Below are positions 1 to 64,000 of a stretch of 64,000 nucleotides of DNA, in pieces (position 1 is the stretch's first letter; each line of letters starts with the position of its first letter). The notes under the pieces were generated by a model. It saw only the letters and a program-made list of their open reading frames with translations, was not told the DNA's origin and did not search any database. This DNA is from a virus. Lineage: Duplodnaviria > Caudoviricetes. A program made the translations under genes and the position numbers. The stretch lies in IMG/VR virus record IMGVR_UViG_2576861453_000002; one strand, written 5' to 3'.

Positions 1-468
1 TCATAGTAATCCCTGATAGGTCGCAAACACTCCCGTGCGCATCACTTCCGCGTGCCGTTTAGCACGGCTAGGCGTTTGCCGCGCCCATGCACTGTTTAAC
101 ATTCCCGCCGCAGCACCGGTGAAATTACCTGCGGCGATAAGTGCCAATGTATTGGTGAATTTGGCCAGCCCATTGACGCCCATTTGATAAGCCATACTGA
201 TGAGAATATCCTGCCGGGGCCCATTGCAGGCCTTCATGGCCGCCGCGATGTCAGGCGTTGCCTGCATTTCGTCAACTTTTCGCTTCACCAGGTTTTGCAA
301 CCATACATCCGATACGTCCTTAGGTACGGTAAATGTATAATGCGAGAGCGGGGTCCCCTTGGGACCCAACAAAATACCTGTACCTGCCGTTGGGTAACCG
401 AGACTATCGTAATAAGGCATCTCCCTATACCCCTCTTCATAATTTAGCAATGGTATTATCTGACTCAC
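1..468 (-). CDS. Phage lysozyme-type endolysin, orphan paralog of 49800..50267
   Basis: GTG start at 468 after GGAGG gives 155 aa, the same length as and clearly homologous to 49800..50267 (SQIIPLL.EEG...YYDSLGYPT.GTG...MLNSAWARQTP.RAKRHAEVMRTG). Confidence 0.9.
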   Translation of the reverse strand: MSQIIPLLNYEEGYREMPYYDSLGYPTAGTGILLGPKGTPLSHYTFTVPKDVSDVWLQNLVKRKVDEMQATPDIAAAMKACNGPRQDILISMAYQMGVNGLAKFTNTLALIAAGNFTGAAAGMLNSAWARQTPSRAKRHAEVMRTGVFATYQGLL

Positions 469-1552
469 ATTTCCCTCCTGCATCATTGAATCAAACATTA
501 AGATGGTTTTGTTCACTGTATTACGGCTTACTTAGTGATGTAATTTTTTACCTTATCATTCATGCAACCGCCTATAACACGGCGTTGTGCTCGCTCTGGG
601 TAAACAGAAAAATACACCATCGGGTGATCGCTTTTGTCAATGACGCAGGAAATACGGTGAATTCTGGGCATTGATTCTTTTAAATATCGACCAGCGTTAC
701 TAACTTCACAATAGATAAAACATTAGTCGTTCAATCCACGTTTGTTAATTCATCTCTTTTTATAACCTTCAAATACGACATCATTAGATTTCATCTCAAG
801 CATAATAATTCACTACACGCGAATTTGGCTCTCGTTGGCGGAAAGAATGTCTTTAATCATTGTAGCCTCAACATGCAGGCCTTGAAAATATCGTCAGCAC
901 GGTGTGTCCATGTTGATAGCCGGCAAGCAGCTTCCGCCTGCAATCACATTGCACATGTATTTCATCTGCAATTTCTGCATAAAAAAAGTATATCGGCTTA
1001 CCAGATAGGCTATTTTTGCAAGTTTTAGCTGGCTGAACTGATTTAGCCTGACATCTAACGCGAACAGCATTGTGCCACGTTGCTTTTGAGAAGCGATAAG
1101 GATAAACACGATAAACCTTGTTTGAGGATGCGTTGTATGGGAAAAATGACGGCCATTGCATATCAGTTCTTTGACATACCTCCATTGGGAAATGAGTTAA
1201 AATCACGACTCACGTTGGTTTAACGACAATCATGATAACGGAAAAATCGATGTTCATTAATGAACATCTTTCTTGTCGAGGGGATTTTCAACAGTAGCGC
1301 CATGACTGATAAAACCATTATTTATGACGATGTTCGCCATGTTACATGACCGTAACTCAGCGCCACCCGACCTGCGACCAGTACCGACTTTTAGCCATAC
1401 TTTTAATGGCACCCAGAAACGGGATACCTACACGAGGTGAAGGATATTGCTATGATCAGCAAGGCTTCAATGCCGCTCGCACGCTCAGCACACAGACGAC
1501 TGCGGTCAATAAATAGCATTTATTCGCCTCAGACTTGCAATTTCACTGGGAG

Positions 1553-1813
1553 ATGAAAAGTATGCCTTCTGAACTCGCTAGGCTAGAACGCTCTATACAA
1601 ACGGCACTGTTAGATTTCGCCGTGGAGGAGATCCAGTCAAGCGGTTCGCTTACGACTAAAGCTCTCGCCAGCGTCTTGATGGCGATACGACAAACGCATC
1701 TCACCTTCAGTGATGGTTCAACTGCGACAATGGTATATCATCACCGCTCTATTGTTTATAGAGATGCAAAAAATAACATGCTGGCAATCGAATGTTTTTA
1801 CCCTGAAGAATAA
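1553..1813 (+). CDS. Hypothetical protein, paralog of 9233..9652
   Basis: Ungapped alignment to the 9233 ORF has 16/48 identities; start uncertain (1553 or 1562). Confidence 0.6.
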   Translation: MKSMPSELARLERSIQTALLDFAVEEIQSSGSLTTKALASVLMAIRQTHLTFSDGSTATMVYHHRSIVYRDAKNNMLAIECFYPEE

Positions 1814-2311
1814 CTGAGTAAAACCGGCGGGTGGAGCTAGCAGTATCATTGTCATTTGATAAATATTTTGACTTGCGCCAGGCAATGGCACCGAATCCCT
1901 TATTATAGACTTTGTCATGTTCTCCACGAAAGAGGGCTAACAATAAGCGAATGATACTAATTTGATGCTGCATTCCTGCTACGACCTACCTCTTTTCACC
2001 CTGGCGCTTATTCTCTGAAACTGTTCCGACGCGAGAAGATTAAAGATACATTTTATGGCATTCGCGGATGCCGTAAAATCAGAGCGCAGACAAATCGTCG
2101 ACGGCACCTCATTTAAGCGAAAAGGCCTATCTGGGAATGCAGGATAAAACTGGCGAACAAAGTTAAGCAACTCAATAGAGTATCGGCACAATGCCAAACC
2201 AATATATTATGTCGCTCACAAGCCGCTTAGGCAGAATTTGACTTCTGCTGATTACACCCTAAAATAGTTGTGTCCCGCACCGCCAGTCCATCAAGTTTTT
2301 TTGACTGTCTA

Positions 2312-2779
2312 TTAATGGTCTGAGTCATCACTCGTTTCGTTTGAGGACAGCAAAGGCAGATAGGCGTTTAGCTCTTCTACAAGCGAGTCAAATTCTTTCT
2401 TACGCGCTGACACCTCTTTGTCGTTGTCTAGAATGTCTTTGATTAAAACCACGCAACAGACTTTCCCTAGATCATCGGTTGAGTTGAAAGCCATGGATAA
2501 AATATCGAGTAATTGATGATTGCTAATATAGTCTTTGGGCAGCGGCTCAATACCTTGAGCGTTTGCATGAATTTCTTTTTGCAAATAGAGTGAAAACACA
2601 CCGAGGGGTTGGTAAAATTCAGTATGGATTCCGATATCTCGCCCAGCATTATCAAGTGCATTTTTCATATCTTCAAAATCGGGAAGAAAAACATTTGAGA
2701 TAAGCACGGAACCTTTCAACTCTATGAAAACTATTCCATTTTCCATCTCAAGCGCTAGCTGCGTCAATCTCTTTTCCAC
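2312..2779 (-). CDS. Hypothetical protein (155 aa)
   Basis: Long ORF with protein-like composition; no family recognised. Confidence 0.55.
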   Translation of the reverse strand: MEKRLTQLALEMENGIVFIELKGSVLISNVFLPDFEDMKNALDNAGRDIGIHTEFYQPLGVFSLYLQKEIHANAQGIEPLPKDYISNHQLLDILSMAFNSTDDLGKVCCVVLIKDILDNDKEVSARKKEFDSLVEELNAYLPLLSSNETSDDSDH

Positions 2780-3537
2780 TGGGCTTGAGGCGAATCACGC
2801 CGCTAAACATTCGCTGTATTGGCGTCCCAGGCAATAAACGCTGTAGAGGAAGAACATGACGCGCATTTGACCTGCCTTGCCCGTTAATGGCGATTGGACG
2901 CACGTTATCGTATGCTTAGCGGTTGTGCGCTGCTAGCAATAGCGTCGAGGAATAAAGGATTGACTATTCGTGAGGCGCAATATCAATAAACCAGCCCACT
3001 AGGCAAAGAGAAAAATGATTCATGAAAATGCCCCAAAGCTGCATCCTCAAAACCAGGCAGGGGGAAGTTTGTCAGTGCATGATATTCATTGCTACGCTCG
3101 GTTGAGTTCAATCTAGCGGCTGACGGCTTAGACGTTTTTAAGTTTATATTCAAACGGTAACACACCGCATACTGTCACGCTGGCAGTTTGTTTATTGCAA
3201 GAAGTGGCAACGCCTTACAGCAACCTGCAAACCGCTGCATGTCATATTGTTGTGACGCCCTACGTCCCCGAGATGTTATCGACCTTTCCTTGCCCCGCCG
3301 CCAACTCGCAATACGCTTTAAAGCAATTCTAGCCCAGCATGCAAATCGACTCTTCGCCGCCGTCACCTGGCTATGCCCATGCCTTCAAATCCTCCCACAA
3401 AAATCATTATCACGATAATTTAACACCAACATCTTACATCAGCGGAGGGATATACTCTTTACTATAGGGATTAATCATGTGATATTCATAGTTGCGTCAA
3501 TATTCAAACTAACGGAGAAGTCAAAGGAGATGACCCT

Positions 3538-4251
3538 ATGGACGATAAAACCCCGCATTCACAAACATGTCTGACTGTGGAATCCTTGAATAACATCCCG
3601 CTATTATCTTTCCTTGAAAACTCACCACTGCCATTTGGAATTAAAGATACAGAATCAAAGTTCGTTTATATGAATAGTGCTTCAAAAGATTTTTTCAATG
3701 TCCCAAATGATTTTGATGTAGAAGGCAGGTTAGACAGGGAATTCCCTTGCCCCTGGTCTGAATTAGAGCCTGAATTACAAACACATGATAGGAAGGCAGA
3801 AAAAAATAGAGGAATGACGGAGGTTATCCAAACATCCTATTACGGTAGACAGTCCATTTTAGCACCGTGCTTATGCTCCAAGTCACCACTATTAAATAGT
3901 GAAGGCGTGGCTATGGGTATACTTTACACTGCCAAAATGTTCAACTTCCTTTCAATTTTTGATTTTTTTTCAAGTTTAAAGCCTTCGGTGCTAACGCTTA
4001 ACCCGCCCGTTAATACTTTCACCGACAGGGAGCTTGAAATCATATTCTACGCCATGCAGCGCATGCCCGCGAAGGAGATTGCGCCAAGATTACATATTTC
4101 TCATAGAACCGTGGAGAACCGATTGCTAAGGATTTACAATAAGATAGGAGTCAGTTCAGTAAATGAGCTTATTGAATATTGCCATAACGTCGGATTGAAT
4201 AATTACATACCTAAAAAACTCCTCAGAGAAGGCGTGGACTTTTGCTGGTAA
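3538..4251 (+). CDS. PAS-LuxR (VqmA-like) transcriptional regulator, copy 1
   Basis: N-terminal PAS (FGIKD..SKFVYMN, GRLD.EFP, HDRK) and C-terminal LuxR HTH (FTDRELEI..KEIA..ISHRTVE). Confidence 0.92.
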   Translation: MDDKTPHSQTCLTVESLNNIPLLSFLENSPLPFGIKDTESKFVYMNSASKDFFNVPNDFDVEGRLDREFPCPWSELEPELQTHDRKAEKNRGMTEVIQTSYYGRQSILAPCLCSKSPLLNSEGVAMGILYTAKMFNFLSIFDFFSSLKPSVLTLNPPVNTFTDRELEIIFYAMQRMPAKEIAPRLHISHRTVENRLLRIYNKIGVSSVNELIEYCHNVGLNNYIPKKLLREGVDFCW

Positions 4252-4277
4252 TGTGCTTAAGTGATTACGATGCTATA

Positions 4278-4300
4278 AGCCCGCATTTATAATGCGGGCT
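4278..4300. terminator. Hairpin terminator after PAS-LuxR copy 1
   Basis: AGCCCGCATT-TAT-AATGCGGGCT. Confidence 0.7.
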
Positions 4301-5446
4301 CTAGTCTTTCATTTAATCAACACGTCGTCGCAGCAGTCTATTAACGTTATCTCGAATAGCTCTTCATAACAAAAACATGCGCCTATTTCCTTAATAAAAA
4401 TCAATGCTGTTTAATATTACATTACTAGCAACAACTCGGAAACAGAAACACGAAAATCCCTGACTAGGTCAATAAAAATGTTGTGTGAGCCAGGCATGTC
4501 GTCTTACCTAGCTGGTATCACTTATTTAGGCAATGGTTTAGGTTTAGTGAGAAACGACTTCGCTGCTTTTCTTAGGTATAAACCTGGTCCTTACACTACT
4601 GAGTGTAACAATTATTGCCAACCCGGACCGTCCTTTTCATGAGATCCAATAAAATTTAGTCGGAGCGGCGAGGCCAAAAATAGGCCGTTATAATTCCTTC
4701 TCGTATTCTTACTAACTTAGAACCGTTCTGAATACCAAAAGGAACCTTTGTGGATATCTTTTCAACCCACCTTGATGCTTAGAGCATGACAACACTAATT
4801 TTAAGTTAACTAATCGATATAGTAACGCCTGATTTTTATATCTGGTGTTTTATTGACGACTTTATCATAATAAGGAAATTTTTTATTCAGATGACAAGCG
4901 TCTAATCTGTTATTTTTAAGAGATTTTTATACGAAAGATTTCCCGAGAGAGATCTAACACAGTTGCTATCCTCACTCCTCGTAAGGTCATAAATCCATCC
5001 TAGGCGATAGGCCAAAAGATCCATTTTCGGCCCTGTCCCAAAATACGACCAGAAAATAATTGATCAAGTCAACTCTGGCGTCAGCGATTGCTTACAAATG
5101 GTTCCCTCTTTGTATTCATCCCACCGCCCCCCTGCTTAATGGCACCGTTCATTTTTTAACCCATTGTTATTTATCCCCTTACCCCGCCTGCTGAGTATCC
5201 TTTTTTTGCCGTCATGGTTTTTCACCTGCGCTTTTGCGTATGACGGCGCGACACAAGGTGACTCATTATTCTTCCGCCTATCGCCCATACCGCCTAGCTC
5301 TCGGCGTAACCTTTTTAGGGTAAACACTTATATCTTCTGCTTGTAAAAATGTTAATTTTAAAAAATGCGATGCGTTACTCTTTTTTTGCCTGAAAATTTA
5401 TGTAATTTTTATTGATGATACCGGAAGCTATTGCCAGGAGGCGATT

Positions 5447-6145
5447 ATGGAAGGCGGCGTATTATTTACAAATGAATCTCTTACGCACATACCCCTAATT
5501 TCATTTCTTGAGAGCTCATCTATACCATGGTTGGTCAAAAGTACAGATTCCCGCTTTGTGTATATGAATAAAGCATCGGAAGATTTTCATAATATCCCCC
5601 TCGCTTATGACTACGAGGGACGATTAGACGAGGAGTTCCCATGTCCTTGGTCAGAGTTTGCGCCTGAATTCAAGGCGCATGATAGGAAAGCCGAAAGCAC
5701 AGCGTCGGGGGCTGAAATTATCGTCACATCCTATTACGGCCGGAGCTCTATCCTAGAACCGTATTACTGCCATAAATTCCCAATACATAACGGTGAGGGC
5801 CAGGTTTTAGGAAATCTATCCTATTCTAAAAAGTTCAGTTTCGTCTCCATTGGGGATTTTTTCAAAAACTTCAAACCTTCCGTCATCAATTTAACGCCCC
5901 CAACGGACGTTTTTACTGATAAAGAATTAGAAATAATATTTTACGCAATACAGAAACTGCCTTCCAAAGAGATAGCACAAAGGCTTACCCTATCTTATAG
6001 GACAGTTGAAAATAGACTGCTCAAGATATACGAAAAAATAGGAATTAACTCACAAAAGGGGTTGATTGACTATTGCCATGCTGAGGGATTGGATAATTAT
6101 GTCCCTAAAAGACTTCTTAAAAAAGGCGTTAACTTTTGCTGGTAA
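5447..6145 (+). CDS. PAS-LuxR regulator, copy 2
   Basis: Same architecture, AGGAGG RBS, ends NYVPKRLLKKGVNFCW. Confidence 0.92.
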   Translation: MEGGVLFTNESLTHIPLISFLESSSIPWLVKSTDSRFVYMNKASEDFHNIPLAYDYEGRLDEEFPCPWSEFAPEFKAHDRKAESTASGAEIIVTSYYGRSSILEPYYCHKFPIHNGEGQVLGNLSYSKKFSFVSIGDFFKNFKPSVINLTPPTDVFTDKELEIIFYAIQKLPSKEIAQRLTLSYRTVENRLLKIYEKIGINSQKGLIDYCHAEGLDNYVPKRLLKKGVNFCW

Positions 6146-6651
6146 TTTTTGAGATCGCATGCACTGCAACCCATTCCATCAGAATGGGATTATAATTCAA
6201 AAAAAGGGGGTTTTTCAAATATCCCGGAGCACACTGTCATGGACACGTATATTCCCTGCTAAACCCCACGACCTCGCTGTGTAGCAAAACGCGTTGGATC
6301 CCGTTCTTTTTGCGATACTTCTCCGAGCGGATAATTCGCCCCCTTACATCGGTAAAGGTGCTCACCGTGGCCGCCACTCTGACCCACCGTGGGAATCTGC
6401 GAGTTCATTAAAACCAGCGAGACGCGGCGATAGGGCGTGGCGTCGAATGAAACAGCGTGTCAGGTGCGCCGCAATCGCGATGCGAAAAGCCGTTATGTGG
6501 AGTATTCATCCCTATTGAGGCATAGCATCGTCTTCACGGCACGCCTATCCCGGCTGTGAGCAAATAAAGTGCTTAGCGTTGTCGACTCAAAAACCCCAAA
6601 ATGAAAACAATGACCAAATGGAGGCTGACGTGATTTTTAGTTAACAAACGA

Positions 6652-6693
6652 TACGCCCTACTGGACTCGCTACAGTAACATAAGGCTTAGAAG
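6652..6693 (-). repeat. Degenerate tRNA-Arg(UCU) 3'-half att scar
   Basis: 35/42 identical to 11289..11330; flanking homology continues over 6652..7018 vs 11289..11656. Confidence 0.8.
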
Positions 6694-7091
6694 TTCCTAG
6701 ATCTTCCCTTAACACTTCAACTTACCGCATCCTGCCGCATATACATCCCATGATGCAGAAAGATGCAATAACTTACAGTTGCTTGCAGACTGTTGGGTGT
6801 CCTCAGCATTGGCCAACCTCCTGATCAAGCGATTCATCACATTTTTAGACTCGACTTCAAATCCAACCTTCTGAAGAACCATAGTCTTTAGCCCGAAAGC
6901 TAGCACGATATCACCCATCCCCTTTCAATCGATATAGCATCAAGAATGATAGTCCTAATTTTTAGCTTGATAACCTGATATCAATATCTTGCATTATTGG
7001 GGGAATGTACTCTTTACTTAAGTTGATGAACATGGGATTTTTTACTCTCAGGTTTCTAACGTATGATTAAAATCTCATAGGAGAATGTATC

Positions 7092-7808
7092 ATGGCGAAG
7101 GACAGCTCCCCAGACCCGAATAGATCTTTAACCATCGACACTCTTGATAAACTTTCAATTAAAACAATGCTGGATCACGCATCTATACCTTGGGCTATTA
7201 AAGATACAGAATCCCGTTACATCTATATGAACAAACGCTGCATGGATTTCTTAAATGTTCCTAAAGATTTCGATTATGAAGGAAAAAAAGATTCCGAATT
7301 TCCCTGCGAATGGGCTGCAATGGAATCAGAATACACGGCCCAAGATCGTAAAGCAGAACTAAGTCAAGATGGAGCTGAAATTATTTCAATTTCACATTAC
7401 TGGCGCGAACGAATCTTTGAACCCTATTACTCACCTAAATTTGCCGTAAGAAATAAAGACAATGAAATCCTAGGGACAGTATATTATGCTAAAAAATTTA
7501 ATTACGTATCAATTGGCGACTTTTTCAATGATTTGAAACCCTCCGTTATATCACTGACTCCGCCGACAGATCTGTTTACTGAGAGAGAGCTTGAAATTAT
7601 TTTTTACGCCATTCAAAGAGTTTCTGCAAAAGAAATAGCACCTAAATTATTTATTTCTCATAGAACGGTAGAAAATAGATTACTGCGAATTTATGAAAAG
7701 AGCGATACTAACTCAATTAATGGTCTGATAGAATACTGTCATAATGTCGGATTGAATAATTACGTACCTAAAAAACTCCTCAGAGAAGGCGTAAATTTTT
7801 GCTGGTAA
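7092..7808 (+). CDS. PAS-LuxR regulator, copy 3
   Basis: PAS plus LuxR HTH, ends NNYVPKKLLREGVNFCW. Confidence 0.92.
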   Translation: MAKDSSPDPNRSLTIDTLDKLSIKTMLDHASIPWAIKDTESRYIYMNKRCMDFLNVPKDFDYEGKKDSEFPCEWAAMESEYTAQDRKAELSQDGAEIISISHYWRERIFEPYYSPKFAVRNKDNEILGTVYYAKKFNYVSIGDFFNDLKPSVISLTPPTDLFTERELEIIFYAIQRVSAKEIAPKLFISHRTVENRLLRIYEKSDTNSINGLIEYCHNVGLNNYVPKKLLREGVNFCW

Positions 7809-7864
7809 TGACTATGGGCAACTTGATGCACTGCTAGCCCGCCAACTTGGAGCGGGCTACCTAC

Positions 7865-8240
7865 TCAAATGCACGGATCCTCATCAAATCTCTTTATTCT
7901 CACGCCGTTAATAATGCGTGATCACGCCAAAAATCGCTGCATCACCTCCCCGCTGTTCGTTTTCTAATAACTCCGCATCTATCAAATCATTTAGCCTGTC
8001 CACATGTTGAGGCGCTGGCCGCTCCCGCAGCAGCAGCCGGCGCATCGCATAGCGTCCATTCACCACGGCTTTGTCTATGTGCTGCGGATCAACATTGCAG
8101 AACAATCAACAACCAACAACGCCCTTCCCTAATGCCAGCATTAACCGCGCTGCTGCCGGGGCGTATGTAATTCGTTGCTGCGCTAGCGCTGATTAACGCG
8201 CTCAAAACAACCCCTGCTCCATCATTTCACGTATAACCCT
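7865..8240 (-). pseudogene. Degraded HumD/UmuD'-like gene
   Basis: Homologous to 16416..16793 (NGRYAMRRLLLRERP..AAIFGVIT..) with frameshifts; decayed SOS box CTGTACATACGTAGGT at 8254..8269. Confidence 0.85.
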
Positions 8241-8669
8241 TCGCCCCAAAATACTGTACATACGTAGGTATAAATCAGCTAAATGGGAACGTGATTAGCT
8301 TAACAAACAAGCGCTCTGCCGTAATGATGTAACGTATTGAATGCTAACGAGAACATGTTTTACATAAACATAATTGTCTATTTCCCACACAAACCACATG
8401 GTATATTTAGGACACAATAAAAAATATCTCCTCACGTTTTCGTTACACTGTCGGACACAGCAATCATGGCCCTCATTCATCACGAAGAAGATTAGCCTTC
8501 AGATCAAAGGATTGGCATAACAAAAATTCTTGGTATGCTGCCAGTGCGGATCGCCATTATGGCAATGATTCTCATACCACTTTGTTTGTGGGGTGGTATG
8601 AATTAGCCATATAAAGATGCGCTGTAGCACCACTCAACTAACTGAACCGGCTAACGTTAGTAAACTCGC

Positions 8670-8772
8670 TCCCTACACCATCCCTGCCGCCAAGAAAAAT
8701 GATGACTATCGCCATCTATCCCGCACCGGCGGCGGCAATGGGCTTATTTCGCAATGCAAGTGATAGCGCCAT
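8670..8772 (-). pseudogene. N-terminal fragment of a SAR endolysin (phage 21 R-like)
   Basis: MALSLALRNKPIAAAGAG*MAIVIIFLGGRDGVG, directly downstream of the holin pseudogene. Confidence 0.7.
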
Positions 8773-8807
8773 TGTCATCGTTCCGGATGGGTATTGGGAA
8801 TAATGGG

Positions 8808-9023
8808 TTAATCACGCCTCACTAATGCTTTTCGTAATGCCCTGCTGTCGCGCCACTTAAAAAAGGTATCAATAGCCAGCGTTTATCCAGCACCTACACT
8901 GCCGGCAATAATGCCTATGGCGTTCCATTCATCGGGACTGAATTTCGTCAACACGCCGTTAGCCACGGTTTCAGCTGAAGCGCCGCACGCGGCCGCTGTC
9001 ATTAGTCTGCTCATATTTTGCAT
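8808..9023 (-). pseudogene. Class II (phage 21 S-like) holin with internal stop
   Basis: 71 codons with a dual start MQNM; SPDEWNAIGIIAG...(TAA at 8883)...DTFFKWRDSR. Confidence 0.75.
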
Positions 9024-9232
9024 GGTCCACCTCCCGTGTTCGCGGTTGGTGCTATGTGTGGGTGAGAACAAGCAGAAACCGACCCTGAAGCAGGCAGGGT
9101 AACATCGGCGTACTGAAACTCAAAATTTGAATATTTAATCTTTGAAATAAATGCATACTTAAATGAGCGATTTTTTAAATTATCGCTCACAGAAATCATT
9201 TAAGTTTATTTTTTTCTTCGGAGGTGATAAAA

Positions 9233-9652
9233 ATGCCACGTTGGGTTTTGGGGGTGTCCCTTTCCGAAAGGGAATATTTATGCAACACAGCGGCTAACGA
9301 TATCATGGACTCTGGTAGCGTTACCACAGATTCTTTAGTCAAAATCATGAAAGCCATGGCAAAAACGGAAATTATTCTTGATGATGGTTCTTCAGTAAAA
9401 ATCATTCCTAAATGTAGAAAGGTAACATATAGACTTGTGTCAGGATTAACCCAAGTAGAAAGTTATAAACCGCTTTACCTAAAAAAAATGTTAAAACGCC
9501 TTAACGGTCATCCAGCGTTGCATACGACTGTTCCGCTGCCTTCCTTCTCAAAATTACCGCAGCCTAAGATATCAGTGCAGCAAAACAATAATGCCACCAT
9601 TAGCCAGCACACTGAGGGAAAATCGCCGGAACCTAGTAGCAGTGGATGTTGA
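9233..9652 (+). CDS. Hypothetical moron protein, paralog of 1553..1813
   Basis: GGAGGTG RBS; lies between pR' and holin of the remnant, on the opposite strand. Confidence 0.7.
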   Translation: MPRWVLGVSLSEREYLCNTAANDIMDSGSVTTDSLVKIMKAMAKTEIILDDGSSVKIIPKCRKVTYRLVSGLTQVESYKPLYLKKMLKRLNGHPALHTTVPLPSFSKLPQPKISVQQNNNATISQHTEGKSPEPSSSGC

Positions 9653-9900
9653 CAGCACGGCATCCAGGCCGTGGCTTATATGTGCAGGTCTTAATGCCAA
9701 TCATGCGGGAGTGTAGCGTCCGGTGCTGGACTAAACCCGGCATTGATGATTTCTCGCCGGGTTATCCTGACAGAACCCTATGGCGAACCAAAGCCGGTCA
9801 TACACGACAGACATTATTTTGACGTCTCAGCGCATCAGCCTGCACATTCACCACAGGAAAGAGCACTGGTATTAGACCCTTTCACAATGCTGGTACCTGT

Positions 9901-10003
9901 GTAATAAAGAAGCCCCGACAAATTGCCGAGGCTTGATTGTCCCGTGAGGTTTCTGACGTAATCTTCATTTTTATTAAAATATATCAATTTTTACGATCGT
10001 AAA
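9901..10003 (-). promoter_or_regulatory. Late promoter pR'/qut and tR' remnant
   Basis: Homologous to 51803..51900, including palindrome TTTACGATCGTAAA (9990..10003) and the downstream hairpin. Confidence 0.7.
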
Positions 10004-10258
10004 GAGATTTTATGCAGCGACCTCATTCACCCCAGAACTTTGACAGTTTTGCCAGCCCTTATACGTTAACCAAAGCCAAATAGGCTTTGGGGTGATGTGA
10101 ATGTGCAAGCTGATGTGCCGAGAACGGGAATGTAGGCTCCCTTTTAGCGACTTTGTCGGGGTCACGTGCCTGCCAAATAACAGAGAAATTTGCTTTAAAG
10201 GAGGCGCTGGAGATCAGCGCGGTCACCATACCAGCAAAGCTAATTGTAGGTGGTAAGC

Positions 10259-10549
10259 ATGGTTCAGGTCATCGTGAAGAGGCATAAGGAAAATTCAAAA
10301 TCACGCAGGATGCGGGAACGTGGTGAGCATTATGCAATGACAAAAGCAAAGTACGATGTGGACCGGCTAATAGCAAGAAAGATTGACGCGGCATTGACGA
10401 AATTGAGCACAGGATGTAGCGCGAAGGTAGCGGCAGCAACCGCCCTCCCTCACTCCGTTACAAACCGAACAGCTCGGCGTGTTGCCTCCCGGCGGTATCC
10501 ATTTACTGTGCAGGTCATCGGAGCGTTCGTAAAGAAGCGACGCATATAA
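10259..10549 (+). CDS. N-family antiterminator-like protein of remnant A
   Basis: Arg-rich N-terminus ENSKSRRMRERG and LIARKI..LS.GC resembling phage 21 N; preceded by a structured leader. Confidence 0.55.
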   Translation: MVQVIVKRHKENSKSRRMRERGEHYAMTKAKYDVDRLIARKIDAALTKLSTGCSAKVAAATALPHSVTNRTARRVASRRYPFTVQVIGAFVKKRRI

Positions 10550-11285
10550 CCAGGTGAATGAGAGTAAGGCCGGAGAAAAAGAAAACCTGACCATTAGCCG
10601 CTGGCGACATGATAAAGCATCCGTGAAACGGGAAGTTCTACCCCTTCAAGTCTTTGGAAAAGTCCGGCGCTGGATACTTCGTGACACCTTCGCCAGACAG
10701 TATTGATGGGAATGGCTATTACGCGGAATATGCAAACCATCACGAACGACAATAATCATAATTACGCCCGGTCGCCGGGCGATTGCAAATGACTTCTGCC
10801 GTATCATGGATGAGTATAAAGATATAATAGATATTTCATCTAATTGATTTTTATACATTAAATCCAAAGCGGCAGATAGAGATAGGTTGACGCAAAAAGC
10901 GCTCGCATATTGAAATACGAGCACTGACAATCCCATATTTAATCTAAATTAATGGGCCCAAAGCGGACAACTTATCAGTTAAAACTTACTCATGGGTTGG
11001 TTGAAATACGAACTTTAATAAAACCAGGTCTAAAAGCAGGCGAAGAAGAGGTTACCTATCCCTGCCGACCAACGCGCCATGCTCAGCTGGATATTACCGT
11101 GAGGTGTTGACAACGATAACCGCTTACACGGCAGCGCTGCGTTCTGAGGGGCCAGCGCCGGAAGATTGGCAAGAACTGGCGGAATGCGTCTACGATGATT
11201 GGGTTAAGCGAACAAAGCGATAGACCGTTACTTGACCTTATCGGGCAACAGGAACAGTTGAAATCACGTAACCCACTGTTTTTAC

Positions 11286-11330
11286 TGGTACGCCCTACTG
11301 GATTCGAACCAGTGACCTACGGCTTAGAAG
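11286..11330 (-). other. att core: 3' half of tRNA-Arg(UCU), argU-like
   Basis: Reverse complement CTTCTAAGCCGTAGGTCACTGGTTCGAATCCAGTAGGGCGTACCA has anticodon loop TCT, T-arm and CCA; no 5' half. Confidence 0.9.
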
Positions 11331-11732
11331 TTCCTAGAACTACCATGTAACACAGTAACTTACCGCATCCTGCCGCGCTCACACGTCCCATGATGCTGAA
11401 AGATGCAACAACTTGCAGTAGCTTGCGAACGGTTGCATGTCTCAGTATTGTCCCAACCCGGATCAACCGATATATCGCATTCCTCGACTCGACTTCAAAC
11501 CCAGCACTTCAAAAAACCATGATATTCGGCCCGAAAGTTAGCACGATAGCACCCATTACTTTTCGTTCGGCATAGCGACAATAATTACAGTGCTATTTTA
11601 TGGCTTTACAACCTGATATCAACATCCTGTATTATTGGGGGAATATACTCTTTACTAAAGTGAGTAAAAATGTGATTTTTACTCTCCTTGACAATTTATT
11701 TTAGCACCTTCCAATTTCATAGAGGCTCAATT

Positions 11733-12446
11733 ATGGAGAAAAAGCCAAAAATAAGCAACAAACCGTTAATGTTAGAATCTTTAAATAATATTACAGTTCT
11801 ATCATTAATTGAACATTCAGCGCTTCCATGGGGCATCAAAGATACTAATTCACGCCATGTCTACATGAACGATGCATGCAAAGATTTCTTGGATATCCCT
11901 GAGAAATTTAACTATGAGGGGAGGACAGATAAAGAATTCCCCTGCCTTTGGGCCCCCCTTGAGCCTGAATTTACCGCACAGGATAGGAAATCAGAGCTAA
12001 GCCCAAACGGAACTGAGATAATTTCTACCACTTACTACGGAAGAGATCATGAACTTGCACCATACTATTCCCCTAAGTTTCCAATAAAGAATTGCGCAGG
12101 TGAGATTTTAGGAACAATTTATTATGCTAAAAGGTTTTCATATATATCTATCCAAGACTTCTTTAGCAGCCTTAAACCTTCAGTTTTGACCTTTAATTCT
12201 CCGGTTGATATTTTCACAGAAAGAGAGTTAGAAATAATTTTTTATGCAATTCAGAAAATACCCGCTAAAGAGATTGCACCTATACTGTGTATTTCTCATA
12301 GAACTGTTGAAAATAGGTTATTAAAGATATATGAAAAAGTCGGCACCAACTCGATAAAGGGTCTAATTGAATACTGTCATAATGTCGGATTGAATAATTA
12401 CGTACCAAAAAAACTCCTCAGAGAAGGTGTTAACTTTTGCTGGTGA
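11733..12446 (+). CDS. PAS-LuxR regulator, copy 4
   Basis: ATG at 11733 after GAGG; PAS plus LuxR HTH. Confidence 0.92.
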   Translation: MEKKPKISNKPLMLESLNNITVLSLIEHSALPWGIKDTNSRHVYMNDACKDFLDIPEKFNYEGRTDKEFPCLWAPLEPEFTAQDRKSELSPNGTEIISTTYYGRDHELAPYYSPKFPIKNCAGEILGTIYYAKRFSYISIQDFFSSLKPSVLTFNSPVDIFTERELEIIFYAIQKIPAKEIAPILCISHRTVENRLLKIYEKVGTNSIKGLIEYCHNVGLNNYVPKKLLREGVNFCW

Positions 12447-12473
12447 AAATTATGGTCAACTTAATGCACTGCT

Positions 12474-12497
12474 AGCCCGCCACTTCAGAGCGGGCTT
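12474..12497. terminator. Terminator between convergent PAS-LuxR and humD
   Basis: AGCCCGC..GCGGGCT; equivalent hairpins at ~7834..7859 and ~16387..16410. Confidence 0.75.
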
Positions 12498-12501
12498 AAC
12501 A

Positions 12502-12879
12502 TTATATGCACGGATCATCATCAAATTCGCCCGTCCGCATATCATTCAGTACATATGTGACAACGCCAAATCCAACGACCCCATCATGCTCTTCCACCCC
12601 TTCCAGTCTGCCAGGGTAGTCAAGTCGCTCTAACCCCCGTGATGGGTACAGCTTATAGCGACGAAGCGCATACTCTCCCCCAACCTCCGCCACCACAATG
12701 CTACCGTCAACCGGCGTGAGGGATCGGTCAACAACGATAATACTTCCCTGATGTATGCCATGGCGGATAGATCCCTCGCTGGCTCGCATAAGGAACGTTG
12801 CCGCCGGTCGATGGATGCACATTTTGTCCAGGCTTAGAGACGCTTCAACGTAGTCAGCCGCTGGAGAAGGAAAGCCCAT
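12502..12879 (-). CDS. humD: HumD-like (pre-cleaved UmuD') S24-family protein
   Basis: Begins MGFPSPAADYVE, the UmuD' N-terminus; SOS box upstream, as for P1 humD. Confidence 0.85.
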   Translation of the reverse strand: MGFPSPAADYVEASLSLDKMCIHRPAATFLMRASEGSIRHGIHQGSIIVVDRSLTPVDGSIVVAEVGGEYALRRYKLYPSRGLERLDYPGRLEGVEEHDGVVGFGVVTYVLNDMRTGEFDDDPCI

Positions 12880-12896
12880 TTTAAACACCTCAAACA

Positions 12897-12912
12897 CTGT
12901 ACATGCATACAG
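12897..12912. promoter_or_regulatory. LexA SOS box
   Basis: CTGT-ACATGCAT-ACAG. Confidence 0.9.
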
Positions 12913-13055
12913 TATAAGCGCGCTATTTAAAGGGTGTAAATGGGCTGGATGGCTCAAGCATGTATATCACTGACGTTTAGTGTAATTTAGTTATCACCGC
13001 ATCATGAAAGGATGAAGCGGTTACTGAAATACCGATTAGGCAGTGGCTAGACACA

Positions 13056-14168
13056 TCACTGCGGGATGATATTGCTAGGAGTTGCTTTATTTTGCTTACT
13101 CGTTAGTCTTTTCCCCAGCTTAATCATGGGCTTCTCGATGTATTTGTGTGTAAGTGCAGATACCCCAATTGACACCACAATGGTGAGCAAAGGAACAACG
13201 AAATATTTTAAAGATAAGGGCATGTCAATTTCATGGCAAATGCGAAGAACAAAAAATAATAGAATCATGTGCACCATGTATATTGAGTATGATATCCGTC
13301 CCAAAAATAATACGGGCTTACTGTCTAAAAATGATGCCAGTAATGAATTATTATTATATTTCTGTTTAAGAATCGTAAAATAAAAGACTGTTGCCCATAT
13401 AAATATAGGGATCATACCTTTCCTCAAGAACAGGAAAGAGATAAAAGATATCGCCGCATAAAGGTAGAAAAGTTGTATAGCTGTGATTCTTTCAGAATAG
13501 TTTTTATAGAAAAAGAACGTTGCGAAACCTACCGAAAATAGAGATAGGTTCTTTCCTATAAATCCGTGCGCAAAGTTCCCATTAAGTATTATAATGAGAG
13601 ATGCAATAACACATAAAAGCAAGCAGTTGTATTTATTGTATATTCCCCTAATCAGCATGAACAGAACTGGAGCTATTAAGTAGAACTGCCATTCTACTGA
13701 GACGCTCCACGCTTGCCCTAGTAAAGTATATGCTGTATCTGGAAGAAAGTTCTCAGGAATAATCCCTTGAAGAAGTAATGAATGAAATAGAAAGTGTAGA
13801 CTTGGATTAGATTGATAATTGTTGATTATTTCAAGCCTTCTTGCGGTAAATGGACTTAATGCAAGAACATTTAAGCTTTCTTCTGTAAAATCTATCAAAA
13901 TTGCACTAGCTATTAACGCGAAAATATAAACAGGAAAGATTCGGAAAAAACGCTGCGTGATAAAAACCGGGTATGATTGTTTTTTATTATCAATCATAAA
14001 AAATATCACAAAACCACTAAGTATGATAAATACATCAACGGCGTATATATTAAGTAATGAAGGCGGTACACGCGGATGCATTAAAGGCAACCCTGCAAGG
14101 CTGTGTCCGACAACTACCCAAAGAGCCATTATCCCCCTGAGGCCTTCCAATTCGTTAATATAACGCAT
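13056..14168 (-). CDS. Acyltransferase family 3 membrane protein (OafA/Oac-like polysaccharide O-acetylase)
   Basis: LEGLRG, VDVFIILSGF, RFFRIFP, WSVSVEWQFY, GRISYSIYMVH, IEKP motifs; AT-rich. Confidence 0.9.
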   Translation of the reverse strand: MRYINELEGLRGIMALWVVVGHSLAGLPLMHPRVPPSLLNIYAVDVFIILSGFVIFFMIDNKKQSYPVFITQRFFRIFPVYIFALIASAILIDFTEESLNVLALSPFTARRLEIINNYQSNPSLHFLFHSLLLQGIIPENFLPDTAYTLLGQAWSVSVEWQFYLIAPVLFMLIRGIYNKYNCLLLCVIASLIIILNGNFAHGFIGKNLSLFSVGFATFFFYKNYSERITAIQLFYLYAAISFISFLFLRKGMIPIFIWATVFYFTILKQKYNNNSLLASFLDSKPVLFLGRISYSIYMVHMILLFFVLRICHEIDMPLSLKYFVVPLLTIVVSIGVSALTHKYIEKPMIKLGKRLTSKQNKATPSNIIPQ

Positions 14169-14394
14169 AATTTACCCGCTAATAATTAGAAGTTTCTTGC
14201 CATTACATATCTAAATGTAAAGATATGCAATAAAAAACTTACATAATTAAGAATACCTTTACCTCACTCTTTTGTAACTTACTGTATTTACATTGTTTAT
14301 TGTGCACGACGCCAAGAAGGTCAAGGCGTCGCGTATGTCATCTTGTCCACCAAACATCTTTTATGGGTGGACAGTACAATACAATGCACAGTCG

Positions 14395-14640
14395 CTATGA
14401 TGTCGCGTTCGCAGCATAAAGAGCTTTAGCGGCAGCGAGAGCGGCATCGGAGGTTATAGAGCTATCGTTTGCGGTAATCTTATCCGCAAGTGCCTGGACT
14501 GCTATATCCTCTGCGGTCTCAGGGACTGTCAGTGCCGTTTGTTGGATCAGCAACGGAACGCCGTTAGTCTCTGTCTGCACTATAATCACACCGTCTGTGG
14601 TAGACGGGCCAACATACTGAGCCCTTGCACCGTAAGCTCC
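14395..14640 (-). pseudogene. 3' fragment of a deleted gene, possibly tail-associated
   Basis: Open frame truncated at the junction with the integrase fragment; position matches the tail end of a prophage. Confidence 0.35.
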
Positions 14641-14689
14641 GACGATTGACGAAGTCGCTAATTCTGCACTTTCATTTCAATCTGTTGTT

Positions 14690-15021
14690 CCGCCGGGATA
14701 AATCTGCGCGATGTCATCGAAACATGCCGGCAAGGAAATCCTACTGGTTACCTCGTTTGCTCTTCAGTCAGAAAAGGACAAAGTAAAGCGGGTTCGGTTT
14801 TACCTGATGCCATTACCAGCGCATTTGCAGAAGCCAGTGAATCGAGCGGTGTCCAATTTGGCAACCATTCCCCTTCTATTCATGAGATAAGGAGTCTTGT
14901 AAGCCGGCTGTACGCTGTGGAGAATTGAAATGAATTTGCACAAAAATCACTCGGACATAAGCACAGGTCGATGACCAAAAAATACCTCGATTCTCGTGAT
15001 CAGGCATATGTGATGGTACGA
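14690..15021 (+). pseudogene. C-terminal fragment of a lambda-type tyrosine integrase
   Basis: NLRDVIETCR...PSIHEIRSLVSRLYAVEN*NEFAQKSLGHKHRSMTKKYLDSR contains HxxR, LGH and catalytic Y; internal TGA. Confidence 0.88.
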
Positions 15022-15097
15022 TCCAATTATCGCGTTATCGGACATAATGCGGTTAATTTTGGACAAAAGCGAAATTTTCGCTGTATTTCAATCGGAT

Positions 15098-15123
15098 AAA
15101 AAAAGACCGAATACGATTCCTGT
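15098..15123 (-). other. att core matching the 3' end of SdsR/RyeB sRNA; left boundary of the intact prophage
   Basis: AAAAAAAGACCGAATACGATTCCTGT matches the recalled ryeA/ryeB terminator sequence, a known phage insertion hotspot; adjacent to the int fragment; flanked by TCGGAC-type arm repeats. Confidence 0.75.
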
Positions 15124-15277
15124 TTACGGAACAACCACTAAATATCATTATTTTTCAATATGATATGTGACAAATAGCCCAAAAAAACACTTACCAATAC
15201 GAATCAACGAATTACTTTAGTTCCAATTAGTTAGCATGACCTTCGGACCTTCGACGGACTATTTTCGGAACCCCGCC

Positions 15278-15485
15278 TCATATGCACGGGTCGTCATCAA
15301 ACTTTTTCGGCTGCGCATCGTTAATGATGAATGTAATCACACCAAAAATCGCCGCGTGATCTCCGAGCTGTTCACTTTCTAATGACTCCGCATCGATCAG
15401 ATCGTCCAGCCTGTCCAGGTGTTGCAGCGCTGGCCGATCTCTAAGCAGCAACCGACGCATCACATAGCGCCCATTCATCGCGGCT
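15278..15485 (-). pseudogene. 3' half of a HumD-like gene
   Basis: NGRYVMRRLLLRDRP..KKFDDDPCI; 5' half missing. Confidence 0.85.
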
Positions 15486-15645
15486 GACTGAATAGTTATA
15501 TATCTCTCCTCTCTTATTTTTAGCTCGATAATCTGGTAATAAATTCGTACTTAATTAGGGGGAATGTACTCTTTACCAATTTGCATAACTATGTAATGGT
15601 AGCTTTTGGTTGAAAAAAAATGGAGTATTCGATGGAGGCTGTCCC

Positions 15646-16359
15646 ATGGATAAAAAAACCTTAGAGTCACCTAGCCGATTGACTTTTGAGTCGCTTAACA
15701 ATTTCCCCCTAAAAAAATTTATGGAGAAATCTGATATTGCATGGGCTATTAAAAGTAATGATTCTCGATTTGTGTATATAAACAGGGCTGGCCTTGACTT
15801 TTCTAATATTCCGTTGGAATATGATTATGAAGGAAGGTTTGATGAGGAGTTCCCATGCGCTTGGTCTGAGCTGGCACCAGAATTTAAGGCGCATGATAGA
15901 AAAGCTGAATCCAGCCCGCAAGGGGCAGAGATAATAACCACTTCCTACTTTACACGCAACTCACTTTTAGAACCTTGGTATTGTCATAAGTTCCCAATTT
16001 ATGGAGGTGACGACCAAATACTAGGAACGCTTTGCTATTGCAAAAGGTTTAGCTTTTTCTCTACCTTTGAATTTTTTGCAAACTTGAAGCCTTCAGTTAT
16101 AACACTTAACCCTCCCGTGGATATCTTCACAGAAAGAGAACTTGAGATAATATTTTATGCCATACAGAAATTTTCAGCCAAGGAAATTGCTTTAAAACTA
16201 ATTATTTCTCATAGAACTGTCGAAAATAGGTTACTAAGAATTTACGAAAAAATAGGCGTCAATTCAATTAACGGGCTGATTGAATATTGTCATAATGTCG
16301 GCTTAAATAACTATGTACCTAAGAAACTCCTCAGAGAAGGGGTTAACTTTTGTTGGTGA
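15646..16359 (+). CDS. PAS-LuxR regulator, copy 5 (moron of the intact prophage)
   Basis: ATG at 15646 after GGAGG; PAS plus LuxR HTH. Confidence 0.92.
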   Translation: MDKKTLESPSRLTFESLNNFPLKKFMEKSDIAWAIKSNDSRFVYINRAGLDFSNIPLEYDYEGRFDEEFPCAWSELAPEFKAHDRKAESSPQGAEIITTSYFTRNSLLEPWYCHKFPIYGGDDQILGTLCYCKRFSFFSTFEFFANLKPSVITLNPPVDIFTERELEIIFYAIQKFSAKEIALKLIISHRTVENRLLRIYEKIGVNSINGLIEYCHNVGLNNYVPKKLLREGVNFCW

Positions 16360-16415
16360 AACTTATGGTCAACTTAATGCACTGCTAGCCCGCCAGCTTG
16401 AAGCGGGCTACCTAC

Positions 16416-16793
16416 TCAAATACACGGATTATCATCGAATTTCTTTTTCCGCGCGTCGTTGATGATATACGTGATCACTCCGAAAATCGCCGCGTCACCC
16501 TCCTGTTCATCCTCTAACGACTCCGCGTCTATCAAATCATTCAATCTGTCCAAGTGTTGCAGCGCTGGCCGCTCGCGCAGCAGTAATCTGCGCATCACAT
16601 AGCGCCCATTCACCGCTGCTATGACTATGCTGCCGTGGACTGGCTTCACAGAGCAGTCAACAACCAACAGCGCTCCTTCCCTGATGCCAGCATTAACAGA
16701 GCTGCTACCCGATCGCATGTAGTAAGTAGCAGCGCTGGCGCTGACTAGCGCATTCAAATCAACCCCCTGCTCCATCATTTCACGCATAACCAT
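16416..16793 (-). CDS. HumD/UmuD'-like S24-family protein
   Basis: ATYYMR..GALLVVD.SVKPVHGSIVIAAVNG..IFGVITYII; lacks the GFPSPA arm. Confidence 0.8.
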   Translation of the reverse strand: MVMREMMEQGVDLNALVSASAATYYMRSGSSSVNAGIREGALLVVDCSVKPVHGSIVIAAVNGRYVMRRLLLRERPALQHLDRLNDLIDAESLEDEQEGDAAIFGVITYIINDARKKKFDDNPCI

Positions 16794-16806
16794 TCGCCTT
16801 AAAATA

Positions 16807-16822
16807 CTGTACATACATACAG
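16807..16822. promoter_or_regulatory. LexA SOS box
   Basis: CTGT-ACATACAT-ACAG. Confidence 0.9.
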
Positions 16823-16920
16823 CATAGATCGACCTTAGTTGAAAGTGAATAGCTCAATTAACAATCAATTTTGCTTAGTACAGGAACATATTGAAAGAAA
16901 TGGGGATTGGATCGGGGGAC

Positions 16921-17742
16921 TCAGCTGAACCGGCTAACGTTAGCAGCATAGTCGGATGCCAATACATCAGAAGCAGTGATATCCAGTCCGTCCAGGACGT
17001 CTAGCCGTGCGCGATATACGGCCCCTGTAAATGCCCCCGCATAGCCCGCATCAGTGCCGACATAACGCTGAGTAGGCGGCAATGTCGGCAACGTGGACGG
17101 GAAGGTTTGCGATGCTGATGTATAGACTAAAGCGTTATCGAGGTAGACGTAAAAGATAAATGTTGTGCCATCAGATGCGACTTTGCATCTCACAGCAACC
17201 TGATGAACCCCGCCCCCCATAATGCCATTCAAGACAGCGCCAACAGACAAGTCGACACCAAGAACAACAACCTGAGTTCGCGCTAAATTCGTCAAATCTC
17301 CGGAGGCAGCAACAGGTCTTACCTCGCAAATTTTATCAGCAGTTACCGACCGACCGCCGCCGACGAGGAAAATATTGTTGTTAGTGCTTGTATTAGCTAG
17401 GGTAGATATTTTTAACCAAAACGTATACATCCAATCTTTAGCGGTCGTGATGTCGGGAACCATTACAGCCGGGAGCGTAAATTGATCACCAGCCTGCCCA
17501 GGCCAAACCATGCCGCCATTTGCGTAGGTGTGCGCCTTTGTGAATGAGCCTGTGGAATTCTCAAACGAAAGGCTTTTAATAGTGTCGCCTGCTGCCACGT
17601 CTTTTTTCCCGCCGCTCCAGGCAATACCAAAATCAAACGGGCCGACAGTACCCGCATTCATCGTAGAATCACGATAAAGCTTCTCGCCCGTGTCGATAGT
17701 GACGTCTACTAACTGCTCAATTTTTCCGGCCATCAGACCCAT
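16921..17742 (-). CDS. Tail-associated protein, probable LamG/concanavalin-like fold
   Basis: Coupled to the tail spike gene; TFWLK, HQVAV, VYLDN, FTGAVYRARL pattern. Confidence 0.6.
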   Translation of the reverse strand: MGLMAGKIEQLVDVTIDTGEKLYRDSTMNAGTVGPFDFGIAWSGGKKDVAAGDTIKSLSFENSTGSFTKAHTYANGGMVWPGQAGDQFTLPAVMVPDITTAKDWMYTFWLKISTLANTSTNNNIFLVGGGRSVTADKICEVRPVAASGDLTNLARTQVVVLGVDLSVGAVLNGIMGGGVHQVAVRCKVASDGTTFIFYVYLDNALVYTSASQTFPSTLPTLPPTQRYVGTDAGYAGAFTGAVYRARLDVLDGLDITASDVLASDYAANVSRFS

Positions 17743-20138
17743 CCTTTCAATTGCATAAAGTTATAAACAAATTCCGCGTTTACTTCGGCACCCACATACA
17801 GGGCATAATCCGGCGCCATTGAACTGGATTTCGCTTGTGAGGGGTGTAAGTAGTCATAACGAAGAGAGCGAGGTGTCACGCCGTTTGTTACATCAGTAAC
17901 ATCGTCTGCGTAATCTGGGTTGTGGTGATTGATAAAGTTCTGCAACATATCAACACCATCAATCTGGCAATAGAATTCCGGGAATTGCTTCTTAAACGTA
18001 TTATTCAATAAAGCAACTTGCCCCGCTCCGGTGCTTCCTGTCGTATCGGTTGCCCCGGGAAAGTCAGGCAATATCACTACACGCTTACCAATGCTCTTGA
18101 GGTACTTCACCATGTTAACGGCATTGCCAATTATTTCATCGGTGTAAGCAATATTATTCCGGCCCAGCCAAAATATATTGATACATTCATCATGCCCATA
18201 ATACACCGTTCCCGCCGGCGCACCGTTCGGGATGGGCTGCGTTGTCGTCGGGATAACATTGATGGGGGTCATATCTGTCACCGTTACCGCATCCCCAGCG
18301 GCGGAGCGGGCAAAGTACGGCGCAGAGCCATCCCAGATAAACGTCCCAGGGATACCCGCGTAGGTACAGGCAATGCTGTTGGCTTCGGCCGGATTATAAA
18401 GAAAGCACGGCCCTTGTGCCCACTGTCCAGTTTTAGCCGTCAGCGGTACGTTCTGGACGTCTGCCGGAATGGTGCCGGCGGTCGGGACATAATAAGCCGG
18501 GTCGCCACCCTGGCGCGCAGCAACAGCCACAGACCGCGCAGAGCTGCGGCCGAAATTGTAGGCGTATAATCCGGTCAGCTCCTGCAATCGATTCATCATG
18601 CGGGCGTTTTCCATCATTGAATGCCCCCAACCGACTAATTTTAGCCTCGCGATATATGGATACGGGATTAGGTTTGTTTTATTAGCGTAAAATAGACCGC
18701 CCGGCGCATTGTCGGCCCGATCAGAGGTCCAAACTATGCGCTCGGTCCCGTCGATATGCGGGTTAGTCTCGTTTGAGTCACCCGATGTAATGGTCGTCTC
18801 GGTGTTATTATCCGTGTTATAAACGCGAATTTGAGATTTACCTGCACTGTCAGTCACTGTGAAGGGTGCTAGGGGATTGGTTTCGACAGTCGGGATAGTT
18901 TGGGATGCTTTATATGCCTCGTCCCATAACGATTTTTTCTTAAGCCATTCCTCAACATCAAAAAGCATGTTTTTATTGCTATCGACAAGCACAAACGGTT
19001 TTTTGTTAAGCTCATACTCTCCCGTTGAGGCAATATATTTTGACTGAGACGACAGAACGGTTATATTTTCTGATGTCGCGCTATCGGGAAGTGAAGTTAA
19101 GTCAATGTCTTTCCCGCCCGCCGTCAGTTTCTCAATTGTCGCATTTTTCAGCACAATCGGCAGCAGATAGGTTTTAACGCCGTCCCGCGTCATCTCGATA
19201 ATGTTATTATCATCATCAAGGAGAATGGATTGAACATTGCCGAAAAGCTCGTACTCTCCCGCTGCGCCGAACTCGTCGGAAGAAAGAAACTTAGCCGCAT
19301 CAGCATAACGGATCAGATTTTGCACGAAATATTCGGGAGGTATTGAGTCTGATGTAAAATCTACGCCGCCTAAAACTAGTCTGTCCCCTATCAACGCTGG
19401 CGCAGTCAGTGGCTTTTTGAAGGTGAATAAATCTCCGTCAAATTTTTGAAGTATGTTGCCCTGATCATCAACCACAGCTAGAACAAGCCTTTGCGCTAGT
19501 TCATATTCCCCACCGTAATCAGGACTTGAATAAGCGGCCAGCTTGTTCAAGGTGGCGAGGTTGCTTATAGAAGCTTCTCCCACCGTTTTAGAAACAGCAG
19601 TCGCGGAACCGGCATCATTTAACCAGTACGTAATTCCATCGGTCGGAACATCGCTGGATGGCGTGGCAAAAATATCTCCTGCGGACGTCGCGGCCAGACC
19701 GGTCGACGTGTCAGCGTAAAAACGTCCCGCAGCCATCGCAGAAGTTGCGGCAGACTCGGCGCGTTCGGCGGCAGCAATAGCAGCAACAGAAGATTCATTA
19801 GCCGCAGCTCGCATTTCTTCGACAGTTTGTATTATCACTGGCGTGATTTCAGACTCGCCCGGCGTTGTCAGGTAATCGTTCAACGTTCCGGGCAGGGAGT
19901 CATTAAAAACCGTGATTGTTCCAACCTTCTCCGGCGGCTGTCCGTACGCCTCTATAATGACTTCATGCTTGCCAGTTTGCGCCGTTAGCGAATATCTGCC
20001 ATCACTGCCCGTTTCAGTAGTAGATGGCGCGTACTGCACTACCGCCGACGATGTTTTCACCGCACGCAAGGTAATGGTTACCCCTGCGCGTGGGTCACCA
20101 TTTGGCCCTATTAATTTGCCGCTAATAACTACTGACAT
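17733..20138 (-). CDS. Tail fibre/spike with Stf-like N-terminus and SGNH esterase-like C-terminus
   Basis: MSVVISGKL..PGTLNDYL N-domain; GWGHSMM, NFGRSS, WLGRNN and DYLHP blocks. Confidence 0.8.
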   Translation of the reverse strand: MSVVISGKLIGPNGDPRAGVTITLRAVKTSSAVVQYAPSTTETGSDGRYSLTAQTGKHEVIIEAYGQPPEKVGTITVFNDSLPGTLNDYLTTPGESEITPVIIQTVEEMRAAANESSVAAIAAAERAESAATSAMAAGRFYADTSTGLAATSAGDIFATPSSDVPTDGITYWLNDAGSATAVSKTVGEASISNLATLNKLAAYSSPDYGGEYELAQRLVLAVVDDQGNILQKFDGDLFTFKKPLTAPALIGDRLVLGGVDFTSDSIPPEYFVQNLIRYADAAKFLSSDEFGAAGEYELFGNVQSILLDDDNNIIEMTRDGVKTYLLPIVLKNATIEKLTAGGKDIDLTSLPDSATSENITVLSSQSKYIASTGEYELNKKPFVLVDSNKNMLFDVEEWLKKKSLWDEAYKASQTIPTVETNPLAPFTVTDSAGKSQIRVYNTDNNTETTITSGDSNETNPHIDGTERIVWTSDRADNAPGGLFYANKTNLIPYPYIARLKLVGWGHSMMENARMMNRLQELTGLYAYNFGRSSARSVAVAARQGGDPAYYVPTAGTIPADVQNVPLTAKTGQWAQGPCFLYNPAEANSIACTYAGIPGTFIWDGSAPYFARSAAGDAVTVTDMTPINVIPTTTQPIPNGAPAGTVYYGHDECINIFWLGRNNIAYTDEIIGNAVNMVKYLKSIGKRVVILPDFPGATDTTGSTGAGQVALLNNTFKKQFPEFYCQIDGVDMLQNFINHHNPDYADDVTDVTNGVTPRSLRYDYLHPSQAKSSSMAPDYALYVGAEVNAEFVYNFMQLKGWV

Positions 20139-20203
20139 CGGTTTCTCCAGCAATACCCCGCAAAAGGAGCATAGTTAATTAAAAGATATTGGCGACGAAG
20201 TGT

Positions 20204-21193
20204 TTAATAAATGCGGATTATTGACATATCGATGTGAGCTGAGCTTGTTACAGTAGAGCCACTATCTTGATAAACATACAAAGATACGGCCCGACCCTGT
20301 GTTAAATATACAGCACATGTTAGTTCAAATATCATATCAATGGGCCAGTAATCCTTTGATGTCTGCCCTATAACGGCCTGCGCACTAGGAGAGGTTGAGC
20401 TATCAATTTTAAGGTACACGCTCGCCGTGGCTGGCGGACCTGAAAATCTTATGTGTGCTGTGAACAGGTAATAACCTTCTTTGGGGGCAGTGTAATTTCC
20501 GCTTGAGTATGCATTTTCAGTATCAACAACTTTCGTAGAAAAGGTCACTTTCTTAAATGTTGTATTGGGAATTGATAAACCAGACGATGTCTCTTTAAGA
20601 ATAACCAATCCTTTGGACGTGTCGCCCGTTCCGCCTTGTGAAATACTGAGTGGGATCGTAAGTCCTGATAGGGATGTAATGTCGGAATTGTCGCCCGCTG
20701 ATGCTTTCCCATCAAGTTCAGTTTTATCAGCTTTTTTATCTAACTCAGTATTGAAAACATCAGAGCCAATTTTATCATTAATAGAGTCGGTGATTTCGGC
20801 CATGCTTTTAATTGTGACTTGAGTACCGTCCGGCGCGGTCAGTGTAATGTCCCCTGCCCCGGTTAAAATCTGCTGCCAGCCGTCCAATTGCGATTGATAA
20901 AATGCTAATTGAGCAGATAAGCGGCGGGCAAAATCAGGAACGGAGTCAACGTAAAAAGAGAGTATCGCATAGGGCTGGTCAGTCAATGCTTCTCCCGGCG
21001 AAGTTACCAGCCTGAGCTGAGTGTTACTGTCAACCGCTTGAATTTCATAAGCGCGAACTGAACCTGAACCTGGTACCAGCAAAATCTGCCCAGGCCCGAT
21101 ACCATAAACATTATTGGCCCATTGCGTCCCTGTACCTGTCACGACAGTTGAGCTTTCCTCAGCATTTATTGTTCCTGCTTTATACCATGCCAT
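20204..21193 (-). CDS. Short tail fibre with a C1q-like C-terminal domain
   Basis: MAWYKAGTI..VTGTGTQW N-terminus, GDNSDITSLSGL..QGGTG motif, YTAPKEGYYLFTA. Confidence 0.8.
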   Translation of the reverse strand: MAWYKAGTINAEESSTVVTGTGTQWANNVYGIGPGQILLVPGSGSVRAYEIQAVDSNTQLRLVTSPGEALTDQPYAILSFYVDSVPDFARRLSAQLAFYQSQLDGWQQILTGAGDITLTAPDGTQVTIKSMAEITDSINDKIGSDVFNTELDKKADKTELDGKASAGDNSDITSLSGLTIPLSISQGGTGDTSKGLVILKETSSGLSIPNTTFKKVTFSTKVVDTENAYSSGNYTAPKEGYYLFTAHIRFSGPPATASVYLKIDSSTSPSAQAVIGQTSKDYWPIDMIFELTCAVYLTQGRAVSLYVYQDSGSTVTSSAHIDMSIIRIY

Positions 21194-21202
21194 GCGTTGA
21201 CC

Positions 21203-21880
21203 TTATTGAAGTGAAAATTGATAGTTATCGTCATAAAATTGGGTTTCTATATAAAGCGACTTAGTCATTGATACAGGTAAATCCGGCGCACCGCCATTGT
21301 ATTGGGCAACAAAATAAACCACTGGCGCGATTCCATCCGACGCCCCCATCCAATTATAAAAAATCGTCACACCAATGTTGGGATCACCCGGGGAAGTCGG
21401 CTGATTCACTGCATACGAAAATCCGGAATACGCAGCGGCAGAAAAACCGCTAAGTCCGTTGATGTTATCGACCCGTTTTATCTGTAATGGCAATGACGTG
21501 CCCGTATAGATGCATTTGCCTGACGCATCATAGAAGGCAATGCCCCAGCCAGAAGGATTAGGAACGTAATTACCAAACACATACAAACGGAAACCATAAG
21601 TTCCGCTGGGGGTGCTATTATCTAGTATGACGTTAGCCACCCATTCAGAATTGTTAATTTCTAATGATGTCAGTGCCCCGACTTTATTGTCTGAGGTTGC
21701 CTTGATAAAAAGGATTGCTCGTTGACTCGATGGGATACCCGTTGCGTAGCTTTGTGTTATTCCTCCAGTCTGTGCGGTGACGGTCAAGTCAATGACTTTA
21801 ACCAATACCATAGGGGTATATTGTGGCGACGCAAAAAAACTGCCGTCCTGTCGCCAAATTTCCATACCATAATTTGCCAT
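21203..21880 (-). CDS. Tail tip accessory protein
   Basis: YGMEIW and WGIAFYDASGKCIY repeats typical of genes following J. Confidence 0.6.
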   Translation of the reverse strand: MANYGMEIWRQDGSFFASPQYTPMVLVKVIDLTVTAQTGGITQSYATGIPSSQRAILFIKATSDNKVGALTSLEINNSEWVANVILDNSTPSGTYGFRLYVFGNYVPNPSGWGIAFYDASGKCIYTGTSLPLQIKRVDNINGLSGFSAAAYSGFSYAVNQPTSPGDPNIGVTIFYNWMGASDGIAPVVYFVAQYNGGAPDLPVSMTKSLYIETQFYDDNYQFSLQ

Positions 21881-21882
21881 AT

Positions 21883-22161
21883 TTATCCCGCATACACTAC
21901 CAGTTGAACATAAGCGGCATTCAAATTAGACCACGTAATGGTACTACCATTGATCGATACATTGGGTTGGTTAGCTGCTGCAAACCCATTTCTAGAAATT
22001 AACTCATATGTGAGTGTTTTATCGGGCGGAATGTCATATGACCTGTTGCCTGACGTTCCTCCGTTGTAATCCACGATATCCATTAAATACGTTGGTAGAA
22101 ACGAATTCACGACATCATAATCCGAGTTGTTGACGTAAATACTCGCACCGAATTCAGCCAT
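21883..22161 (-). CDS. Small tail tip accessory protein
   Basis: Coupled to J; ends VSINGSTITW..LVVY. Confidence 0.6.
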   Translation of the reverse strand: MAEFGASIYVNNSDYDVVNSFLPTYLMDIVDYNGGTSGNRSYDIPPDKTLTYELISRNGFAAANQPNVSINGSTITWSNLNAAYVQLVVYAG

Positions 22162-25100
22162 TATTCTAAGTTTCCTATCTTGACTCGAATCGCATTATTT
22201 CCATCATAAACGCTGATTTTATGCGGCTCGATAGTCAGTCTCCCACCGGAGCCACCATTAATCTGAAAGTCTCCATCTTTAGTTAATTTCCAACCACTCT
22301 GCAGATCCACAAAATTTGTGGATTGAATATAGTTACCAATTTTCGCGTTAGTGATGCTTGCGTCTTCAATGTAAGCGCTATTTATGAAAACCTGACCACC
22401 TTGTGCGACAAAGGCCAAATCATAAGTTCCACTGTTAGCGTTGTAAATCCCGAATTGATCAGCATTGAACAGCACCAAGCTTTTTACTACCGAGCCGTTA
22501 GCCTCCGCTCCGATAGACATACCTGCGCCATAGTACGTCCCATTCAAGTTGACCCCTGCCTTTACGCTATAGATTGCGCTTCCAGTGCCATCAGCATTAA
22601 AAACTGTCGTGGCCTTGGTTTCGATTGAGGCTTCATTTGCATTAAGCCTTGCCGTAACTAACTGCTGGTATTCGGCGAAAGCGCTGTTTGCATCAGCTTG
22701 GGCAGTTCTGACTTCAACTATCCCTGCGCGATTTTCCCCGTACTGCTGCCATTTTTGATAAACATCGGCATCATTGGCTAAAGCATTTTCGATAATGGCG
22801 TCTGTATTGGTATCTATCTGACCAATAAGCTGGGCATATGTTTCGCTCTGCTTAATACTGTTATCGATATAGTCGATCATTCCGGCGGGATCGCTGTCAA
22901 CTTCTCCTCTTGCCTCAACAAAGATTGATTTACCATAAGCATTTACACTTCGCACATAAAACCAGTAAGTAATCCCCGGCTTTAAGCTATCCTTTATCCA
23001 ATATGTCGCCGTTCCGAGATAATCTGCCTCAGATTCGATGTCATTTATATTGATAATTTCTTCACTCGAAAACCAAAACTCAAATTGAGTCCCGTAAATT
23101 TTCGGCGCTGAAATATGAGGGGTTATGGTTATCTGAAAGAAACCCCCTTCTACTTCTATGGAAGTGGGCGCAGCGGGGGCGCCTATTACCATCTCAACCT
23201 GAGTCTCATCCCCAAGTCTACCCTGTTCATCCCTGCCACGTACGCCTACCAAGTAATCACCAACGTCTAGCCCATTGAAATAGTATTCAAGTTCAGCAGT
23301 GTTGCCCTTACTGACAAGCTTTGTTTCTCTGTATAGGGTGACATCAAACGTAATATTTCGGTTTACCGTTGCCGTGGTCCACGTGATTTTAGCCTGAGCC
23401 AAGGTACTGTCATTGATAGGGATAACCGTCAGATGCTCGATTGCAGGTATTTTGGTCGTGTTGTTTGTGGTTGGGTCTCCTTCAAATTGCGCCCCTTCAT
23501 CCACTACAGACTCTTTTTGTGGCTCATGCTGTAAAGCCGTTACCGTGTAGGTTCCATCGTCTGTATTCTCAGCAATCGCCATGATGCGGAAATAGCGAGT
23601 TGCCAGGGTGGACTTAGATAGTGTGAAAATACCCCATTTCTTTATACCTGCCGGCTCGCTTTCCAAGGTGATTATGCTGTCATTTGATTGGCCTATGACA
23701 CGGATCTTCACCAACTTAGCCAAATCATTCAGATAAGAAAAATACGCTGTTTCATCGGCTGCAAGTTCTAAAGGCGCATCTAAGGTAACCTGCCGCCCGG
23801 TGAAGGCAATAACACGACCGCCCATTCTCGCGCTGGCGTAGTCATTATCTGCCACGGTGATTATATCGCCCGGCAGCCCCACTAATCCCTCACGCCCCGC
23901 ATCGAAAACCACAGTTTGGGTTTCTAATTGTTCGGTCTTGAGGATCCAGCGTCCAACCCTATTCGCCTGCCCACGCGACGTGCATCCGAAAGCTGTGACT
24001 TTGGTCACATTGAGCCCGTAGCGCGCTATCAGCGTGTCGTCAGAGACATACTCAATATCAGAAGACCAGCCGTTGTCCGGGTTAACCCATTCCACTTGAA
24101 TAGCGGTATGGCGTGCCTTGCGCGCACTAGAGGAGTATTTGAAAGTCCCATCAACGACATTTGCGTTAGTGTATTGCCAGACAGGATCGGATGGTCTGTC
24201 CTGAACGCAAGTCATCTGTAGACCATCCCAGATAGGCATGCCCCGGAAGCACGATGACAGGTCATAGAGCACATCGTATGCCTGCCGTTGATCGGTAATG
24301 TAAACGTTGCAAGTGAAACGAGGTTCTTGACCTCCGTACCCATCATCAACCAACACATCGCAATATTGGGCTACGGCAAACATGGCGAACTTATCACATC
24401 CAAAGCTCCCCAGTCGTTTCCCCAGCCCGTAACGCTCGTTAGTCACAAGGTCATAGAAAACCCATGCCGGATTGTTGGTCCATGCCAGCTTAAAACCCCC
24501 TGACCAAATTCCTGAATAGGTTCGCGTGTCAGGGTCGTAATTGTCCGGCACATTGACCATCAAGCCCTTCATGTCATAAGTCCGGGTGGGTATGCCGCTG
24601 AACTGCCCTGTATAATCAATCGTGGTGCCGACTACTACGCTATTGGGGTAATTAAGCTTGGCGTCGATAATTTCCGTATAGCTGCTAAAATACGTGGAAT
24701 TTTGAAGCTTGCTTGAAGTGCTATCCGGCTCAACTCGCACCAGCCTAAACGACCAAGGCGTATAACCGGGCGCATCGATAATGTGCGATTCGAGATACTG
24801 CCCACTGATTTTACCGTCGATATTCACCGTCTCTTCAGTGATCCACTGTTCGCTCTGGTTCTGAACCTGAATCATGATATTGACGCTGGTATAGCCCAAG
24901 TTGCCGTCATCGTCCTGTTCTACTAACGATTGAACTCCAAGCGTTACACGCACCCTGTCAACATCGCTATCGGTAACTGTTTTTACAATGGGCGAAGCCT
25001 GTAGCAGGACCGTGCTGACCCCCACCTCATTTTCAATATCAGAGTAACCGGGCAGATATGTTTGGTCCTGCGTCCCAGGCGTCCAGCTTGCATCCACGCC

Positions 25101-25289
25101 TGAGAAATTGGCGTTACCGTTGGAATCAAGCACGGGCGTGTCGTTTAGGTAAAAGGATTTCAGTCCATCAACAGGCCCGTAAATTGGCCCCTCAGATATG
25201 AGGTCGACAATTTGCAAACGTTGAGTTGATTTGAGATTGTCCGCTTTTTCTGTTGGAGTGCTTGCGCTACTGCTGCTTCCGCCACCCAT
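22161..25289 (-). CDS. J: Central tail tip / host specificity protein J
   Basis: DLISEGPI.G, YSGIWSGGFKLAWTNNPAW, AFGCTSRGQA.R, SITNAKIGNYIQS. Confidence 0.95.
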   Translation of the reverse strand: MGGGSSSSASTPTEKADNLKSTQRLQIVDLISEGPIYGPVDGLKSFYLNDTPVLDSNGNANFSGVDASWTPGTQDQTYLPGYSDIENEVGVSTVLLQASPIVKTVTDSDVDRVRVTLGVQSLVEQDDDGNLGYTSVNIMIQVQNQSEQWITEETVNIDGKISGQYLESHIIDAPGYTPWSFRLVRVEPDSTSSKLQNSTYFSSYTEIIDAKLNYPNSVVVGTTIDYTGQFSGIPTRTYDMKGLMVNVPDNYDPDTRTYSGIWSGGFKLAWTNNPAWVFYDLVTNERYGLGKRLGSFGCDKFAMFAVAQYCDVLVDDGYGGQEPRFTCNVYITDQRQAYDVLYDLSSCFRGMPIWDGLQMTCVQDRPSDPVWQYTNANVVDGTFKYSSSARKARHTAIQVEWVNPDNGWSSDIEYVSDDTLIARYGLNVTKVTAFGCTSRGQANRVGRWILKTEQLETQTVVFDAGREGLVGLPGDIITVADNDYASARMGGRVIAFTGRQVTLDAPLELAADETAYFSYLNDLAKLVKIRVIGQSNDSIITLESEPAGIKKWGIFTLSKSTLATRYFRIMAIAENTDDGTYTVTALQHEPQKESVVDEGAQFEGDPTTNNTTKIPAIEHLTVIPINDSTLAQAKITWTTATVNRNITFDVTLYRETKLVSKGNTAELEYYFNGLDVGDYLVGVRGRDEQGRLGDETQVEMVIGAPAAPTSIEVEGGFFQITITPHISAPKIYGTQFEFWFSSEEIININDIESEADYLGTATYWIKDSLKPGITYWFYVRSVNAYGKSIFVEARGEVDSDPAGMIDYIDNSIKQSETYAQLIGQIDTNTDAIIENALANDADVYQKWQQYGENRAGIVEVRTAQADANSAFAEYQQLVTARLNANEASIETKATTVFNADGTGSAIYSVKAGVNLNGTYYGAGMSIGAEANGSVVKSLVLFNADQFGIYNANSGTYDLAFVAQGGQVFINSAYIEDASITNAKIGNYIQSTNFVDLQSGWKLTKDGDFQINGGSGGRLTIEPHKISVYDGNNAIRVKIGNLE

Positions 25290-25453
25290 GTTTTACTCCC
25301 ATTAAATAAAGCTCGCTGAATCGAGCCGATGACTGATCAAATATCAGGATTTACTTATGTAGTGTAAGGTTTACGTTAAGTGTTCGGCTCGCCCATGTGA
25401 GTGTGGACACGCTTATCACTGGGTGAATGGTTGGAAGCTGAGTTAGGAAAATT

Positions 25454-25675
25454 ATGCAAATTCATTCAAAAGCGACAGATGACGGCAGAATGATTGCTTT
25501 ACAAGTTGCTTTCACTGCTTTGGTTGACCTATGGGGAAGGGATAGACCCGAACTTAAAAAAAAATTAATCAGCTTTTTAGAGGAAACGGGGATGGACCCT
25601 GAAAATAAACGTTCATCTGCTGCATTCTATGAGCTTATCGAAATGATAAGGGCACTCGAAGAACGACGCGGATAG
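25454..25675 (+). CDS. Small hypothetical moron protein
   Basis: AGGA RBS; opposite strand to the tail operon. Confidence 0.6.
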   Translation: MQIHSKATDDGRMIALQVAFTALVDLWGRDRPELKKKLISFLEETGMDPENKRSSAAFYELIEMIRALEERRG

Positions 25676-25806
25676 TGCCATCAGGGTTACGAATAGTGAC
25701 CCTTCTTTTTTCTAAATCATATCTTGTTTTTTTCTTTTTCATATTCTCTCCTGTGTTTCGGGCCATAAAAAAACCCGCCGAGGCGGGTCAGTTATGGTGT
25801 TTGTAG

Positions 25807-26154
25807 TTAGGGGTACTGTATCAATCCATAATCAGTTTGGGCCTCAAACTCTACGGTAAGAAGCCGGTTTTTTCTGTCTAGATCCCACGTGAAGTCTTTC
25901 AGTCCGGTGACGCCATCTATTGCTAAAATTTCGGCTCGTAGGGCATTTATAGCGCCGTTAATTGTCAGATGTTTGCCCAATATGGACTGAAAATATGGCG
26001 TTCCAAAGTCTGCATCTAGGAACCATTCACCGCGAAACAGTGACAGCCGAAATTCTATCTGCTGTCTAACTCGTTCGGCACCATCCACATATTGCAAATC
26101 GCCACTTTGAAACACGATTTTCCCATCTGTAATTTTGATATCAATCATAGTCAT
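25807..26154 (-). CDS. gp25/XkdS-like contractile-tail baseplate protein
   Basis: VRQQIEFRLSLFRGEWFLDADFGTPYFQSILGK..ILAIDGV..RLLTVEFEAQTDYG. Confidence 0.7.
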   Translation of the reverse strand: MTMIDIKITDGKIVFQSGDLQYVDGAERVRQQIEFRLSLFRGEWFLDADFGTPYFQSILGKHLTINGAINALRAEILAIDGVTGLKDFTWDLDRKNRLLTVEFEAQTDYGLIQYP

Positions 26155-26191
26155 CCCGGCAATAAAAAGCCCACCTGGGTGGGCTTCGGCA

Positions 26192-26470
26192 TTACCAATA
26201 GTAAACATGGGGTTTGCTGTTACCGAGCGGGAAAGCGACTCCATCGTAGTCACGACACCCTTGCATAATGGCACGGCACAAGGCTTTGTTCTTGCGCCGG
26301 CGTGGGCGATTCATGAACAGATTTACCCACCAGCCGGGACTGTTGCCATAGTTAACAGGCCGGCGCGAGTATGGTACGAACTCCCGACTTTTAACCCCTG
26401 GATAAACCGTGTAAAGAGGGCGAATTTTACCATCGCCCATGCGGTCTTTTACTTTGTTTTTTATGGACAT
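26192..26470 (-). CDS. Small basic hypothetical protein
   Basis: GGAG RBS; PGWW...RPRRR...KPHVYYW; terminator follows. Confidence 0.7.
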   Translation of the reverse strand: MSIKNKVKDRMGDGKIRPLYTVYPGVKSREFVPYSRRPVNYGNSPGWWVNLFMNRPRRRKNKALCRAIMQGCRDYDGVAFPLGNSKPHVYYW

Positions 26471-26522
26471 TTTAGGCTCCTATAAGTTACCTAAAAAATG
26501 TCCTCCGCGTAGTAGTACATTG

Positions 26523-26753
26523 TCAGTCCTTATGCTTAAGCTCTGCCCTGCGTTCCTGCATATTCGCACCGAAATGTTGACGTTGGTTCCCACACATCCA
26601 GCATGAACAACGACAAGGTGTATGATAAGCCACGCCTGCGTTTCTAGGCGTAACCTGTCCAAATTGGCAGAAGCCAGAACTATTGTATTGGCCTCGTTTA
26701 GCCTTTAACCGCTTTTGATGGTGCCGTCGAAGGGCACGATTTCTGTTTGTCAT
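26523..26753 (-). CDS. Small basic Cys-rich protein
   Basis: GGGAG RBS; Arg-rich N-terminus; PCRCSCWMCGN motif. Confidence 0.7.
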   Translation of the reverse strand: MTNRNRALRRHHQKRLKAKRGQYNSSGFCQFGQVTPRNAGVAYHTPCRCSCWMCGNQRQHFGANMQERRAELKHKD

Positions 26754-26877
26754 TTCGTAACTCCCGAGTTAAAACAGGAGCGGCCACACCTTCGCATGAC
26801 CGCCTGAACGGGAGTTCAGAATGATTAAGTTGTCTGTTCATAAGATGCCACCTTCATACTGGATAGCACTGCATCGA

Positions 26878-27249
26878 TTAGCTCAGCTTGCGTAATTCCG
26901 CAGCGACCGAAAGAACATCGTGAATTCCTTGAGCGGCCTCCACTACATAGTCAGCCAGCCCCGGCACAGGCGTGATTGTCACCCCATTCATCTCAAGGAA
27001 AATCATTGCGCTCGCAATTGCAGTCCTTTTGTTCGCATCGTTAAATCCATGGCCCCGTGCTATCGCCAGGAGTAATGCTGCCGCAAGTTCAAAAGGGTCG
27101 TTTTTTTGGTCGTAAACGTGTAGATTTTCCACGCGAGCAACCATCCCCTCAACCAAACCGATATCGCGGTAACCACTAAGGCCGCCAAACTCCTCTAACT
27201 GTCTATCGTGGATAGCTATCACCTGCTCTACAGTTAGAAAAAAAATCAT
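26878..27249 (-). CDS. doc: Doc toxin (Fic/Doc family)
   Basis: HGFNDANKRTA Doc-type motif; overlaps phd. Confidence 0.93.
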   Translation of the reverse strand: MIFFLTVEQVIAIHDRQLEEFGGLSGYRDIGLVEGMVARVENLHVYDQKNDPFELAAALLLAIARGHGFNDANKRTAIASAMIFLEMNGVTITPVPGLADYVVEAAQGIHDVLSVAAELRKLS

Positions 27250-27470
27250 TTATCGGCCAGTTCTTCAAACAGTGCCTTGCTCTCAGGCTTGCTCATGACT
27301 CGGCCCAAAGCGGCATCAAATTTAGCCTGCTGCAAGGCGGCAAACTGTTCTGCACTGATAACCACCACATCAGGAGCCGTGCGTCGAGTGATGGTAACCG
27401 GCTGCTCGTTAGCTTTATCCAGCACATCGGCAAGCTTTGCTCTAGCGTCCGAATACGTGAATGTGATCAT
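27246..27470 (-). CDS. phd: Phd antitoxin
   Basis: TFTYSDARAKLADVLD..PVTITRR..VVISAEQF. Confidence 0.93.
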   Translation of the reverse strand: MITFTYSDARAKLADVLDKANEQPVTITRRTAPDVVVISAEQFAALQQAKFDAALGRVMSKPESKALFEELADK

Positions 27471-27623
27471 GTGATTTAACTCCGCTGGATACGAAAACTA
27501 CTCTTCAATTGTACAACTCAAGTGAGTGAGGCGTCAAATTGAGCAGCCGTATGCGTCAACTGTGCATGCGATCATCCTCTTTTGCACCTATCACCGCGTC
27601 GTCAACTCTGGATAAAATAAAAA

Positions 27624-28544
27624 TCATTGGATACTCGCATTATCTTTATTAGGTATATTATTTGAGACAGGAGAGTAATTTACTATTAGAGTAATCCCAT
27701 TCTTTTTATCCAATGACATGAATATACTAGTCACGTCACTATATTCGTCAGCACCCCATAAATATAAGACATTAGTTATTTTACCTAAGTTACCTCTAAA
27801 TCCTCCTATTTCTGAGGCCATCTTTTTAAAATTAACTGTGTTATATGGGTATCTAGCCACAACAGAATCCAAGTATCCCTCAAAACCGCAATATTCGACA
27901 TCTGATAATGAATTTATTGTTTTGAATAACTCTTCTTTTTGCAATACAAAACATGACTCGCCATTATTTTTTTGTTTTCCATTTTTTAGATTTAAAACAA
28001 GTTCATTTGTTAATTTTCCGAAGGGATATGTCCCGACCAGTGTCACGAATGGTAAGTTTTCAGGGGCACCTCTCCATTTTGAACCATCTAAATTGAATTT
28101 GAATTGTGTTGGCCCCTCTCTATAAACGGGGACCTCCACTATCATTGTTTTAGATAAATAAATACTCTCTGCGAATCCTCTAGGCTCTTCAACTGCTGCA
28201 ACATTCGAGTTATCTTTTCCGATTCTAAGGTTTAGTTCAATTATATTCCCATTATCAAATTTAGCATGAGCCTTACAGTTATCTTCTTGTTGGCAAAAAA
28301 ATTGGCCTTTCGTTAAGAAAAATCCTGATTTTTTCGTTATTTTATCATCTTGGCTTATCATAACAATGCTTAGTTTTGAACCGCCATTATATGGAAATTG
28401 GAACTCTTTTGAATTAAGCGATTCTAGATAGGCTGAATATTCTCTTACCCCCCTCATTTCATCTTTAGTTTCTTTATAATCCCAAGCATCCACCCGAATA
28501 GAAATAAAAAACAAGACTAGAGTTAATAAGTTAATTATCTTCAT
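27624..28544 (-). CDS. Exported hypothetical moron protein
   Basis: Signal peptide ending VDA-W; AT-rich. Confidence 0.75.
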   Translation of the reverse strand: MKIINLLTLVLFFISIRVDAWDYKETKDEMRGVREYSAYLESLNSKEFQFPYNGGSKLSIVMISQDDKITKKSGFFLTKGQFFCQQEDNCKAHAKFDNGNIIELNLRIGKDNSNVAAVEEPRGFAESIYLSKTMIVEVPVYREGPTQFKFNLDGSKWRGAPENLPFVTLVGTYPFGKLTNELVLNLKNGKQKNNGESCFVLQKEELFKTINSLSDVEYCGFEGYLDSVVARYPYNTVNFKKMASEIGGFRGNLGKITNVLYLWGADEYSDVTSIFMSLDKKNGITLIVNYSPVSNNIPNKDNASIQ

Positions 28545-28592
28545 TTTAATGGCCCACCTATGGCATCACATCACGAAAACTCATAGATTTTT

Positions 28593-28925
28593 TCACAGAC
28601 AGTTACGCGCTGACTCAAGCCACCCATCAGCCAACCACACCGGTTGCAGGTGCGTCCGCACCACTGAACCGCTGTCTGTTTTATCGACATCGGTGAGCGC
28701 TATAACACCAGTAAATGTAACGCTCACTGAAATTCTATAGCCATTCTCAGTCTCGATGCTCGTTGTCGCTGGATTAAGCCTTTGCCATGCGGGAGCAAGA
28801 CATAGTGCATACTCTCTCGGTGTTTTTGATGTTTTGACTTCCAGGGCGGGTTTTTTGTTTTCCAAGCCAGACATTGAGCATCCCGTCAAAACAATGACAG
28901 CCAGACACAACAAAGATATTTTCAT
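28593..28925 (-). CDS. Lipoprotein moron
   Basis: Lipobox LTGC at residue 16. Confidence 0.8.
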   Translation of the reverse strand: MKISLLCLAVIVLTGCSMSGLENKKPALEVKTSKTPREYALCLAPAWQRLNPATTSIETENGYRISVSVTFTGVIALTDVDKTDSGSVVRTHLQPVWLADGWLESARNCL

Positions 28926-29006
28926 TGATAACCCTTACCGTTACATTTCGCAACAGCATATCACCAGACAAAAGTAACGTAACGCAAATTGTAAGTAAGC
29001 TTGCGA

Positions 29007-29570
29007 TCAACTCTTGTCAGTTATCAACCCTTGGGAAATAACATGAGACCCCACGCGCATCCTGCCGTAAAGCAACGGCACCGGGTCGCCCTGTCCCACA
29101 ACGTTTTCTAGTGAGCTAAAGTAGTTGTTCGCTTCGCCATTGTCGGCGTTCGAGGACGAGCTGGTCTTCGGGGTTCGAGTAAGCATCTGGGCTACGCCGC
29201 CAGCCATCAATCCAATGCCTGTTGCAATTAAGGGCGCGCCAAATGGAGTGCCCGATAACCAAACCCCCACGGCGACTAACGCAGTCCCCAGAATGGTCTG
29301 AAACAAGCCACCACTCTTTGCCCCGGCCACCACCGGCGTGATCCGCACCTCGGTATCTTTCCCAATTTTGGCGTGCATACCCTTTTCAAGCGTATCCATA
29401 CTCAGGCTTTTTTTGCCTACCCGGACCCGATAACGCCCCTCGCTTATGTGCTGGCGTAAGCCGGGAATTTGAATTAACAGTCCTCGCAGCGCTTCCGCTC
29501 CAGTATCTACGACCATGTCGAAGTGAGAACCAAATCGTTTGAGATCCCCGTCAAATCGGACTCGTGCCAT
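29007..29570 (-). CDS. I: Tail assembly protein I
   Basis: ITPVVAGAKSGGLFQTILG, QGDPVPLLYGRMRVGS. Confidence 0.93.
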   Translation of the reverse strand: MARVRFDGDLKRFGSHFDMVVDTGAEALRGLLIQIPGLRQHISEGRYRVRVGKKSLSMDTLEKGMHAKIGKDTEVRITPVVAGAKSGGLFQTILGTALVAVGVWLSGTPFGAPLIATGIGLMAGGVAQMLTRTPKTSSSSNADNGEANNYFSSLENVVGQGDPVPLLYGRMRVGSHVISQGLITDKS

Positions 29571-30250
29571 TTATCATATCTCCAGGTGGAATGGGTGATT
29601 TTTTTCCAGAAACCCCCGTAGCAATCACGCTTACTCAGGGTATTAGGTCGTTGGTGCAAGATAAGCTGTTCACCGATGTAAATTGCCGAATGCGTCGCTT
29701 TTGGTACCGTCTGGCCGGCAAGGTCAAGGCACATCAGAAAGACATCTCCCGGCAGAACTTCGGCGTCGTCAGCAAGTCGCGTAAAGCCGTTGGCGGCCAT
29801 ATTGGCGATGTATAAATCCTCCTCGCCTTTCCACCAGCCATCGTTACGCTCGAAATAAGGTAGTTCGTGGCCGCAGAGGTGATAGGCGTCTCGCATTAGC
29901 GTGTAGCAGTCCATAACGCCATGCTCAAACGTACGCCCTATCAGGCGCGGTACGTTGCGAAATTTCCGTATCTCTTCATCACATACAAGCCACCATGGCA
30001 AACCACTTCGACGCTGTGCTATCCGGTCTGCCTCACTGAGAAATGGGTTCCCGTCAGGATGACTATGTACAATGGCTTCTATCTCGCCCTTGTCTTCTGC
30101 CGCAGCCCAACTAACAGGGTCTATCTCAAAATGATTATCCGGGTCGGCTGCAATGTTTCTGCAAGGAAAATACTGGCCCGCTACAATCAAACCGCAGCAC
30201 TCAGCCGGAGCGCATGCCTCAGCATGAGCTAAAATGTCATCGTCTATCAT
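29507..30250 (-). CDS. K: Tail assembly protein K (JAB plus NlpC/P60)
   Basis: PAECCG, VHSHP, GVMDCYTL.RD.Y. Confidence 0.93.
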   Translation of the reverse strand: MIDDDILAHAEACAPAECCGLIVAGQYFPCRNIAADPDNHFEIDPVSWAAAEDKGEIEAIVHSHPDGNPFLSEADRIAQRRSGLPWWLVCDEEIRKFRNVPRLIGRTFEHGVMDCYTLMRDAYHLCGHELPYFERNDGWWKGEEDLYIANMAANGFTRLADDAEVLPGDVFLMCLDLAGQTVPKATHSAIYIGEQLILHQRPNTLSKRDCYGGFWKKITHSTWRYDKWHESDLTGISNDLVLTSTWS

Positions 30251-30259
30251 GAGGGCCTG

Positions 30260-30964
30260 CTATTTGATTTTATTTGCTGCCGGGAAAGCGGAGGTATTAA
30301 GCGGACTTGTTGCGCCGAAACGCAGCTTGCAGGAGCCTAGCCGCTTGCCGCATTTGTCTTTGGTGCCGTCCGAGGTTGGCTGATCGAACTCATCCGCTAC
30401 CGGGCCGCCGGTATAGCCACAATCTGCTGACCGGTAAACCCATTGGCAAACATCTGCCAGAATCGTTCTGGCAGGCAATAACGCGCCATCTGTCTCGCAT
30501 GGCAAGCAAAGTGTATAAGTAACAAATTCCGCTTGTTGCGCGGTGCATTGTTCTATTTCATATCGGTTTACCGATTCCATTGTCGGATCTGCTTGCGGAT
30601 TGCCGTTATCGAAGTTCTCAGCGTCTAGATACTGCTCGTAAACTTCCCGCCGCGTCACTATCGCTCCGACTGCATCGTCGAAATCCTGATTGATGCCAGT
30701 AATCAGGCCGCTTATATTCGCCAGGGTCAAAGTTGGTCGGTTGCTGGTTCCCTTACCGTTAGCCTCAAACCCTGACGCCTCTACAGGATAAGGCTGATAA
30801 GTGTTCCCCTGCCACACCACCGATTGCCGCAACCCATTAAGGCCCGAATGAAACCTGTATAAGTCGCCGCCGATGTAACTTAAATCGACTTCATAAAGCA
30901 CCAGCAGCGCATCTTGCTCAATATTCTGAACATCGATACGCATCCCGGCTGGGATATCGCGCAT
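30260..30964 (-). CDS. L: Minor tail protein L
   Basis: WQGNTYQPYP, CQWVYRSADCGYTG, DKCGKRLGSCKLRF. Confidence 0.95.
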   Translation of the reverse strand: MRDIPAGMRIDVQNIEQDALLVLYEVDLSYIGGDLYRFHSGLNGLRQSVVWQGNTYQPYPVEASGFEANGKGTSNRPTLTLANISGLITGINQDFDDAVGAIVTRREVYEQYLDAENFDNGNPQADPTMESVNRYEIEQCTAQQAEFVTYTLCLPCETDGALLPARTILADVCQWVYRSADCGYTGGPVADEFDQPTSDGTKDKCGKRLGSCKLRFGATSPLNTSAFPAANKIK

Positions 30965-30985
30965 TGATTCCTCCGTACTGCATCA

Positions 30986-31315
30986 CTAGGCAACCACTTC
31001 CTGAAACGTGGCCGTGATAGTTTCCCAAAGCCCATTAACCTTGCGGCTCCATGTAGCGCACTTGAAAGTGCGAGGCGTCCACTTATCCTGCGCCTTCCAG
31101 GTGAACGCCTCTACACCTCCCCGCTCGGTGAGGAAATTTTCGATGTGATCGATGTAGTCAGCGTCACCCGTAAAGGTTAAGGAGTAAGAACGCAAGTCAC
31201 TGTTGATGCCGTTCTTCTGGCGCTGCTCGTAGCCGTCCCCATAGCTGACCACTCGCACTCTCGGTTCAACTGTAGAGGTGAAATCCTGGTCTGGAAGCCA
31301 CTGAAATTCATACAT
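30986..31315 (-). CDS. M: Minor tail protein M
   Basis: YGDGYEQR..GIN, GGVEAFTW, TATFQEVV. Confidence 0.93.
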   Translation of the reverse strand: MYEFQWLPDQDFTSTVEPRVRVVSYGDGYEQRQKNGINSDLRSYSLTFTGDADYIDHIENFLTERGGVEAFTWKAQDKWTPRTFKCATWSRKVNGLWETITATFQEVVA

Positions 31316-31367
31316 ATCTTAACCTTAAATTGGTATGCTATCTCAGCCCACAAAAGAGGATTCGTAA

Positions 31368-31577
31368 ATGCAACTCAAGTTATGGAAAGTGTCGCACCCG
31401 GTAAGAAATGAAAATTCTAATAGTCAAATAACTGTCGAATTAGTCATCTTATCCAAGGAGTCATTTGACTCAGTTTTCGATGGCGTTTTATAAATCAAGT
31501 TGCCTTATGACCAAACAATGTCACTTGAACAAATAGAATCCGCCGCAATAAAATTAGCCCTAGATGCACTGTCCTGA
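31368..31577 (+). pseudogene. Small moron with an in-frame stop
   Basis: GAGGA RBS; MQLKLW..DGVL*IKLPYD..ALDALS; TAA at 31491; hairpin after. Confidence 0.5.
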
Positions 31578-31602
31578 GCATTGGGCGCTATATGCGCCCG
31601 TC

Positions 31603-34600
31603 TTAGGCCCTCAATATTCCTCCATCACGCTGCTGATTTAGCAAGGCACTATTTATCCGACTATCTACCATTCTCTGAAGTGTCTTTAGAAGGTTGTCGT
31701 TGTTTTGCTGTTGTTGATCATTGGTGTTTCCACGCTGATCAACATTAAGTGTAATTGGTGCGTTAAGGGTCACCCCTGCACCGCCAACACCTTTAGCCCT
31801 CACGCCCAATGAACCATCAGAACTCCGTTTCAAGGGCAAAATAGCCTCCGGTCCTGCTTCACCCATCACTCCGCCGCCGTTCGCGAAGGCGAAGAACGTC
31901 GGCTTGCTAACCACCCTCCCGCTGTATGCGCTCAGGCTGGGAGAGTCGTAAACGCCGCCTTTGGCATTGAGGCTCAGATTGTTATAAGCACCAGTATTGA
32001 AACCAGTACTTGCTGAAGCGCTGCCGCCCGCAGCAGAGGACGCGGCACTACCTACCAAACCGAAGAGGCTTTGCAATGCCGATGACGAAGCCGAACGGAT
32101 GGCGATGCGCGCCATATCGTTAAGCACCGATGTGGCAAAGCTGCTAAAGCTCGCCTTACCCGTCGTCACGAACGAAACAAGACTATCTTCCATACTACTA
32201 AAGGCATTAGTAAAAGCGTCCTTAGTCTGCCCGGCGATATTCTTGGCAGAATCGATGTAATTCTGATATGCAGCGGTGGCCCCATTCGTCCAATCACCTT
32301 GTAGCGCATCCAATTGGGCATAGGAATCGCTTTGCTGTTTTAGACGTGCATCAAGCTGAGATTTGATATTTGCCGTTTCTTGCTTATAGGCATCAGATTC
32401 TAAGAGCGATTTAGGGGTAGCCTTGTCTAGTTGCTCTTGATAGCGCTGAAATTCTTTGTAAATACTGGCAGTGCTTTCGGTACGTTCAACCTCCTTATCA
32501 CCTTTGCCATATGCATTGAGCTGACGCTGATATTGCTCTCCAGCTCCGTTATAAGCTGAAGCCATGGACTCGTTAAGTTGAGCCGATCTCTCTTCCAGCT
32601 TCTGCAATGCTTCCCGCTGTTGTATTCGCTGGGCCAATGCCGCATTTTGCTCGTAGGCACCCCGCAAAGCGTCTTCATTTGCGAGTATGCTTTTCTGCTC
32701 TGCGGTTAATATTGACTTGCTTTTCAGATCGGCAATCTGCTGGTTGAATTTAACTAGCGCCTGCTCTGATGTAGAAAGCTTGTCTGTGGTAGCGAGTTGG
32801 GCCTCAAGCGTGGCGTGTTGCTCCTGCAACTGTAATAGCTCGCGAGTAGCAGCACTGTCAGTAACAGCTTTTTCCTTCGGGGTTTTGGGGTCCTTATATT
32901 TGTCACTGATTTGCTGGCGAATCTGATCAGCCGTTACACCATCAGGAAGAATTCCACCGTTCTGAAGGTTTTTCTCAAATGCATCCAGCTCCTTTTTGCG
33001 CTGCTGTGCCTTAGTCATGACGGTGTCATACGTCGAGTTTATGGCCTTCGTAGCTTGTATGGCCTGTTCCTCAAAGTATTGACGAGTTTGGTTTGTGGCC
33101 GCTTTGTTTAGATCACGCTGATTGTCAGCTAACGCACTCTGCAATTCACTTTGTGCGGCGGCAAGCTGTTCCTTGAATCGCGCCTTTGCATTTCCGACAC
33201 CAGCAGTTGCCATGCCTCCTTGTGACGTATCAATTGATTCTAATCCGCTTAAGCTAGCTTGTAGATTATTGACTTTCGCAGTTGCTTCTTTAACCCGATC
33301 TGCAGGTGTTTGAGTCCTGCCGATATCGAGCATTGCATCCCAGGCACCCTTAGCGGCATTTGCTACGGTGTCCCACGCCGACTCTAAGGCACCCAGATTT
33401 TGCTTCACCTCAGCAGCAGCTTTTTGCTGGGCGGAAGCATATGCGCTTACAGCCACCGCAGCGGCTTGTTGTGTATTTCCCTGACGTTCAAGCGCCGCTA
33501 TCTGCTCGTAAACAGAAGCGGTCAGGTAATGATATTGGTCGTTTAGGGTTTCTGAAGCGCGAACCGGATCTTGCTCCAACTTCTTAAAATCAGAGATAGT
33601 TTCATCAATGCTTTTACCTGTAGCGTCTTGCATCGCCACAGCCGCCTGCGCCACCATCTTGAGCTGATCGCCGCTAAAAGCACCGGTATTTAAAGCTGCA
33701 GTTAAAGCCTTTGCGGCATTAGCTGTAGTGCCGATATTTGAGCTGATCGATTTAGACATATCAGCGAGTTGGCTAGCAGAAATGCCGGCATAGTTACCAG
33801 TGGTGATGATCGCCTGATTGAAGGCGTCCATTTCACCTTGGCCTTTTTTATAGGCCAGCGCCAGCGCACCTGCTGTGACTGCAAGCGCCGTGATACCTAA
33901 CGTTAGGGGATTGATGAAACTTAACAGTGCCTTAGCTGCGTTGCCGACGCCACCAAATGAATCCTTGATTTGCCCACCCTGCTGTATAGCGACCAGCCAC
34001 ACGGGCATGCCAGAGGCTAAAGAGGTCACCACATCGGTGATTTGCATCGGAAGATAGCGCATTGCCTGAGCGTACTGTTTGGCGCTGAGGGTTGCAGCTT
34101 TGATCGTTCCGTTCTGCTGATTCAATTTCTGAATGTATGGCGCCACTTGGGCAGAAACACCTAGCTGTGCGGCTTTGTATTCCAGCAATTCGGCCGTGGT
34201 CATTCCCATGGTGTCGGATTGCTGTTTAAGGCTTGCGATAAATGATTCTTTTGCTGTTTGTGCCCGCTGATCCGCTGCGGCCGATTCCCTCGCTGCTTTC
34301 GCTGCGGCTTGGCCCTCAGCTGTTGAGGCAAGCGCCGCCTGCTCAAGTTGGGTGCGCATCTGTTCAATCTTAGCGGAATACTCAGCCAGATCTTCGCCGC
34401 CAAGCAGTCCAGAGGCGCCAAAGCCTTTAAGCTGCTTTTCCATCTCATCTAACCGACCATAGGCACCGACAACCGGATCGATTTTCCCCAAAAGTGACAC
34501 TAGAGCAGATTGTTGTTCTGCCAAGCTCGAATTAACGGCCTTGCCTGACTTGGCAGCGGCTATGGCGCTTCTATTCATTTCCTCAGTTTGACGCGTCCAT

Positions 34601-34782
34601 CCTGCCGCCGCAGTTGACGCGCGACGAGCGGCGCTATCAGTTTTGGCAAATTCACTGGCTAACGAGCTGGCAACGCCTTCCGCCTTTTCTCCTGCTCCCG
34701 TCAGCCTATCCAGTGAATCCGCCGCTTTAGCTACGCCATCTTGCTGAACCTTAATGATTAGGGCGGCTGTTTCTTGCGGCAT
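31603..34782 (-). CDS. Tape measure protein
   Basis: LPMQITDVVTSLASG..QQGGQIKDSFGG; C-terminal NAKGGVY..MGEAGPEAILPL. Confidence 0.95.
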   Translation of the reverse strand: MPQETAALIIKVQQDGVAKAADSLDRLTGAGEKAEGVASSLASEFAKTDSAARRASTAAAGWTRQTEEMNRSAIAAAKSGKAVNSSLAEQQSALVSLLGKIDPVVGAYGRLDEMEKQLKGFGASGLLGGEDLAEYSAKIEQMRTQLEQAALASTAEGQAAAKAARESAAADQRAQTAKESFIASLKQQSDTMGMTTAELLEYKAAQLGVSAQVAPYIQKLNQQNGTIKAATLSAKQYAQAMRYLPMQITDVVTSLASGMPVWLVAIQQGGQIKDSFGGVGNAAKALLSFINPLTLGITALAVTAGALALAYKKGQGEMDAFNQAIITTGNYAGISASQLADMSKSISSNIGTTANAAKALTAALNTGAFSGDQLKMVAQAAVAMQDATGKSIDETISDFKKLEQDPVRASETLNDQYHYLTASVYEQIAALERQGNTQQAAAVAVSAYASAQQKAAAEVKQNLGALESAWDTVANAAKGAWDAMLDIGRTQTPADRVKEATAKVNNLQASLSGLESIDTSQGGMATAGVGNAKARFKEQLAAAQSELQSALADNQRDLNKAATNQTRQYFEEQAIQATKAINSTYDTVMTKAQQRKKELDAFEKNLQNGGILPDGVTADQIRQQISDKYKDPKTPKEKAVTDSAATRELLQLQEQHATLEAQLATTDKLSTSEQALVKFNQQIADLKSKSILTAEQKSILANEDALRGAYEQNAALAQRIQQREALQKLEERSAQLNESMASAYNGAGEQYQRQLNAYGKGDKEVERTESTASIYKEFQRYQEQLDKATPKSLLESDAYKQETANIKSQLDARLKQQSDSYAQLDALQGDWTNGATAAYQNYIDSAKNIAGQTKDAFTNAFSSMEDSLVSFVTTGKASFSSFATSVLNDMARIAIRSASSSALQSLFGLVGSAASSAAGGSASASTGFNTGAYNNLSLNAKGGVYDSPSLSAYSGRVVSKPTFFAFANGGGVMGEAGPEAILPLKRSSDGSLGVRAKGVGGAGVTLNAPITLNVDQRGNTNDQQQQNNDNLLKTLQRMVDSRINSALLNQQRDGGILRA

Positions 34783-34855
34783 GTGGGGATCTCCAGACAA
34801 TAAAAAACCCCGCTTCAGCAGGGTTTTAATTAATTATGCTTTTTTAGAACGGGAT

Positions 34856-35224
34856 TTACTTGAGTAAGTTAGTAATGATGATCGTGGCTGCGGTTTTGAT
34901 CGAATCTACTGTTAATTCAATTCCCTTTGACTTAACAAGCGCTACTGTTTTGCTCCAAACATTATTCGACCTGATATTATCCAGAAAATCATGCCCCTCA
35001 AATGTTAACCCTGTCGTGTAATATGCAGAAGAAGCTAATGTTGAAACGTCAATAATTTCAAGCAATCCCGCCTGACCAAGTATCTTGATATGATAGTTAA
35101 CCAATTCGGATGATACTTCTGGAAAATCCTCGTCTGTAACCACTTCGCTTCTCTCTGAGAGATTTTCCGCTTTCAACATGATACTTCTGACCAGATCCCA
35201 GTCCCTTTTCATCGCATCACCCAT
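34856..35224 (-). CDS. DUF2513-like moron protein
   Basis: MKRDWDLVRSI, VNYHIKIL.QAGL, LTFEGHDFLDNIR...W. Confidence 0.85.
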   Translation of the reverse strand: MGDAMKRDWDLVRSIMLKAENLSERSEVVTDEDFPEVSSELVNYHIKILGQAGLLEIIDVSTLASSAYYTTGLTFEGHDFLDNIRSNNVWSKTVALVKSKGIELTVDSIKTAATIIITNLLK

Positions 35225-35266
35225 GAACTAAAATAATTACCATCATAATACTACCAAACGGCATGT

Positions 35267-35967
35267 TCAAAATAGCTTTGGTACGTCTTTCATGACCTCA
35301 TAGGCCATGTCCATGATGATCTCGACTTCGGCAGGGGTTGGACGGTTGCCGGTTAACTCCGTCCAGGCTTTTAGCTCCGAGTAAGTCAGCTCTCCGCCAG
35401 AGCCGCGCATAAGGTCAATGAACCATCCCCAAAGATATCCAGTACCTTCTGGCAGGTTTGGCGGATTGACCATGAGATCAGGCGTGATGCCAAGTTTCAT
35501 CGCTGCCTGATAATGCTCTCTTAGGCTCTTTCCATCCTTTTGCCTTTTGTCGAGCTTTCGCTGGAATTCTGTGTAACGGACGAGTCCAGCGGCTTTTTTT
35601 TAAAAAACTCTGCCCGGTTAGCAGCAAAGTTATTGATACGGTCTTTGAGATATGGTGATTCAGTAAGCAATAGCTTCAGGTTCTCGGGCGTCAACTCTTC
35701 TTCCAGGGACCAATCGATAATGAGTGCCTGGAACTGTTTAAACTCGTTCTCTTCATCAAACTCTTTCGTGAACGCCTTATCTTTAAGTTGCTGAGGAGTC
35801 AGATCGAATACTGCGCGGCTTGCTTCAGTTTTCGCGGCGCGGAACTCATCACTGTCTATGCCGCGAACAAGTAAATATTCTTGCGTTGGGGTACCATCAG
35901 GGAGGGTCAGGAAAAGTTTCTTGCCCTCATTTGCGGCACCGCGTGTAGCGAAATCACTTAGTTTCAT
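35267..35967 (-). CDS. Tail assembly chaperones G (35521..35967) and G-T via -1 frameshift
   Basis: Slippery A AAA AAG at 35599..35593; the -1 frame is open (KKAAGLVRY..QAAMKLG) into ORF 35267..35500. Confidence 0.85.
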
Positions 35968-36009
35968 TAATAACTCCATTGGGAAAACCCGGCTAACCGG
36001 GCATTAAGA

Positions 36010-36954
36010 TTAAGAGCCTTGACCGTCTGCGGTGCGGGTGATCTGAAGAAGAATGCCGGTTGCTTTGTCTTCATAAGCGGTGAAATCAAAAGTGAGTGCC
36101 TGAAAAGCGTCGGCCTCAGCCAATGCTTCTGAGGAAAACTTAATGCGGGGAAGCAGAAAGGTATACGCCCCACCCTGCCCGCTTAGCGTAAACTCAAGCG
36201 AGATATCGGAATGGTCGTAGAACATCTGCGACAAATCTTCGTTCTGATACAGAAAGGTAATCGACCCTGTAGTAGCGGCATTAGTTGAACCACTGGCCGC
36301 AACGCCGCGTTGCCCGTAAACGTGGGCCTGTGATATGCCATTATCGATGTTCAACGAAACAGACGTAACCGCATTAGATGCCACACCATTTACCTTAATG
36401 GCCGCCGTCAAGGTTGCATTTTCGCCCGTAGAGTCGAACGGATCATTATTCTCTGGCTCGGCATATGTAGCTCCCGAGATAGCGGAAGCCCCATAGAGCA
36501 CGGACGCGCCCATAATGCCGAAATCAGCAGTTACTATGGCATTAGGTGCCGCCGTTAGAGCAAATGTGTTAACCAGACATCCTGGGTAGCGGCGTAAAGT
36601 ATCGATGTCGGTTTGCTTTCGCTCAATCGTAAAAGATTTTTTGGTGGCGCCGATGACCAAAACATCATCGTTCCACGTGTTAAATAACAAGCTTTGCAAC
36701 AGATAGTCGAAATCACCATACGCGAATTCGGTATTAAGTGTTCCTGACGAACTTTCGGAGCCACGGGCGGAGAAGATCGCCTTTCGGTCGCTCCTGACCT
36801 GGTTGGAACTCAGTTCATCTCGGGTTAGTGTTAATTCGCCGGGCGTTTTGGGAATGCGGATAAAGGCTGGTGTTGCCGGCGTATCCCCTTCAATAGTTTC
36901 AGGCACCAGCCAGTAATCGACCTGTTTGGCTCCAGCAGCAGCTACCATAACCAT
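36010..36954 (-). CDS. Major tail tube protein
   Basis: Position between terminator and chaperones; SFTIERKQTD..GCLVNTF; ends TADGQGS. Confidence 0.88.
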   Translation of the reverse strand: MVMVAAAGAKQVDYWLVPETIEGDTPATPAFIRIPKTPGELTLTRDELSSNQVRSDRKAIFSARGSESSSGTLNTEFAYGDFDYLLQSLLFNTWNDDVLVIGATKKSFTIERKQTDIDTLRRYPGCLVNTFALTAAPNAIVTADFGIMGASVLYGASAISGATYAEPENNDPFDSTGENATLTAAIKVNGVASNAVTSVSLNIDNGISQAHVYGQRGVAASGSTNAATTGSITFLYQNEDLSQMFYDHSDISLEFTLSGQGGAYTFLLPRIKFSSEALAEADAFQALTFDFTAYEDKATGILLQITRTADGQGS

Positions 36955-36959
36955 AATTT

Positions 36960-37370
36960 TTAGCTCCGTAATTCGTATGATGACCAATAAAAAGTCAGAT
37001 GAGCGACCGCCCAGCCATCAACAGACTGCGGATCGGTGTATTCGCGGTTTTTGATGGTGACGCGAGTGTTGTTATAGGTGAGCACAGTCCCAATTTTAAA
37101 CTGTCCCCGTAAAGTGTCGAAAATAGCCAGCATGGCGCCGTTGACACCCGCGCGGACCTTGCAAACGACATCAATCTGAACAAAGCCGCTGATCGAATCC
37201 AGACCACCTTGTCCAAAGGTTGTTGCAGTGTCGCCGGCAGGTGAAAAATAGAATCGAAGATAATCGCCATCTGGCGGATCAAACGACTCAAGCGGCCACG
37301 CCACCGGTACCGACAATGCAGCGGCCGCCGCTACCATGCGCGAGCGCAAAGCGGAGGAAATATCCTTCAC
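36960..37370 (-). CDS. Tail terminator-like protein
   Basis: VAWP..FDPP..YLR..GFVQIDV; synteny. Confidence 0.75.
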   Translation of the reverse strand: MKDISSALRSRMVAAAAALSVPVAWPLESFDPPDGDYLRFYFSPAGDTATTFGQGGLDSISGFVQIDVVCKVRAGVNGAMLAIFDTLRGQFKIGTVLTYNNTRVTIKNREYTDPQSVDGWAVAHLTFYWSSYELRS

Positions 37371-37379
37371 GGGTTAGCC

Positions 37380-37829
37380 TCACTTAACGAGTATCATGGC
37401 CTTATTGAGGTTGGTGTTGATGCGGGACATGTTGCGGCGAACCATGCCAGCGGGCGCTTGAGTGGAATAGCCAGCTACTGTATGAGGCCCGTTTGCCGGA
37501 TTTCCATTTTTGTCCTTCCATTCGCCATACTCGGCAACTTGGGCATAAGGCAAGTTGTTGGTCATATAGACCGTGAAATTACGCCCCTGGGCAAGCACGA
37601 CGGTTGTCATTTTCTCTACCGTCTGAGCGCCGTCTTTGTCGTCTAATGCGAGTTGTCCGAATACAGGCGAATCAGCGGAAACCTGCCAGTTGGCCCGGAG
37701 TCTGCCCGTATCAACCGGAGTATCAAGGATAATGCCGCGAAATAACGCTATGGCAGCCTCTTTACCGACGTACTCAGAGCGCTTAATGGTTTCGCCGGAC
37801 CATTTACCAATCGATGCGGAGAATCCCAT
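37380..37829 (-). CDS. HK97 gp10-like tail completion protein
   Basis: TPVDTGRLRANW, NNLPYA..EYG, STQAPAGMVR. Confidence 0.85.
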   Translation of the reverse strand: MGFSASIGKWSGETIKRSEYVGKEAAIALFRGIILDTPVDTGRLRANWQVSADSPVFGQLALDDKDGAQTVEKMTTVVLAQGRNFTVYMTNNLPYAQVAEYGEWKDKNGNPANGPHTVAGYSTQAPAGMVRRNMSRINTNLNKAMILVK

Positions 37830-38185
37830 TAGCGCCTCACTTGCAGCTGATAGCAGACCGTCACGTCAGCCGGAGTTTTGTCGCTGATGTTGATGATCCG
37901 CCATTTAGTTGTCCCGTCTTGGAGAAAATCACCGATAAGCGGCGTTGTATCGGCAGAGATAGTAACTTTCTTGTCGCTGGCGAGGATGAATGTGCCGTCA
38001 ACCTCAACGCGGTTAAAGTCCTGCACTACGCCGATAACAGACAGCATTTGCGGCGGTTGAGTCACTGCATCACCGGTCACCGGGTCAATCACAGAAGTGC
38101 CGGCGCGTTCGATGTACATCGTTTTACCGTATTTCGTCAGTAACCGTGTTGCGGTAGCCTGCATGCGTGGATAAAAGGCCGCCAT
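37829..38185 (-). CDS. Head closure / head-tail joining protein
   Basis: FYPRMQATATRLLTKYG..DPVTG..YQLQVR; synteny. Confidence 0.75.
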   Translation of the reverse strand: MAAFYPRMQATATRLLTKYGKTMYIERAGTSVIDPVTGDAVTQPPQMLSVIGVVQDFNRVEVDGTFILASDKKVTISADTTPLIGDFLQDGTTKWRIINISDKTPADVTVCYQLQVRR

Positions 38186-38186
38186 A

Positions 38187-38669
38187 TCATCCCCTTATCA
38201 CATCAAAGTTAACGGAAGACCCGGTGCCGACAAGGCCGCGAAGCAGGCCAGAAAGCCACGCAAAGTAAGGAGCTGATGTGCTGCTACCCTCGGCATAGGA
38301 AACGCTGACAACGCCGGTAACGGCCTCCTGTACCACTTCGCCACCACCAGAATAAGAAGGTGTGAGGTCGATAGTTTGCGCTTCGACTGCTAAACGGCAT
38401 TGGGCCTGTATCAATTGGCGCGGGATGGTGGTCAAAGCAACACCGCCGGCATAGACCTTTGTGCGTGGCCACTGAAGCGGCTGATTAGCATTAAGGGGAA
38501 GCCCCCGCCACGCCATTCCCTCCAGATAATCCATGGCCTGCATAAGCAATTGCTCTTTTACTTCATCCGATGGTGGGATGCTGTAGCCCCTGGCTGCGGC
38601 GAACATGTCAAGGTCAGCAACGCTAGCGTAGCTATTGAAGTCGGGTGATGTCGGATCGGTGTTTATCAT
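38187..38669 (-). CDS. Head-tail connector (often annotated DnaT-like)
   Basis: NSYASV, QPLQWPR, IP..LIQAQCRLA. Confidence 0.8.
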   Translation of the reverse strand: MINTDPTSPDFNSYASVADLDMFAAARGYSIPPSDEVKEQLLMQAMDYLEGMAWRGLPLNANQPLQWPRTKVYAGGVALTTIPRQLIQAQCRLAVEAQTIDLTPSYSGGGEVVQEAVTGVVSVSYAEGSSTSAPYFAWLSGLLRGLVGTGSSVNFDVIRG

Positions 38670-38683
38670 AACGTCCTCGTCGT

Positions 38684-39274
38684 TCAGGCCAATCTCCAGG
38701 CTTTACGGCGCTCAAGCCTTGGCTGACCATCCGGGTGTTTTTCGACACTAACCACATCAGCATGGTCGACCAGTGAATAGCATGGGTAGATAACAGGCCC
38801 ATCCCATGCATCCCCTATTGCAAAGTCCGCCGCTTTTGTAGAGTTCCAGCGCGATAACACTCGGTTGATATGCTGTGGTGGTACGCTGTAACAGACACCG
38901 TGAATCAGCCGTGGCAGCGTGATGTAGTCAGCCCTTGCTTTGTCAGCGGCTATTAGCCGTTCCGCTATCTGTATCTGGTATTGTGGCGGCCGGCCGGTGC
39001 CGAGATAGAAAGAACACAAGTAGTCAGGGAAACGCGTCAACCATTCGTTCACAAGCGCCTTAAACCCAGCGACAGGAATCGCATCATCTTCACAGATAAC
39101 AACCCTGCATTCCTGCTCAGCAGCCCACTCAAGCGCACGGCGATGGTTTGCATTGGCGCCGTTGCTGCCCTCATCAATCACCAGATGAGCATTAAGTGAT
39201 GCCGCTAAATCGATAGCCATCGACCTGCGCATATGATGGCCGACCACGGCAAACTTTATTTGTGGGCAAACCAT
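38684..39274 (-). CDS. Glycosyltransferase-like protein (GT-A, GT25-like)
   Basis: NHRRAL..VVICEDDA..HGVCY..D..SLVDH. Confidence 0.7.
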   Translation of the reverse strand: MVCPQIKFAVVGHHMRRSMAIDLAASLNAHLVIDEGSNGANANHRRALEWAAEQECRVVICEDDAIPVAGFKALVNEWLTRFPDYLCSFYLGTGRPPQYQIQIAERLIAADKARADYITLPRLIHGVCYSVPPQHINRVLSRWNSTKAADFAIGDAWDGPVIYPCYSLVDHADVVSVEKHPDGQPRLERRKAWRLA

Positions 39275-40707
39275 GCGAACTCCTTCCCTATGCCGTTCGT
39301 TCGGAAAACGGTATGCACCTGGGGTCCAGTGACAACGCGGTCACCGAATGTTTTCGCCACGATGCCAAACGCCAACATATCGCCGATTGCCCCATCGGGC
39401 TGTTCCGTCTTCCAGAAACGCATGCTCTCGATGCGGTAATACAGACGGACGATGCAATGCGCGAACGCCATAACGTCATCGCGTGTTCCGCCGAGTAAAC
39501 CGGCATTGAGCATGGTCTCGTTACGGTGTTGTTCGATGAACTGCTGATAAATCCGTTCTGGATGTTTCTCACGCGCCCACGCATCAGCGTGGGTTTTCGG
39601 CTCGGAGCCTACATAGATTTTACCCGGCTCCATGTCCTGCCACGGCTCGCAGAGCATCTCAACGTCTGTCCCGTCCGTGCACCAAACTAAACGGTATTCA
39701 GGATGCTCGCGTAGGTATTGATAGATATGCAGCCATCGCCGGAAATAGACGTTCATATCGACCGCCGGAACGCGAACCAGAGACGCGCCAACTGGCGCCT
39801 TCTCCAGCTCATCCACAAGCACTAGGGCATCAGCACCTTTCATCGACGCTGACCATTTCGCCAGCAAAGACGCATCCGGCTTAATCTTCACATTGCGCTG
39901 TGGGTCTGGCTGGCTTGTCAGCAATGTTGTGATTACTGCATTACGCTGACGCCTGTACTCTGCATAACCTGCATACCCTTTATCGCGCCGCTCATTGTGT
40001 ATCGTGACGTTGCGCTTTACCTGTTGTTCCCTGTCCGGGCGCGGCACTGAACGTTCTACGGCCTCATGCTCATCCAGCGAATGAATAAGTTTTCCCGATC
40101 CCGCTACATCAGCAAATGCCCAGCTTGTTAGCCCTGCATTGTGGATACGTAATGCCAGGTCGCTGTGCTCGTACATGCCTCGCCCATATATTGGGTCAAA
40201 GCCGCCGAGCTTCTCGATAACCGAGCGGTGATAATAGAGCATTACGCCGCGTTGCCCGGTGTAAGCGACGTGTTTATCATCCCTGTAAAGCACTGCGATA
40301 TCCTTTAATTTTCGCGGCCCAGCTAAATCCAGAAACTGATAAGCAAGATGTGGCTCGGGGGATTCAATGTAAGGCAGGTGCCAGTTATCAGCGATAGGCC
40401 AGGCGTCATCGTCCCACAGGAATATATGCTCACAGCCTGCCCCCATAAGCGCTTCAAGGCTTGCGTTTTTGGAAGCCACAATGCCTAGAGATATCTCATT
40501 GCGTATAAGCTTTATACCTTCAGGAGCTTCGGCTTGAGGGTTTGAGCCGTCATCCATGACGACCATCATGGCACCTAAAGGGAAATGCTTTTGATGCTGC
40601 TCAATTGCTCGCTTGAGAACATCAGGTCTATTGTGCGTGGTTATAGCAATACCGATACTTGCGCTGTTATGTGGGGAATACAAAACCCCGTCAATCATAA
40701 CCTTCAT
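39256..40707 (-). CDS. Two-domain glycosyltransferase (GT2 plus a second GT-A-like domain)
   Basis: ITTHNRP, VMDDGS, WDDDAWP, LGGFD..EHSDL; second domain has WCTDGTDV and LNAGLLGG. Confidence 0.88.
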   Translation of the reverse strand: MKVMIDGVLYSPHNSASIGIAITTHNRPDVLKRAIEQHQKHFPLGAMMVVMDDGSNPQAEAPEGIKLIRNEISLGIVASKNASLEALMGAGCEHIFLWDDDAWPIADNWHLPYIESPEPHLAYQFLDLAGPRKLKDIAVLYRDDKHVAYTGQRGVMLYYHRSVIEKLGGFDPIYGRGMYEHSDLALRIHNAGLTSWAFADVAGSGKLIHSLDEHEAVERSVPRPDREQQVKRNVTIHNERRDKGYAGYAEYRRQRNAVITTLLTSQPDPQRNVKIKPDASLLAKWSASMKGADALVLVDELEKAPVGASLVRVPAVDMNVYFRRWLHIYQYLREHPEYRLVWCTDGTDVEMLCEPWQDMEPGKIYVGSEPKTHADAWAREKHPERIYQQFIEQHRNETMLNAGLLGGTRDDVMAFAHCIVRLYYRIESMRFWKTEQPDGAIGDMLAFGIVAKTFGDRVVTGPQVHTVFRTNGIGKEFAWFAHK

Positions 40708-40721
40708 GCTTCCCTCTCATG

Positions 40722-40743
40722 AAAAAAGGGGCCGAAGCCCCTT
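40722..40743 (-). terminator. Intrinsic terminator after the capsid gene
   Basis: AAGGGGC-TTCG-GCCCCTTTTTT. Confidence 0.85.
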
Positions 40744-40748
40744 GATAG

Positions 40749-41723
40749 TTATGAACCGGAACCACCAGACAACACGGCAGCAAAAGGAACCTGCTTACGG
40801 TCAAATACTCGCGTCCAGTTAGCAGCATCGGCCATCTGGGTGTATGTCGGCGAAAGGTTCGGATCATCCTCACCTACCCAGGAGAACCCTGCCGGCTGGA
40901 TGATATAGGTTTTGCGCTCCCACAACACTTCTGCACCACCACCATTACCACCATCCGGTTTGCGCTGAAGCTCAACCGGGGTATGCGGAGTGCCAACGCC
41001 ATAACCAAATGCGCCAGAGCCGAAGAACACGGAAAGGAACTGACCTGAGTTATATTTCAGGCTGTCATCCATGAACACCGGCTTACCCAGATACGTGGCG
41101 AGGATGATATTGCCGGTCGAATCGCGAAGGTATTCGATCAGGTCGGCTTTAACCATCTGGTTCATAACAGTCGAATGCACGCCGATTGCCGAGAACTGAT
41201 CTGCGGCATCACCCGCAGTGAAGGCGGCATCCTGGAATGACTCGGCCAGCGAAGCGCCAGCGTCAACCACCATGTCGCCATCATCGTTAGCGATATTGGA
41301 CGCAATAATGCCCCGCGCCTCGCCAATCAAATAACGCTGCCATTGGCGGGTCCAGTAAGTGCCAAAGCGATTGCGGATTTGCGTCATCGGGTCGCTGTTG
41401 GCCAATTCAGAGGCCAAATCGGCCACGCCATAGCCTTTATTCAGGTACAACGTGCGGGCGCGCATGCTTCCCTGGGTTACCTTGCCGACTTCGCCCAGAT
41501 CGTCCGGGTTATCGTTGGAGGCGTTTGGTGCTTCGTCTGCATCCAGATCCTGCCAGTAGCTGACAGTCGCGGTGCCTTGGCCGTTTTGTGCGACTGCATC
41601 CAATGCCGGCAGGCGTGTGATAATCCCAGAGTTATAGACTGCGGTTTTTTCAGGGCTATTTACCGGAGCTATGGTCTGATAATAGTCCGAGACAAAAATG
41701 TCAGTAAGACGAGTGGTAGCCAT
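40749..41723 (-). CDS. Major capsid protein
   Basis: Follows the scaffold; DPMTQIRNR..YWTRQWQ, YLGKPVFMDD, NWTRVFDRK; ends LSGGSGS. Confidence 0.9.
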   Translation of the reverse strand: MATTRLTDIFVSDYYQTIAPVNSPEKTAVYNSGIITRLPALDAVAQNGQGTATVSYWQDLDADEAPNASNDNPDDLGEVGKVTQGSMRARTLYLNKGYGVADLASELANSDPMTQIRNRFGTYWTRQWQRYLIGEARGIIASNIANDDGDMVVDAGASLAESFQDAAFTAGDAADQFSAIGVHSTVMNQMVKADLIEYLRDSTGNIILATYLGKPVFMDDSLKYNSGQFLSVFFGSGAFGYGVGTPHTPVELQRKPDGGNGGGAEVLWERKTYIIQPAGFSWVGEDDPNLSPTYTQMADAANWTRVFDRKQVPFAAVLSGGSGS

Positions 41724-41734
41724 TCGGCAACTCC

Positions 41735-42433
41735 TTAAGTGTTTTGTGTTGCTGCGAGTCGTTTAAACTCGTCAGGGTTTTCTTTGAATAACTGAAGCCT
41801 CTGGGCTTCTGTGTAATCAGTCCATTTTTTGCCGTCGCCGCTGACGAACGTCTGGCTACCGTTACCGCCGGTCCCGGATGCCTTACTACCGATAACAATT
41901 GGTGCAAAAAGCTTGTTGCTACGGAATTCTTTTTCCAAATCTTCGAGCGTTGACGCTGACGGTTTGCCATCCGCATCTAAAATTCGTGTCTTTCCGTCTT
42001 CAACAACCAGACGGGATTTAATGTGTGGGGTGAGTACTGCTGCGCTATCTCCAGCCAGGCGAGTCGCCAAGGATTGTGCGACGTTATCGACTAGCAAAGT
42101 TTGCAGTTTTCCGTCTCGTTCTTCGATCTGCGCCAGAAGCTCTCTCTCGCGGCTGGAAAGCTTTTCTGCCCAACTCTTTTCTAGGGTATCTAAATCCCCT
42201 TTTTTTCGGGCCTGCTCTTCTGCCGCCTTTCTCGCTTCTTCTTCAGCCTGCCGACGCTTTTCTTGTTCCGTTTTTTTCTCGCCCAGCAATTCGTTTACTT
42301 TCTTTTCCAGACCAGAGACATCAGGAATGCCATCAACGGCGAGCTGAAACCCTTCGCCGGCTTCCGCGTACATGGTTTTTGCAGACTCTTCCAGGTCGTC
42401 GAATTCTTCTTTGGTTAATTTGAACTTAAGCAT
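41735..42433 (-). CDS. Capsid scaffolding protein
   Basis: Coiled coil, GLEKKVNELLGEKK, ASGTGG linker. Confidence 0.85.
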   Translation of the reverse strand: MLKFKLTKEEFDDLEESAKTMYAEAGEGFQLAVDGIPDVSGLEKKVNELLGEKKTEQEKRRQAEEEARKAAEEQARKKGDLDTLEKSWAEKLSSRERELLAQIEERDGKLQTLLVDNVAQSLATRLAGDSAAVLTPHIKSRLVVEDGKTRILDADGKPSASTLEDLEKEFRSNKLFAPIVIGSKASGTGGNGSQTFVSGDGKKWTDYTEAQRLQLFKENPDEFKRLAATQNT

Positions 42434-42522
42434 CTATAACCTCGGGTTAGATGTTGCAGTCTCGGACTGCGAGTAAAAAAAAGCCCAACCAATGACGGCC
42501 GGGCCAATATGTTTATGGATGG

Positions 42523-42909
42523 CTAATGAATTTGCCTTACTGTCTCAACTGTCGAGCCCGATGAGTTCATGACATAAACCTCATCGCCGGGATAAATGAA
42601 CTGGTACTGTGTTTCGCGGATGTCCTCACCATCAAAAATGGTAATAGCGTAGGGAGCGCCGCCGCTTGAATTTCCACGATGAACGACGATGTTATGCCCT
42701 TCATATGCAACGTCTGTCATGCTCTCATCGTAAAATTCAGGAGAGCGGCTCAGGATATAATCAACGTCACCGTCATATCCCATTGCGCCGCTGACGTTAA
42801 GCAGCTTCATAGCATCTACCCACTGGTCAGATCCCGGCATGGCAATAACGATGGACTCAACTTGGAAAAGAGTGGTTGCGTTATTAACTCTCTGTTTAAC
42901 CGTAAACAT
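42523..42909 (-). CDS. Hypothetical protein
   Basis: MFTVKQ...YQFIYPGDEVYVMNSSGSTVETV; flanked by terminators. Confidence 0.7.
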   Translation of the reverse strand: MFTVKQRVNNATTLFQVESIVIAMPGSDQWVDAMKLLNVSGAMGYDGDVDYILSRSPEFYDESMTDVAYEGHNIVVHRGNSSGGAPYAITIFDGEDIRETQYQFIYPGDEVYVMNSSGSTVETVRQIH

Positions 42910-42975
42910 TCGTCTTCGCCTTCTTCGTTGCATAAAAAAAGGCCGCACATGGCGACCCTGTAAAATGAAGAACAC

Positions 42976-44043
42976 TCAAATTCCAGCGCGTTTAAATGCC
43001 TCTGGTGCTATTTTGCGCATCTCTTCCAATGTCATCGGCTCGAAGTTTCTATCTAGCTGCAAAGCTGCAAATCTCTCAGCACTAAGTCCACCATCACGCA
43101 GCAACTTTCCCCGATTCTTGCCGATAATCATGTCCTGTTGTTTGTCTGGTTGCCTCAATAGCCATTGATAATAGGTTTCATCGGAAGAAATATAACCATC
43201 AGAAGATGCCCGCGTTTCACCTTCCCTAAGAATGTCATTAAGCGCAGAATCAGCCAGCACCGGGATAATCGTACTTCGGCACCGAATGTGAAGAGGCGGT
43301 CGCGGACCGACGTTAATCGCAAATTCTCGCCCATCGAGAGAACGGCAAATTGCTGTTGTTCTGTTATCAAGCGTGGCGACAAATTGGACTTTATCAACCA
43401 CATCATCGTTAACGTCAAAAAAAGTTTCGCGGGCCACTGTAGCGGTATGTTGGATGGCTGTCCTGGCTATCGCGTCAGCGTTCTTAACGTACTGCCCGAT
43501 AATGCCGTCAGCGCCGTTTAATGCCCTAGTGCCGCGCAGTGCAGTAGTCAGTTGTTGAATGGTCTGTCCTTCGCGCCATGATCTCAATACGGCGTTATTT
43601 GCGGCCGTTAAGGTGAGTGTTTCCCAATCTTTAATGAACGGGTCGAGTAATAACTCACCACGCCAGTTCCTTATTGAAAGTGGTCGATTGTGGACCTGCC
43701 TAATGATTTTGTCAGTGTCGGGAACAATCAGGCCCGGCATGCCAGGAATAGAACTTAGGGAATTGAGTTCGAGCTGGGCAACGTCGCCGGAAAGTTGATC
43801 GCATAGGGCCAAAAGTTGCTTGGAGTATCCATCGACTGGCCCATACATTGCATTAGCCAACAGTTTAGATATTTCGTCACGCTGACCCATCGTATTGATA
43901 GTGCCATCGTACTCTTGTAAAACGTAGCCAGTAGACGCGCGCAATTCATTGTAGAGCGTCGTCAGTTCCGTTCCCTGGCTGGCTTTAAGTCGCTCAATCA
44001 GGGTCTGGATGAGAACAGAATTATCATGGAGTAACGTTGCCAC
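42976..44043 (-). CDS. Minor head protein (Mu gpF/SPP1 gp7 family)
   Basis: IARTA, ATLDNRTTAICRSLDG, PPLHIRCRST. Confidence 0.92.
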   Translation of the reverse strand: MATLLHDNSVLIQTLIERLKASQGTELTTLYNELRASTGYVLQEYDGTINTMGQRDEISKLLANAMYGPVDGYSKQLLALCDQLSGDVAQLELNSLSSIPGMPGLIVPDTDKIIRQVHNRPLSIRNWRGELLLDPFIKDWETLTLTAANNAVLRSWREGQTIQQLTTALRGTRALNGADGIIGQYVKNADAIARTAIQHTATVARETFFDVNDDVVDKVQFVATLDNRTTAICRSLDGREFAINVGPRPPLHIRCRSTIIPVLADSALNDILREGETRASSDGYISSDETYYQWLLRQPDKQQDMIIGKNRGKLLRDGGLSAERFAALQLDRNFEPMTLEEMRKIAPEAFKRAGI

Positions 44044-45433
44044 TGATGTATGCCCCCATTCCTGGCGCAGTTTCAGCCAATTCCGTCTCTATTTCCTCCG
44101 GCGACTTATCAGCCGGGGCCAATCCCACGTTCTGTTGATAGCGTATGAAATCGACTAAACGCATGTTGCCACTTTGCACAGCCGCCATTAGTGCGCTTAT
44201 CCCTTGAGAGTCTAAAAGCGCAATTTCATACTTCTTGCTCAGCTCAACAATCGCTTCACCGCTGCCGGCGAACTGAATAGCAAACTGTATGGCCCGGTTT
44301 ACGGCCTGCTCAACATTCCCAGCGCACAGTGATAGGATGGAATTGTCGGTTTGCGCCTCATCACCTGCCTGTGTTGCCGTTTTGGTCGAAGTGTTGCGCT
44401 CAACTAATTTAGCGCCGAGCATTGCCATCTGTTTTTCACGGCGCTCAGCCAAAGCAATAAGAATATTTCTCTCTTCAGGCTGGGCAAACTTCATATCACC
44501 GCCCTTCGGCAACAAAACGCCCTTTCGAGAACCAACCTTAAACCCATCAGCCAGATATTTATCGGCCCACTGCTCATCCAGTCCGGTAAGTGCAACCATA
44601 GGTTGCCCTACGGTATGCGCCGCTTCGGCAATGTCGGCCTCAGCCTGATAATGCTTAATGTTGACATACGCGATATCAGCCAAGGGCGGAGCATCTGGAG
44701 TGTGGTCGTTGTTACTTGAGCCAATCCATGACCAGGGCAGTTCTTTCAAATCGATGCCATTGGCGTCTGATAATGGTCTCAAATCGCTACCGCTGATGGC
44801 CCTGTCTCCTTCGGACCATTTACGAGCGTGGGCGATACCGTTGATTAGCCTTAGCTCAATCCAGTGCCGCTGCATGGTTAACTGAAATCCGGCCTCATCA
44901 TTAATCGGTTCTTCAAAATGCAAAACTACCAGCGACGTTTGTCCGTTCGTGACGCGCCAGTTTATGATCTGCTTCGCGGTGAACAGGCGCAGAACCGGAC
45001 GGCCTTTCGTCGCTTGGGTTTGGGTTCCTGTACCCGTGAAATCAGTCAGGATACCGCCGCGACCACGCTGCAAATTTTGGCTCAGTGCATCTCGGATAAG
45101 TTGCGAAAGGGGTTGGCCCTCCCCGTCTGCGTCAGATGCAATATCTTCGATCCCGCCTGACAGTTCGATTTTCGGCGGCTTATTGAAAGCTATCCCCAGT
45201 AACCCGGAGAGTGTGCGCCCGGTGGCGTTGATGAATGCGGCGCGCTTAAGGTAGGAGCTATATCGGATGCCTTGCGGATCATCGTTAGCGCTGTCGTCAC
45301 TCGGATGCGGAAGGTATTTTCCCTTTTTCTTCTTAATCTTTCGCTCACCATCAACGCAGTCGCCAATCATTTCCCATTCGGGCAAGAACTCAGCATATGC
45401 AGGGTGACGGTAATCAATGTCTAAATCTGCCAT
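44024..45433 (-). CDS. Portal protein (DUF4055-type)
   Basis: After TerL; YLKRA, IINWR, PPLADIAYVNIKHYQ, QMAMLGAKL. Confidence 0.9.
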   Translation of the reverse strand: MADLDIDYRHPAYAEFLPEWEMIGDCVDGERKIKKKKGKYLPHPSDDSANDDPQGIRYSSYLKRAAFINATGRTLSGLLGIAFNKPPKIELSGGIEDIASDADGEGQPLSQLIRDALSQNLQRGRGGILTDFTGTGTQTQATKGRPVLRLFTAKQIINWRVTNGQTSLVVLHFEEPINDEAGFQLTMQRHWIELRLINGIAHARKWSEGDRAISGSDLRPLSDANGIDLKELPWSWIGSSNNDHTPDAPPLADIAYVNIKHYQAEADIAEAAHTVGQPMVALTGLDEQWADKYLADGFKVGSRKGVLLPKGGDMKFAQPEERNILIALAERREKQMAMLGAKLVERNTSTKTATQAGDEAQTDNSILSLCAGNVEQAVNRAIQFAIQFAGSGEAIVELSKKYEIALLDSQGISALMAAVQSGNMRLVDFIRYQQNVGLAPADKSPEEIETELAETAPGMGAYISGNVTP

Positions 45434-45434
45434 T

Positions 45435-46916
45435 TTATGCCCACTTGAAGTTAAGAGATTTGACGGGTTTTTTCTTGCTCTTTGCTACGCCGAAGTAACG
45501 AAATCCATCAGCACCGTGCGAAGTGAAATCATGGAGTGGCTTGTCTTTCCAACAACCGCGTTTGTCATCCCACTCTTTGCGATAGCCTTCAAGATGGGAA
45601 ATCCCTAACTCGCATTTTGACTCATCGAATACGCATTTCGGTAAAATCTCGCGTACGGTCTCAATCCCTTCATCAATGCCTATTTTCGGCACAACCTGAA
45701 AATTAATTCGGTACGTTTCGCCGTCTATTTCATAACCTTCATACGCGAGCTGCTTCCGTGTCTTGCCATCGCCCGCGAATTCCCGGTTTTCGATATCGTG
45801 CGGCGCCCAATGCTCACCGTATTCATAACCACGGTCTTTTAATACCTTTAAGTAGTGGCGCAGCCCTTCGCCGCTGTTTTCGTAATAGTCGATGACGTGA
45901 AACTCTTCCCCGACCTCGCGAACAAACCAGATAGCGGTTGAGTCGCCCACGCCGATATCCCAGAAGGTGTGAACCGGTAAATGCGAGTTTTCCGGTATTG
46001 CCCCGATGCGCTTATTTTCGTAGAGCCAACGGAACTGTTTAGCGTAATACGCGCCTTCTACGGATTGCTGGAACGCTTCGGCGGGTATTGATGGGTACTC
46101 GCGCTTCATGTCATCGCCAAGGGTCTTCTCCTTAGCGTAATACCAGGCGCGCTGGCGTTCATCTGTCACAACGCCGTGCTTTGCTTCAATCTCTGCGAAA
46201 TAATCAATCAGTCGCTGTGGAAGCGGCTCTACGGGCTCGATTGCGTACTGCGGATTCTTCCACCATGAGAAGAAAAAGAACTTCCAGTCGAGGTTGGATA
46301 GAACCTTGCCAAGCATCTGCGCCTTTTCAGCAGTCTGACAGTAATCGAAGAAGTAACCAGCGCGACCCTCAGCTGTACTCTCGATAGTGGTAAAGCATTC
46401 GCTGGATACAGCTTCAAACGCGCCGGTGACTATCTCGCGGGCCTTATCTGGGAACTTTGCGCATATCTTGCCGAACTCTGACACGTGCAGGTAACGCAGG
46501 GTGCCGCCACGGAATGACGTGCTGACGTAGAGCGAGCCGCCCTTTTTGAACACCAGCTCACCGGCAGCATCATTGCTGGCCGGATTGGCCGCCTTAATCT
46601 CATCAGGGAGATTGTCATAGGCATACTTGACCTTTTCACGAAACAGTCGCTTGGCATCATTCAACGTGTGGGCAATGAGCGCACACTTAGCTGCCTCAAA
46701 CAGCGCCGCGTCAAGCTGGATAATGCAAACCTCAGTCGTGAAGCCAAGCTGACGAGCCTTCAAGATAATGTTGCGGGTGTGCATGCCCTTGAAGTAATCA
46801 AGCTGTTCCGGGGTCATTGTAAACCGGACAGGCTTACCTTCTTTATCAGTAATCCAGTAAAGGTGATTTAGCCGCCATAACTTGTCCCGCAAATGATTGA
46901 GGTGCTCAGGTTTCAT
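45435..46916 (-). CDS. Terminase large subunit
   Basis: ILKARQLGFTT, LHVSEFG, IESTAEG, WDIGVGDST, SHGADGFRY. Confidence 0.95.
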   Translation of the reverse strand: MKPEHLNHLRDKLWRLNHLYWITDKEGKPVRFTMTPEQLDYFKGMHTRNIILKARQLGFTTEVCIIQLDAALFEAAKCALIAHTLNDAKRLFREKVKYAYDNLPDEIKAANPASNDAAGELVFKKGGSLYVSTSFRGGTLRYLHVSEFGKICAKFPDKAREIVTGAFEAVSSECFTTIESTAEGRAGYFFDYCQTAEKAQMLGKVLSNLDWKFFFFSWWKNPQYAIEPVEPLPQRLIDYFAEIEAKHGVVTDERQRAWYYAKEKTLGDDMKREYPSIPAEAFQQSVEGAYYAKQFRWLYENKRIGAIPENSHLPVHTFWDIGVGDSTAIWFVREVGEEFHVIDYYENSGEGLRHYLKVLKDRGYEYGEHWAPHDIENREFAGDGKTRKQLAYEGYEIDGETYRINFQVVPKIGIDEGIETVREILPKCVFDESKCELGISHLEGYRKEWDDKRGCWKDKPLHDFTSHGADGFRYFGVAKSKKKPVKSLNFKWA

Positions 46917-47434
46917 TAAGCCCCCTGAGACAATGAATCCATCAGGTCAGATAATGAATTGACAGTATGATCAGCTTTAATTTGCTCGCGGAACGCCTGA
47001 ACGTTAACGTGCTTGCCGAGCAACTCAAGGTTCTTCACTTTGTCAGGCCATTTGATTTTCTTGAGTAATGCCGTGCCCTCTTCTTCCCCAGAAGCTATGA
47101 CGGTTACATCTAACCCGCAAAGGGTAATGCGCCAGCACTTAGGCCAATCCTTTACAGGCTTCAATTCGCCCGATTCGGTCAGAATGTCGAGCACGTCCAT
47201 TTGGTCAATTTCAACCAGTCTTTTAAGGACATAAGCCGCATCTATGCCGATCTCCTCATTGCGTTCCGCTTTGAGTTGCGCGATTCTGTTCTGAATGTCA
47301 AGTTTTGACAATAATTGAGCGGCAATGCGGTTAGCGGTCTTCTCGCTGTACCCCGCCCGAATGGCCGCTTGTGTGGCGTTCAAATCGATGAGGTACTCGC
47401 GACAGAACATTTCCTGTTTGTCGGTGAGTGCCAT
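46916..47434 (-). CDS. Terminase small subunit
   Basis: LTDKQEMFCREYLIDLNATQAAIRAGYS, KIKWPDKVKNLELLGKH. Confidence 0.95.
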   Translation of the reverse strand: MALTDKQEMFCREYLIDLNATQAAIRAGYSEKTANRIAAQLLSKLDIQNRIAQLKAERNEEIGIDAAYVLKRLVEIDQMDVLDILTESGELKPVKDWPKCWRITLCGLDVTVIASGEEEGTALLKKIKWPDKVKNLELLGKHVNVQAFREQIKADHTVNSLSDLMDSLSQGA

Positions 47435-47597
47435 TTTAGAATTTCCTGCTGTGAAATGAAGGTGCGCCACCGAGGGGTATCAGGCTGCATGCTGCGATAT
47501 CGATATTTTGAAGTGATTGATCCCAATTCAGCCACCAGGCGCACGCGTTAATGCGCCTTGTGAATAAGAGCCGTTGTGAAAGAGGCTCTCTTGCCCA

Positions 47598-48125
47598 TTA
47601 GTCGATAAAAAGGAGCTTCGGCTGGGTGAGAGAAAGGATCTGATCGTATTCAAGCTGAAGCAGCTTTTTCTCTCGTTTCCGGTTATTCATCAGGTGGCTT
47701 CCCATACGTGCCTTGGCTTCAGATTTCGCAACCTTGATTGCATGCCGATGCTGGGCCTCTTCACCCATTTCATTCCAGCGGAAAAGCTGATCAGCCATCC
47801 AATTAAAGGCTTGAATGTATCTAACCTTGATTAGCGTTGCTGCTGCACCAGTAAATCCCATCACGACCAACATGTAGCCATCTTTCGTCAACTTAAACAT
47901 CGGCTGCGCTTCACCGTTTTTATCAATGAAATCAGCCTCCTCAAAATTGAGGGCCGCAAAATCATCGGGGCATTCCGCTTTTACTTGCCTTATCTTCCTG
48001 AGTACGTTGTCGTGACGCTTACCGAAATAATCAGCAATTTTTTGGCTTGTGGTAAAAGCCTTCCCCTGAATAGCCATAACCATTTTTGAGAAATCGAACT
48101 CATGAATTACCAATGTCTCTGTCAT
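47598..48125 (-). CDS. Rha family regulator
   Basis: TTSQKIADYFGKRHDNVLRKI, LTKDGY.LVVMGFTG, YIQAFN.M. Confidence 0.93.
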   Translation of the reverse strand: MTETLVIHEFDFSKMVMAIQGKAFTTSQKIADYFGKRHDNVLRKIRQVKAECPDDFAALNFEEADFIDKNGEAQPMFKLTKDGYMLVVMGFTGAAATLIKVRYIQAFNWMADQLFRWNEMGEEAQHRHAIKVAKSEAKARMGSHLMNNRKREKKLLQLEYDQILSLTQPKLLFID

Positions 48126-48521
48126 TGCGTATTACCTTACTTTGAAATGAACCGTTGCCGCATAGGAAATCAGCCCACCGAGGCTCGCCAGCACTAACTG
48201 ACTTCCTCAACGGCTCATTTCAAAGGGTTTGGTTCGGTGGGTGTAGATGCGCATGCGTTGCGCAGGGATTTATTGCAGGCATAAAAAAGCCCCGCGGGTG
48301 CGAGGCTTAATTTTGGGTTGAACAGCCAAGTGGCTGCGTTTAATGTGCTTTTCAGTGGGGTACACCCAGCTTAACGCCACGATAATGTACATAACTCAAA
48401 GATAATATCACTACAACATTATGATTTAATTCGTCTTATTAAATAAATCTTCATTGATACCGCATTGAAACTATTAACATCAATTCGGTATATGTTAAAG
48501 ATGCAATTAATAGGAGGAAAC

Positions 48522-48695
48522 ATGAAAAAATTTATCGCACTGTTTTTAATTTCTTTTGGATTGTCTTCAGCAACTGCATATGCGTGTACACAGTCGGGTG
48601 CACCAGGAGTTCTATGTAAACAAATTTGTAGCAAGTTCGCTCCTTTAAATGATAATTCTTACGCGGCCTGTATGTTCGGGGCTACGAAAAAGTAA
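48522..48695 (+). CDS. Small secreted four-Cys peptide
   Basis: AGGAGG RBS; signal peptide ending AYA; 36-aa mature part; bidirectional terminator 48715..48740. Confidence 0.8.
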   Translation: MKKFIALFLISFGLSSATAYACTQSGAPGVLCKQICSKFAPLNDNSYAACMFGATKK

Positions 48696-48751
48696 GTTGC
48701 AATCATTCTGTAAGAAAAGCCCACTGAAGTGTGGGCTTTTACATTGAGCTT

Positions 48752-49018
48752 TCATAAATACTTCTTCGCTAGCACCTTCAGCTCCTCTTTCGCAGCGTCA
48801 CCCAGCTGCTCTACACCGTTTTCCACGAATGCCAGGGCGGCTTCAAAATCATTCACTCCCGTCTTAACTTCTGCCGCCGGCGTCTCAACGGCAATTTCGG
48901 TGCCCGTATCAACGATTGCGGGTTGCTCAACTTCTGTGCTTGCAGCTGTTGTGTCAGTCACTTTTGTTTCCTCTGATTTCGTTGTGAGCCATGTCCAGGC
49001 TCGTTTGAAAATGTTCAT
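48752..49018 (-). CDS. Hypothetical protein after the spanins
   Basis: Coupled to o-spanin. Confidence 0.7.
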   Translation of the reverse strand: MNIFKRAWTWLTTKSEETKVTDTTAASTEVEQPAIVDTGTEIAVETPAAEVKTGVNDFEAALAFVENGVEQLGDAAKEELKVLAKKYL

Positions 49019-49266
49019 TTGCTATCCCCGCATAACCTGTCCCACAAATCGTTATGCGCGTTAATGGCCCGCACAGTGCGAATATCCATTACGTCAGCGT
49101 CTTTACCGTGGGTGTGAATTGGCTGGAATAGTGTGCAGGAGGAATCAACGGTTACTGTATTAGTCTTCGGAGTTGTATTTTGACTTGCGCAGCTTGTCGC
49201 GACTAGCGTCATCAGTAAGAGCGTCGTTCTCAGACTCCACATTTTTTGCCACCTCAATGTTGTCAC
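49015..49266 (-). CDS. o-spanin (Rz1-like lipoprotein)
   Basis: Lipobox ATSC; overlaps i-spanin. Confidence 0.8.
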   Translation of the reverse strand: MTTLRWQKMWSLRTTLLLMTLVATSCASQNTTPKTNTVTVDSSCTLFQPIHTHGKDADVMDIRTVRAINAHNDLWDRLCGDSK

Positions 49267-49456
49267 TCTGCTTTTTAGCTATTGCCTGAATCTGCGCTAT
49301 TTCTTTCTCTGTAGCCGCAACATCCGCTTTAGCTTGCGTCTGTACAGTGCCGATTTTCTTACCGCCGAAATAGACGCTAACAAGCGCTACAGCTGCTGCA
49401 GCAATCCCAGCCACCCATTCCCAACCATTGGTAAAAATTGAGGCTATCCACGTCAT
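49160..49456 (-). CDS. i-spanin (Rz-like)
   Basis: One N-terminal TM segment plus coiled coil. Confidence 0.8.
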   Translation of the reverse strand: MTWIASIFTNGWEWVAGIAAAAVALVSVYFGGKKIGTVQTQAKADVAATEKEIAQIQAIAKKQSDNIEVAKNVESENDALTDDASRDKLRKSKYNSED

Positions 49457-49803
49457 GACGCTACCCCGCTTTGCATTTCTGCCTTTTTAGCCAACAGCTT
49501 TTTCTGCCGGACAAACTGCGACATAACTGCCATCGCTACCATAAAGGCGCCTATCATCCCCAAATAATTTTGCGGGAGATATGACTTGATATCAGGAGGC
49601 AGCATGTTCCAGGCATTCATAGCGGCATCAGGGAACGACTGCACCCACGCACTGATCGCGGAACCCGCCGAAGCCAGCCAGACAGACCACGCTTTAAACA
49701 GTAATCTCGCGTGACTGACGAATTCCAAAGAACTGTATTTGCGGATTAGCAACAGCGCTATCACGGCCACCAGCACAACGGCGATAAAAATCAGGAATTT
49801 CAT
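49453..49803 (-). CDS. Holin-like membrane protein
   Basis: About three TM segments and a basic C-terminus, inside the lysis cassette. Confidence 0.6.
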   Translation of the reverse strand: MKFLIFIAVVLVAVIALLLIRKYSSLEFVSHARLLFKAWSVWLASAGSAISAWVQSFPDAAMNAWNMLPPDIKSYLPQNYLGMIGAFMVAMAVMSQFVRQKKLLAKKAEMQSGVAS

Positions 49804-50267
49804 ATCAGCCCCTTGTAGGCTTCCATCGTGCCTGTGCGCATCACTTCAGCGTGACGTTTAGCCCGTGCCGGCGTTTGCCGGGCCCAGGCGCTGTTAAGCA
49901 TGCCAGATGCCGCACCCGTAAAATTTTCAGCGGCAATCATTGCTAACGTGTTTTTGAATCCCGCCAAACCCTGCACGCCCATTTGAAACGACATACTTGT
50001 TAAAACGTCCTGCCGTGGGCCATTACAAGCGTTAATAGCCGCCATGATGATGGGCGTGGAGTGCATCTGAACGAGGATTTTCGCTATAAGTGTTTGCAGC
50101 CAAACGTCAGAAACTTCTTTCGGCAATGTAAACGTGTAATACGACAGCGGCGCATTTTTCGGGCCAATCAGAAAACCAGTCCCGATAGTCGGGTAGCCGA
50201 GAGAATCATAATAAGGGGTCGCTTTAAACCCCTCTTCAAATCCAAGCAGGGGAATTATCTGGCTCAT
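49800..50267 (-). CDS. Endolysin (phage lysozyme)
   Basis: EEG..YYDSLGYPTIGTG (E-8-D-5-T), S.WARQTP.RA.R. Confidence 0.92.
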   Translation of the reverse strand: MSQIIPLLGFEEGFKATPYYDSLGYPTIGTGFLIGPKNAPLSYYTFTLPKEVSDVWLQTLIAKILVQMHSTPIIMAAINACNGPRQDVLTSMSFQMGVQGLAGFKNTLAMIAAENFTGAASGMLNSAWARQTPARAKRHAEVMRTGTMEAYKGLI

Positions 50268-50527
50268 TTTGGTGCGTCCTCTTGTACTACTTGTTTGACC
50301 TTGTCTGCGGTTTTTGTCGCCGTCTGGTCAGGTATCTGGTCCACTTTCAGCTTAATTTCCCCAACGGTCTTATCTCGCTTGTCAGCTCGCTGTGAATACT
50401 GCGCTTGCGCTATGAAATAGCCTGTTGACGTCCCGCTTAGGTAAATACTGAATCCGGTAGCAATGACAATGAGCCACATGCGCCAAGTGATCGTTAACTC
50501 AGTATTCTTGAATGTGAAATGCATCAT
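50264..50527 (-). CDS. Lysis-cassette membrane protein
   Basis: One TM segment, coupled genes. Confidence 0.6.
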   Translation of the reverse strand: MMHFTFKNTELTITWRMWLIVIATGFSIYLSGTSTGYFIAQAQYSQRADKRDKTVGEIKLKVDQIPDQTATKTADKVKQVVQEDAPK

Positions 50528-50931
50528 GGCTTGGCCTCCACCGCTGCGCGCAGCCTTACGACCTCAGCCGTAAGCTGTTGATTGGATTCGGTAAGTGTGG
50601 TGACCTGCTTTGATAATGACTCGTTCTGTCGCTTCAGATAGTCCTGAGAGCTTTCGATTATCTGTAGCCTGGCCTGAGTCTCAGTGATAGTTTTCCAATA
50701 ATCCCGTATGACCTGTTCTTTCTGATCGATCTCTTCTTTCAGAAGGTTTATTTCACCCTGCATGCTCTCACGCACTTTTTCTTGCCACTCGAGCATGTTT
50801 ACCTGTTGACGGTCATTTGCGGATAGCGTTTTATTGATGCTTAGCTGTCGGCCAAATGCCATCAGGCCGACCGCGCCAGTAGCAATAGCTGTACCAAAGC
50901 CCGTCGCTATAGATGTCCAATCAAAGGTCAT
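50524..50931 (-). CDS. Lysis-cassette TM plus coiled-coil protein (holin/antiholin-like)
   Basis: N-terminal TM and long coiled coil; first gene of the cassette. Confidence 0.6.
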   Translation of the reverse strand: MTFDWTSIATGFGTAIATGAVGLMAFGRQLSINKTLSANDRQQVNMLEWQEKVRESMQGEINLLKEEIDQKEQVIRDYWKTITETQARLQIIESSQDYLKRQNESLSKQVTTLTESNQQLTAEVVRLRAAVEAKP

Positions 50932-51076
50932 AAAATCACCGGCTATTTTCCGGTTGTACCGGCGCATGTGTGAGAAAAGAAAATGCAGCCGCCTACCCTA
51001 GAGGAATGGCAGGGGAAATCATCGGCGCGCTGAAATAAAAAAGGCCCGCCGAAGCGAGCCTTTAAGTCTTATGAGA

Positions 51077-51487
51077 TTATGCAGCTTGTAGTTCTAGCCG
51101 CTTTCCGAGCGCCACCATAGCGCGCTGCACTGTATCTATTTTTGTTGAGTGATGCAGGTCAAACAGGCGTGTTACCTCCTGTTTTTTTACTCCCATGCGC
51201 GACGCCAGCTCAACCTGGGTTAAGCCGGAATCAACAAACGCATTAAGCAGCACCACTTTTGAAGCGACGCTAAGCGGGACGTCTACATAATCGCCAGTGA
51301 TGACGCCGGGCGGTGGGACTTTACGATTATCCTCAAAGTAAAAATCAAACGAGGTAACCAACCCATCGAGCCCCATCGCCAATGCTTCCTCTCGCGTATC
51401 GCCCTGGGTAAGCGCCTCCGGGATATCGGGGAACGAGACAAAAAATCCCCCCTCATCGCACGGCTCAATATTAACGGGATATCGCAT
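51077..51487 (-). CDS. hicB: HicB antitoxin
   Basis: VSFPDIPEALTQGDTREEA; C-terminal HTH. Confidence 0.95.
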   Translation of the reverse strand: MRYPVNIEPCDEGGFFVSFPDIPEALTQGDTREEALAMGLDGLVTSFDFYFEDNRKVPPPGVITGDYVDVPLSVASKVVLLNAFVDSGLTQVELASRMGVKKQEVTRLFDLHHSTKIDTVQRAMVALGKRLELQAA

Positions 51488-51535
51488 ATCGTCTTAGTGA
51501 ATCTCCGCGAGTACCAGCCCCGGAGGGCTGGTTTT

Positions 51536-51712
51536 TTATTTCAGGCCAAGCTGCTTAAGTATGGCCTTTCGCAGCGCTTCTTTTATCTCAGCTCCGGGAT
51601 GCCTCGGCATTACGCTTCGCTTCCCGCCTAGTTTGAGCTTCAAATGGTTTGTGCCGTTTGAAACCTCTACCCCCTGAGATTCAAGCCACCGCCTGAACTC
51701 GCTTTGCTTCAC
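51536..51712 (-). CDS. hicA: HicA toxin (58 aa, missed by the ORF track)
   Basis: GTG start; MKQSEFRRWLESQGVEVSNGTNHLKLKLGGKRSVMPRHPGAEIKEALRKAILKQLGLK. Confidence 0.95.
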   Translation of the reverse strand: MKQSEFRRWLESQGVEVSNGTNHLKLKLGGKRSVMPRHPGAEIKEALRKAILKQLGLK

Positions 51713-51802
51713 TACTCCTCCTGTCTGTTGAACATGGGACTATAGTAAACAATATTGCTTACCATGTCAACATTTTTGTTTACTACATTTCAGGAGGTTT
51801 AT

Positions 51803-51900
51803 AAAAAAGCCCCGGCGTTTTGCCGAGGCTGAATTAACTGGTAAGGCTGCTGACGTAGTCGTCACTCTTATCAGAATATCTTAAATTTTACGATCGTAAA
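51803..51900 (-). promoter_or_regulatory. Late promoter pR'/qut with tR'
   Basis: Palindrome TTTACGATCGTAAA at 51887..51900, then hairpin plus U-run; conserved at 9901..10003. Confidence 0.65.
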
Positions 51901-51906
51901 TAGTTT

Positions 51907-52641
51907 TTATGCGGCAATATCATTTAACCCCAGCATTTTTGATAGTTTCGTCAGCCCTTTCGGGGTCACCAATACTTGCTCCACAACTTTTTCACTACCA
52001 TCGGATCGTTCAACGGTTGTTATCTTATGTTCCAGCACGCCTGACTGAATACGATGCTGATAAGCAAGCCATACTTTTCCACCAGTACGGCGATAGATCC
52101 AATGATTTGCATACATTAGTTTGAACAGAAATTTCGGCTGCACCTGTAGGTGTTTTGCCGCATTAGTGATGCACATACTACCCTCTGCTTTCGCAATGCG
52201 ATCCAGCGCTTCAACATCTGGTTTCATTTCTTCGACTTTGTGTTCGAGCGCAATTACCTTCTCACTGTAAGTGAGCAATGTGCCACGCAGGAACTCCGCG
52301 TCGTTAAGAGCGGCCATAGGGTCGAAAGCTGGCGAGGCAATCAGTTTTTCCAGTTCCTGCCAGCGGTCGACCAGCTTGGCGGTGAACTCAGGGGAAAGCT
52401 GGGCCACGACAACAATACTGTCACGCTTACCCTGCTCGCCTTCAAACACGTACAGTTTTGACACCACCCCGTTCGCTGACTTTTCCCCATCCTCCATTGG
52501 AGGTTGGGATATCACGCCCGATGCAACCAATCTTTCTATTGCTCTCTTAACATTGTCATGCCTGCTTCCAACCAGCTCGGCAATTTCCAGGCTGGACATA
52601 GTGACAACGTCGTTCTGTACTGCTAAATTGTCTTTAAGCAT
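51907..52641 (-). CDS. Antirepressor (Rha-like N-domain plus KilAC/ANT)
   Basis: MSSLEIAELVGSRHDNVKR, QLSPEFTA.LVDRW, ITNAAK.L, QVLVTPKGL. Confidence 0.9.
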   Translation of the reverse strand: MLKDNLAVQNDVVTMSSLEIAELVGSRHDNVKRAIERLVASGVISQPPMEDGEKSANGVVSKLYVFEGEQGKRDSIVVVAQLSPEFTAKLVDRWQELEKLIASPAFDPMAALNDAEFLRGTLLTYSEKVIALEHKVEEMKPDVEALDRIAKAEGSMCITNAAKHLQVQPKFLFKLMYANHWIYRRTGGKVWLAYQHRIQSGVLEHKITTVERSDGSEKVVEQVLVTPKGLTKLSKMLGLNDIAA

Positions 52642-52718
52642 TGATTGAACCTTTCCGTTAGTTGATGTCGACCGCCAGCGGCCACTGGCGGTTTTTCTTT
52701 GCGCCATCCCTTGCGACT

Positions 52719-53267
52719 TCAGTGGAGCTTCCTTAATTTCTTCTGGTTAACTGGTACGTGAGTGAAAGCGTTTGGGCGATAACCAAGGTCGTTTGCTAAA
52801 CCGAAAGCCACTTGCCGCATATCCTGTGCCTGCCCCAAAATCTCGAACCTTTCACCGGTCATGTCATCGCGTATCTCTAGACGAGCTTTGTATCGATAGA
52901 AGGGGGTTAGATCCGGCTGCTTCTCAACTTCCCGATCTAATATATCTAGCACCCAGCGGCGGAATTGTTTCGCAACCGGTGTCTCGGCAAACATAGCGAT
53001 CAGGTGAGCGCCACGAATTGAGAACACACGGACCTTTTTCTTACGTAAGCTATTGTTTATTCCATTGGTTGTCATATTGATAACCATTGACATAGCCGGC
53101 GTGAACTCGTCCTGGTTGCGGTTGAACAGGATGCTGACGGCTTTGGTATCAGCATATCCGAGGGCAATCGCCAATTCGGTAGACGTCAACCACATAGAAC
53201 CGCCATCAATTACCGGGTGGAACGTGGTCCGCTGGAACTTCAATTCGTAACTTGCTATATTGTTCAT
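52719..53267 (-). CDS. BRO-N domain protein
   Basis: WLT..ELAIALGY, RNQDEF, RVFSIRGAHLIAMF, AKQFRRWVLD. Confidence 0.9.
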   Translation of the reverse strand: MNNIASYELKFQRTTFHPVIDGGSMWLTSTELAIALGYADTKAVSILFNRNQDEFTPAMSMVINMTTNGINNSLRKKKVRVFSIRGAHLIAMFAETPVAKQFRRWVLDILDREVEKQPDLTPFYRYKARLEIRDDMTGERFEILGQAQDMRQVAFGLANDLGYRPNAFTHVPVNQKKLRKLH

Positions 53268-53295
53268 GTCGATATCTCTAGCGGGATTAGACAAA

Positions 53296-53928
53296 TCAGA
53301 GGCCCTGACTATCGCTAATAGTTGGGGCTTCGCTCTTGTAATCATCTACTTCTTTTAATCCGGAAAATCTTTTATATTTTGTTTGACCATTACTTTTAAG
53401 GTGTCTTTTGTATACATTCGATGGAATCCCGAGATCTTTTTCTGGCCATCCTGCCGAGATTCTTTGTTCTAGCGTTCCTGGATTGACCTCTAACTGCTGC
53501 GCCCATTCATATATCGTTTTTATTTCACCGCCAATCTCATAGAATACGCGACCGAAACGTACACTTTCTCCTCCTCCGTATCGTTTAAACCCCATTCGTT
53601 GCCGCTTTCGATCAATCATGTCATTGGCATTGTCCTTTGCGTTCCCAAGATAAAGATGCATTGGATTACAACATGCAGGGTTGTCACATTTATGCAGAAC
53701 CCACCACTTAGGTGCATATTGTGGGATAAAGCCATTTGCAATTTCATAAGCAAGACGATGTGAAGCCCAAGTGCGCCCCTCAAATGAGAACTGCCCGTAC
53801 CCGCAATAATTTAGTGCGCCCTTCCACTCCATACACCCATCGGCATTAGGTTTACTTAGAAGCTTTTCGAATTTGAGCTTCATCAGCCTGAGGTCTTGAA
53901 TATCCTCTATTGATTTTCTTACCCTCAT
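53296..53928 (-). CDS. HNH homing endonuclease
   Basis: CMEW, YGQF, SHRLAY, HKCDNPACCNPMHL.LG...DN. Confidence 0.9.
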   Translation of the reverse strand: MRVRKSIEDIQDLRLMKLKFEKLLSKPNADGCMEWKGALNYCGYGQFSFEGRTWASHRLAYEIANGFIPQYAPKWWVLHKCDNPACCNPMHLYLGNAKDNANDMIDRKRQRMGFKRYGGGESVRFGRVFYEIGGEIKTIYEWAQQLEVNPGTLEQRISAGWPEKDLGIPSNVYKRHLKSNGQTKYKRFSGLKEVDDYKSEAPTISDSQGL

Positions 53929-54022
53929 TTCATCACCATTAGTATTTAAGTGTCATGAAGTATCATGTATAGTGAATCTTATGGCTCAAAACTAACCATG
54001 TCAATACACTTCAATACTAAAT

Positions 54023-54418
54023 ATGACTAAGCATGATGATTTGGCATCTCGATTGATTGAGCGACGCGCACAACTAGGTTGGTCGCAAGAGCAGCTATCG
54101 AAAGAAACTGGTGTGGCCGCCGCCCAGATATCTCGCTACGAAGCACGGATCAACAAGCCGCGAGCAAATGTGATCGCAAAATTGGCCAAAGGATTATTGG
54201 TTCCTTTCGCATGGCTAGCCAATGGAGATACATCAGAGTTTCGCATTGATGATGCACCTAAGGGGTTCATAGACCTAATGCTTAACATACCTGACGATAT
54301 TGCAGAGGATATGTCTAGGGCGGCTGCAACATATGGCATCAGTGAGGACGAATACATACTTAAGGCGCTTGAGGAATCGATTAAAGAAGACCTCATGAAA
54401 AACAAAAAGCCCACCTGA
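54023..54418 (+). CDS. XRE HTH regulator with an Arc-like C-terminal domain
   Basis: RAQLGWSQEQL..ISRYE; C-terminal MLNIPDDI..AA..GIS.DEYI..ALEE. Confidence 0.85.
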   Translation: MTKHDDLASRLIERRAQLGWSQEQLSKETGVAAAQISRYEARINKPRANVIAKLAKGLLVPFAWLANGDTSEFRIDDAPKGFIDLMLNIPDDIAEDMSRAAATYGISEDEYILKALEESIKEDLMKNKKPT

Positions 54419-54425
54419 TGGTGGG

Positions 54426-54815
54426 TTACGCCGCCACCTCGCGCGTGACGTACTTGTCCATATCAAGTTTTATTTCCATTGCCATCAAGAAACCGTCCAC
54501 CACGCCTTCCGCGTTCTGAAGTTTTTTCCCTATATGCGTATCAGAGCAATGATGCTCCGTGGCAAGCGTCATAAATGTCTTACCAAAAACGTAGTAGTCG
54601 AATAGGAGGTCGTGTGTCGCGGGTTGTTTGCTGCGAAGTCCCGCCATGATTCCAGATATGACTAGGCCATCATCATCTGTGCATTGTGTGCGCGACTTAA
54701 TTTTAGATGGTATAAGGCCCATAAACCCGGCAGCTATGGGGGGCCAGTAAACATCCTCATGATTGTTGGCTGCCCAAGCGCCCCAACGTTCTAATACCTG
54801 CTGAATGTCTCTCAT
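54426..54815 (-). CDS. Q: Late antiterminator Q
   Basis: [33 protein letters not shown]. Confidence 0.92.
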
Positions 54816-55408
54816 GCTGCATCCTCCCGGCTCGTCTTAAGCGCTTTAAGCTTGGCCCTGTATAGGGCCCTAATTCGCTCATAATCCTCGCGGCGATATC
54901 TGACCGCATCATGTGGCCCCATGAGTCTGTCAAAACGCTCCAGACCGATTTTGGCTATTAGATTTGGCGTGTAGCTGGCTATGTTGCCTGAAAGATGGTT
55001 ATTACAGACTGAACACTGCCTGTGACAATTGTCTTCATTGAACCTGAGTTCAGGATTTGCGCCCGTGGAACGATAATGGCCGGCATGATATTGCCCATCG
55101 TGATATCGGTCGCAGCTGATACACGGCAACCCAGCGTCACGCTCCCGGATGTAGGTGTTAAAATCAGCTTGCGCCAGCTTTGCGAAATAGCTAAGAGGCT
55201 TAACGGAAAGCTTTCGTACTTTCAGCTTATCCCGTCTTGCCGCTTCTTCCTGCTTCCGCTTTTTTTCTAATACGGCGATAGCTTTTTGCGTTTCCTTCTT
55301 CCGACGCTTTATGGCAAGCTTCGCGCCGCATTCTGGGCTACACCACTGGATATTCTGATAGGCTGGAATAAACCATATTCCGCATTCTTTGCACTTACGC
55401 CTTGCCAT
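54812..55408 (-). CDS. ninG: NinG/Rap endonuclease
   Basis: [34 protein letters not shown]. Confidence 0.93.
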
Positions 55409-55574
55409 ATACCCTCCTGCTGCGCACGCGGTCCCATCGCGCACGAAGTGGCGATATGAGAGCGTCGTATGTGATGATTTCAGTTGCCGGAATGTGTTTC
55501 TGTTTGCGGGGTTTGCTGTGGATGTAGATGAGCTTATCTTCGAGTTTTTGCCATGCTGAGCGCCTTCGGCTCAT
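55395..55574 (-). CDS. nin-region small protein
   Basis: Coupled small basic ORF. Confidence 0.55.
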   Translation of the reverse strand: MSRRRSAWQKLEDKLIYIHSKPRKQKHIPATEIITYDALISPLRARWDRVRSRRVYGKA

Positions 55575-55906
55575 AGCCTCGCCCTCGCCTCTCGCTGACG
55601 CTGGTCGAACCAATAAACTTTGCTGTGTCGGCAGTACTCTTCGACGATATCAGGCACGCATTTACCGTTAAGCTCATCAAATACCGCCGCCCGGCTGGCG
55701 CTGATGTGATAGTGAACAAACTTCTTCGGGTCGCGAGTGCGGAATATCTTCTTATCAGCAAGCAGCTCAGGCATAACTCTACTAATGTTCGTCTCATCAG
55801 TTTGCAAAGCTGCTGCTATCTCAAATCTGTTTGTCGCATCGTGATCGCGTACATAATCAACAATGAGCTGTTTTAGTGTTGAGCGTTTTCTCAGTAGTCT
55901 TGTCAT
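55571..55906 (-). CDS. nin-region winged-HTH-like protein
   Basis: IVDYV..T..EIAAAL..ISR. Confidence 0.65.
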   Translation of the reverse strand: MTRLLRKRSTLKQLIVDYVRDHDATNRFEIAAALQTDETNISRVMPELLADKKIFRTRDPKKFVHYHISASRAAVFDELNGKCVPDIVEEYCRHSKVYWFDQRQREARARL

Positions 55907-55915
55907 ACGGTAGCC

Positions 55916-56365
55916 TCAAAAATATGAGTAAAGCTGGTTGATGATGTTTTGGTTTTTGGTGCCGCCAAATATTCGCTTAATGGCTGCGTTTATCAGCGCT
56001 GAGTAACACTGCTCAAATTCGTCCTGCTCCATGTTCCCGTACGCGAGGCTTTTCGCTTCCGTCCTAATGGAGCCGTCAAGCCGTACCGTCTGTTCGTAGT
56101 AACCTGCCAATATTGTCAGGTCTTTGCGAAAGCGGTCGAATTGAGCGGACTCGTCCATAAATTTCAGGTCGGTTTTATCAGCGGCCCAGTGGTCAAAGCA
56201 GAATTTAAAGAAAGCGAAAACTTTTCTATGAAATTGGGGGTTGCGGCTTAATTTTGCTTCGAGGGTGTACAGCTCTCCGTTTCTAAACTTTGCCAGCCTT
56301 GGCAGGTCCATATCGAACGCCGGGACAAAGACGCCGCCGGCGCTCTTTATCATTTCGATTTGCAC
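55916..56365 (-). CDS. DUF1367-like protein
   Basis: RNPQFHRKVFAFF.FCF..W, QFD.FRK.LTILAG, AKSL.Y..M. Confidence 0.85.
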   Translation of the reverse strand: MQIEMIKSAGGVFVPAFDMDLPRLAKFRNGELYTLEAKLSRNPQFHRKVFAFFKFCFDHWAADKTDLKFMDESAQFDRFRKDLTILAGYYEQTVRLDGSIRTEAKSLAYGNMEQDEFEQCYSALINAAIKRIFGGTKNQNIINQLYSYF

Positions 56366-56380
56366 GGCTCACCTCTCTTT

Positions 56381-56668
56381 CTAGCCATCTTTAACGGATA
56401 TGCCTTCCGACTTAACAGCGTTTTCGCAGCGCTCCAGACAGTCATTCCAAATATCACTTTGTAGTGTTCCTGCGCATTCATAATTCGGAAATTCAAACAC
56501 CAGCGCCGCACGGCTGGCCTGCCATGCCGCTTGCCAGGCTTCCCATTGATTTTGAGCTGTAAGGAAGAGATATTTATTCCCTCTTTTCTCAACCGCTCGT
56601 GGGTACTGACCTTTGTCTGATGCCCAATATTCAAACCGCTGGCGCTCAATTTCATCTTTGTCGCTCAT
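56381..56668 (-). CDS. nin-region hypothetical protein
   Basis: FE.W..WQASRAA; similar to 57020..57280. Confidence 0.7.
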   Translation of the reverse strand: MSDKDEIERQRFEYWASDKGQYPRAVEKRGNKYLFLTAQNQWEAWQAAWQASRAALVFEFPNYECAGTLQSDIWNDCLERCENAVKSEGISVKDG

Positions 56669-56759
56669 TCTTCCTCTCCCCGCTTCATCGCTTGCGCGGC
56701 ACAAACAAAAAGGGCCGCTATTACAAGCAGCCCCACGATTAACTCTGTTAGATATGTGA

Positions 56760-57023
56760 TCATCGCTCCTCCTTGCGATATATCAGGATTATCAAATCGC
56801 CTTTTTCCGCGAAACGTAAATATCCGCCCTCTGTTATCTTGTCCAACTCAAAGGCTTCATAAAACTCGTCCACAGCTTTCTGACGGCGCGACGATTTCCG
56901 GCGCTTGCTCCATTGCCTGAGAAATATGCCCGTGAGCCACCCTCCGGCTCGGACAGTGATATACAGATATCCGACAATCATCAGGCCAATCGTCATCCAT
57001 TCGCTAACGCTGATTTCTTTCAT
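56760..57023 (-). CDS. Small membrane protein (DUF4752-like)
   Basis: One TM segment; RRQKAVDEFYEAF. Confidence 0.7.
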   Translation of the reverse strand: MKEISVSEWMTIGLMIVGYLYITVRAGGWLTGIFLRQWSKRRKSSRRQKAVDEFYEAFELDKITEGGYLRFAEKGDLIILIYRKEER

Positions 57024-57280
57024 GATCCATCCTTCACTTTCAGGCCTGCGGCGCGAATGACTTTGCCGGCAGCGTTGATTCCAGCGTTATACCCCTCATC
57101 CCACTCTGTATCATTTTCTCCATTGCCAAGCAGATATCCGGTATCAATTTCAATAGCGGCGCGGGATGCCTGCCATGCTATCCAAAGAGCTTCGGTTACA
57201 TCATGGTCAGGAGCATCCTTCACACTCCAGCCAGTCTCATCCCTGTACCATTCCTCAAAAACAATCCGGCTGTTCTTCAT
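57020..57280 (-). CDS. nin-region hypothetical protein
   Basis: FEEW..WQASRAAIEI..IRAAGLKVK. Confidence 0.7.
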   Translation of the reverse strand: MKNSRIVFEEWYRDETGWSVKDAPDHDVTEALWIAWQASRAAIEIDTGYLLGNGENDTEWDEGYNAGINAAGKVIRAAGLKVKDGS

Positions 57281-57477
57281 CCTTCCCCCTGTGTCTCGAT
57301 AATGTCCTGCAAAATGTCGTGTGCCTCAGCAACCCTTTCGGCAATGACATCACGCATCATCCTGCCGTTCTCGTTCTCGACGGGGATAAGCTCAAGATTG
57401 TCAGCCATGCCGGCCAGTAAATCCCGAGCTTCTTCAATCGGGCCCGTCGGCTTGTGAAGTAGAATTACGTCACCCAT
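57277..57477 (-). CDS. Small hypothetical protein
   Basis: Coupled to the DnaC-like gene. Confidence 0.6.
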   Translation of the reverse strand: MGDVILLHKPTGPIEEARDLLAGMADNLELIPVENENGRMMRDVIAERVAEAHDILQDIIETQGEG

Positions 57478-58328
57478 TAGGCAGCACTCCGCGATCGGTA
57501 ACTATCCCAGGTAAACGCGAGTGTGCAGCCGCCGCCATCGTTCATGCGGTCGATTACGCGCTCACCGATGAAGGCCGACAACTCATCTTTGGGCAAATTG
57601 CTGATTAATATCGTGGGCTTCATTTTCTCGTAGCGAGTATTGATAACCTCGAACAGGATCAGCTTTTCGGTATCGCTTCCAAATTGCACTCCAACTTCGT
57701 CAATGATGAGCAGTGCCGGGTCCGTGTAGGCATGAATAACGTCATACTCTGAGCGTTCCGAATTCTTTCCCCAGGTCGATTTAAACGCCCTGCCTAGCCT
57801 TAACGCGGTTGTGAATAGGGCGGCGCTCTGGTGGACGGTAATGACATGCTTGGCAATAGCAAGTGCAAGATGGTTTTTCCCCGTGCCAGGCTTCCCGCAC
57901 AAGACCAACCCGCCGCCCTGCTTCAAACGGTCTGGCCATTTCGATGCGTAGGCTTTGCAAAGCTTTAGACAGCGTGCGGCATCGTCGTTGACGGGCTCGT
58001 AATTATCCAGCGTCACGTCTGCAAAACGCTCGGGCAGGTTCAACTCTCCCATGAGCCTGTTTATCTCGTTGCGCTTACGCCTTTGGTCCGCTTCATCCGC
58101 ATCCTGCTGCAACTTCACGAGCTTTTCGCGCAAGCACGCAGGACACTCGCTTTTTGTTTCCATAACTTTGCTAAGCACCAACATTTTCCGGCACCGTTGA
58201 TTAAACGTTCCATGCTTATCACAGACAGCCTGTACCTCCTCATAAACCGTGTTTTCAATAGGCTTGGGTGGCGCGCTAATGTCTGCCAGTTTCTGCTTAA
58301 TGGCCTCGATATTTTCTCGGTAGTCCAT
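57477..58328 (-). CDS. DnaC/IstB-like helicase loader ATPase
   Basis: GKPGTGKNHLA, LLIIDEVG, RVIDRM. Confidence 0.93.
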   Translation of the reverse strand: MDYRENIEAIKQKLADISAPPKPIENTVYEEVQAVCDKHGTFNQRCRKMLVLSKVMETKSECPACLREKLVKLQQDADEADQRRKRNEINRLMGELNLPERFADVTLDNYEPVNDDAARCLKLCKAYASKWPDRLKQGGGLVLCGKPGTGKNHLALAIAKHVITVHQSAALFTTALRLGRAFKSTWGKNSERSEYDVIHAYTDPALLIIDEVGVQFGSDTEKLILFEVINTRYEKMKPTILISNLPKDELSAFIGERVIDRMNDGGGCTLAFTWDSYRSRSAA

Positions 58329-58331
58329 AGA

Positions 58332-59210
58332 TTACTCCCTGGCCCAACTGGGCATTTGAGTAGAGCCGTAGTCTTTGGCGTTGAAATTCTCGGTCATGGT
58401 GCGATGTTGCACGGGCTTTGCGGCTTGTTTGGGCTCAAACAGCCCTGTCCAGCCGTTTGCAATACTCTGGTTTATTACGTCCTCCGGCGTTGCACCTTTG
58501 CTTCGGCTCCGGTCCAGCACGTTAATTGCCTGTGTAACCGTCTGCTGGGACTTGATGGCCTTTTTGATGTCTTTCCGATAGCAAACCCATGATTGCCATG
58601 TCTGCCGCGATAGCCACTCAGGTAGCGTCACCTGCATCGGATCGAATTTGCTTGATGGCTGTTTTTTCTCAGCCTCTGAATTTATAGCCTGGGGGATTAT
58701 AGGGGGATTAATATTGTCTTTATTGTCTTTTGTATGTTTGTCTTTTGTGTTTAACGGATTCCGTAAAGGGTCGATTACAGATTCCGTAAAACTTTTCTTT
58801 ACGGATTGCGTAAAGGTTGACGGATTACGTAAAGGTTTACAGATTCCGTTAATCTTCGTCAGCCAGCCTGATATTTCCTTGTTAACGCCCGTTTGCCTAC
58901 CTTCTGCCCGAATGACATTAAGCTTGATCAATTCATTTCTGGTCGTGCTACAACGCGTCTCAGGGATGCCTGTAAGCTCGGACAATTGGCTGTTGCTTAT
59001 CCAGTCTGATTTCCTGTTGTACCCGTACGTTTTACGAATGACTGCCAAAGCAATAAGTAACTGGTTCTGGGTCAAGCCAGATAGCATTACCGCTTCAAGA
59101 AGCTCGTTAGCGATACGGGTGTACCCATCATCGGTATCGACCACGCGGCGCTCCACGGCCCGCAAGTCGGGCCTGATTGGGATGACTATGTTTTCTGCGA
59201 GGCTACCCAT
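58332..59210 (-). CDS. O: Replication initiator (lambda O-like)
   Basis: DDGYTRIANELLEA, RKTYGYN...DWI; internal iterons. Confidence 0.93.
   Translation of the reverse strand: MGSLAENIVIPIRPDLRAVERRVVDTDDGYTRIANELLEAVMLSGLTQNQLLIALAVIRKTYGYNRKSDWISNSQLSELTGIPETRCSTTRNELIKLNVIRAEGRQTGVNKEISGWLTKINGICKPLRNPSTFTQSVKKSFTESVIDPLRNPLNTKDKHTKDNKDNINPPIIPQAINSEAEKKQPSSKFDPMQVTLPEWLSRQTWQSWVCYRKDIKKAIKSQQTVTQAINVLDRSRSKGATPEDVINQSIANGWTGLFEPKQAAKPVQHRTMTENFNAKDYGSTQMPSWARE
58751..58852. repeat. Replication origin iterons (five)
   Basis: Five imperfect copies of TTTACGGATTCCGTAAA next to an AT-rich tract. Confidence 0.9.
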
Positions 59211-59224
59211 AGATACCCCCGACA

Positions 59225-59320
59225 CTGTTTACAAAAACAGTTGTTTGCATGTATAATTACCTCAGAAATCGATAGAAAATTGTTGTACTGAATCCCTGGT
59301 TGCCGCCGGGGATTTTTTCT
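59225..59320 (+). ncRNA. OOP-like antisense RNA with LexA-controlled promoter
   Basis: SOS box CTGTTTACAAAAACAG 59225..59240, TATAAT -10, terminator ATCCCTGG..CCGGGGATTTTTT overlapping the cII 3' end. Confidence 0.75.
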
Positions 59321-59558
59321 TTGTGAGCACCCTTGCAACCTGCTTAGCCAGCCGCGCTAAGTCCTCGTCCTCTACTCCGTAATTCAAAATGGCCAGAGCC
59401 ATGCTCATGGTTTCAAGCATCCCATTTTTCCATCGGCTGACCTGGGATTCATGAACCCCCATTGCTTCAGCAAACCGACGCTGGCCCATCACGGAAATCT
59501 TGTTCAGCAATGACGAGTGGATCCTCATTGCCGTCTTGCGTGTACTTGCAATATCCAT
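59262..59558 (-). CDS. cII: CII activator
   Basis: RIHSSLLNKI..GQ..AEAMGVHESQVSRWK..LA.QVA..LT.KK.PAAT. Confidence 0.93.
   Translation of the reverse strand: MDIASTRKTAMRIHSSLLNKISVMGQRRFAEAMGVHESQVSRWKNGMLETMSMALAILNYGVEDEDLARLAKQVARVLTKKKSPAATRDSVQQFSIDF
59536..59549 (+). promoter_or_regulatory. CII site of pRE
   Basis: TTGC-GTGTAC-TTGC with GATACT -10 downstream. Confidence 0.85.
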
Positions 59559-59702
59559 CTGTGATACTTCTCCTATCGAACTGAATCGATTGTTAAAATT
59601 ACGGGTTCTTTGTTTGTTCATCCGACTTTTAGCCGTCCTGGCTGATCCTCGGGGCCGCCGTATACCGGGCGTTCGGTTGAAGCGGTGGCGCCGAAGCGCC
59701 GG

Positions 59703-59918
59703 TTATGCTGCGTTCTGTTTAGGGGGGAAAACGTCGTCTAATTGGACGGTTGCCCCAAGATTATTTAATGCGTTAACCAGTTGGCGGCACGTACTTAAAT
59801 CAGGAGTTCGGCGACCAGATTCGTAATGGCCGATCGCTCCCTGCGTGCATCCAACCAGATCAGCAAGTACGGATTGAGAGACCGGAATTGCCTCCCGAAT
59901 CTTGCGTAAGTTGCTCAT
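59703..59918 (-). CDS. cro: Cro-like repressor
   Basis: HTH SQSVLADLVGCTQGAIGHYESGRRTP, divergent from cI. Confidence 0.9.
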   Translation of the reverse strand: MSNLRKIREAIPVSQSVLADLVGCTQGAIGHYESGRRTPDLSTCRQLVNALNNLGATVQLDDVFPPKQNAA

Positions 59919-59948
59919 ATGCGACTCCATGAATGGCTGGTAATTACG

Positions 59949-60026
59949 ATAATACATATTGTACTTAACAACTGCAAATGATTAATACGTTTTGTACGTT
60001 GCGAGTTTTAATACATTGCGTAATAT
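59949..60026. promoter_or_regulatory. OR operators with pR and pRM
   Basis: AATAC-N5-GTA sites at 59951, 59984 and 60010; pR TTGCAG-17-TATTAT on the minus strand. Confidence 0.85.
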
Positions 60027-60033
60027 TTTGGGC

Positions 60034-60702
60034 ATGAAAATGAAATGGACTGACTTAGCCAAAGACAAGATGAGGGAATTAGGCATCTCACAAGAGAAGC
60101 TTGGGGAACTCATTGGCAAAACCCAGGGCGCCGTCGGGCACTGGCTGAATGGCCGACGCGAGCCAAGCATTGATGACATCGCCCAAATCATGAAGGCGCT
60201 TAAGATGCCAGAAATGGTACTTTTGTCGGATGGCTACGTGAGGTCTATAGGCGACGAGGAAGGCGACAACGTTTCTTACGTAGGGCCTTTTACGCCTACA
60301 AAAAAACTCCCCTTAATCAGTTGGGTTAGCGCCGGGCAGTGGAGTGAGGCGCTGGAGCCGTACAAGATCGATGACATTGAAGAGTGGCCTGAAACAACCG
60401 TGCATTGTAGTGATGGTTCGTTTTGGCTGAAGGTGCGTGGGGACTCGATGACGTCGCCAACAGGATTGAGTATCCCGGAGGGAATGATCATCCTGATTGA
60501 CCCGGAGGTTGAACCTAGCAACGGTAAACTTGTTGTGGCTAAACTTGAAAACGAGAACGAAGCCACCTTTAAACGTTACGTCACCGACGCCGGGCAAAAA
60601 TATCTGAAACCATTAAACCCGCAGTACGCGATGATTCAGATTAACGGCAATTGCACCATTATCGGTGTGGTAGTCGATGCCAAAGTTGACAACCTTCCGT
60701 AG
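60034..60702 (+). CDS. cI: CI repressor (HTH plus S24 peptidase), probably leaderless
   Basis: HTH, VSAG cleavage site, GDSM, TFKR. Confidence 0.95.
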   Translation: MKMKWTDLAKDKMRELGISQEKLGELIGKTQGAVGHWLNGRREPSIDDIAQIMKALKMPEMVLLSDGYVRSIGDEEGDNVSYVGPFTPTKKLPLISWVSAGQWSEALEPYKIDDIEEWPETTVHCSDGSFWLKVRGDSMTSPTGLSIPEGMIILIDPEVEPSNGKLVVAKLENENEATFKRYVTDAGQKYLKPLNPQYAMIQINGNCTIIGVVVDAKVDNLP

Positions 60703-61035
60703 AGATAGCCCCGCCCGTGTGTTCTGGTACTCAGTGTTGGTTTGATGCTTTCCTAGCAGTCTATGTGTGCCTATCCAAGGGAGCATAATTACTCTTAATC
60801 TAAGCCATGCACATGCATGCACGTGAGATAGGCTCAGTGGCCGGAGGAGACCTTCAACTGAGGGGGGCGAGGTAACATCTTGAACTGATTAATCTTATAG
60901 TTCTGCAATATCGCCTCACATGTGTTATGATTGTAATCAATAAAATCGCTGTATTTTTAACCAGTACATTTCTGAAAATCTTGTGTTTTTAGAATCGGAT
61001 TGATTGTCTAAAGTTAACCTCAAAGGAGGCGCATC

Positions 61036-61659
61036 ATGGCTTACTCCGCTATCGCAGTAGCTAATGCCTTCATTGACAAGGCAAATCAAGAAGGAATTTC
61101 TGACCTTTCACAAATGAAGTTGCAGAAACTGGTTTTCTTCGCACAATCATGGTCTTTAAGACTTTATGAAAAACCGATTACAGAAGATTTCTTTGCGAAA
61201 TGGACCTTTGGACCAGTGATACCCTCACTCTACCACGCAACAAAACAATATGGCAGCGAGCATATTTCATCATTGATAAGTACACTAGAGTTCTCGAGTG
61301 GGGGCATGCCTGAGACAGTAACCCCTACCATTCCTGATCCAACCGCAGAATTAATATGCTTGATTGACAATATATTAAAGGTTTACGGTCATATGACTGC
61401 GGCGGCTCTTTCCAGGCTTACCCATTTACCTGGATCTGCATGGTCTCGAGCTGGCGAAGAAGAAGCTGTACTTGATAATCAATTACTTAAAGAATGCATT
61501 GTCATTGAAGAGGGAAGATTCATGTCCTGTGCAGAATTTCCCTACAACTATGATTTATCTAGGATAGAAAAAGCACTATCAGATGACTTTATAACTGTTC
61601 CAGAGGGATTGGAAACGCTTGATGACTTCACTACTTGGCTTCGCGAGGCTGTCAAGTAA
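61036..61659 (+). CDS. Panacea (DUF4065/SocA-like) antitoxin
   Basis: VAN.FI, MKLQKLVFFAQ, W.FGPV.PSLY, YG..A..LS.LTH...W. Confidence 0.9.
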   Translation: MAYSAIAVANAFIDKANQEGISDLSQMKLQKLVFFAQSWSLRLYEKPITEDFFAKWTFGPVIPSLYHATKQYGSEHISSLISTLEFSSGGMPETVTPTIPDPTAELICLIDNILKVYGHMTAAALSRLTHLPGSAWSRAGEEEAVLDNQLLKECIVIEEGRFMSCAEFPYNYDLSRIEKALSDDFITVPEGLETLDDFTTWLREAVK

Positions 61660-62036
61660 TGAAGGTTGAGATTGGTAAGCTTTTTGGAAGGGAATTGCTC
61701 AATTTCCCTCCCAGCGATCAGCTTAAGATCAAGAACTTTATCAAACATGTACAAGCTCATGGTTTAAATAACCTTGAGGGAAGGAACAAAAATTCTGACA
61801 ACGTTCCTACTGATGACAAAGATTTTGTCAAAAAAGTTAAATTAGCTCAAGCACACCGCTTATGGCATTACCACATTGGTATAGTCGATTATGATATGAC
61901 AAAGTCTTTTGGTGATAGAACTTCTGAATATGTTCTTCACTATAAAAATGAGCTAAGTCCAGGTGAGTTGCGGATTATTGATTTCTCAACTCATCCACCA
62001 TTCAGGCCCCCTACCCCCCCATACTTAGAAGAATAA
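61659..62036 (+). CDS. Putative toxin partner (RelE/YafO-like RNase candidate)
   Basis: TAATG-coupled to Panacea; GRNK.S, LWHYHIG, TSEYVLHY, HPPF. Confidence 0.6.
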   Translation: MKVEIGKLFGRELLNFPPSDQLKIKNFIKHVQAHGLNNLEGRNKNSDNVPTDDKDFVKKVKLAQAHRLWHYHIGIVDYDMTKSFGDRTSEYVLHYKNELSPGELRIIDFSTHPPFRPPTPPYLEE

Positions 62037-62308
62037 CCCGGCCCCGCACCGGGTTTTTTTATGCCTGTCATCCTGCCGTAACCTCTATTGATAAAAATAT
62101 GGAGATCCGCTACTGTACTGATGTCTAGGCAGTACGGTTGCGGGTGTCCTAAATTCCCCAATCTGAGCCCGCGCTCGCGGGCTTTTTTATGCACTCGGTG
62201 CGCGATTTAGCACACCGAACCGGCATCCCTACTCCGCTATGATGCCCACCTAACTACAAGAGAATCACGATCCCTCTGCCCGCGTCGTCCATGCCGCGGG
62301 CTTTTTTG
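62036..62308 (+). terminator. Three tandem intrinsic terminators
   Basis: GC hairpins plus U-runs at ~62036, ~62167 and ~62278. Confidence 0.8.
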
Positions 62309-62407
62309 TGCCTGAAATCCGCCAATCCCCTCCCCGGTCGGTCGGTCGGTCTGTCAAAAACTTTAAACCCTCACTATTCAAATACATATCGTTTTATAAT
62401 CATCTTT

Positions 62408-62449
62408 AGTACGAATTGTATTGACTGCATTTAGTACATTTTGTATTGT
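62408..62449 (+). promoter_or_regulatory. OL operators and pL
   Basis: AGTAC-N5-GTATT at 62408 and 62433; TTGACT-17-TATTGT. Confidence 0.88.
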
Positions 62450-62751
62450 TTACCCATCGGCAGGGAACACGCCGCCACGGAGCACCACCCGGCAGGACGC
62501 CGACAGGAGCAGCAAGCACATTCCCGTATGTGGAGACAGTCGGTAAGAATTACCGGCATAAACGGAGATAGTCTGACGGTGGACAATAAACGTAGCCGGG
62601 CTTGAAGCGAGGGTGGAACCCTTCCGACGAACAGGGCGGAGTGACCAGGACACGGAATGTCCGATTGCGGTCATCAAATCAAGCACAAGAAAATTTATAC
62701 AGCATCCTGATTTTAGGATGCTGAATTAAATCTTCTTACCTGGAGGTTCAG

Positions 62752-63000
62752 ATGAAAAACGAAATAGCTTGCCCGGTGTGTGGACGGATGTTCAGCCCGA
62801 AGACACCGTATACGCACATCCAGCAGCACCACAAGGGCGCGAAGGATTCCGAGCTGGCAAAGATACGGGATGCTCGCCGCAAATGCTTTGACGAAGTTCC
62901 AGAGCGTAAGAAGGGGGATCGGCGCTGTCTCCCGGAAGTAGCGCTCTACAGAGCGGGTTATCGAAGCGTACGCGAAGAAGCGACGCATATTGTGAAGTGA
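62752..63000 (+). CDS. N-slot protein: C2H2 zinc finger plus N-family C-terminal motif
   Basis: First pL gene after an RNase III-like stem; CPVC-X11-H-X3-HH and CLPEVALYRAGYR. Confidence 0.75.
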   Translation: MKNEIACPVCGRMFSPKTPYTHIQQHHKGAKDSELAKIRDARRKCFDEVPERKKGDRRCLPEVALYRAGYRSVREEATHIVK

Positions 63001-63007
63001 GCGAAAC

Positions 63008-63499
63008 ATGAGCAAACGGCTTGAGATTTTGAAAGCCTCTCTCGCGAAGAAAGAGGCGCGATTTGATGAGCGATTGCAGAACCACTTTGACACTGTAGCC
63101 CAGGCAAATGGACAGCCACTTAATGACAAGCGCAATGGACGCGCAACGCTGCAAAAGTGGAATGAGCAGGGCGATGGCCTGAGGACGCTACAGGACAGTA
63201 TAAAGCGCACAACGGATGCTATCGATCGCGAAGAAACCATGATTGCCAAGGTCGGCATGGTTGACCTGCCGGCCTACCTTCAGCAAGCGATTGTCGATGG
63301 ACTGATAACTCAATGGCGCAAGTTCCCCCGATTCTTTTTTGTGACAGGCGTGAAGCATGGCCGCATTGTTTTAGACAATAAAACCGGGGCCATTGCTCAT
63401 CGATATCTGAGCAAGGTCACAAAAGATGAATATCCAACCTTTCGAGATGTATTTAACAAGCTGAACCAGCAATGCCGGGAATCATCAAAGGCTGCTTAG
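63008..63499 (+). CDS. Hypothetical early protein
   Basis: 163-aa ORF in the pL operon. Confidence 0.75.
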   Translation: MSKRLEILKASLAKKEARFDERLQNHFDTVAQANGQPLNDKRNGRATLQKWNEQGDGLRTLQDSIKRTTDAIDREETMIAKVGMVDLPAYLQQAIVDGLITQWRKFPRFFFVTGVKHGRIVLDNKTGAIAHRYLSKVTKDEYPTFRDVFNKLNQQCRESSKAA

Positions 63500-63535
63500 C
63501 GGCCTTTTTTATTGGCTAAATTCAGGATTAACAAT

Positions 63536-63919
63536 ATGAACACAGCAGACCTGAAAAAGATTTTAGATGATCACAAAGTATGGGTAGAAAGCTTATATCT
63601 GTCAGGATCAAGAGCGAACCTGTGCGGTGCCAACCTGTGCGATGCAAACCTGTGCGGTGCCGACCTGCCAGAAAAAACCTTCGTAAGGATGGGTGGGGCT
63701 TATCCAGTGTTCATAACAAACGGTGAATACGTCCGGGCAGGATGCCAGAACCACACTGTCGATAAATGGCGCAGGTTCACCAAAAAGGACATTGCCGATA
63801 TGGATGGACGTAAAGCGCTGCGTTTCTATCCGATACTGCTGGATATTATTGATTTTCATCTCGGCAAAGGCGATCGGCCGGAATGGCTTAGCGAGCCTGA
63901 TTCGGAAGAGGCTGCCTAA
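63536..63919 (+). CDS. Pentapeptide-repeat protein
   Basis: ANLCG-ANLCD-ANLCG-ADL; GCQNH..W. Confidence 0.85.
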   Translation: MNTADLKKILDDHKVWVESLYLSGSRANLCGANLCDANLCGADLPEKTFVRMGGAYPVFITNGEYVRAGCQNHTVDKWRRFTKKDIADMDGRKALRFYPILLDIIDFHLGKGDRPEWLSEPDSEEAA

Positions 63920-64000
63920 CCCACAGCTTTTTTATTACCTGTTAACCCATCGTGGACGCAGCAAAACTTATAGAGGTGAGTATGGGCAATCTAGGTTATT

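Follow-up and report, generated by a model that had tools for sequence, protein, structure and literature searches.

Two glycosyltransferase genes, here called GT1 and GT2, lie in the head operon of a phage genome, flanked by the capsid and adaptor genes and all on one strand. Their location raises the question of what these enzymes modify. We investigated this in the window, the whole 64-kb stretch of DNA analysed, and in related phage genomes. The locus is most probably a cassette for virion O-glycosylation of the Che8 type, carried by a lambda-like siphovirus prophage with an Enterobacterales-like host. The preliminary description had called the prophage enterobacterial; this assignment rests on the relatives found, and the host is a species other than E. 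coli.

Layout of the head operon and its Gly-Ser tails

The GT gene coordinates in Table 1, together with their strand, their coupling and their position behind the capsid terminator, are as the preliminary description had given them. It had placed the cassette between the capsid gene and a head-tail connector, and the cassette does follow the capsid gene, but the gene directly after GT2 encodes the head-tail adaptor Ad1. The GT1 and GT2 genes share 19 nt, an overlap consistent with translational coupling. The hairpin downstream of the capsid gene would attenuate expression of the genes behind it. Away from this operon, at 13056-14168, the window has an Acyl_transf_3 gene for a membrane protein, which is a candidate of the conventional conversion type.

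Table 1. Features of the proposed glycosylation locus, in window positions
Feature	Position	Strand	Description and support
Tail tube protein, predicted glycan acceptor	36010..36987	-	325 aa as listed; Pfam Phage_tube_2 E 3.8e-45; phrog_290
Tube C-terminal tail, predicted acceptor tag	36013..36024	-	Gly-Gln-Gly-Ser; ends TADGQGS
Head closure, tail completion and tail terminator genes, cassette-to-tube interval	36960..38185	-	phrog_161, phrog_169, phrog_179
Head-tail adaptor Ad1	38187..38669	-	phrog_477 E 3.3e-51
GT2, gp110-family glycosyltransferase	38684..39274	-	196 aa; phrog_854 E 9.7e-68
GT1, two-domain glycosyltransferase	39256..40707	-	483 aa; phrog_1579 E 1.6e-231
GT1 C-terminal GT-A domain, GT6-like	39298..39951	-	Residues 253-470; structure alignment
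GT1 N-terminal GT-A domain	39964..40671	-	Residues 13-248, DDD motif at 99-101; Pfam Glycos_transf_2 and structure
Terminator-like hairpin, between capsid stop and GT1 start	40726..40743	-	7-bp stem, 5 GC pairs, T-run reaching GT1 ATG
Major capsid protein, predicted glycan acceptor	40749..41723	-	324 aa; phrog_247 major head protein E 1.4e-99; Pfam Gp13-like
Capsid C-terminal tail, predicted acceptor tag	40752..40766	-	Gly-Gly-Ser-Gly-Ser; ends VLSGGSGS

The tube gene is listed with a TTG start, which overlaps the gene for the tail terminator. Similarity to the tube family sets in at residue 10-25, so translation probably begins at an ATG further inside the frame.

Gly-Ser forms the C terminus of both capsid and tube. 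Among non-overlapping ORFs of at least 70 aa in the whole window, these two alone end in GS or TS, which bears out the preliminary observation that no other structural protein here carries such an ending. GS-ending ORFs make up 16 of the 3765 ORFs of at least 150 aa in the window's own genome (0.42%, capsid and tube included), and the probability that a given pair of proteins would share this ending by chance is approximately 2e-5.

Homology and predicted folds of the two enzymes

GT2 is a homologue of Che8 gp110, with 34% identity over 195 residues (E 7e-24), and matches Rita gp103 (E 4e-24). Its family as found by tblastn spans 720 phage records, mostly from mycobacteriophages. The motif E62-D63-D64-A65 (EDDA) is invariant in nine sequences including those of Che8 and Rita, and the predicted structure is a GT-A model with a pLDDT of 91. 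The protein-glycosylating GT-A enzymes POMGnT1, LH3/COLGALT1 and ppGalNAc-T2 are among its nearest structural neighbours, at moderate scores (TM approximately 0.55-0.59) that are generic for GT-A folds. GT2 is the predicted initiating enzyme.

GT1 is predicted to extend the glycan. Residues 20-107 match Pfam Glycos_transf_2 (27.6 bits against a cut-off of 23.3), and the predicted structure (pLDDT 78.7) folds as two GT-A domains, in keeping with the two GT-A-like domains previously proposed for this gene. Polypeptide GalNAc-transferase T2 (ppGalNAc-T2) aligns to residues 13-248 (Z 17.2, rmsd 3.2, 216 aligned), and the GT6 blood-group transferases GTA/GTB and alpha-1,3-galactosyltransferase align to residues 253-470 (Z 15.7, rmsd 3.2, 192 aligned). 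Both domains thus have the Rossmann-like GT-A fold with an acidic metal-binding motif, the first GT2/GT27-like and the second GT6-like; in a comparison of 21 sequences D99 and D101 are invariant in the former, and D345, T347 and D348 in the latter. GT_PLOD occurs in 58% of the members of one Atlas neighbour cluster of the C-terminal domain. With one domain in GT2 and two in GT1, each with conserved acidic motifs, the locus fits the earlier suggestion of up to three glycosyltransferase activities.

Both GT-A domains of Pasteurella heparosan synthase 2 and E. coli K4 chondroitin polymerase align to GT1 (Foldseek E 3e-11; for these two-domain glycosaminoglycan synthases, Z 17.6 with 368 residues aligned and Z 15.5 with 358). 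However, sequence identity is 11-13% and the domains are oriented differently (rmsd 12-17), and we take this resemblance as a lead only.

GT1 also has relatives in mycobacteriophages. The large glycosyltransferase of Rita (gp101-type) is 45% identical to it over its full length, and many of 567 Mycobacterium phage records contain full-length homologues at approximately 45% identity. In most of 67 GT2-bearing loci a GT1 homologue is found upstream of GT2; the 48 near-full-length GT1 matches usually end no more than 20 nt from the GT2 start. Neither enzyme has a hydrophobic segment, the maximum 19-residue Kyte-Doolittle value being 1.03 for GT1 and 1.07 for GT2.

Distribution of serine tails with and without the cassette

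The preliminary description had proposed testing whether GS-ending capsid and tube homologs co-occur with these GT genes. We found that they do: GS or TS tails track the cassette in several families of capsids and tubes that are unrelated to one another, although some GT-less phages also have GS capsids. In the capsid family of the window (80 relatives), the protein ends in GS in 7/7 relatives with the cassette and 0/73 without; downstream of the capsid gene, the sequence of 65 of these 73 GT-less loci continues for 3 kb or more. Relatives are not independent, and the seven lie among the 17 nearest, six of them in the top seven, so they may be one clade. Their loci encode tubes of a different family from that of the window, six ending in GS and one in SS, and no other GS-ending plus-strand ORF of at least 90 aa was found in them. 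Elsewhere, tubes of that family end in GS in 2/2 GT-bearing and 1/56 GT-less cases; the GT-less tube L296 ends in PGS. For the tube family of the window itself, a cassette accompanied a single further tube, L130, which ends VVQGS; ten distant GT-less relatives and Aurca01 end without serine.

We extended this comparison to 67 GT2-bearing loci from species-representative genomes. GS endings were present on 79 of 1440 ORFs, every one on the GT2 strand: 37 capsids, 33 major tail proteins and 9 other proteins, the last out of 1352 ORFs that were neither capsid nor tube. Serine is the last residue of each of the 47 capsids and 41 tubes identified in these loci; they were recognised by similarity to GS-ending proteins, so families without a GS member would be missed. 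Serine-ending tails occur on at least five capsid families and nine tube clusters (approximately six PHROG major-tail families), always near the cassette. The nearest GT-less relatives have endings of similar length that differ (GTATP against GGSGS, VTDAAA against INQGS, VVTP against AQAGS), which indicates that tails change rapidly in phages without the cassette.

The HK97-like phages provided both further support and exceptions. The phage mEp390 and others like it carry the cassette and have tubes that end in GS, and across the set with an HK97-type head this ending is found in 53/56 GT-bearing loci and in 0/5 complete GT-less genomes. The GT-bearing phages L170, L175 and L229 have tubes without a GS end, of the HK97 gp12 type (83, 84 and 100% identity to gp12). 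Pfam and PHROG searches of a different tube, L108, suggest an Ig-like C-terminal domain at the end of gp12-type tubes, a domain that HK97 gp12 itself presumably carries. HK97 and four more phages with complete records, all of them GT-less, retain a capsid with an SGS end alongside tubes that lack the GS end, and one GT-less provirus, L196 (90% complete), has GS on both proteins. The capsid tail is therefore not strictly tied to the cassette. The preliminary description would have abandoned its reading if GS tails were equally common in GT-less relatives; HK97 and these four phages go part of the way for capsids, but not for tubes.

The SGS capsids of these five complete phages show that tails can outlive the enzymes, and phage genomes are mosaic. 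Both observations would suit a cassette that is a passenger or inactive relic, with neutral GS tails inherited along with modules that once travelled with it. We consider this unlikely: both genes are intact, retain all conserved acidic motifs, and sit close-packed and coupled in the operon. It also sits poorly with the recurrence of the tails on so many capsid and tube families near the cassette, and with the different endings of the nearest GT-less relatives.

Possible targets of the enzymes and comparison with known systems

A more remote explanation is that the enzymes act on a glycoconjugate of the host, such as LPS core, O-antigen or capsule, for lysogenic conversion or superinfection exclusion, with the serine tails unrelated. 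Many prophages carry O-antigen-modifying genes, PHROGs places phrog_1579 and phrog_854 in the category 'moron, auxiliary metabolic gene and host takeover', and Pfam Glyco_transf_25, an LPS biosynthesis family, gave weak matches in 3/25 GT2 relatives (best E 0.071). However, the genes are in the head operon, which is presumably late, rather than by the attachment site or under apparent lysogenic control, the enzymes lack membrane segments, no GtrA-like flippase adjoins them, and the window has a more conventional conversion-type candidate in its Acyl_transf_3 gene. The tracking of the cassette by capsid and tube tails would also be left unexplained, and a passage in PMC12363180 describes the family member gp110 as acting on capsid. 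The least probable target is phage DNA, glycosylated against restriction as by the T4 glucosyltransferases: phrog_854 and several GenBank records of the GT2 family bear the label 'glucosyltransferase', but both enzymes are predicted GT-A proteins, no hydroxymethylase or base-modification genes were seen in the annotated part of the window, and both their place in the head operon and their association with the tails point to protein as the substrate.

Like the Gtr-type and T4 enzymes, GT1 and GT2 are phage-encoded sugar transferases. Gtr systems are membrane proteins encoded by conversion genes, whereas GT1 and GT2 are predicted to be soluble and lie in a presumably late operon; the membrane transferase and flippase of Gtr-type O-antigen modification have no counterpart here, given the low hydropathy of both enzymes and the lack of an adjoining gene for a small membrane protein. 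The T4 DNA glucosyltransferases are GT-B enzymes that act on DNA, and the GT-A models of GT1 and GT2 do not fit that class.

O-glycosylation of the terminal serine tails of capsid and tube late in infection is most likely the mechanism. Late transcription would read partly through the post-capsid hairpin, giving small amounts of two soluble cytoplasmic enzymes. GT2, a gp110-family GT-A enzyme with the EDD metal/nucleotide-sugar motif, would recognise the flexible Gly-Ser tail of capsid and tube (Thr-Ser would replace it in some relatives) and attach the first sugar in O-linkage, most likely on the terminal serine. GT1, with its GT2/GT27-like and GT6-like domains, would then add further sugars, possibly alternately, as two-domain synthases do, so that in the assembled head and tail each subunit of capsid and tube would bear a glycan. 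We infer the attachment of sugar, the acceptor atom, the order of the enzymes, the composition of the glycan and its benefit. By analogy with Che8, that benefit may be shielding from antibodies; protease protection or an effect on adhesion is also possible.

The closest known parallel is mycobacteriophage Che8. Its glycan is reported to sit at the C terminus of its virion proteins, as the preliminary description also stated. Virion glycosylation in Che8, with genes 108-110, was reportedly described by Freeman et al. 2023 in Cell Host Microbe. Passages in PMC10877033 and PMC13445384 state that the Che8 glycosyltransferases modify capsids and tail tubes in O-linkage; a passage in PMC11256854 also deals with this system, and one in PMC12363180 names two glycosyltransferases, Che8 gp110 and Corndog gp38, as essential for capsid glycosylation. 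The Che8 capsid ends TGS and its tube DGS, and these two are the sole structural proteins of Che8 with a GS end. At our locus GT2 supplies the gp110-family, predicted initiating glycosyltransferase and GT1 a further adjoining one, and capsid and tube carry candidate C-terminal acceptors, both Gly-Ser as in Che8. The enzymes of both phages are phage-encoded and would be late and cytoplasmic. In the HK97-like relatives the cassette lies just before the HNH endonuclease and terminase genes, as in Che8, whereas here it is inside the head operon, between capsid and adaptor. The partner enzymes also differ, Che8 gp108 and gp109 giving no BLAST-level match to GT1, and the host here is a proteobacterium rather than an actinobacterium. 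The literature searched gave no description of a Che8-type cassette in Proteobacteria or lambdoid phages, in agreement with the preliminary description, which knew of none in the latter. If our reading is true, it extends the Che8-type system to Proteobacteria; the homology to mycobacterial phage enzymes and the matching Gly-Ser tags suggest that sugar-coated phage particles probably occur in gut and plant bacteria too.

Both enzyme families of our locus recur, in matching order, in the mycobacteriophages Rita and Xula (Cluster F and I). Their layout is GT1 ... GT2 - HNH: a large glycosyltransferase of approximately 478 aa, a small insert gene, a gp110-type glycosyltransferase and HNH. Unlike our cassette in the capsid-adaptor interval, theirs are at the right genome end, and our locus lacks their insert gene, which encodes a hypothetical protein in Rita and a kinase in Xula. 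A genome announcement passage reports glycans on the Rita capsid, citing a genome announcement and a meeting poster. The Xula capsid ends TAS and its tube DGS, so that both end in serine. In the Corndog-type Cluster O, of which we examined Familton, the head gene block contains glycosyltransferase genes, one of them a GT2 homologue, as here. In Familton, however, they are between the portal and protease genes with an O-methyltransferase, and the companion glycosyltransferase differs; its capsid ends VGS and its tube GDS, with Asp-Ser in place of Gly-Ser.

The late operon and its glycosyltransferases

The minus strand of the window carries an ordinary siphovirus late operon in which two glycosyltransferase genes follow the capsid gene (table): GT1, encoding a 483-aa two-domain enzyme, and GT2, encoding a 196-aa enzyme of the gp110 family. 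A terminator-like hairpin with a T-run lies inside the 41 nt that separate GT1 from the capsid gene. The preliminary description had noted that both the major capsid protein and the tail tube end in Gly-Ser (GS), and had proposed that this cassette glycosylates them at their terminal serines. Capsid and tube were the only proteins ending in GS or Thr-Ser (TS) among the non-overlapping ORFs of at least 70 aa in the whole window, and in the window's own 5.16-Mb genome GS ends just 16 of 3765 ORFs of at least 150 aa. Because GS endings are so rare in both sets, the shared tail is a real feature and not a chance pattern. The 5.7-kb region had no megablast match in the phage collection or in E. coli genomes. 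As listed, the tube gene starts with a TTG and runs 28 nt into the tail terminator gene (window 36951-36987); an internal ATG at residue 11 or 13 seems the likelier true start, since family matches begin only at residue 10-25.

Features discussed, with coordinates where available (L numbers denote individual loci or records examined; endings are C-terminal residues)
Feature	Record and position	Strand	Remarks
Small and large terminase, portal, MuF-like head protein, scaffold	window	minus	start of late operon, in this order
Major capsid protein	window 40749..41723	minus	GGSGS
GT1	window 39256..40707	minus	directly after capsid gene in operon order
GT2	window 38684..39274	minus	19-nt overlap with GT1
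Adaptor Ad1, head closure, tail completion, tail terminator	window	minus	after GT2, in this order
Tail tube	window 36010..36987	minus	GQGS
Chaperones, tape measure, lambda J-like tip protein	window	minus	after tube, in this order
GT1-domain fusions	L023 9106-11202; L108 7941-10001; L144 5931-7997; L145 8058-9971		
GT1-GT2 pair, Klebsiella phage FBKp24	L324 7001-9070		
Insert gene, mEp390	L002 21499-22011		annotated 'similar to Corndog gp56'
Insert gene, Xula	L325 47007-47480		annotated as kinase
Insert gene, Rita	L006 4425-4637		hypothetical
HK97 gp5 (capsid)	L159 4028-5185		SSGS; no GT genes
HK97 gp6 (Ad1 adaptor)	L159 5219-5545		EEGS
Ad1 adaptor, mEp390	L003 5170-5496		EEGS
Head decoration protein (phrog_122)	L121 17259-17627		ESGS; GT2-bearing locus
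Portal protein	L129 13508-14782		ESGS; GT2-bearing locus
Five paralogues	window 3538-4251, 5447-6145, 7092-7808, 11688-12446, 15610-16359	plus	GV(D/N)FCW
Membrane Acyl_transf_3 protein	window 13056-14168	minus	separate from GT cassette
Peptidase_S24 (UmuD/LexA-like) gene	window 12502-12957		near Acyl_transf_3 gene
ORF	window 16416-16814	minus	DD-PCI

GT2 has no Pfam family. It matches gp110 of mycobacteriophage Che8, the reference system for phage-encoded virion O-glycosylation, at 34% identity across 195 residues (E 7e-24), and matches Rita gp103 equally well; the EDDA motif of this family is invariant in nine sequences from both host phyla. The predicted structure of GT2 (pLDDT 91) has a GT-A fold, and the nearest solved structures found with Foldseek include that of mimivirus R655 and those of protein O-mannose GlcNAc-transferase, of polypeptide GalNAc-transferases and of collagen hydroxylysine glycosyltransferases. 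The similarity is moderate and of a kind shared by GT-A folds in general (E 4e-6 to 1e-3, TM about 0.55-0.59), but it is compatible with a protein-directed enzyme. Profile searches of PDB sequences gave no match for GT2 and a best match of only E about 0.9 for GT1.

Full-length homologues of GT1 are found in 17 enterobacterial phage records (70-76% identity), in 300-kb Klebsiella/Serratia phages (about 54%) and in Mycobacterium phages (about 45%), with Mycobacterium accounting for 567 of the 605 records matched. GT1 had no significant BLAST match to the Che8 glycosyltransferases gp108, gp109 and gp110. Its model (pLDDT 78.7) contains two GT-A domains. The first (residues 13-248) is similar to polypeptide GalNAc-transferase T2 (Z 17.2, rmsd 3.2, 216 aligned), the second (residues 253-470) to GT6 blood-group transferases (Z 15.7, rmsd 3.2, 192 aligned), and heparosan synthase 2 aligns to both domains together (Z 17.6, 368 aligned). 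Each domain has an invariant acidic motif (D99/D101 and D345/D348), and no hydrophobic segment was present in GT1 or GT2. Some cassettes join the first GT-A domain to another, longer C-terminal part (637-698 aa), so the extension enzymes look modular. In FBKp24 and about 12 related 300-kb records of jumbo myoviruses, the GT1-GT2 pair (about 54% and 49% identity) forms an isolated unit of two genes on the strand opposite to its neighbours.

To our knowledge, virion glycosylation has been demonstrated only for mycobacteriophages; Che8 glycans reportedly sit at the C terminus, and Freeman et al. 2023 are said to have found little evidence for virion glycosylation across the broader phage population. 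Excerpts of the literature name Che8 gp110 and Corndog gp38 as the two glycosyltransferases that capsid glycosylation requires and list Che8, Corndog and Myrna as glycosylated (PMC12363180), describe capsids and tail tubes as modified by glycosyltransferases (PMC10877033) through an oxygen-linked glycan (PMC13445384), and report capsid glycans for Che8 and Rita (PMC11256854). In Che8 the last residues are TGS for the capsid and DGS for the tube, and GS is absent from the ends of 11 other Che8 late proteins examined. Capsid and tube end in VGS and GDS in Familton, a Corndog relative with its GT genes within the head gene block, and in TAS and DGS in Xula. Rita and Xula share the layout of large GT, small insert gene, gp110-type GT and HNH. 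Some cassettes have such a small variable gene separating the two GT genes; that of the window lacks it.

Tails with and without the cassette

We compared 80 viral contigs with capsids 77-87% identical to that of the window. GT1 and GT2 lie directly 3' of the capsid gene in seven, and all seven capsids end in GS. This ending occurs in none of the 73 contigs without a GT in the locus, 65 of which extend for 3 kb or more beyond the 3' end of the capsid gene; their capsids end mostly in GTATP or GTTTP, some in GG and one in Ser-Ser (SS). The seven GT-bearing capsids are all among the 17 nearest listed relatives and may represent one clade and few independent events. Pseudomonas phage Aurca01, the closest isolated phage (78% identity), has no GT, and its capsid and tube end in TVTP and DPAP.

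The tube in these seven loci belongs to a different, 225-aa family, with six of the seven tubes ending in GS and one in SS; among the other plus-strand ORFs of at least 90 aa in them, GS endings are absent. This tube family was sampled as 80 viral contigs from an alignment search, a single-protein query having given two loci. GS was present in both GT2-bearing loci and in 1 of 56 GT2-less loci with at least 8 kb upstream, most of which end in VTDAAA. The exception, L296, has no GT2 across its whole 60-kb record. The window's own tube protein had no pattern match in viral contigs, so this exact tube has no close GT-less control, and its GT-less comparison comprises 10 distant relatives (24-26% identity) and Aurca01 only.

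The preliminary description had said that its proposal would be refuted if GS tails were just as common in relatives without GT genes; this objection applies in part, to HK97-type capsids and not to their tubes. All 80 contigs sampled with HK97-type capsids have a GS-ending capsid. GT2 was found in 63 of them, one via a whole-record search only, and is absent from five complete records including HK97, which has no GT in its annotation and pairs its SSGS capsid with a tube ending in TLTIS. GT-less HK97-type genomes thus keep GS capsids, so the capsid tail can persist where the enzymes are absent. Tubes end in GS in 53 of 56 GT2-bearing HK97-type loci, across four tube types, and in none of the five complete GT-less genomes, where, for example, VVTP is the counterpart of AQAGS in GT-bearing relatives. 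The tube tail, unlike the capsid tail, thus follows the cassette. The three non-GS tubes in GT2-bearing loci (L170, L175 and L229) are all of the HK97 gp12 type (83-100% identity) and end in CTLTVN or CTLTIS. We take gp12 to carry an Ig-like C-terminal domain; if it does, Ig domain and glycan tail may be alternative tube decorations.

The E. coli K-12 phages mEp390 and HK542 (HK97 group), both culturable, carry the cassette. In mEp390, GT1, an insert gene and GT2 lie 3' of the lysis genes and 5' of the HNH and terminase genes, and capsid and tube end in SSGS and ASGS. The adaptor ending of HK97 gp6 recurs in GT-bearing relatives (mEp390, L127, L133 and L120); Ad1 may be a third acceptor, or the gp5 and gp6 endings may be leftovers. 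Two GT-less proviruses also have an HK97-type capsid, and in one of them, L196 (90% complete), capsid and tube alike end in GS. In L196 and in L296, a provirus (100% complete) with a GS-ending tube, the enzyme may have been lost, may lie elsewhere in the host genome or may be of another family.

A GT2-alignment scan of one genome per species gave 67 loci, mostly from Enterobacterales (Kosakonia, Citrobacter, Enterobacter, Pantoea, Erwinia, Rahnella, Sodalis, Leminorella and others), with a few in records titled Rhizobiaceae, Luteimonas, Methylophilaceae, Pseudomonas, Nocardia, Mycobacterium and Oscillospiraceae. Among their 1440 non-overlapping ORFs of at least 90 aa, 79 have a GS ending, and every one of these lies on the GT2 strand. 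Clustering and PHROG searches assigned 37 of these to capsids of five families (phrog_10, 617, 247, 133/4523 and 771) and 33 to major tail proteins in nine clusters (best PHROG families 158, 584, 853, 41, 290 and 13196); the other nine are three Ad1 adaptors, a head decoration protein, a portal, a chaperone and three proteins of unknown function. Capsid and tube homologues without GS end in TS, NS, AS or SS. A terminal serine was therefore present in 47 of 47 capsids (GS in 37) and 41 of 41 tubes (GS in 33), as recognised by similarity to the GS-ending set, which families without a GS member would escape; GS ends 9 of the 1352 other ORFs, and relatives in all these counts are not independent. 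In the 39 loci with both proteins recognised, the endings are GS/GS in 28, TS/TS in five and mixed in six. No head genes lie within 10 kb of GT2 in L113, L134 and L142, and the high-GC loci L141 and L150-L158 were unreadable with a simple ORF caller; neither set is informative for tails.

Thr-Ser (once Asn-Ser) ends the capsid, the tube or both in L093, L095, L097, L102, L104, L107, L110, L115 and L132. On a quick, weakly supported tree these loci group in two or three GT2 subclades, which hints, as a lead only, that enzyme and tag might co-vary. The head decoration protein and portal ending in ESGS may be further acceptors. The closest relative of the window's GT2 (77%) is in a record titled Martelella alba (L092), an alphaproteobacterium, and HK97-type cassettes also occur in records titled Pseudomonas lundensis (L100) and Rhizobiaceae MAG (L136, L137 and L139). 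Either a wide host range or contigs that are contaminants or wrongly labelled may account for these non-enterobacterial occurrences.

Proposed function and its implications

We think it quite probable that GT2 primes the terminal serine tails of capsid and tube, that GT1 extends the glycan and that the hairpin limits the enzyme. Priming would act on the subunits of both proteins, in the cytoplasm and late in infection, GT1 would add to the glycan begun by GT2, and the hairpin 3' of the capsid gene would hold enzyme levels low. Modification of LPS or O-antigen by the cassette explains the data less well: it fits poorly with soluble enzymes encoded in a head operon and leaves the tails unexplained, and a conventional membrane acyltransferase gene, a candidate for surface-polysaccharide modification, sits elsewhere in the window. 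Glycosylation of DNA is likewise a weaker explanation, being at odds with the GT-A folds and with the way in which the tails track the cassette. A relic cassette with hitchhiking tails accords badly with intact motifs, genes tightly coupled in an operon and tails that recur across many unrelated protein families.

In the literature searched, we found no description of virion glycosylation in phages of Enterobacterales or other Gram-negatives. The available portion of the Salmonella phage FSL SP-016 paper makes no mention of the GT genes, and excerpts of papers on named relatives do not discuss them; current annotation treats them as 'morons'. The system in the window is homologous to a known one; its host range, its simple tail rule and its tie to HK97-type phages make it well worth a bench test. 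Prophages across many genera of Enterobacterales, and of some other Proteobacteria, carry the enzyme family together with matching acceptor tails, and the enzymes also occur in mEp390, HK542 and Klebsiella jumbo phages. The question can thus be put to a direct test in the best systems for phage genetics. A Ser-ending tail, Gly-Ser in most cases, would allow glycosylated virion proteins to be predicted from nothing but sequence, and the rule bears on antibody recognition of phage particles and on protein glyco-tagging in E. coli.

Whether gp110-family enzymes recognise a small, transferable C-terminal tag is in our view evenly balanced; such a tag, a short flexible tail with Gly-Ser or Thr-Ser at its end, would be common to phages of Actinobacteria and Proteobacteria. 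If they do, capsid, tube and sometimes adaptor, decoration protein or portal would gain and lose the tag with cassette traffic, and the SGS terminus that has long been studied on the HK97 capsid protein would be a remnant of the system. The gp12-type tubes, tagless even in GT-bearing phages, would have the presumed Ig-like domain as an alternative surface decoration. On this reading, glycosylated virions would be widespread among temperate phages of Enterobacterales and would extend to the 300-kb Klebsiella phages, and GT2 with the tag might serve to glycosylate any protein in E. coli.

Five paralogous proteins of about 240 aa with a common ending form an unusual local family adjoining the prophage, and the three scanned are all PAS plus LuxR-type (GerE) regulators. 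The ending of the ORF at 16416-16814 resembles that of the Peptidase_S24 gene product.
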